From the NCBI RefSeq assembly GCF_035594765.1, contig NC_085841.1, positions 144,073,574 through 144,137,573 of the forward strand: a stretch of 64,000 bases of DNA. Direction: 5' to 3'. The stretch is from Anolis carolinensis. Lineage: Eukaryota. This document shows positions 1 through 64,000 of the stretch, piece by piece; the first letter of the stretch is position 1; every line of letters begins with the position of its first letter. A program made the translations under genes and the position numbers. Below the pieces are notes generated by a model that ran no database searches, had not been told where the DNA came from, and saw nothing but the letters and a program-made list of their open reading frames with translations.

Positions 1-466
1 ATGAAGAGCCCTGGAGGGCATTTAGGGACATATTGAGAGAGGAAGATGTTTTGCAAAATATTGCTTTGATACTGTGGAAACACCTTCTGCAATATCTAGA
101 ACTAATCTTTGAACCTTTTGGAGAAATAGTTAATTTTTTTGCAACAAACAAAACAACAAAAATGGTTGATCCTTGAAGGGGGGGGGGCAGGGGCCACAAT
201 ATTGCCTGTAGGTTGCATTTTGCCCACTCCTGCTGTACAGGTTCATTAACATAAGTTAACTTATATTATTAAGTCTTGATTTGGTCCTTGGCCATATAGT
301 TTAAAACAAACATTTACAAAAAACAGCAGCAGCTTCTTTGAAGAGATGAAGCAGTTCTTTAAAAATAAAAATCCAGTTCTTCTGTACCAAAATGCTTCTT
401 TGGCCGACAATTGCTGCAGTCACAGCAAGAAGCACTTCCTCGGCATGAAGTGGAGTTAACTGAAAT

Positions 467-538
467 TCAGGACTTCTCAGATGTTAAAACTGAGTCAAAG
501 GCTGTAGAGAGCATCTTACAAATGGCTTGTGCTTGTTC
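467..538 (-). CDS. ITGB1BP1: ITGB1BP1 last coding exon
   Basis: [26 protein letters not shown]. Confidence 0.95.
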   Translation of the reverse strand, partial: EQAQAICKMLSTAFDSVLTSEKS

Positions 539-3500
539 CTATAGTTTATGAAATAAGAAATCATAAAAATCATTTTCACTAGTTTAGAGTGCAATTCAAT
601 CTTACAGAATTCAAGACATGCCTTGTTTCTCTGATGATGGTTTGGAAATATGTGGGCTTCCAGACTTTGTTGAATTATAACTACCTTCTAGCCCAGGCAT
701 GAGCAAACTTGGGCCCTCCAGGTGTTTGGGACTTCAACCAGTAGGCTATTAGGAATTGTGGGGGTTGAAGTACAAAATTGTTCTAACCCATGCCTGCTCT
801 AGCCAATAAAGAAGCCTCATGGGAATTATAGTTTAACATCTAGAAAACCACATATTATCTATTCCTGTTCTATGATATATGATAGGCATGTGCCTCAGGT
901 TCAGATGAATTTCAATTAGGATTATTCAGACCCCTTCCATACAGCTGAATAAATTCCACATTATCTGCTTTAAACTGGAACATATGGCAGTGTGGATTCA
1001 GATATCCCAGTTCAAAGCAAATATTGTGGGATTTTCTGCCTTGATATTCTGCCTCATGGCTGTGTGGAAAGGCCCTCAAACAGATTTGGGAGATGTCTGC
1101 ACTGAAGTGTCATGCCTCCGAAGCAGGCCAAACACGAACACCTATGAAGATTTCCTAGCCATTTCAGTTTGGAAAGACATAACTAGTATGCCTGTAATAC
1201 ATTTCTACAAGGGACCTCATGTAAGGAAAACAAAAACTGGAGAAGGAAAAAAAGGAATGAAGTTTTGTAATTGACTGTTCTAGTATGCAGTCAAAATTTA
1301 ATTTCACTAGGACTCTCCAACCACATTGAAAGGATATTGAAATAAAATAACATCGAACTAGTGCTCAATACAACAAATTGGTTTTTATCACCATCAGCAA
1401 ACGCCAACTTAATGATTTGAATAAAGTTTCCCATGACTGTTCACTGATCATTAAAATTTACAAACTCAGCTAAGAAATACACAACATCTAGCATGGTCTG
1501 GTTTGTGTATATAGCATAATGCTCAGAATCCTGTTGGAATTGTATGTCTTCACAAATGGACTTTCACCTGTAGGAATTAGGATTTTGCAGTTCTCTAATG
1601 CTCACATCCAGTAAAGGGCTGCTCTTACACTGCAATATAAGTGAGCCAGCAAAGTCTGTTAAAGCATATTATGTAAATGTTACATAGATAGTAAGAGCTT
1701 TGGCGACCATACTGTTTCTTCCAAGTGTGCCCCAGCCTCTAGTGCTCTTCATGTTATAACCTTTCGTCACAGTTTTGGCTAAGTAAAGGTACTGGGAGTT
1801 CATGCATACTATTAGTATGGTGCACATTAAATTGCTATCTTTACATCCCATTGGCTATATGGCCTTTAAAAATACAAAAAATCACCTCACCAAACTATTA
1901 CACTGGTATATCCAAAGGTTGTATTCTTCATACTTTGTATCAGTTGTTTTCAAAGCCAGCAAACTCTTGCCTGCGCCAAGGCCGTCGTCATAGCAGACCA
2001 TACGAACAATTAGGTAAAGTGCATGTCTATGCAGAACATCCTGAAAGTTGCACAGGTTAATTTAGTACAGAAGAAAAATAGTTATTAGTTCACTTCATCA
2101 ATATAAAACTTCTAAGATGTTGCCTTATGCGTTTGGGAATGAATGCTCCATGCTTTATTTGCAAAAAATAGCTTGCAGAAATCCTATTTGTGGGATAGAC
2201 AAATTATTCTCTCACTTACTAATAAGATAGGAATTGAACTTTACATTTGTCAGGGCACAAAAAAATCAAAACTGTCTCAAGAATTCTGTGCAAAGTTTCT
2301 CTTTTGAGCGTTCATTTCTCAAATCTCCTTTGTCCTATAAGGCTCACAAACACGTTGTTAATAGGACTGGTGTCAGCTTGGTAAATACTTGCTACCTTTT
2401 GTAATACTGTATGAGGCGAGTTCGTGATACCAGTACTCAAAGTTCAAAGAGCTTAGCACAAACTTCTTACAGTTCTGCATTTGGGGACTAGATAAAAGAA
2501 GACCGGGACTTATTACAAAAAGCTTTTACACCACTTTCGTTTCATCCCCTTGGCACAGATTACACGTTGTACTGAAGTGGGAAACTGTGAACAAAGCAAT
2601 ATTATTTTACTGGGGAAGGCTGATATTTCTGAGTACTATCAACTTGAGTCCCTTCTACATTGCCATATAAAATCCTGATTACTGCTTTGAACTGGATTAT
2701 ATGGCAGTGTAGACACATATAAACCACTTCAAAGCAGAGAATGTGGATTATCTGTTTTGATAATCTGGATTATATAGCAGTATAGAAGGGAGCCTTAAAC
2801 CGCTATCTGAAAGTAACGGTTTGGACCCTGTTTTGAGATACCTCCATTGGCCTTTTTTCTGTTAATGACATGAAGGCCAGAATTATAGGATAATTATATT
2901 CATAGGATTCCATAAAATATGTGATTGCTATTCCATAAGTAGAATAAGCACCTCTCATTATTTCAATTCCTTGACTCATTTTGAGAGAAAAGCATTTAAG
3001 TAATTACAAATTGGTATGGGAGTTATGTAAATATTCCCCGATCTCAAACTCTTTATATGTATGAGTTGTCAGAGAAAGATATATTCTTCTATCTAATGTT
3101 ATTCTAGTATCTTTCCAACATCCTCAGGAGTGTCTGCATCTTTAGGAAAAGAAAACTAAAGGTGTAAGAACAACAATAACACAGAACAATATGAGAAGAC
3201 CAAAGCAGAGCAGAATGAGTGGTTACAAAATGCTGAATTCCTGTTTGAGAAAACAAACTGACAAATGGAAAGAAATGGGAATGGAGTCTCCCGAAGTAAG
3301 ACCCTGTGCTGGCTGGCCCAATGAGAAAGAGTATGCCACCAGCAATGTCTTGTGGGTCATAACTATGCACTATTAAATCAAACATCTAAAGATGAAATGA
3401 AGTACAGAATGCACTTCTTCCACTATACTCCCCACCTTTCCAACTCTCATAATATGTCTCAGATTCAAGGACTTAGTCGCATTAACCCTATTTTGAAATA

Positions 3501-6500
3501 CATTTAAGAAAGGTTAACTACTAATATATTTCAGGACTATCACTTACATACTGGTCCAAAGTTGTGACCTTAATGCCGTACTTGGACACTCCCATAACAA
3601 ATTCCTCTTCCCCTGGAACAAAGGGTAGTTTTCCATCTTGCTTTGAAAAGAAACAGAAAGAAATATTGTATGTACGTGTCAGTACTACTCAACATTCACT
3701 CCTGAAACAAGTATTGGAAGAGGCAAGTTCCTTACAACTTGAAAATCTTATTAAAGATACACAAGCATCAAAGCTCAATAAAAGTTCGTTAGCAATTAAA
3801 GCAGTATGTGACCTATGAGCGGATTACTATGTTTTTTTTAAATTAAGTTGTGTTTTGCTAGAATGTCTATATTTAAGACACTATTTACTAAAGGCATCAT
3901 TACCTAGGCTTTAATAAAAACAGGTCATGGAATGTTGATAATTACTTTGTTAGTTTTACTCATTTAATGATTAAAAATGAGAAATGCAATTTCTTTGAAT
4001 ATGTTGAACAGATTTATATTTGAATGTATGCTTTATTGGAACCAATCCTCATGATTACATTATTCATTTCTACTATTTAAGGAAGGTGCAGGAGACCTAT
4101 TTGGCAAAAGCTGACAACCTGAGGTCAACCAGAACTGTGTGGAAGCTACAGTAGATATTTTGTGCATTAATGTTTATTTACACAAGTAGCTCCAGCCTCT
4201 CAACCTGCTGCAGGCCAATCCTTAAAAAACAGAAATAGTTGGCTGTCATATTTGCCCTATAAAAATACCTAAGGTGAAATGTTTCTATTTAATTTAGAAC
4301 TAATATGTTTGATGAAAGTCCAAAATAATTATCCAGAGTAACTACACTGGTGCATTTTCGTTTTATACTAAAATACATACGACACTGGCCATTGTCTTTA
4401 CCTGTGCCACATCTATGTAGTTGATTAAGTCCAGCGGCCCCTCCAAAGTCTTGCTTTCATCAAGCTTTAACTTCTCAATGGCACCAACATATTTCACTCT
4501 AAATTCTGCACAAGTATCTGAATTGCTATTGCTCTGACCTAGAGAGAAGTACATATTCAAACAAGAATCCAACCATGAAAGCTAACGCACACCCCTCAAG
4601 ACCCATCCCATGCATGTAAGCTCAGCTTTAGCAGCATGAAAATCAAGAGTAGTGAAAACATCATTACTGGGCTGCATCCCATATTATCCACCCAAGATTT
4701 CAGAACTGCTTCATTCTAGAACAGTGGTTCTCAACCTGTGTGTCCCCAAATGTTTTGGCCTTCAACTCCCATTAATCCTAACAGCTGGTAAACTGGCTGG
4801 GAATTCTAGGAACTGTAGGACAAAACTCCTGGGGACCCACAGATTGAGAACCACTGTTCTAGAAGGATCCACATGACAGAAGAATTCTTTGATAGCACAC
4901 AACCAACGTTAATGCAAAAGCTGAAGGACAGGACCAAAGGAGATGAATTAGCACTGTTTTATGGGCCTGGGGGCCTGGATGGTTTGTTTCCAGTTGGCTT
5001 CAGCAACTTTACCATCTCATTAAAAAGATGAAGAACTGTTCCATTTAGAAGCTATTTGGTGGGGTATGATAATAGGAGGAAAACATGGAAAGAAGTGCAA
5101 GTATCTGTAACAACATTTTCAGAAATTCACATTAATGGTATGAACTAACAGCACGTTTGTTTATATTATGCAGTCGCCTGTCTAGGGCTTTGCCTTTCCC
5201 TCCAGGACTACTGGATGTAAACCATGAAAAACAGTCAATATTGCAAAAACTAGAGAGAAAAGCTACCACACAAGAATTTACATACAAATATTTGTTTATA
5301 CACAAGTATGCTCACCCTCCTTCACCGGTTTATAGATAGCACAAACTTCTGAGTTATTATCTGCTTAAGAAAATTCTATTCCTGTTAATGCACAACACTC
5401 AATAAAATTCGTATTTCTTTTAATTATTCTTATTATGATGTTTATTTATATTCTGCTTTTTCTCTCCATAAGGAGACTCAAAGTGGCTAGCACTCATCTA
5501 CACAATTGACCAATTATAATCCATTCAGAACATCAGATTCATACCTGAACTTTTTGTAGAGTCTGTATCTAGACTAGCAACAGTGCTAGATCTTGAAAGT
5601 CCTCCAAGACTGGAGTCCACTGACTAGGTAAGGAAAGAGAAATAGGACAATGCTGTGAGGTTCTTCTTCTCTATGATTCATTTTCTCAGTTCTCTGCAGT
5701 TTAAATAAAGGATGCACTAAATTTATGCAGGTTTAACACATCTTTGGATTTGTATTAAATTGTTTAGCATAAATGGATAACAAAGAAATACTTTTTTTCC
5801 TTCAACATGCTAAATAATTCACATTTTAATAGTTCTAAACAGTAATGTCCATATTGGACATTTTTTTAATATATGAAAGTATGAACCCACATTTGCACCC
5901 ATTGGGATTTCCAATTGAAAATAATACATTTAGTCTCAAAAATTCATATATGTGTAACTTTCTGTGAGGATACAGCTACATTGTAACATTAATTCAGATT
6001 GACACCACTTTAACTGCCATGGCTCTGTGCTACGGATTTATGGGAGTTGCAATTTCACAACATAAGATCACAGAGCATTGAGCCATGGCGGTTAAAGTGG
6101 CCTCAAACTGCATTAATTTTACAGTGTAAATGAACATTGTGTCTTGGAGGGAACATGTACACAAAACCATGCTGGTATTTTGAAAAATGAGCACACCATT
6201 TCACCAAATGCTCAGTGGGTAGTGTTCTATTATCTGAGTAGACTCCAAAAGGGGGCCTAGACAGAGGATAGTCCATTTTATGGGGGGGGGGGGGGGAGTT
6301 TAAGGAGTTAAACCACCCACCCCCCCCAGTTTTGCTGGTTATTCCTCCCCTCCCCAGTGTTATAAACAAGTTATTACGACGACAACATGGGTGGGGAGGG
6401 AGGGAATAACAGGAAACCGGGGGAAATGGTTTAACTCCTTCAACCCACCCTCCACTCAATAAAATGGACTACTCTGCCTAGGCCCCCTTTTGGGCTCTGC

Positions 6501-7401
6501 CCAGATAATGAAACAGTACTGCTCAGAGCATCACTCACTATTTATTATTCAGTTTCAGTGAATTACAAACAGATCCATCTGTGATGGTGCCAATTAAAAT
6601 AATTTAACTTACTTAAATCACTAACAAGGGAAATAGTATAAATAAATATTTCAGATTTAGCTATTTTATTTATTTAATTATTTATTTCCATCATTTCTAT
6701 CTCGCCCTTCTCACCCGAAGGGACTCAGGGCGGCTTACAAAACTGGCAGAATTTGATGCCAATACACAACAATACAAAAGAATAAAACATAAGCAGATTT
6801 AAAAACAGATTTAAAACAATACAAAAAATTTACTTAACAGCAAAGGTTTTTCTCATTTGGTAAGGAAAGCCTAAATACATCAAGTATCTGGTTAAAATAC
6901 ATGAATACATCTCTTGCTGTCGTCCAACTGCCTGAAATACATATCCAGCCCTGCCTGTATGACTACGGTAGTAGTTCTGAAAAGGCATTAAGCTGATAGC
7001 AAACTTTCACCGCATTAGAAGGATTCACAGAAATGAACAATACAGTATAACCCAATATATCCACAGGAGATACATTCCTAGACTGCACGTAGATATATGA
7101 AACTACAGATAATAGCGAACCAAGTCCCACTGAATACAATGGGGCAGCAAAATAGTGTCCTTTATATAAATTGGTCAACCAACACAAGTTTGTTTTTGGG
7201 AATTATTCAAAATTTTAAAGCCATGATTAAACGGATGTGTGGATGCAGAATGGAGACAAAGGTTCACCTGCAATATGAAAATATGACTAATTTATTGTAT
7301 ACCTCAGCCCAATAGCACATTGCTCTTACTTTGCTTTTAGTGCTGATCTCACTGCTCTGGGAGCTGCTGCTGCTGTGCCGCTTCTTGCCTTTCCTGAACA
7401 T
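467..7401 (-). CDS. ITGB1BP1: Integrin beta-1-binding protein 1 (ICAP-1), spliced CDS of 200 aa
   Basis: complement(join(467..538,1891..2040,3548..3640,4402..4538,5545..5623,7330..7401)) = 603 nt, all introns GT-AG. Translation [32 protein letters not shown]...[15 protein letters not shown]...[19 protein letters not shown]...[10 protein letters not shown] matches ICAP-1 (PTB domain). Confidence 0.97.
694..796. mobile_element. hAT-type MITE (deleted copy)
   Basis: CAGGCATG..CATGCCTG termini; 8-bp TSD ttctagcc/ctctagcc. Confidence 0.7.
929..1075. mobile_element. PIF/Harbinger-like palindromic MITE family (further copies near 2648-2795, 10447-10584, 10670-11288, 39990-40138, 43231-43381, 51894-52043, 52965-53164)
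   Basis: GGCCCTTCCACACAG-type TIRs; 3-bp TSD TCA here and TGA at 43228/43382; shared core ATCTGCTTTGAACTGG. Confidence 0.7.
1891..2040 (-). CDS. ITGB1BP1: ITGB1BP1 coding exon 5
   Basis: [50 protein letters not shown]; 150 nt. Confidence 0.95.
3548..3640 (-). CDS. ITGB1BP1: ITGB1BP1 coding exon 4
   Basis: [31 protein letters not shown]; 93 nt. Confidence 0.95.
4402..4538 (-). CDS. ITGB1BP1: ITGB1BP1 coding exon 3
   Basis: [46 protein letters not shown]; 137 nt. Confidence 0.95.
4722..4856. mobile_element. hAT (Charlie/Buster-like) MITE
   Basis: TIR CAGTGGTTCTCAA/TTGAGAACCACTG; perfect 8-bp TSD ttctagaa. Confidence 0.85.
5545..5623 (-). CDS. ITGB1BP1: ITGB1BP1 coding exon 2
   Basis: [26 protein letters not shown]; 79 nt; ag/gt flanks. 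Confidence 0.95.
6210..6529. mobile_element. Fold-back (long inverted repeat) MITE-like element
   Basis: Arms ATTATCTGAGTAGACTCCAAAAGGGGGCCTAG..TAGTCCATTTTAT..AAGGAGTTAAACCA are mirrored at 6427-6509. Confidence 0.65.
7330..7401 (-). CDS. ITGB1BP1: ITGB1BP1 coding exon 1
   Basis: ATG at 7401; [24 protein letters not shown]; gtaag donor. Confidence 0.95.
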
Positions 7402-8396
7402 CTTCTGTCAAGACAGAAGAGCAAAGGGAATTCATATAAGAAAGAACAAATATTGTTTATCACATTGTTGCAGCAGAAAGCCCTAAAGACACACATAATT
7501 CCACAAAATATAAATATATTTAAGATGGAGGTTCAAATCTTCTATTCAAAATCCATCACAAACTGATAAATAAAAGTGTTTCAATATTTAGTACGCTTGT
7601 GTATGAATTCATTTTGGATGTTTGCTTTCGGCTTATTCGGAAGCCTGTAATGGGATGGGCTCTGCTGACAGTTTTCTACTGACCACAACAGAACAGTGGC
7701 TGTCAAAAACCAGCTGCTTTCTGTTTCTTTTGATTACACGTGAAATGCAGGGAGGGAGGCAGTTACTAGAAGGGAAAGGGTCCCAGGAAGTTTCTTAAGC
7801 CCTCTCTTCTCTCTTGATTTGAAAGCAGAAGGGAGATTGAAGCATTAAGGGGTAAGGCACCAGTTCTCCTTTCCAGGATCTCCAAATCAAGAAAGATGGG
7901 AGGTCTTTTTAAAGGAAGTCCAAGGTAGGATACCTCCAGGTCAATCCCTCTTCCTTCCTTGGGAAATGGGAAGCCTCCTTAAAATTCTTGGAAAACTGCC
8001 TCCTGCAGGGAGAAAGCGCACCTGCAGCTACTCTCGTCTAGGGTAGAAACAGCCTTAACAAAGCATTAAATCCAGTCTCCTTTACAGACAGAAAGGAAAG
8101 GATCGCAGAAAGAGTGGTATCTTAACTCTGATGCTTCTAATCGAGGTCTTAAGAAGGATATAAGGACAAACGCCTAAAAGGACGGGAAGGGGAGCCTGGG
8201 AAGTCCCCTCCATTGCTGCCAATAGGCCAGATAGAAAACAAATCTTTCAGATTCCCAGATCGAAAAGGGATTTCTGTTCTCCCGAATTCAGGAGGTTCTT
8301 GAACGCACGCCCCCCCCCCCCCCCAAAATCCGGAACACAGAAGCAGATAGCTTCTAGGTCTTGAATGTAGAAACAAAGAAATGCTCACTCTGTCAA

Positions 8397-9035
8397 TGTT
8401 GGAGATGGCAACCTTCTCAAGCCTCCTCTATCTAATGTTTTGTCTGTTTATAATGTGTTGTTTATTTCCTGAAGTGTATGTCTTCTTTGGTTTACAGTTT
8501 TCTTAGCTCTATGTACTTGAAACAGTGGGAGGGACTGCAGATACTGCAATTGGTTCAGTGACTGTTTAGAATGCAGTTTAAAAGGATGACAGTTGTGGAA
8601 TGACAGTGGATGCTTGTGTCTGTTTGAGTACAGACAGAGTGTAAGAAGTACAGTAGTGTAAGAAGTTAGAGGTCTGTTGAGGCTTGAGTTCCTTGAAAGG
8701 AGACTGTTATAAAAAAAGAGCAATACAAACAATATAGTTTTGAAGAGACTGTTAAAGATTATAAGTTAAAGATGCAAACTGAAACGTTTTAAAGATTAAC
8801 CTGACAAGAAATGTACCTTCAATACATAAAGTTGTAAGCAAAGCAAACTTGTTATTTTAAAAGAAGTCTACTTGAATCTTTGTCTGCTGAGTGTGGAATA
8901 GAAACAAGATATTTACACAGCCAATGATCTTCCATTACCCAATAAACTAAAAGAACACTCCTGAAACTCTGCTACCTAACAGGTTATGATCCTAACAAGT
9001 CATAATCCAATAACCCAATAGGTTACAGGCCCAGA
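8397..9035 (+). mobile_element. Ty1/copia-like LTR (8397-8981) followed by primer-binding-site remnants
   Basis: TGTT...AACA termini and AATAAA at 8941. Immediately followed by GGTTATG (8982) and GGTTACAGGCCCAG (9021-9034), resembling the copia half-tRNAiMet PBS GGTTATGGGCCCAG. Confidence 0.6.
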
Positions 9036-9349
9036 CAACTCTTAATGAAGGATATAAGGACAAACAATGCCTAAAACAGTGGGAAGGAGAGCCTGGAGAG
9101 CACCCCCCCCCCCCCGCCGCCGCCGCCGCCAATGGGCAGGATAGAAAATAAATCTTTCAGCTTCCCAGATCAAAACCGGATTTCTATTCTGCCGAATTCG
9201 GGAGGCTCCCGAAAAACGGATCGGGACCCCCACTGAAATCCGAGACATGGAAACGGATAGCTTCTGGATCTTGAAGGTATGAAACAAAAAAGGCTCACTA
9301 GGCCTGGACAGCAGCAAGAATAGAAAGAACATCATGGGTGCCTCTACAC

Positions 9350-9541
9350 CAGGCCTGGGCAAACTTGGGCCCTCCAGGTATTTCGGACTTCAACTCCCAC
9401 CATTCCTCACAGCCTCAGGCCCTTTCATTTACCCACTCAGCCATAAGCGACTGAGGGGGGAATGGAAGGGGCCTGAGGCTGAAAGGAATGGTGGGAGTTG
9501 AAGTTCAAAACACCTGGAGGGCCCAAGTTTGCCCAGGCCTG
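9350..9541. mobile_element. hAT MITE, full length, young
   Basis: ~30-bp perfect TIR CAGGCCTGGGCAAACTTGGGCCCTCCAGGT; perfect 8-bp TSD ctctacac. Confidence 0.9.
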
Positions 9542-9690
9542 CTCTACACTGTAGGACTGATGCGGTTTGACACCACTTTAACTGTCTTGGAATACTGGGA
9601 GTGTTGTGTTTGGCGAGGTACCAGCCTTATCTGGCAGAGAAGGCTAAAGGCCTTGTCAAATTCCAGAGCAAAAAGATCGCAAACCCTTAC

Positions 9691-9820
9691 TTGCAGCCCA
9701 AGCGCCTTGCTCCCTCCCTCGCAGGCCGCTCCTTGAAGTTCTCCACAAACGGGAAGGCACGGAAAACAGACAGTGTTACCCCGCCGGCTTCGTGCCCTAC
9801 CACAGAGTTCCACTTCCGGT
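9691..9820 (-). other. ITGB1BP1: Probable non-coding first exon of ITGB1BP1 (5' end approximate)
   Basis: Minus-strand donor CAA|gtaagg at 9690, at the edge of the CpG island. The first coding exon has a splice acceptor just upstream of its ATG, so a 5'UTR exon must exist. Confidence 0.55.
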
Positions 9821-9981
9821 CCTTGTTCCCTCCCCTCGGCTTCTCTAAGTTTGCGAGCGCAAGGCGGAAGTGAAGGCAGGAGAGGCCCCTTTCCGGTTCT
9901 TCCTCGACGTGCTCTCGCGTACGGGTGCCGAGGAAGGACATTCCTTGCTGTGTGTTCGTTTGCTTCTTCCCCGCTGCAGGG

Positions 9982-28724
<18,743 letters not shown>

Positions 28725-28902
28725 ACGGAGTGAATACTGTATATATTGGGGACCATGGAGAGGGGATTACTACTTTGCCATCACTGTTTTTTTTTTAATT
28801 GTCCTTTAAAAAAGTTTCTATGTCCCCTAAATAGTGTACAGTAAGATAGAATTATTTTGTTGGAAGCATTCAGCTGTTCTGAATACATTTTTCCTTGAAT
28901 AC

Positions 28903-28908
28903 ATTAAA
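28903..28908 (+). terminator. Candidate CPSF3 polyadenylation signal (ATTAAA)
   Basis: First PAS hexamer lying wholly within the 3'UTR, ~180 nt after the stop. Confidence 0.45.
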
Positions 28909-29779
28909 ATGGATTTGTTTATTATGAATTCAGTGCAATTGTGGGATCCAGAACACCCTCTAGAGAGCCTGTCTGCTTTAGAATCTTCCATGTACTTTCG
29001 GGCCAGGACCAATGCAGCAAATGTTAATGGCTTCTTTGACTATAGGAGGAAGTCCAAACATTGGAAAGAGGAGATTAATATATGTGTGATGCGCATGGGA
29101 AAGAATTTACATCTCTTACATGTTTTGCATTCCAGGTTGTTCAGTTTTTTTTTTAAAAAAAAAGCAATCAACCAAAGTTGACATCCACTGCACAATGTAG
29201 CTTGATCATTTGATCCTATTGAAGCTGGGAAAGCGAACTGAGAACAGAAACTTCTTATTCTGCCCTAAGACCCTCCCTAGACATAAAGCTCTTTGATCTG
29301 GCTAGGACAAAGTTCTGAAACATGTCAAGAAGAGAAAAGAGCTAAAAACTCAAGATGTTGTCCCAGAAATCAGAGGTGTGATCATTTCTCTTGACTCTTA
29401 ATGGGTCTCGGACATAAACCTGATATAAAATAATGGAGTTATAAGAGACTCCCAAGAGCTATCCACACCAACCCCCTGGCATGCAAGAATTCACAATCAA
29501 AGCACTCCTGACAAACAGCTATCTAGCCTCTGCTAAAAAATCTCCAGAGAAAGAGACTCCACTACACTCCCAAGTAGCATAATCCATGGCTGAACAGCTC
29601 TGACTCTTAAGACAGTATATCCTAACATATAGGTGGAATTAGACGAAATCCACACAACTGTTTGCTTTGTCAAAATTGTACACTCCATCCCTGAGACACT
29701 GCAAGGGACCCAAGCTGTTACAAGAAAACAATTCTCCACATAGCAGTCAAAAGCCCAGCTCTCAGAACGGGGTGGGGTG

Positions 29780-30096
29780 TGTGTGAGACAACAGGAAGTG
29801 AAAGAAATCTACTCCTCAGGAAGGAAATCTCTTCTGAAAGAGTTACTCTGGAGTTTCCACAGAAGTTTTCTCACCAATTCTTGTTCCCACAACAAGCCAA
29901 TTTTTGCAAAATCCAGTTCTCATAGGGACAGAAAGTGAGGTGAAATCTTCTGAACGGGGATGTTAACCTTTTTGCTATCCAAAGGGAAGGGTTGGAGCTA
30001 CACTTAAAAATGTACTTGTTCTGACTTACAAACAAATTCAACATAAGAACAAACCTATTAAACCAATCTTGTTTTTAAGTTGGGGACTGCTTGTAC
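29780..30096. mobile_element. Tigger-like element, partial copy of the family at 62973-63394
   Basis: Shared GAGACAACAGGAAGTGA..AATCTAC interior and TTGGGGACTGC-TGTA terminus. Confidence 0.7.
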
Positions 30097-30365
30097 ATAC
30101 AGTATATATGCATTATATATTATATATAAGATTATATCTATATAAATTATATGAAACTCTTACAAAGGGTTGATTTAATCTCTGGTTTTCTAGTCAAAAT
30201 GAATGACTGTGTTGCAAAAAGATGTGACTAAAATGTGTGGCAACAACACAAAACCTTTTGAGAGCTCTGGATTAGAGGGGCCAGTGCATAGTCCTTCAAA
30301 TAACATGGACCTCTGAACGATTGGGCTTCAAGGGTGACAACCCATTGGGAGCCAGTGTAGCTGCT

Positions 30366-30520
30366 TCAACATAAGAATTGTATGCTCCCTGTAGCCAACC
30401 CCAGTTCACAATCTGGCTGCTCCCTTTGGAACAGCTGAAGTTTCCAAATACTCTTTAATAGCAGTTGCATATACAGTGCATTACCATAATTTAAAGATGA
30501 TGTGACTAAAGTCTGCTCCC
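30366..30520 (-). mobile_element. L2 LINE RT fragment
   Basis: TLVTSSLNYGNALYMQLLLKSIWKLQLFQ resembles L2 ALVTSRLDYCNALY.GLPLK..KLQLVQ. Confidence 0.65.
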
Positions 30521-31879
30521 TGGGCCAGATGTCAATAGAAACATGTGGAGCTTCTGCACCTAAACTTCCCAAGTTGGAACTAAGAGACACTCAGCCTGCA
30601 TAGTGTCCTCACCAAGCGCAGGATGCATCCCTCTCCCAAATCCGCCTTGTGTCTTGGACAGTGAATGTGGAGGCTGGAGCACAAAAGCCCCAGCCTCCAC
30701 ATCCACTGCTCAAGACAAGGAGCAAACCAAGATGGGCTCTGCAGTAGCAGGGAACCCCTGGCCCCTCCACTGCTCTTGGGCCTTGGGGCTGAGACAGCGG
30801 GAGGACTATCCATCCAAAGCATCTCTCCTACAGTTTCCAGTGAAAATACTGTGCTCCTGTAGTTTGATGGGAGAAGTTTGAAAGAGGACAGGATGGAAGT
30901 GTTGGACTTGAGGGAAACTCGCTCTGCTCACCTTCTTTGGAATCAAAAGCTCCCCTGAGCTGAACAGATCACCCACCGACAAGGAAAGAAAGGAAGTCAA
31001 AACATTCATTTGTTCCCTATCAGCCTCTGGTGGCAACTTGGAAAATTACATCAAATGTGTACAGACTGAAAAAGATTGGCAGGCCTGATATTTGGTAAAA
31101 TACTTTCCCCACAGTTTGCTTTACAATGCAGACTGGATTTGTGAAACAAAGGGAGAATGGTGGTGGGAAGAACAAACAAAGCATTTTAGTTTTCCTGTTA
31201 GGAAATCTAAATGCTATACATTTTGGCTTCTTCATAGATTTGTTGAAACCGGGAGATCTAATAGATCTTCACGGGGAGATTAAGGATGTCAAATTGCACA
31301 ATTATCAGGAGCCTCAGAGTTTCAATTTTTTTTAAATGCTTGTTCTGCTTTCATTGAAAAATACCATTTTTGAAAACTGTTGTGTGTGCATAGAATTGCC
31401 AGGTGTCCCTTATGACCGCAAATGTTCTGTTTAAGGATTAGAAAACCTTTTCTTTTATGCAGAATGAGCAAAAAGAAGATGTGTTAATGTCACCCCAATG
31501 GTTATAGAGGCAGGATTCCTAACTTACGTCATTCCCCTCCTGCCATGCGTGTCTGGAATTCCCTTGTTTTTAGAGTGTTGTTCTTTGCAATATTTTTTGT
31601 GCTCCTACTGTCTATGTAGATGAAGAAGTATGCATATGCAGTGCTTGAGCGCACACACTAAAAAAAAGGAGGTGGCCCTCAGAAAACACAGGATTTGCCA
31701 GATTTTGGTGATGGGAATATTTTGCTGTGAGGTGTTAGCTGGCTCTGACTGTTTTCTGTCTGCAATTCCCCTGTTTTCAGAGTGTTGTTCTTTATTTAGT
31801 GTTCTGATTTTAGAGATTGTATTGTTCTGTTTTATTATACCACAGTAATTTTTATATATTCTGATTTTAGTGTTTTTGA

Positions 31880-33137
31880 ATACTTGCGCGCAGATCCCAG
31901 TAGGGTGGCCTTTTGCAGTTGGCAGATTGTAATTTTGTCAATGTCTATTGTTTCCAAATGCCGGCTGAGATCTCTTGGCACGGCACCCAGTGTGCCCATC
32001 TCCACCGGGACCACCTGCACTGGTTTCTGCCAGAGTCTTTGAAGTTCAATCTTGAGGTCCTGAAAGCGGCTGAGTTTTTCCTGTTGTTTTTCATCAATGC
32101 GACTGTCACCAGGGATGGCAACATCAATGATCCAAACCTTTTTCTTTTCCACAACTGTGATGTCTGGTGTGTTGTGTTCCAGGACTTTGTCAGTCTGGAT
32201 TCTGAAGTTTATTTATTTATTTATTATTTACATCACTTTTACTCCGCGTTTCTCCCCGAGGGGACTCAAAGCGGCTTACAATAAATAGGCAAAAATTCAA
32301 TGCCTAAAAACAATGTAAAAACAACAATTCATATAAAACAATCTACAAAACAACAATTCATATAAAACAGATACTATTATAAAATAAAATCACATTATAC
32401 AAATTTTTAAGCATGTCCAAGATTAGAATCCGTTCATCCAGAAATCCTCAATAAGTCTTCGTACAGGTCATGTAAAGTCCCACAGTATCTTTGTGTGCTC
32501 ATTTCCCAATACTTTTGCAGGTTTGTGATCCCACCAGTTCTTTACTGCTGGGAGGTGGTACTTGAGGCATAAGTTCCAATGAATCATTTGGGCCACATAG
32601 TTGTGCCTCTGTTTGTAGTCTGTCTGTGCGATTTTCTTACAGCAGCTGAGGATATGATCAATGGTTTCGTCGGTTTCCTTGCACAGTCTGCATTTTGGGT
32701 CATCAGCTGATTTTTCGATCTTGGCCTTAATTGCATTTGTTCTGATGGCTTGCTCCTGGGCTGCAAGGATCAGGCCTTCTGTCTCCTTCTTCAGTGTCCC
32801 ATTCGTGAGCCATAGCCAGGTCTTCTCTTGTTAGCTTTCCCTTCAATTTTGTCAAGGAACTTTCCATGTAATGTTTTGTTGTGCCAGCTGTCAGCTCTAG
32901 TTTGTAGTGTGGTTTTCTTGTACTGGTTTTTTTGTCTGCTCTGCTTTGAGGAGTTTCTGATTTTTGACTTCAATCAAAGCAGGTTCTTCACTTTACTTTA
33001 CATATTCTGCCAGGGCATGTTCTTCTTCTTTGACTGCTTGTTTTACTTGTAAGAGTCCTCTGCCACCTGATCTTCTAGGCAGATATAGCCGGTCAACATC
33101 ACTGCGAGGGTGCAGTGAATGATGAATGGTCATGAGT
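31880..33137 (-). mobile_element. R4-clade (Dong/Rex6-like) non-LTR retrotransposon fragment with CCHC knuckle and restriction-like endonuclease; interrupted at ~32208-32473
   Basis: LHPRSDVDRLYLPRRSGGRGL; CRLCKETDETIDHILSC; RHNYVA; KILWDF..HNTPDI..IIDVAIPGDSRIDEKQQEKLSRFQDL..LQKATLLGSAR. Confidence 0.85.
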
Positions 33138-33142
33138 TATTA

Positions 33143-33187
<45 letters not shown>
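33138..33187. repeat. (TTA)n/(TAA)n microsatellite
   Basis: Direct reading; abuts the 5' junction of the R4 element. Confidence 0.9.
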
Positions 33188-33188
<1 letters not shown>

Positions 33189-33774
33189 TGATGGTGTTGA
33201 GGATGATGATGATGAAGGCGACAATTAGGAGTTTGGATTGCTCATGCAGTACCTCTTCCAAGACATGATTCATGACCCTTTTCATTGTTCGGAAGATACA
33301 TATGGTCCATGAAACATGATACACCATGGTGTTCTAGAGTTGTTCCACTGCTCCTCCCCCGAACTTGGAGGAGCAAGGACTCTCCAGTAAGACATGCACC
33401 CCCACAGAGGCCTAGCACTCCCCCATAGGCCTCACAACCCTGAAAGAAAGAACCTGGCTTTGGAGATAAATGGCACCCCCAAGAGCTTCCCCCTCACCTG
33501 AGACATGTAGGGCAACCTTGATGGCATCTAGGAGGTCCCCACGGTCAGTTGGAAGACAGATGGGACAGCAGGAACACTTTCCATAGGGAGAGAGAGGGAA
33601 AAAGAGATAAATCAAGATAAAAGAATCAGTGCTTCAATGTTAGTGGTCTTTGCTTCTTTTCAAAACGCTGGTATTTGTCTGTCTGTCTTTCCAAAAGATT
33701 TGCATGATGTTTTGAAGGCAACTCTGATGGAATTGTTTCGAAAGTCAAGAGTGACGTTTCTCATGCACTACCAT

Positions 33775-34680
33775 CTTTAAGTCCTCCAAATCTTGGAAGG
33801 GACGCAGCAGAGGATCAGCCGAAACTGCTAGTCAGCACTCCTGACCGTCGCATTTACCTGGGTTGACATTTGGAGAGACGGATCCAGGAGCACTCCCAAG
33901 CTGCAAACACAGTCTTTCAGGGGAAGTGTAACCCCATCCAGATTAGGACCCTTGAGGACCAGCACCTCTGTTTTGTCTTGATTAAGTTTCCATTAGTTTT
34001 TCCTCATCCAGCCCATTTCCTCCTTGAGGCATTCATTCAAAGGTGACACCTTAGCTGAGGATGTTTTTGAAGGTACTAAGAAATATAGTTGGGTGTTATC
34101 AGCATTTGATAACACCCCACCCCATGCCGACAGATGATCACTCCCAGCAGTTTCAGGTAAATATTAAAAATAATTGGGGATAGAGTGGCACCTTGTGCAA
34201 TGCCACATAACAGCTCCTTTTTTGAGGAGCAGCTATCCCCAAACACCACCATCTGGAACCTGCCTGAGAGGTACGACCAGAACCATTGCAGCACATTGTC
34301 TCTGATTCCCAGCCCCTAGAGGCATTCCAGAAGAATACCATGGCAATTGTATCAAAAGATGCTGAGAAGTCTAGAATCACCTACAGGGTCACACACGCCT
34401 TCACAGCATTAAGATGAGGATCATCCACTGCAACCATGGCAGTCTCAACTCCATATCCCACTCTGAAGCCAGTTTGAAGTGGGCCAAGGAAGTTTGTGTC
34501 ACCCAAGACTACATGGAGTTGGAGAGCTACCGCCTTCTCAATCAGCTTGCCCAAAGGTCAATCAAAACATATGGGACTTATAGTCATTGGAAGTATCATT
34601 GAAATTTCTCTTTTTAAACCCACGTCCCCCTCAAAGGGGAGGACATTTTCAACAGTGGTCAAACTATTGCTTCTTTTAAA
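33775..34680 (-). mobile_element. L2 LINE reverse-transcriptase fragment (decayed)
   Basis: ILDFSASFDTI; LQWFWSYLSGRFQMVVFGD..GIAQGATLSPIIFNIY; DGVTLPLKDCVCSLGVLLDP. Confidence 0.8.
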
Positions 34681-34723
34681 CAGGATGAATAATTCCCTTC
34701 TTGAGAGATGCACTGATAATTTG

Positions 34724-35222
34724 TTGTAGAGTCTCACTTATCCAGCATTCTGGATTATCCAATGCAGTCTGCCTTTTAGTAGTCGATGTTTTTGTAGTCA
34801 AAGTTTTCAATACATTGCGATGTTTTGGTACTAAATTCGTAAATACAGTAGTGACTACATCAGGGGTCCCCAAACTAAGGCCCGGGGGCCGGATGCGGCC
34901 CTCTGAGGTCATTTACCTGGCCCCCGCCCTCAGTTTTATAATATATTGTATATACATATAATACTGATAATATTATCATATAATACTGATAATACATATA
35001 ATACTGATAATATTATATAATGTAATACAATATAACACTAATAATAATACCATATAATAATATTATATTCTATATTACATATAATATTACTAATAATATT
35101 ACAGTATAGTGGTATAGTTGTTTTATTGCTTTGTTACTGTTATTTGTTTGTTTTATCGGGCCAGGCCCTATGTAAGCCGTCCCGAGTCCCTTCGGGGAGA
35201 TGGGGCGGGGTATAAAAATAAA

Positions 35223-35273
<51 letters not shown>

Positions 35274-35474
35274 GTTCAATATAGTAATATATAATGCTAA
35301 TATTGTGCTATGCTAATAATATAATATATTCTATGTACATATAATTTGTAAGCCACTCTGAGTCCCCTTTGGGGTCAGAAGGGTGTGATACAAATGTAGT
35401 AAATAAATGCAGTAAATAAATAAATAATAAATTTTAGACAGGCTCACCCAAAGTCTGAAATGACTTGAAGGCAC

Positions 35475-35517
<43 letters not shown>

Positions 35518-35990
35518 CCCTAATTAACTTGACTATCTCATTGGCCAGAAGCAGGACCACACTTCCCATTGAAATCCTGATAAATGTATGTTGGTTAAAA
35601 TTGTTTTTATTTTTAAATATTGTATTGTTCTTTCATTGTTCTTGCTGTTGTTGTTGTTTTTGCACTACAAATAAGACATTTGCAGTGTGCATTGGAATTT
35701 GTTTGTATTTTTTTTCAAATGATAATCCGGCCCCTCAACAGTCTGAAGGATTGTGGACCGGCCCTCGGCTTAAAAAGTTTGAGGACCCCTGGACTACATA
35801 ATGTTACCTTGTACTGAACTGCTTTTTCTGTCGATTTGTTGTAAAACATGCTGTTTTGGTGCTTAATTTGTAAAATCATAATGTAATTTTACGTTTAAAA
35901 GACTTTCTTTAATCCCTCCTTATTACTCAACATTGTCGCTTATCCAACTTCTGCCAGCCCGTTTATGTTGGATAAGCGAGACTCTACTGT
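34724..35990. mobile_element. Tc1/mariner MITE (CAGTAGAGTCTCACTTATCCAA family) split by a hAT element
   Basis: Left TIR remnant gtagagtctcacttatcc; right TIR ggataagcgagactctactg|ta. Confidence 0.75.
34861..35791. mobile_element. hAT non-autonomous element, copy 1 (AT-rich interior with (AAC)n and (TTA)n tracts)
   Basis: TIR CAGGGGTCCCCAAACT/AGTTTGAGGACCCCTG; perfect 8-bp TSD gactacat. Confidence 0.88.
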
Positions 35991-36819
35991 ATTTGAAAGT
36001 GAACTGCATTGCCTCCCTGGACAACCAGCCAAGAGGGGCAGGGATGGAGAAAACAGGTTGTCCTCCTTACGTGCCCCAGCAGTTTGTCCACATCAACAGT
36101 ATTTAGAACTGAAGCTGATCCAGTGTACAGTCATCCCACTCAGAGTTGCTAGACGCCTCGTTAACAACTTCTGGTCCAATGACTGTCTAAGTCAGCTCTT
36201 ACGCAAGAAGTTTTATCTGCAACATTGATATTAAAGATGTTAGCAAGGGGTGGAAGATGAGTGGAAACAGAGTAGAAAACACACACAAGACCCTTGCGAG
36301 GCAGGCAGGCTTTCATGGCCTCCTTCAGCTGCAGAGTGGGGCAGACTGTCTCATAGGCAAACAGCTGATTCCAGTCCTGAAAACACTGCAGAGTCCTCAT
36401 CACAGTTTCACAGCCTATGGCCTTGTATAATACCTCATCAGCTTGAATAACCACTCTTTTGAGCTCTGGATGTCATCCAAAACTCCTTTGGAGGTTTATT
36501 CTTAATGTAGTTGTTACTCATAACTATATACAGGTCTTCCATTAGTATATGAAGAAACTCACACAAACAAGGATGGCTATAGATTACATATGCAGAAAAT
36601 CTGAGCAAGGCCTCTAAAAATGGCAGATAGCAAGGCACATGGCAGAGAAGGGAGTTCAACACAGGCCACTCCCATTCTTCCTTCCAGAGGACAGAAAATG
36701 AGTCAGCTGTCTGTCTCTCTAGGATCACATCTCTACTCTCTTAACCCTTTCAGTGGACTGTGCTGTGAACACATGTCTGATAAGAACTTGTTTTTCCACA
36801 CCCTGAAGGTACAGTAGAG

Positions 36820-37525
36820 CAGGGGTCCCCAAACTACGGCCCGGGGGCCGGATGTGGCCCTCCAAGGTCATTTACCTGGCCCCCGCCCTCCGTTTTATAA
36901 TATAATATTTTTATATCAGTTTTAATAATATATTATATATACATATAATATTGATAAAAATATTATAATGCTATACATTATAATACTAATAATAATACCA
37001 TATAATAATATTAAATTATAGGTTATATATTACATATAATATTAGAATACAGTGGTATAGTTCAATATATAGTAATATATAATGCTAATATTGTGCTATG
37101 CTAATAATATAATATATTGTTTGTACATACAGCTGCTCTGAGTCCCCTTTGGGGTGAGAAGGGTGGAATATAAATGTAGTAAATAAATAAATGAATAATT
37201 TTAGACTCAGGCTCGCCCAAAGTCTGACATGACTTGAAAGCAAACAACAACAACAACAACAACCCTAATTAACTTGACTATCTCATTGGCCAGAAGCAGG
37301 TCCACACTTTCCATTGAAATCCTGATAAATTTATGTTGGTTAAAATTGTTCTTATATTCAAATATTGCATTGTTCTTTCATTGTTGTTGTTTTTTGCACT
37401 ACAAATAAGACATGTGCAGTGTGCATAGAAATTTGTTCATATTTTTTTTCAAATGATAATTCGGCCCCTCAACAGTCTGAAGGATTGTGGACTGGCCCGC
37501 TGCTTTAAAAGTTTGAGGACCTCTG
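36820..37525. mobile_element. hAT non-autonomous element, copy 2
   Basis: Same TIRs and interior as 34861-35791; perfect 8-bp TSD cagtagag. Confidence 0.88.
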
Positions 37526-37849
37526 CAGTAGAGTCTCACTTATCCAAGCCTCGCTTATCCAAGTTTTCTGGATTATCCAAGCCATTTTTGTAGTCAATGT
37601 TTTCAATATATAGTGATATTTTGGTGCTAAATTCGTAAATACAGTAATTACTACATAGCATTACTGCGTATTGAACTACTTTTTCTGTCAAATTTGTTGT
37701 ATAACATGATGTTTTGGTGGTTAATTTGTAAAATCATAACCTAATTTGATGTTTAATAGGCTTTTCCTTAATCCCTCCTTATTATCCAAGATATTCACTT
37801 ATCCAAGCTTCTGCTGGCCCATTTAGCTTGGATAAGTGAGACTCTACTG
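37526..37849. mobile_element. Tc1/mariner MITE (CAGTAGAGTCTCACTTATCCAA family)
   Basis: TIRs cagtagagtctcacttatccaag/cttggataagtgagactctactg, TA flank; its original first 8 bp are at 36812-36819. Confidence 0.85.
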
Positions 37850-38659
37850 TACGTACAATGCATTACTATCTAATACAAAAGACATCACAGTGAACTACTG
37901 AAAGTTCTAGCAATGGCCATCTATTTAGTGTATGTTAATGTTTTTCATATACCGTATATGTATGTAGTGTTGGAGACTTAACTCCTATTGAAATACCAAG
38001 TAATACTGAAAGGAACTGAGAAGAACGAATTACCTGAGGAAGATATACCCACAACAAACATCGAAATAAGGAAATACTACCCGGGACACCTTGTAGTAAC
38101 CTCAGTGACCTCTTAGAACTCTTCTCTGACACTACTACAACTTCTTGGGCAACAAACGGTCCTCCAAGAGACTTAAGATTGTGTTTTTGAACTATTAGAC
38201 AGATCCTGTCAATATATAGGACCTTGGAATTGCCTTTACTAAAAGGAGATTGATGTCTCCCACTTTAAATTTATATAAATACAGACATTTACTTGAAATA
38301 GAGATAAGATTTGTATTTGAATGTTGTATATAAAAGAGATCAACTACATAATAGCATATTTGATGTTCCAATAATCAACAATAACATACTATTGCCTATG
38401 TACTCCTTTATATAGATATCTGTGCTGTAAATATATGAAGACAGACAGAAGCAACTTCATGGCAAGTGCATGTTAATCTGCCTATGCAGACAGTATTGTT
38501 AACATTATTTTTTAAGTGCATAGGTACTGTATGCAATTTGAAACGGAAATTGTTTTCCAAATAATAACACTGTATATCAAATCAGGTATTGAAACCTGTC
38601 TTCTTTCTTTAGTGTCCCATTGCGAAGTGATATTTTTTTGTCAAAATAGGAAAGGCAAC

Positions 38660-38746
38660 ATGGCTGAGAAACCTAAGCTTCATTACTTTTATGGAAGAGG
38701 TCGAATGGAAACCGTCAGGTGGTTGTTATCTGCTGTTGGAGTTGAG
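38660..38746 (+). CDS. GSTA-like coding exon 1
   Basis: [29 protein letters not shown]; an acceptor at 38648-38649 implies an upstream UTR exon. Confidence 0.93.
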
Positions 38747-41700
38747 GTTTGTTTTCATCCCCACCCCCACCCCAAAAATACATCATATCATTTTCAGAAT
38801 TCATTTGGGTTACTGGGTTTTATTGGTTAATTCCTTCACTTTGAATTTGGAAGGGGGCATTTTCAAACTCACCCCTTTACTTTGAGGTTGAGAGAGTGTG
38901 TTACTGTCTCAATGTGCTTTCTCCAAAGTTTCAGGGTTTTTAAAAAAACAATAAATCTTGACATTTTACATTATGAAATCACTTGCCTTTTTTGTTTTTT
39001 TATTTGCTAGTTTGAAGAACAATTTATCCAGTCAAAGGCAGATCTAGAAAAATTAAAGAAAGGTGTGTATGTCGTCTAAACCTTTAATGTGTCTTCTTGG
39101 GTGACTAAACAAATATTTTGGCTTTGTGAAAAATCCTTTAAGATATTAACATAGACATAAAGATTTACAGCCAAATTACTCTATTGTCCCCATCATAGTT
39201 AATGGCAAAACATGAATTCATGGTAATGGAGCAGGAGTCTGGTGGATTCTCTGCACAATGTCATGTAAAGAACAAATACACGCCTGTATGTTTTCATATA
39301 GGGTTTACTATCCATGTTCTGCATTGTGTACCAAATATGTATATGTGGTTTCATGTCAGAACCAGTTGTTTGCCTTTAAGTTGGGTTTTTTATTGGTTTT
39401 ATTATTTGTTCAGAGAGATTTTGCCCCTGCTTTCCTGAGGCTGAACGTATGTGGCCTGCCCAAGGTCACCCAATGGGTTTCCATGGCTGAGTGGGGATTC
39501 CAATCCTAGTCTCCAGGGTTGTAGTTCGACCCTCATAGATTTACACTATGCTGACTCTTATGCAGAAATAAGGGTGAATATTTTGGAAGTCCTGCATTGG
39601 TTATGTGGGAAATAAACCGATTTCTCCCCAATTTTCCTTCCACAAGATGGACTCCTGCTCTTCCAGCAAGTGCCCATGGTGGAAATAGATGGGATGAAGT
39701 TGGTGCAGAGCCGAGCCATTCTCAACTACATTGCAGCAAAATACAATCTCTATGGGAAGGACATCAAGCAGAGGGCACTGTGAGCAACATTTCTACATTT
39801 AGTTAATGCATGTTTGCTTCTGCTTGCTGTGTAAGATATCGGAAATCTGGTTTGCCGTATGATCTGGGTTGTTTTTGTTTTGATCGTGACAGAAGTGAAT
39901 TGAAAACATACTAATTTATGAGCCAATACGGTTCAGCTCATTGCCACTGCCACAATTGAAAAGTGCCAGGTAGAGCACTATTTAGACTGGGGCACCTGCT
40001 ACACAACTGTATAAAATCGAGATTATCTGCTTTGAACTGGATTATATGGCAGTATAGACTCAGATAATCCAGTTCAAAGCAGATAATCTGGATTATCCGC
40101 TTTGATAATCTGTATTATATGGCAGTGTAGAAGGGGCCTGGGTTAATTGGAAGCCAAGCATCCTATCTCCAAAGTTCAGCCTCTAGTCTGGGGTGGGCAG
40201 GTTGTGCTCTTCTGTTTGCTATTGAACTCCAGTTCTCATTTTGATTTCAAAATCAAGAGATTTTGCGTGTTGCATCCATCAGTACCTAGAGAGGGTTACA
40301 TGTTACTTACCTTGGCTTCAGACATTAATTTAATCCAAACAAATGGGAATTCAATGCACCTTTCTCAAAAAAAAATTCGTGTCAGGAGCAACTTGAGTCG
40401 CTTAAAAACCTTTCCCAATGTTTTGTGTACATTATATGAAAAATTAATTATATGGAAAAAATTAAATGCTATTCCTTTGAAGGAACACAACTTGGACAAT
40501 ATTAAACTGTAACCCTTTACAAGCATTTATGAGTGAGCTGCAGTAAATCCAGTTCATCAGGGTGGCATCCACACTGCAGAGTTATAGCAGAAAGATACCA
40601 CTTTAAGGGTCATAGCTCCACCCTATGAAATGCTGGGATTATAGTTTCCCAAGATTCTGTAGAACAGCACCAAAAGTAGCGTCAAACTGTTATAATTTTA
40701 CAGTATAGATAGACTGCAGACCAAAACAACAGAAAGAAGGGTCTTATCCAAGATGGGAATCTTGAGTATTGTGTTTTTCAGTCTTACAGAGCAAACTTTA
40801 TGGAAAAATTATTAGCAAGCATTGTACTACATTCTCTTTTCTAACAGAATTGATGTGTACAGTGAAGGTGCTTGGGACCTGGGTGAAATGATCATGCAAT
40901 TACCCTGGAAATACATTGATCCGGAGGAGAGGGAGAAGGAAACAATTGTGATCCTTGAGAAGGCCACTGGCAGATATTTCCCAGTTTTCGAAAAGGTAAG
41001 AGGATACTGTGCTATGAGAAAAAGTGGGTTGCTTAAGGTCAACAAATGTTAGCCATTGAAAGTACCATTTGGATTATATTGCAGTATAGACTCATACAGT
41101 CCAGTTCAATGTAGTTAATCTGCATTCTGAAACTAAATGATATAGCGGTTTAAATCCAGACCAAGAATACGGGTGTTACACTTTTGTGCAGTTCACCTTC
41201 ATGTGATTCTAAGAGTTTACCATAACATAAGTGCATGAAAGGAAACTTTGCAAGAATTGAAATAAGAAGAATGTTCAGGCTAATACTTTGTTAAAGTGTT
41301 TGATGCTCCTGGCCTACTCTGCTACTGATGTTTGGAGTCCTCCAGTTATCTTATATACCAAACTGCCCATGGAAACAACTGGACACAGTTGTCCAATGCA
41401 GAACATTGGTATTCAGTTCAGAATCGTGAAAGTGAAATTGTGCATGGGATACCATTGTGCATGCAGTTGGGCATTTTTGGATGGCATGTATCCATCTGTC
41501 CTTGTGGCAATTGGTGGTATGACTCTTTTGGTTGTGCATTCCATTTCACAATGTTGCCATTCAATATAGGAATAGCATAGTACAAACAGAAAATATTAGA
41601 ACTGGATAAAGGCCACCTAGCCCAACCTCCTACCATTCATGTTGTATGTTCATGGTGTCCAAAACGTGGCAGTGGCTCTTCAAAAACATATGCCAATCCA

Positions 41701-43108
41701 AATATGAATACTTTGATTTAATGATGCAGTATTCTCCAATGGGTGATCCTCAAAGTAGTACAGCTTTATTGTTTCAGTTTACTATATATGCTTAGAGCAG
41801 TGGCTGTCAACATTTGACTCTCTGCACCCTTTGGATTCAACTCCCAGAAGTCCCCTTTAATGTGGCCAATTATAATTTGCAGTCCAAAATACTTGGGAGA
41901 AGCAATAACCTGTAGTATTGAAAGCACCTTAAAATATTTCCTACTCTGTAGGTTCTGAAAGATCATGGACAAGATTTTCTGGTGGGGAATCAGCTTAGCA
42001 GAGCAGATATCCAGTTGCTTGAGACCATTTTAGCAACAGAAGAGCTGAAGGAGGGTGTCCTCTCCAAGTTTCCTCTTTTAAAGGTAAACAAGCTGTTTTG
42101 GCAAGGCATGAAATGGCAGCGCAGTCTTGCAGGGTACCAGGTCCCACGTGTTTTTAGACACTGGAAGATGGTGTGCAAATCCTGTCTAGGTGGATTCACA
42201 AAGCTGTGGAAAAGGTTTATGTTCAATGGAGGCAGGGTGGGGAAACTGGCTCTCTAAATGTCAGTTCCCTTAATCCTTTAGCTATGTTGGGCAAGACGTA
42301 TGAGACAAAGTCTAACACAGTGATAAAACTGAGAAATAAAGAAAATAATAAAATGGGACATAGAATAACAAGTCCCTTGCTAGAATCTATGAACTCATTA
42401 CATTGGTATGCAACTACAGAAAGTACATAGCAAGGTCATGAGACTTGGCTAACCCCTCCCATTCCCAGTTATTGGTAAGCAGCTGCTACAACCAACTGAG
42501 CTCTGTTTCCCTGTTGTTCGAAAAGTGGTTGACTGACATACTCATCCTCTCACATGTGTTCTCTGTCTTGTGCCAGGCAGAAACAGGGCCCTTGTTACAA
42601 CAAGTGCACACACATTCTGCCCTTGCAACGGAGATAACTTGCACGAGTGGGGGTTGGCACTATCAACCAACTGCTACACAGAGGTTCATCGTTCACTATG
42701 GCAGCTGAATAATAAATTGGTGCTGGGGGCATTTCATGGTCTCTACCTCCCTTAAATAGGGAGATATATAGGGATTGTATATGCAGAGCAGTTATAGATG
42801 TTCAATTCTTGGTTACACAGGGGACATAATATTTTTACTTTAATCAAAGAGATTAGGATTATTTATTGTCAGAAATACAGTACCTTTTATTTATGCATTT
42901 ATTGTTTTTTATTGTTAAGTTGTAATGCCGTTATGCAATAGAATTTTTTCTTTGTGTAAAATTCACACACTCCCCCTCTCTCTTTTAGGCTTTTAAAACA
43001 AAAATAAGCAACATCTCTAACATTAAGAAATTTCTTCAGCCTGGTAGTCCGAGAAAGCCCCCCCTGGATGAGAAAATGCTGGCAGAAGCTATCAACATTT
43101 TCTACTGA
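38660..43108 (+). CDS. Glutathione S-transferase, alpha class (GSTA-like), intact spliced CDS of 223 aa
   Basis: join(38660..38746,39011..39062,39647..39779,40848..40995,41952..42083,42989..43108) = 672 nt, GT-AG. Translation [23 protein letters not shown] (catalytic Tyr9, Arg15), [66 protein letters not shown]. Exon sizes 87/52/133/148/132 follow the GSTA pattern. Confidence 0.95.
39011..39062 (+). CDS. GSTA-like coding exon 2
   Basis: [17 protein letters not shown]; 52 nt. Confidence 0.93.
39647..39779 (+). CDS. GSTA-like coding exon 3
   Basis: [45 protein letters not shown]. Confidence 0.95.
40848..40995 (+). CDS. GSTA-like coding exon 4
   Basis: [49 protein letters not shown]. Confidence 0.93.
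41952..42083 (+). CDS. GSTA-like coding exon 5
   Basis: [44 protein letters not shown]. Confidence 0.95.
42989..43108 (+). CDS. GSTA-like coding exon 6 (last)
   Basis: [42 protein letters not shown]. Confidence 0.93.
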
Positions 43109-44542
43109 GTTGTTCTGCTGAAGATGGCCACCAGTTTACCATTGTAGCTTTGAGAAAAGTGCAGAAATTCTGATTTCAAATAATTCCAAAGGGGTGAAAT
43201 CATAAGATCCATGTAAATCCACATTACTGAGGCCTCTTCCACACTGCCCCTATATCCCAGGTTCTGATTCCAGATTATCTTCTTAACCCATGATTATCTG
43301 ACAGTGAAGAGTCATATAATCCAGTTTAAAGCAGATAACCTGGGATCAGATCCTGGGATATAGGGCAGTGTAGAAGAGGCCTGAGAAACTGTCATAATAC
43401 TTTGTACTATTAGGCCGAAGTGACACCACCCAGTGACTTCAAATCATTCAAAGGGGCTACAATCAAACATGGGTCTGGGTAAATTCTCATAATTGCATTA
43501 AGAAACTAATTTAATAACAGAACTGCAAGGTCGGCTGAGGAGAAACTGCCATCATACTGTGTACCATTAACACAAAATAAAATTTTACACCATTACTATT
43601 GTAGTTATGCATTTGTTTGACTATTATGAAACATGTCAGATACAGCACAATCACCTTAATAGACTTGACTTTCTGGTAAAAATTTGCATGAATGTGACTG
43701 GAAAAGCTCAATGTGCTTCCCCACTGTCAAGAGGCCAGAAAAGTCATGTCTTATACACTGTTTCTCTGTGTATTGGCTATGGTAACACACCCCATTAATT
43801 CTTGGGATTTATAATGGGTGGAAGGGTATTCTAATTCTCATACAGAGAACTCAAGTAGGGACTCACTGAACTACAATCGCTGGGATGTCATAGGGTGAAG
43901 CCATGATTATTACAAAGGAATAACAATAGTGACACGTGAAAGGTTTTAATGGAATTTTTCTCCATGAGCAGGATCCCAACATCTTCTAGGTTTCTTTACA
44001 GCAAGACACCCCAGTTCTTTGAGGCATGAAATTTCAGAGTATCCCCAGCCTATTCAGAATTTAAGGTGTTTTTTTTTCTTGAAATTTATGTACTGGGAAC
44101 TGACTGGTGTTTTCTGTAATATTTATATTTATTGAGAAAGTTATTACCCCACTGTTTTCCCTGCCTGCAGGGCAGTAAATGCATCCAGTAAATCTACTTG
44201 AAGGATTTAGGAGGTTAACATGGACAGCAAGAGCACCTCAACGTTTGCTTCAAAGGTCCTAGAGAAACAGCCCAACTCCCTCAAAATACTGTCAGCGAAC
44301 ACAGTATTTTGCTCTCCTGATTCTTCTTTTCCCCTTACACAACTCACTGTGTGCTGGAAGAAGATGGAAGTTAGATGTTGCCTCTTCTTGAAGCTGGAAC
44401 AATTCCTTGTTAGTGTGACTGTGTGCCTTCTAGTCGTTTTCAAGTTATGCCAAGCCTGTTGTGAAGTTGCATAAGGGTAAGAGTGTGTGATGTGGCTGAG
44501 ACCTACCAGTGGCTAACCGTTGTGAAGCTTCTCTCGTAATAC

Positions 44543-44672
44543 ATTTTCAAAGACAGAAAAATCTGGTAGTGGCTTTCTTGTTGTTTCTTTCTCTTTCTCA
44601 TCAGCTTGTTTGATGGACAGCCTCATGATCATTTCACTTGATTCAAAAGCGCCTTTACGATACATATAAATT
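44543..44672 (-). pseudogene. Inverted, frameshifted GSTA-like exon remnant (homologous to coding exon 4 of the adjacent gene)
   Basis: tttacag|IYMYRKGAFESSEMIMRLSIKQADEKEKET..(shift)KATTRF..VFEN|gt aligns to [40 protein letters not shown]. It is 130 nt against 148, with internal indels. Confidence 0.75.
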
Positions 44673-44959
44673 CTGTAAAGAGAGAGAGAGAGCTCCAATG
44701 ATGCTGTCTAGCAAGTATGCCACCTAGTTTTCTTTAAATGGTGAAATACACAAAACTCATAGTATTATAACTCTGTAGTGTGGATGAACCTCTGATGAAT
44801 TGAATTCAATGCATTTTACTCAGATATGTTGTCCACATTGCATTCCTTTACATTAAGAGCATTTAAAAAAATCACACTCATAATTTATATTCATATAACT
44901 CACACAAAGCACTGAAAAAGGTGAATTAAATTTCCAAAATTAAATTAAATGCCCAAAAT

Positions 44960-45215
44960 TGGACAAAGTATTCCAGGTGAGGTCTAACCAACGCAGAATA
45001 GAGAGGCACCATTATTTCCCTCGCTCTAGACACTATATTCCTTTTGATGCAACTCAAAATCCCATTGGCTTTCTTTGTTGCTGAATCACACTATGGGCTC
45101 ATGTTCAACTTCTTGTCCATGAAGACTCCATCATTTTCAGATGTACTGTTGTCAAGCCAGGCATCACGCATCCTGTATCTGTGCATTTCATTTTTTTCTG
45201 CATAAGTGAACAAAT
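44960..45215 (-). mobile_element. CR1 LINE RT fragment
   Basis: Minus strand encodes a CR1-like C-terminal RT stretch (..[35 protein letters not shown]..). Confidence 0.7.
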
Positions 45216-45321
45216 CTTATGCATTTGTAAGGACAAAGCTTACATTTGTCATTGTTGAAAGGTGTTTTATTTTTAACCGACTTGGGCATTTTTTTAAGGG
45301 ATCCACTGGGGCTCTTTAACA

Positions 45322-45470
45322 GCGCTCCATGCAGTCATGCCGGCCACATGACTTTGGAGGTGTCTATGGACAACGCTGGCTCTTCAGATTAGGAATGGAG
45401 ATGAGCACCAACCCCCAGAGTTGGATACAATTAGACTTAATGTCAGGGGAAAACCTTTTCCTTTACCTAC
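45322..45470 (+). mobile_element. Sauria SINE 3' portion
   Basis: GCCGGCCACATGAC..GGAGATGAGCACC..AATGTCAGGGGAAAACCTTT..CCTTTACCT tail. Confidence 0.7.
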
Positions 45471-48334
45471 TGGGGCTCCTGGAACTTATCCCTTCTGGAT
45501 TAGAGCAGAGCTTTGCAAATGGAGTGTCGGGATACATGACACTCCATTTGTGTTACCAGTAGTCATCCAGCCTCAGTTTGAAAACATCAAGACAAGGAAA
45601 TTCCACTGGAAGAAAACCCAAAGGGTATCTAGTCCTGCCCCCTTCAGCCAAGAAGAAACGCACAGTCAAAGCACCCTTGGATAGACATTCATCTTCTGTT
45701 TAAGAAACCTCCAAAGAGGTTTAATGCTATAGAAGTATTGTGCTGGTGCTCTTCAAGCATAGATACTGTTATAACATTTATAATTTGCACAATTTGTTGA
45801 TTGAGTTGTAGTAGTTACTACTAAAACAGGTGCACGCTGTGCTCCTGTGGTTTGCTGGGTGAACTTTGGAAGATAACATGATGGAAGATTGGGAATGGAG
45901 GGAAACAGGTAGAAAAAATTGCAAGCCTGATAGTAACTTTCCACGCAATTTGTTTTGTAATTTCATAGCTGTTTCCATTTTCTCTCTCTATGTAATAAAG
46001 AGTAACTACTCGAATATTACAGGCTGGATTTATGAAAGGAGGGGAGAATGGTGATGTGGGGGAACTATACAACAGTAACTGTCTAGTTTTCCTGTTAGAA
46101 AATCTAAATGCTCTATGTCTTTTGCTTTTTTATAGATTTGATGAAACTGTGAGGTTTCATAGATCCTCAAGAGGAGATTAAGTATGCCAAATTGCACAGG
46201 TATCAGGAATCTCTATGTGACTATGCAGAATGAACATAGAACAAGAAGGGGTAGAAATTTCACTCCCTTTGTTATAGGGGCAGAATCACTACATCTCACT
46301 CACTTATTCTGTCTTTCCTCTCTTGCTATATCTGATGTCACGGGTTTGATCTGGGAAGTGCTCTTTCATGTCTTGGTCAGGAGGGCAGATGGGGAGTGAA
46401 TGGAATGCTGGGAGGGTGACTGACAGCCCATCGGAAGAACAGTTGGTGGTCGACAGTTGGTGCCGTGAAGTCGCCATGACAGAACAGGGATACGGAAGAA
46501 GGAAAGAGCGAATGAAGGGCTACGGCAGAGGGCTTGGGGGCCCTTTCGAGTGAGTCTCCTTTCCTACTAGAACGGTAGTGCCTATGAAAGACATTCAAGT
46601 GAGATGTCTGTCTTTTCTTCCCGCTTGGAGGAAAGACCACTGCAGAACGGCCACCATCTTCAATGCAACAGGGTCTCCCATATCATCTTCCCCAAAACTC
46701 ACCTTTCCTTTGGGAGGCATTTCCTTCCACCAGCCAGAAGCCACGGGCATCTTTGCCATTTTGGGAGATGGTAGCATCGCTCCACTTCTCCAAGTACTCA
46801 TCCACTTTAAGAGGGAAAACTTGGAGCTGGACAAGAAATCACCAGAAAAGAAAAAAGGAAAGATGCCAAGAAAGCATCAACCATCCACAAGAGGCAAGAA
46901 AGAACAAGCATAGACTGTGGATGAAAGAGACTTCACTGAGGGAGTGAAGAATAAAACAGAGAAGGCAAGGCATATCAGGTGGAAGGACAACAAGAAGAGA
47001 TGACACAACTAGGGATGAGAGAAACTCGGGAAGAATGGAGCATTTCAAACAATTAAAACAGGAAATCCAAGCTGACCCTGTCAGAAAGGGAAGACCTCTT
47101 CAAGAAGAGGGGAAGAAAATCACTGCTCCGACAGCAGACATAATCAAAACAGCAGGAGAAGCTTTGGAAATATGTCTAAGACATGAAGAAAAGCTCCATA
47201 ATATGCAGGGAGTGATTCAACAACTAAAAAAAACAAGCTGAATGATCAAATAAACCGAGTCAAACTTCTTTCCCTTGAAGATTGTGGGACGGAACAGCGA
47301 CAGGACTTTGGTGATGACAACGAGACAAGAATTGACTGCCATTTGTGCCCAGGTGGGACTGAAAACCCCTGACTGCGGAAAAACAAAAGCACAGATGGCT
47401 GCTACTGTTGCTGCAAGTTTGAAGAGGAATCGCTAATGGAAAAGGCCACAGAAAAGAAGGCTCCATCTTGAAGAAAAACAACTATCAACAGAACAATGTC
47501 TAGAAATTAATGGGGAGTCGATGTTAGTGATAAACAAAGGGGATTAAGGCTATTCTCTCTTTTTTCTCTATTTTTCCTTTCTTTTTTCTTATCTTTCTTT
47601 CTTTCTGTTATAATGTATATAATGTCAAATCAAATGAAATAGACATGACAAAAAGTTAGAAGTAGAAGGTCACAAAATAGAACCCACAAAGCAAACAGGA
47701 AGCAAAAGGTAACAAACAAAGGCCATCACCATGCTCACACAAAGAACAAAAACAATGTGAATTATCGATAGTTACAGATACATTATGGGGGAGGGTCAAA
47801 TTAGCTGCAACCCTAAGCATCAATCATTGATACAGCAATGCCAAGAAATTAATGGGGACTTCAATGCTTGTGATAAACAAAGGGGATGAAGGCATTTTTC
47901 CTCTATTCCTTCCTTTTCTTTTGTCTTACTCTTTGTTCTGTTATAAAGTATATAATGTAAAAGTAGTTATTAAGTTAATCATACTATTCCTTTAGTAATT
48001 AATATGGTATACCATATTAACTTGAGGACAATGCGCAAGTTTTCCGGCTACCTTACTTCGCTAATATCAGGGTACATTAGACAAAATAAGGGAAAGCTCT
48101 TACTTTTGTAAACTGCAGGGAGCTTGGTGGTAGATACCACACTTTCAAGGAACATGTTTAGCTGCAATTTCCCTTCATTTGCAGTTATGTTGGATATGAC
48201 TGATAGGAGACACAACCTCTGGAGGGTCTTACATTCTTCATCCTTGACCTCCTAGCTAATTGGGTGGGTTCTTCTCTATGACAAAAGGTGGTATATCAGA
48301 GCAGTCTGTTTATAAAAGAATAATCATAAACAAT

Positions 48335-48852
48335 CGCTAGTGCCGAGTATGATGGTCTTCCAGGGGCAGAGTCTTGGTGGTGGGTCCATTCTGGATCCGC
48401 ACGGTCTTTCACAGTGAGGACATACATTTCTCGACAAGGGTTTGCTTGAGGCGCCTTCTTCCTCTTTGCACATTTCTCTCATTTGTGCCTCTTCAAAATC
48501 CACAGCACTGTTGGGAATAGCTGGCCTCTAGTCAGAAGGCTCCAGGGCCAGGGCTTCCCAGTTCTCGGTGTTTATGTCTCACTTTCTGAGGTTAGCTTCA
48601 AGGTCATCTTGAAATCTCAGTGCTGCCCACTGACCTTCCATTTTCCGTTCTTACGCTGAGAGTAAAGGAACTGCTTTGGGAGATGGTGATTAGGCATTTG
48701 GACAACGTGGCCGGTCTGGTGAAATTGATGGTGGAGAATCATGGCTTCGATGCTGGTGATCTTTGCTTCTTCCAGAATGCTGACGTTTGTCTACCTGTCT
48801 TCCCAAAAGATTTGCAGGACTTTTTGAAGGCAACGCTGATGGAATTGTTCCA
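48335..48852 (-). mobile_element. RTE-clade LINE 3' fragment (related piece at ~33628-33745)
   Basis: TGHVVQMPNHHLPKQFLYSQRKNGKWKVSGQ resembles the RTE motif W.GHV.RMP..RLPKQ.LY.EL..GKR..G.Q. Confidence 0.7.
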
Positions 48853-48854
48853 TA

Positions 48855-50016
48855 AGTTCATTTTCATGGTTTCCTCCTTTCTGTTAAAATTGTCCACATG
48901 CTTGTGGATTTCAATGGCTTCTCTGAGTAGCCTGACATGGTGGTTGTTAGAGTGGTCCAGCATTTCTGAGTTCTCAAATAATATGCTGTGTCCAGGTTGG
49001 TTCATCAAGTGCTCTGTGATGGCTGGCTTTTCTGCAGTGCCTTTCATGTTCCTTGTTTCGTGTTTGGGCAGCGCTGTGCTTGGTGGTCCCTCTGTAGACT
49101 TGTCCACAGCTGCATGGTGTATGGTAGACTCCTGCAGAGGTGAGAGGATCCCTCTTGTCGTTTGCTGAACATAACATTTGTTGGATTTTCTTAGTGGGTC
49201 TGTAGATAGTTTGTAGGTTTCAACAGAAAGAAGGAAACAATGAACGAACAAAACCTGGCTACCAGGTGTGTTGTTCCAGTGGTCCAGCATTTGTTTGACA
49301 ACAAACATGTCAGACTACACAGAGAAGCTATTGAAATCCACAAGCATATGGACAATTTCAACAGATAGGAGGAAACCATGAAAATGAACAAAATCTGGCT
49401 GCCAGTATTAAAAAAGAACTCTCAAATCAGGACAGTAAATAAAGAACAACACTCAGAAAACAGGAGAATTCCAGACAAGAAACAATCAGGGCCAGCTAAC
49501 ACCTCCCAACAAAGGATTCTACCAACCAGTTGGCAGCCAGGCCTTGAAGCTGCAAGGCCATTCAATGCTAATCAAGGTGATTAATTGTAACATTTACACT
49601 TGCCTGAGACAGACAAGAGTTCTTTCTCCCACCCTGTACATTCCACAGCAGGCCCGTGGCCAGGATTTTGATTCGGGAGGGGCTGGGATTTTGGTTCGGG
49701 GGGGGGGGGCTGAGCCTGGGGGAGAGAGGGTCTACCCTAGCAAACCTTTTGTATCGTTATCCCAATACCCCCATGCATATGGGTTATATTGAGCATGGTG
49801 ATCAGATCATGATATGGATAAACATAACAGTTTAAATAATAAATGTAAGGCCTTCTCGCAGACCACCCTGAGAATTTCGGGGGGAGGGGGCTGAAGCCCC
49901 TCAAGCCCCCCCCCCCCCCCCCGCTACATGCCTGTTCCACAGATATATAAACCCCACTTGCTTAGTTTCCAACAGACCGCACAGCCTCTGAGGATGCCTG
50001 CCATAGCTGCGGGTGG
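48855..50016. mobile_element. Penelope-like element: GIY-YIG endonuclease fragment (minus, 48855-49220) plus inverted terminal repeat (plus, 49305-50016, resuming at 51175-51271)
   Basis: SAGVYHTPCSCGQVYRGTTKH..TRNKEHERH..AITEHL..PGHSILFE..HHVRLLREAIEIHKH..NFNRKEE; the same tail recurs in opposite orientation. Confidence 0.85.
49649..49934. mobile_element. hAT MITE inserted in the Penelope repeat
   Basis: CAGGCCCGTGGC..GCTACATGCCTG termini; perfect 8-bp TSD ttccacag. Confidence 0.85.
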
Positions 50017-50528
50017 TGTTGGGAATCATCCTGGACTACTCAAATCTAGATGTAGTTAGATAGATGATAGAGTTAGAATGAGAAAATCCTTTCCCTGTTT
50101 CCAAAGCATGCATAGACAGGCTTTACTGTGTTTCACTCTATCCTGTTTACGTCACATCCCTTACTTTGAAGTTAGTAGAAATGTGAATCTTCAGGGGCAC
50201 TAACTTCTCATTGGTCAGAATGTCTTTTATGGCCCCAATAAACTGGACCATGAGGTTGGAACCATTTTGGTTCTCTCTTCTCCCTTTGTTCTTCTAGCTA
50301 ACAAGAAGCATCTTGCTGTCTCTCCTGGCAAAATGTAACTATTTAGATGTTTGTTATTTTTCCTTACAAACCAGTCTAGAGTAGACTAGACAGCTCCCAA
50401 GCCTTTCTATCTACAATGGAGTTCTTTTTACCTGAATAAATACTTTTTGAACTTTTACTGAGACTCTGCAGTCCATTGCAATCTTAAATGGTCAAAGGCT
50501 TCTCTTTGCTCGCCCCATGTAAGTAACT

Positions 50529-50745
50529 GGGCCCGGGCTGTGGCGCAGGCGGGAGAGCAAGCCAGTGCAATTAACTGCAATGAATCACTCTGACCAGGAG
50601 GTCATGAGTTCGAGCCCCGCTCGGAGCCTATGTTTGTTTGTCTTTGTTCTATGTTAAAAGGCATTGAATGTTTGCCTATATGTGTAATGTGATCTGTCCT
50701 GAGTCCCCTTCGGGGTGAGAAGGGCGGAATATAAATGCTGTAAAT
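50529..50745 (+). mobile_element. tRNA-headed SINE with L2-like tail
   Basis: GGGCTGTGGCGCAGGCGG (box A) and GAGTTCGAGCCC (box B); tail CTGAGTCCCCTTCGGGGTGAGAAGGGCGG..ATAAAT. Confidence 0.75.
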
Positions 50746-50746
50746 A

Positions 50747-51054
50747 CAGTAGAGTCTCACTTATCCAACATAAACGGGCCGGCAGAATGTTGGATAAGCG
50801 AATATGTTGGATAATAAGGAGGCATTAAGGAAAAGACTATTAAACATCAAATTAGGTTATGATTTTACAAATGAAGCACCAAAACATCATGTTAGACAAC
50901 AAATTTGGCAGAAAAAGTAGTTCAATATGCAGTAATAAAATGTAGTAATAACTGTATTTATGAATTTAGCACCAAAATATCACGATATATTGAAAACATT
51001 GACTATAAAAATGCGTTGGATAATCCAGAACGTTGGATAAGTGAGACTCTACTG
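50747..51054. mobile_element. Tc1/mariner MITE
   Basis: TA|CAGTAGAGTCTCACTTATCCAAC ... GTTGGATAAGTGAGACTCTACTG|TA. Confidence 0.9.
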
Positions 51055-51429
51055 TAAATAAATAAATAACTGTTGCATTTGAAAGCTTTTGCTTTTGCTA
51101 CTCTGCTGATTTTTGGTGGAATCTCCCCCACAGAGGGTTAAATTGAGTCTAACCGCTCAAAGATTACCACAACAGGCAGAACGTCAGGAGAGAATGCTTC
51201 TGGAACATGGCCAGACAGGCCAGGAAACTCACAGCAACCCAGTGATTCCGGCCATGACAGCCTTCGACAACCTCTCAAGAGAGACTGCACTGCGGAATGA
51301 ATGCTAGGGAATAATGGGAGTTGTGGTTTGGTGAGGCACCAGGGAAGGCTCAAGGCCTTGTAAATAGTAATACTGTACTCCAGTTCTCAGGGCTCCACAG
51401 CACTGAGCCATAGCAGGGTCACCCTGCGT

Positions 51430-51780
51430 TCACTCTACAGTGCAGGTGGGCCCTCTTTCCCGCTCTGCCTGAGGGAAGATGTCCTTTCCCGCCATGGCTC
51501 CTCCTCCTCCTCCCATGGCGGGCGGGCGGGCGGGAGGGCTTGAGGAAGGGCTGCTGAGGCGGGAGAGAGGCCTCCTCCTCCTCCGCCTGCTTTTGGGCCC
51601 ATGGCGGCGTCGGAGGCCGGTTCCCGGGGCTGGCCTCTCCTCTGGCCCCGGCTGCTCCTCCTGGGGGACTCCATCACCGAGGTAGCCAGCCCGCAGCCCT
51701 CCCCGCCCCTCTCCCCGCCATCCTTCTGGGCCCCCTCCTTCCCTTCTCTTCCCGCCCATTGAGGGCTCCTGCATTGAAGG
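51430..51780 (+). promoter_or_regulatory. IAH1 CpG island / promoter with GC boxes
   Basis: GC-rich island with a (GGGC)n run at ~51518-51535, surrounding the first coding exon. Confidence 0.7.
51601..51681 (+). CDS. IAH1: IAH1 exon 1
   Basis: [27 protein letters not shown]. Confidence 0.9.
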
Positions 51781-54700
51781 GGGATCGTCTTTCTGTGCTT
51801 CAGGGATCGAGAGGGGCTTCTTTGCTGACATTCGGGGTGCTACCTTGATTAGCACTGAATAGCATCTTCAAAGCCTGGCTGCTTCCTGCCTGGGGGCCCT
51901 TCCACACAGCTCTATGTCCCAGAATATCAAGGCAGAAGATCCCACAATATCTGCTTTGAACTGGGTTATCTGTGTCCACATTGCCATATATCCCAGTTCA
52001 AAGCAGAAAATGTGGGCTTTTATTCATCTGTGTGGAAAGGGCCTGGGGGAAGGCTTTTTTTGGGAGGTGTGTTGTTAGAGAGTGGTTCAGAATTTCTGCG
52101 TTGAAAACCACCATGTCGGACTACACAGATAAACCATTGAAATCCACAAGCATGTGGACAATTTCAACAGAACGGAGGAAACCATGAAAATGAACAAAAT
52201 CTGGCTTCCAGTATTTAAAAAACTCTAAAATGAGGACAGTAAATAAAGAACAACACTCTGAAAACAGGGGAATTCACGACAGGAAAGAATCAGAGCCAGC
52301 TAACACCTCCCAACAAAGGATTTCCCCCAGAGAGGAAGCAGCCAGGCTTTGAAGCTGCAAGACTTTTCAGTGCTACTCAAGGTGATTAATTACAACATTT
52401 ACACTGGCCTCCAACAGGCAAGAGTTCTTTCTCCCAGAATGGACCTTCCACAGATATATAAACCCCACTAGTTTATATAGTGGAACTACAGCATTGAGCC
52501 AGGGCAGTTCAAGTCATGCCAAACTGCATTTATTCTGCAGTGTAGATGCACCTTATGTCATTTCCATGCATTGTCATTTTATACACATGTGCCTTCAAGT
52601 TAACGACACTATTAGGATCTCATCACACCAGAGCATGGATCCATTTTAATTCCTGTTACTGCCCACTGCAGAATTCTGGGGCTTGTAGTTTAGGGAGGGG
52701 GCTTTAAACTGCTCAGCCAGGCAGGTCCTGGGTCTCACTAAACTACAAGTCCTAGTATTCTTCAGGAGGTAGAAACTGGATTTAAAGCAGATCCATTTTT
52801 TAAATCATGTCAGAAGCTAATTGAGAATATACTGCAAGTCGTTTCTGGTGTGAGAGAATCAGCTGTCTACAAAGATGTTGCCCAGGGATTTGTTACCATC
52901 CTGTGGGAGGCTTCTCTTATGTTTCAGCATGGGAAGCTGGGGCTGACAAACAGGAGCTAACCAATATCTGCTTTGAACTGGAATATATGACAGTGTGGAC
53001 TCAGATAATCCAGTTCAAAGCAGATATTGTGAGATTGTTTTGCCTTGATTTTCTGGGTTATATGGCTTTGTGGAAGTGCCCTGGGTTATCTGAGTCCACA
53101 CTGCCATATATTCCAGTTCAAAGCCGATAATGTGGGATTTTATTCAACTGTGTGGAAGGGGCCTTAGTGTAATGGGACTTAGGCATCCATGGATTTTATT
53201 ATCCACAGGGGTCCCTGAACCAAACCTCAGCAGATATGGAGGGCCTGGTCTATAAAATGTAGCGCATTTCTGTGAGCCATTTTTGAGACCCATAATGCTG
53301 TAAAAACCACTTGCTCCCTGATTAGCTGGGTAAGGCATCACAACTGTAAATGATATTTGCTCTGAATGGAAATCTTAGTCAGTGTTTATTATTTTCTTTC
53401 TAGTTTTCCTTCCAAGAAAACGGATGGGGGGCATCACTTGCTCACAGATTAGCCAGGTAAGGTATTCTCAAAATGTCTGGTTTTTTATGTTTTCAAATTT
53501 CTCTGAAGAATAGTTAAGATGGATAAACTACCTGTGTCTAAGAACAAACATAGTTATTTTGAGACACAATATCCAAAGCATCAGTGTTGTTTTCCTTTCT
53601 GTTTCTGTTGTGGACATAGGCTGGAAATGTCATTTCCTCTCTTTTTCAATATGAACCAAGGTATTATTTTTAAAGAGATCATTGCATGACATGAAAGAAA
53701 AAGATTCCAGTGAGAGAAAGTTCCACACAAATTTTTGAGTGCCAAAATAGAATCCACTGCAAAGAAGAAAGATTCAGGTTGCAACTTAACAAAGTTTAAG
53801 GCAAAATGAGAAAGATTTCTGCAGCAAAGTTTGGGATTAAAATTCTTTTTCAGTTCACTGGCACTCTCTAGAGAGAACATACGATTGCACTAGAACAAAA
53901 AGACATCAGAACAGTTTCTAATGTTTTAAAATAGGGAGATTTTTGAGATAAAAAATGTGTATTCATTTCAGAAAGTGTGACGTCGTGAATCGTGGACTCT
54001 CTGGCTACAACACACGATGGGCAAAAATTGTCCTTCCAAGGCTAGTCTGTAAAGATTCTAATGCTAAGAATACCATTGCTGTAACAGTCTTCTTTGGAGC
54101 CAATGACTGTGCTTTAAAAGGTATAGCATATTTTAATCTTTATTTTATTGTTTTTTTATTCTTGTATTTTTTAAATTCTTTTTTGACTATTTCATGACAT
54201 TTGTATTATGTTATGTCAGATCCTTGAAAGCCTAAACACTAATGTCAGTTAGCTGAACTAAGGAAACATTATTAAGGTTTCAGGCCTCCATGTATGGACT
54301 AGCTTTTGTTTGAAGAATGTAAGGTCAGGCCAATTGTGTGCAACAGTCAAAAGGAGCTGTCTTTGAAAAGCATTTGGAAAAGCTGCCATATTTTGACTCT
54401 GGTTTTTAAGCAAAAAGCAATGCAATATATTAATCTGAAGAAGTGGATGGGATAATAACATGGAAGGTCCTTACACACTTCCCATTTCTTATCCCTCTTA
54501 TTTCAGCCAAAAATGTGTGCGTTCGGGTGGGGATAGGCCTCTCTTGTGTGTGCGAATTGTTCCCATGCAGATTATTTTAATACTTATGTAAAATAACATT
54601 TGTCTAGTGTGATTATTTAATTACATTTGTCCAGTGTGATTATTTTGTTTCTTCTCTTGAAAGTATTGCTCGATACTATTAGCTTATGGATGCGCATCTA

Positions 54701-64000: not shown

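What the first reader, a model, noticed from the sequence alone, without database searches (positions are those of the whole stretch)
38650..43108. Intact alpha-class GST gene lodged inside the conserved CPSF3-IAH1 interval
Seen: a complete six-coding-exon GSTA-like ORF with canonical splice sites, Tyr9 and Arg15, between CPSF3 and IAH1. Known: in human, ITGB1BP1-CPSF3-IAH1-ADAM17 is contiguous with no GST, and GSTA genes cluster elsewhere, near CILK1/FBXO9/ELOVL5. Inference: the introns rule out a retrocopy. It is either a DNA-level transposed paralog or an ancestral GSTA locus lost in mammals, possibly a reptile-specific detoxification enzyme.
Basis: partly seen in the sequence, partly recalled or inferred. 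Interest (0 to 1): 0.7.

Follow-up and report, generated by a model that had tools for sequence, protein, structure and literature searches.

The report
Anole detox gene moved from cluster
This is an intact, spliced, already annotated glutathione S-transferase gene of the green anole that lies 5 Mb from its family cluster; it is likely a young DNA copy that left the cluster without its promoter, not an ancient gene lost in mammals.

Summary
The gene is real: six coding exons, all GT-AG, 223 aa, Tyr9/Arg15 intact, between CPSF3 and IAH1. It is RefSeq XP_008115855.1 of Anolis carolinensis. It is not ancestral. The canonical GSTA cluster (8 intact genes) lies 5 Mb away on the same contig, on the opposite strand. 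The gene nests among Anolis paralogs, and its introns and flanks align with cluster gene A5 at 78-84% (dS 0.17). Homology stops 225 bp above the ATG, at the end of a dispersed repeat, so the parental promoter and non-coding exon are absent. Yet transcript contigs from one study show gene-specific splicing and an unlocated upstream exon. dN/dS on its branch is 0.34. Its closest relative, in A. sagrei, carries an accession inside the cluster run and far from IAH1: a proxy for a move in the carolinensis line. Beside it lies an inverted, decayed GSTA exon 4 whose acceptor is used by an opposite-strand spliced transcript. Verdict: a lineage-specific dispersed duplicate; modest interest.

The parts
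38660..43108 (+). GSTA gene 'W', six coding exons (38660-38746, 39011-39062, 39647-39779, 40848-40995, 41952-42083, 42989-43108), 223 aa, RefSeq XP_008115855.1
38648..38659 (+). Splice acceptor (AG at 38648-38649) and 10-nt leader before the ATG; a transcript contig joins 54 letters from outside 37300-44900 here
   Evidence: sequence, run X18 record 11
38435..44463 (+). Block homologous to cluster gene A5, introns and 3' flank included (78-84% in the long pieces)
37910..38441 (.). End piece of a dispersed repeat (best copies 86-93% alike) whose terminus meets the start of GSTA homology; class not determined
43109..43581 (+). Likely 3' UTR; first AATAAA at 43576
   Evidence: contigs over 43021-43636
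44505..44936 (-). Decayed, inverted GSTA exon 4 with intron flanks, closest to cluster gene A7; acceptor AG at 44674-44673
44040..44672 (-). Exon of an opposite-strand spliced transcript that starts at the relic's acceptor and runs towards the 3' end of W; upstream exon not located
   Evidence: X18 record 16 and X19 record 24
10012..28724 (+). CPSF3 coding exons (upstream neighbour)
51601..57116 (+). IAH1 coding exons (downstream neighbour)
60870..61244 (-). Frame holding the last coding exon of ADAM17

Best explanation
W is an intact, spliced alpha-class GST gene that likely arose by tandem duplication inside the anole GSTA cluster and was then likely moved or copied as DNA 5 Mb along the chromosome into the CPSF3-IAH1 gap, where it would work as an ordinary glutathione-conjugating enzyme under a newly acquired 5' exon. 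Shown: intact frame, catalytic residues, intron homology to cluster genes, opposite orientation to the cluster, no parental promoter in the window, spliced transcript contigs with an upstream exon from outside the laid stretch, purifying selection on the branch as a whole. Inferred: that the move came after the split from A. sagrei (about 0.65); that it was a complex rearrangement taking about 6.5 kb (W without promoter plus an inverted piece of an A7-like neighbour); that the new 5' exon comes from a repeat or from CPSF3 read-through; that the protein is active.
For: 39 of 44 exon matches in the genome lie in one cluster at C1:139.00-139.15 Mb (-), 5 of 44 in the window (+); an ELO-family gene lies at 139.30 Mb, marking the canonical site (the GSTA-ELOVL5 linkage is recalled). 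Continuous alignment to A5 through all five introns; intron distances W-A5 0.15, W-A6 0.14, A5-A6 0.14, W-A8 0.27. W groups with A5, A6, A8 and four A. sagrei genes (98/91). W branch: 13 synonymous, 16 non-synonymous changes, dN/dS 0.34, p 0.005 against neutrality. X18 contigs match exons 1 and 4 with 0 mismatches and join exon 1-2, 3-4 and 4-5 at GT-AG; X19 repeats the 3-4 joint with 1 mismatch. A TATA-like motif and GT donor block is shared by A4-A8 about 3 kb above the ATG of A5; a profile of it finds nothing in the window (best E 1) and a genome search with the A5 copy hits only the cluster (4 of 4 matches). A. sagrei accessions: GSTAs 644364, 644375, 644395, 644436, 644444 and W-like 644456, against IAH1 643557. 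The relic is sister to A7 (bootstrap 93), and the A7-like gene has the nearest accession to the W-like gene among the A. sagrei GSTAs seen.
Against: No other lizard genome could be read; position in A. sagrei rests on accession order, and that order does not follow the carolinensis cluster order locally. The pairing of W with A. sagrei 644456 has 84/93 support and 3 exclusive residues, but the tree with W+A5+A6 is not rejected (p-AU 0.12). The dN/dS spans time before and after the move. W carries 4 changes at columns at least 90% conserved that the A. sagrei relative lacks (M94V, R189K, P194S, K220N; 6 such changes in all, against 0-9 in 8 other iguanian GSTAs), which may mean relaxed constraint. 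Gene-specific splicing comes from 2 samples of 1 study, in runs whose RNA label is a guess, as contigs. The 5' exon rests on one contig. The junctions with the CPSF3 and IAH1 sides were not tested with reads.
Confidence: 0.8

Rival explanations
1. The copy reached the CPSF3-IAH1 gap in the common ancestor of A. carolinensis and A. sagrei (or wider Anolis); A. sagrei still has it there or lost it, and its cluster gene 644456 is a sister copy.
For: W has a likely orthologue in A. sagrei (88% identity); accession order is only a proxy; a partial W-like A. sagrei model (XP_060616239, 130 aa, 96% to 644456) has a distant accession.
Against: All full-length A. sagrei GSTAs seen (6 genes) fall in 644364-644456, 800-900 numbers from IAH1; IAH1 and the GSTA run are also apart by 131 numbers in Rhineura and 63 locus tags in Phrynosoma, as expected if numbering roughly follows position. 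The partial model is listed in nr only and is about 27,000 numbers from IAH1 643557 and 5,400 from the second IAH1 model 610845.
Confidence: 0.25
2. W is a young pseudogene in early decay: transcribed by leak or read-through after losing its promoter, with a frame not yet broken.
For: Parental promoter absent; 10 residues unique among 18 rows, 4 at strongly conserved columns; an opposite-strand transcript converges on its 3' end.
Against: Branch dN/dS 0.34, p 0.005; frame, 5 of 5 splice pairs and glutathione-site residues intact while the adjacent A7-like relic is frameshifted and about 60-67% alike; correct splicing.
Confidence: 0.12
3. An ancestral amniote GSTA locus between CPSF3 and IAH1, lost in mammals.
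For: None found. The decayed A7-like relic is older-looking, but it too groups inside the Anolis A4-A8 expansion.
Against: Tree position; intron identity; turtle and hamster gene models that join CPSF3 exons straight to IAH1 exons (P0173, P0231; weak, these are prediction artefacts).
Confidence: 0.02
4. Misassembly: a cluster gene placed at the wrong site.
For: Both flanks are rich in repeats; junctions were not bridged with reads.
Against: The window has no N; W is a distinct paralog, not a haplotype (16 runs of 5 studies hold at least half the words of 38400-44500; one may be the assembly's source); its accession XP_008115855 stands about 300 numbers from those of A5 and A8 in the same series; no promoter left without a gene in the cluster.
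Confidence: 0.04

Closest known systems
Human GSTA1-1 (PDB 1PKW, 1GSD; alpha-class cytosolic GST)
   Same: 69% identity over the whole length; Tyr9, Arg15, Phe52, Gln54-Val55-Pro56, Gln67 and the C-terminal segment align.
   Different: Two-residue insertion in exon 4 (148 nt against 142), shared with A5, A6, A8, four A. sagrei, three Sceloporus and one Phrynosoma protein; different substrate-site residues (Trp100, Gln108); outside the cluster.
A. carolinensis cluster genes A5 (XP_008116178.1) and A6 (XP_003215486.1)
   Same: 86.5% and 84.3% protein identity, same exon lengths, homologous introns and 3' flank.
   Different: They keep the shared promoter and non-coding exon 1 and lie in tandem on the minus strand 5 Mb away.
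A. sagrei GSTA1-like XP_060644456
   Same: Closest protein (88%), sister in both trees, three exclusive shared residues V26, Q108, I114.
   Different: Its accession lies within the cluster run, not near IAH1 (proxy).
Dispersed (transposed) DNA duplicates that recruit a new promoter (general class; recalled, no paper read)
   Same: Introns kept, truncated 5' end, repeat at the boundary, new leader exon.
   Different: No target-site duplication or paired element ends were found, so no transposon-capture mechanism is shown.

Membership tests
Alpha-class cytosolic GST | GST_N plus GST_C domains over about 222 aa | tested here: met
   PF02798, PF00043, PF14497 on P0001; E 1e-97 to human GSTA1
Alpha-class cytosolic GST | Catalytic Tyr9 and Arg15; glutathione-site Gln54-Val55-Pro56 and Gln67-Ser/Thr68; Phe52 (roles recalled) | tested here: met
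   sequence, alignment
Alpha-class cytosolic GST | Six coding exons of 87/52/133/142/132 nt plus last exon, as in the cluster genes | tested here: met
   exon 4 is 148 nt as in A5, A6, A8
Alpha-class cytosolic GST | Non-coding first exon and promoter shared by the cluster genes | tested here: not met
   no homologue in the window or outside the cluster; a different upstream exon is implied. A gene-structure trait, not a protein-family criterion.
Alpha-class cytosolic GST | Dimer with glutathione-conjugating activity | not testable with these tools
   needs a protein assay
Retrocopy | Introns absent | tested here: not met
   five introns homologous to A5 and A6
DNA-level dispersed duplicate | Homologous introns and flanks with a source gene elsewhere | tested here: met
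DNA-level dispersed duplicate | Site empty in outgroup species | tested here: inconclusive
   only accession order and fused gene models were available
Transposon-captured gene (Pack-type or composite) | Paired element ends around the cargo | tested here: inconclusive
   one repeat end at the 5' boundary, no partner end in 28000-52000; none among cluster hits
Ancestral amniote locus | Branches below the reptile-mammal split; introns unalignable to paralogs | tested here: not met
Pseudogene | Broken frame or splice sites, or dN/dS near 1 | tested here: not met

The most novel reading that the evidence does not exclude
In the green-anole line alone, a detoxification gene was lifted out of its tandem cluster without its promoter, landed inverted between CPSF3 and IAH1, captured a new leader exon from a repeat or from CPSF3 read-through, and brought along a broken GSTA exon that now serves as the splice acceptor of a converging antisense RNA: one rearrangement giving a re-wired enzyme gene and a new non-coding transcript.
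Probability: 0.4. Interest if true: 0.5.

Novelty: new member of a known kind. Interest (0 to 1): 0.27.

Why it matters
As an enzyme it is an ordinary GSTA, one of nine in this genome, and it is already in RefSeq, whose name 'GSTA1' does not mean orthology to human GSTA1. As a locus it is a compact, datable case of a gene leaving a tandem cluster and being re-wired, in a model lizard with close sequenced relatives, so promoter capture and expression change can be tested directly. It gives no support for a lost ancestral GSTA locus.

Tried and rejected
Paper searches found no report of this locus: searches returned 0 papers; (CPSF3+IAH1+ADAM17) returned 5, one search returned 209 (20 listed) and one search returned 4, none on anole GSTA by listing and abstract start. 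PMC12596200 (Anolis rearrangements) was seen as passages only and has 0 hits for 'glutathione' or 'GST' in the main text; its supplements were not examined and could list the gene. Subscription journals are not covered. Earlier findings of this scan: nothing in 3 of 3 look-ups. No RNA holder was listed on record. X17 gave scattered intronic pieces and X21 one joint (exon 2-3, 27-letter side) that a paralog could give; neither was counted. A search for W's old seat or a stranded promoter at the cluster end found only a 130-160 bp piece at 72-74%, too far for a recent remnant. The 5' exon could not be named: 27 AG|GT candidates lie between CPSF3 and W, and CPSF3's second-last exon ends in GG, not AG. 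The class of the boundary repeat could not be set. No structure or complex prediction was run, since the sequence match to solved GSTAs is decisive.

Full report
Observation. The six coding exons are at 38660-38746, 39011-39062, 39647-39779, 40848-40995, 41952-42083 and 42989-43108 on the plus strand; all five introns are GT-AG and the frame gives 223 aa. I call the gene W. It aligns end to end with human GSTA1 (E 1e-97) with Tyr9, Arg15, Phe52, Gln54-Val55-Pro56 and Gln67 in place (the roles of these residues are recalled). CPSF3 lies upstream and IAH1 downstream on the same strand, with ADAM17 beyond on the other. The protein is identical to Anolis carolinensis RefSeq XP_008115855.1, named glutathione S-transferase A1.

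Source. The window is G000:C1:144.07-144.14 Mb. A genome search with W gives 44 exon matches: 5 in the window and 39 at C1:139.00-139.15 Mb on the minus strand. There I built 8 intact genes, A1-A8, and saw one decayed fragment. An ELO-family gene lies at 139.30 Mb, which fits the canonical cluster site (recalled). W aligns with A5 from 38435 to 44463, through every intron and into the 3' flank, at 78-84% in the long pieces. Against A5, protein identity is 86.5%, dS 0.17 and dN 0.07. Intron distances from local alignments, which lean low, are 0.15 (W-A5), 0.14 (W-A6), 0.14 (A5-A6) and 0.27-0.28 to A8 and A4. W, A5 and A6 thus split at about the same time, late in a local expansion.

Age. In a tree of 65 proteins (the 9 anole models plus 56 of the 120 hits listed, chosen to cover squamates with some bird, turtle and mammal rows; long fused models, unnamed rows and most human variants were left out), W sits in a clade of Anolis, Sceloporus and Phrynosoma genes (99/97) and, within it, with A5, A6, A8 and four A. 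sagrei genes (98/91). Gecko, snake, agamid and lacertid genes form their own groups. This rules out an amniote-age locus. W's sister is A. sagrei XP_060644456 (86/92 and 84/93; three exclusive residues), but W+A5+A6 is not rejected (p-AU 0.12).

Timing of the move (inferred). No other vertebrate genome could be read, so I used accession order as a rough proxy for position. A. sagrei GSTAs run 644364, 644375, 644395, 644436, 644444 and 644456 (the W-like gene), while IAH1 is 643557. IAH1 and the GSTA run are 131 numbers apart in Rhineura and 63 locus tags apart in Phrynosoma. This suggests that the W-like gene is still in the A. sagrei cluster and that W left in the carolinensis line. Against this, the local order differs from the carolinensis cluster, and one Hemicordylus GSTA stands about 1,080 numbers from the others, so numbering is not strictly positional.

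Anatomy of the insert. Homology to A5 stops 225 bp above the ATG, whereas A5-A6 homology continues upstream. A4-A8 share a block with a TATA-like motif and a GT donor, about 3 kb above the ATG in A5, which I read as promoter plus non-coding exon 1. A profile of it finds the five genes it was built from and nothing in the window (best E 1); a genome search with the A5 copy hits only the cluster. At the break lies the terminus of a dispersed repeat (37910-38441), with no partner end nearby. At the other end, 44505-44936 holds an inverted, frameshifted exon 4 with intron flanks, sister to A7 (bootstrap 93 on about 200 columns). The moved piece was therefore probably about 6.5 kb and internally rearranged, which fits template switching or a repeat-associated rearrangement better than clean transposition (inference).

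Expression. In X18, contigs match exon 1 and exon 4 with 0 mismatches and join exons 1-2, 3-4 and 4-5 at GT-AG; X19, from the same study, repeats the 3-4 joint. Exon 4 is about 80% identical to A5 at the protein level, so these contigs are W's own. The exon-1 contig carries 54 more letters that do not lie in 37300-44900 and breaks at the acceptor at 38648-38649, which implies an upstream exon; since the parental one is absent, it is likely new. It was not located. Two contigs (719 and 743 nt, 0 and 1 mismatch) cover 44040/44069-44672 and break exactly at the relic's AG acceptor on the minus strand, with 86 and 139 letters from elsewhere: a spliced transcript on the opposite strand that converges on W's 3' end. 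Contigs give no level, tissue or ends.

Selection. On the W branch I count 13 synonymous and 16 non-synonymous changes (146 and 523 sites), dN/dS 0.34, p 0.005 against neutrality, the same range as A5 and A6. This includes time before the move. Four changes at strongly conserved columns are absent from the A. sagrei relative, a hint of relaxed constraint but within the range of its paralogs.

How it most likely works. W would fold as a standard GSTA dimer, activate glutathione through Tyr9 and conjugate it to electrophiles, with substrate preference set by the variable exon-4 and C-terminal residues (from knowledge of the family; untested here). What is new is regulation: expression from a borrowed 5' exon, perhaps shaped by a converging antisense RNA (inferred).

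Verdict. Real, intact, spliced and already annotated; a young dispersed DNA duplicate from the anole GSTA expansion. Seven paper searches found no description of it. New member of a known kind; interest 0.27.

Noticed in passing
window 44040-44672 (-): Spliced opposite-strand transcript that uses the acceptor of the decayed GSTA exon 4; first exon unknown, possibly divergent from the IAH1 promoter near 51.5 kb.
   Followed up: partly
G000:C1:139.00-139.15 Mb (L009-L024): A4-A8 form an Anolis expansion of one squamate GSTA; geckos, Pogona and Sceloporus show their own expansions in the tree. A7 has 9 changes at columns at least 90% conserved and a longer C-terminus.
   Followed up: partly
G000:C1:138997171-138998233 (L009): Decayed GSTA fragment beyond A8 with exon 1 and exon 5 matches only about 0.8 kb apart, so exons 2-4 appear deleted.
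   Followed up: partly
Hemicordylus capensis XP_053143391 (P0063): A long-branch GSTA whose accession is about 1,080 numbers from the other GSTAs of that species; may be an independent dispersed copy or a numbering effect.
   Followed up: no
P0173 (Chelonia mydas), P0231 (Cricetulus griseus): Public gene models that fuse CPSF3 exons to IAH1 exons; likely prediction artefacts, but read-through across this interval is worth checking.
   Followed up: partly
P0121, P0011 (UniRef G1KUR3, A0A803SW57): Anole models that extend W and A5 at the N-terminus by reading into intron 1; P0011 also seems to join A5 to A8 exons. Likely annotation errors.
   Followed up: no
window 45935-46600 and 30849-31310: Two copies of one repeat family (79-81% alike, same direction) on either side of W; the family's best hits are concentrated on C1:145-185 Mb.
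   Followed up: no
window 37566-37857 and 50739-51030: 292-nt inverted pair (91%) of a very common short repeat around the insert; many copies also lie in the cluster, so probably chance.
   Followed up: no
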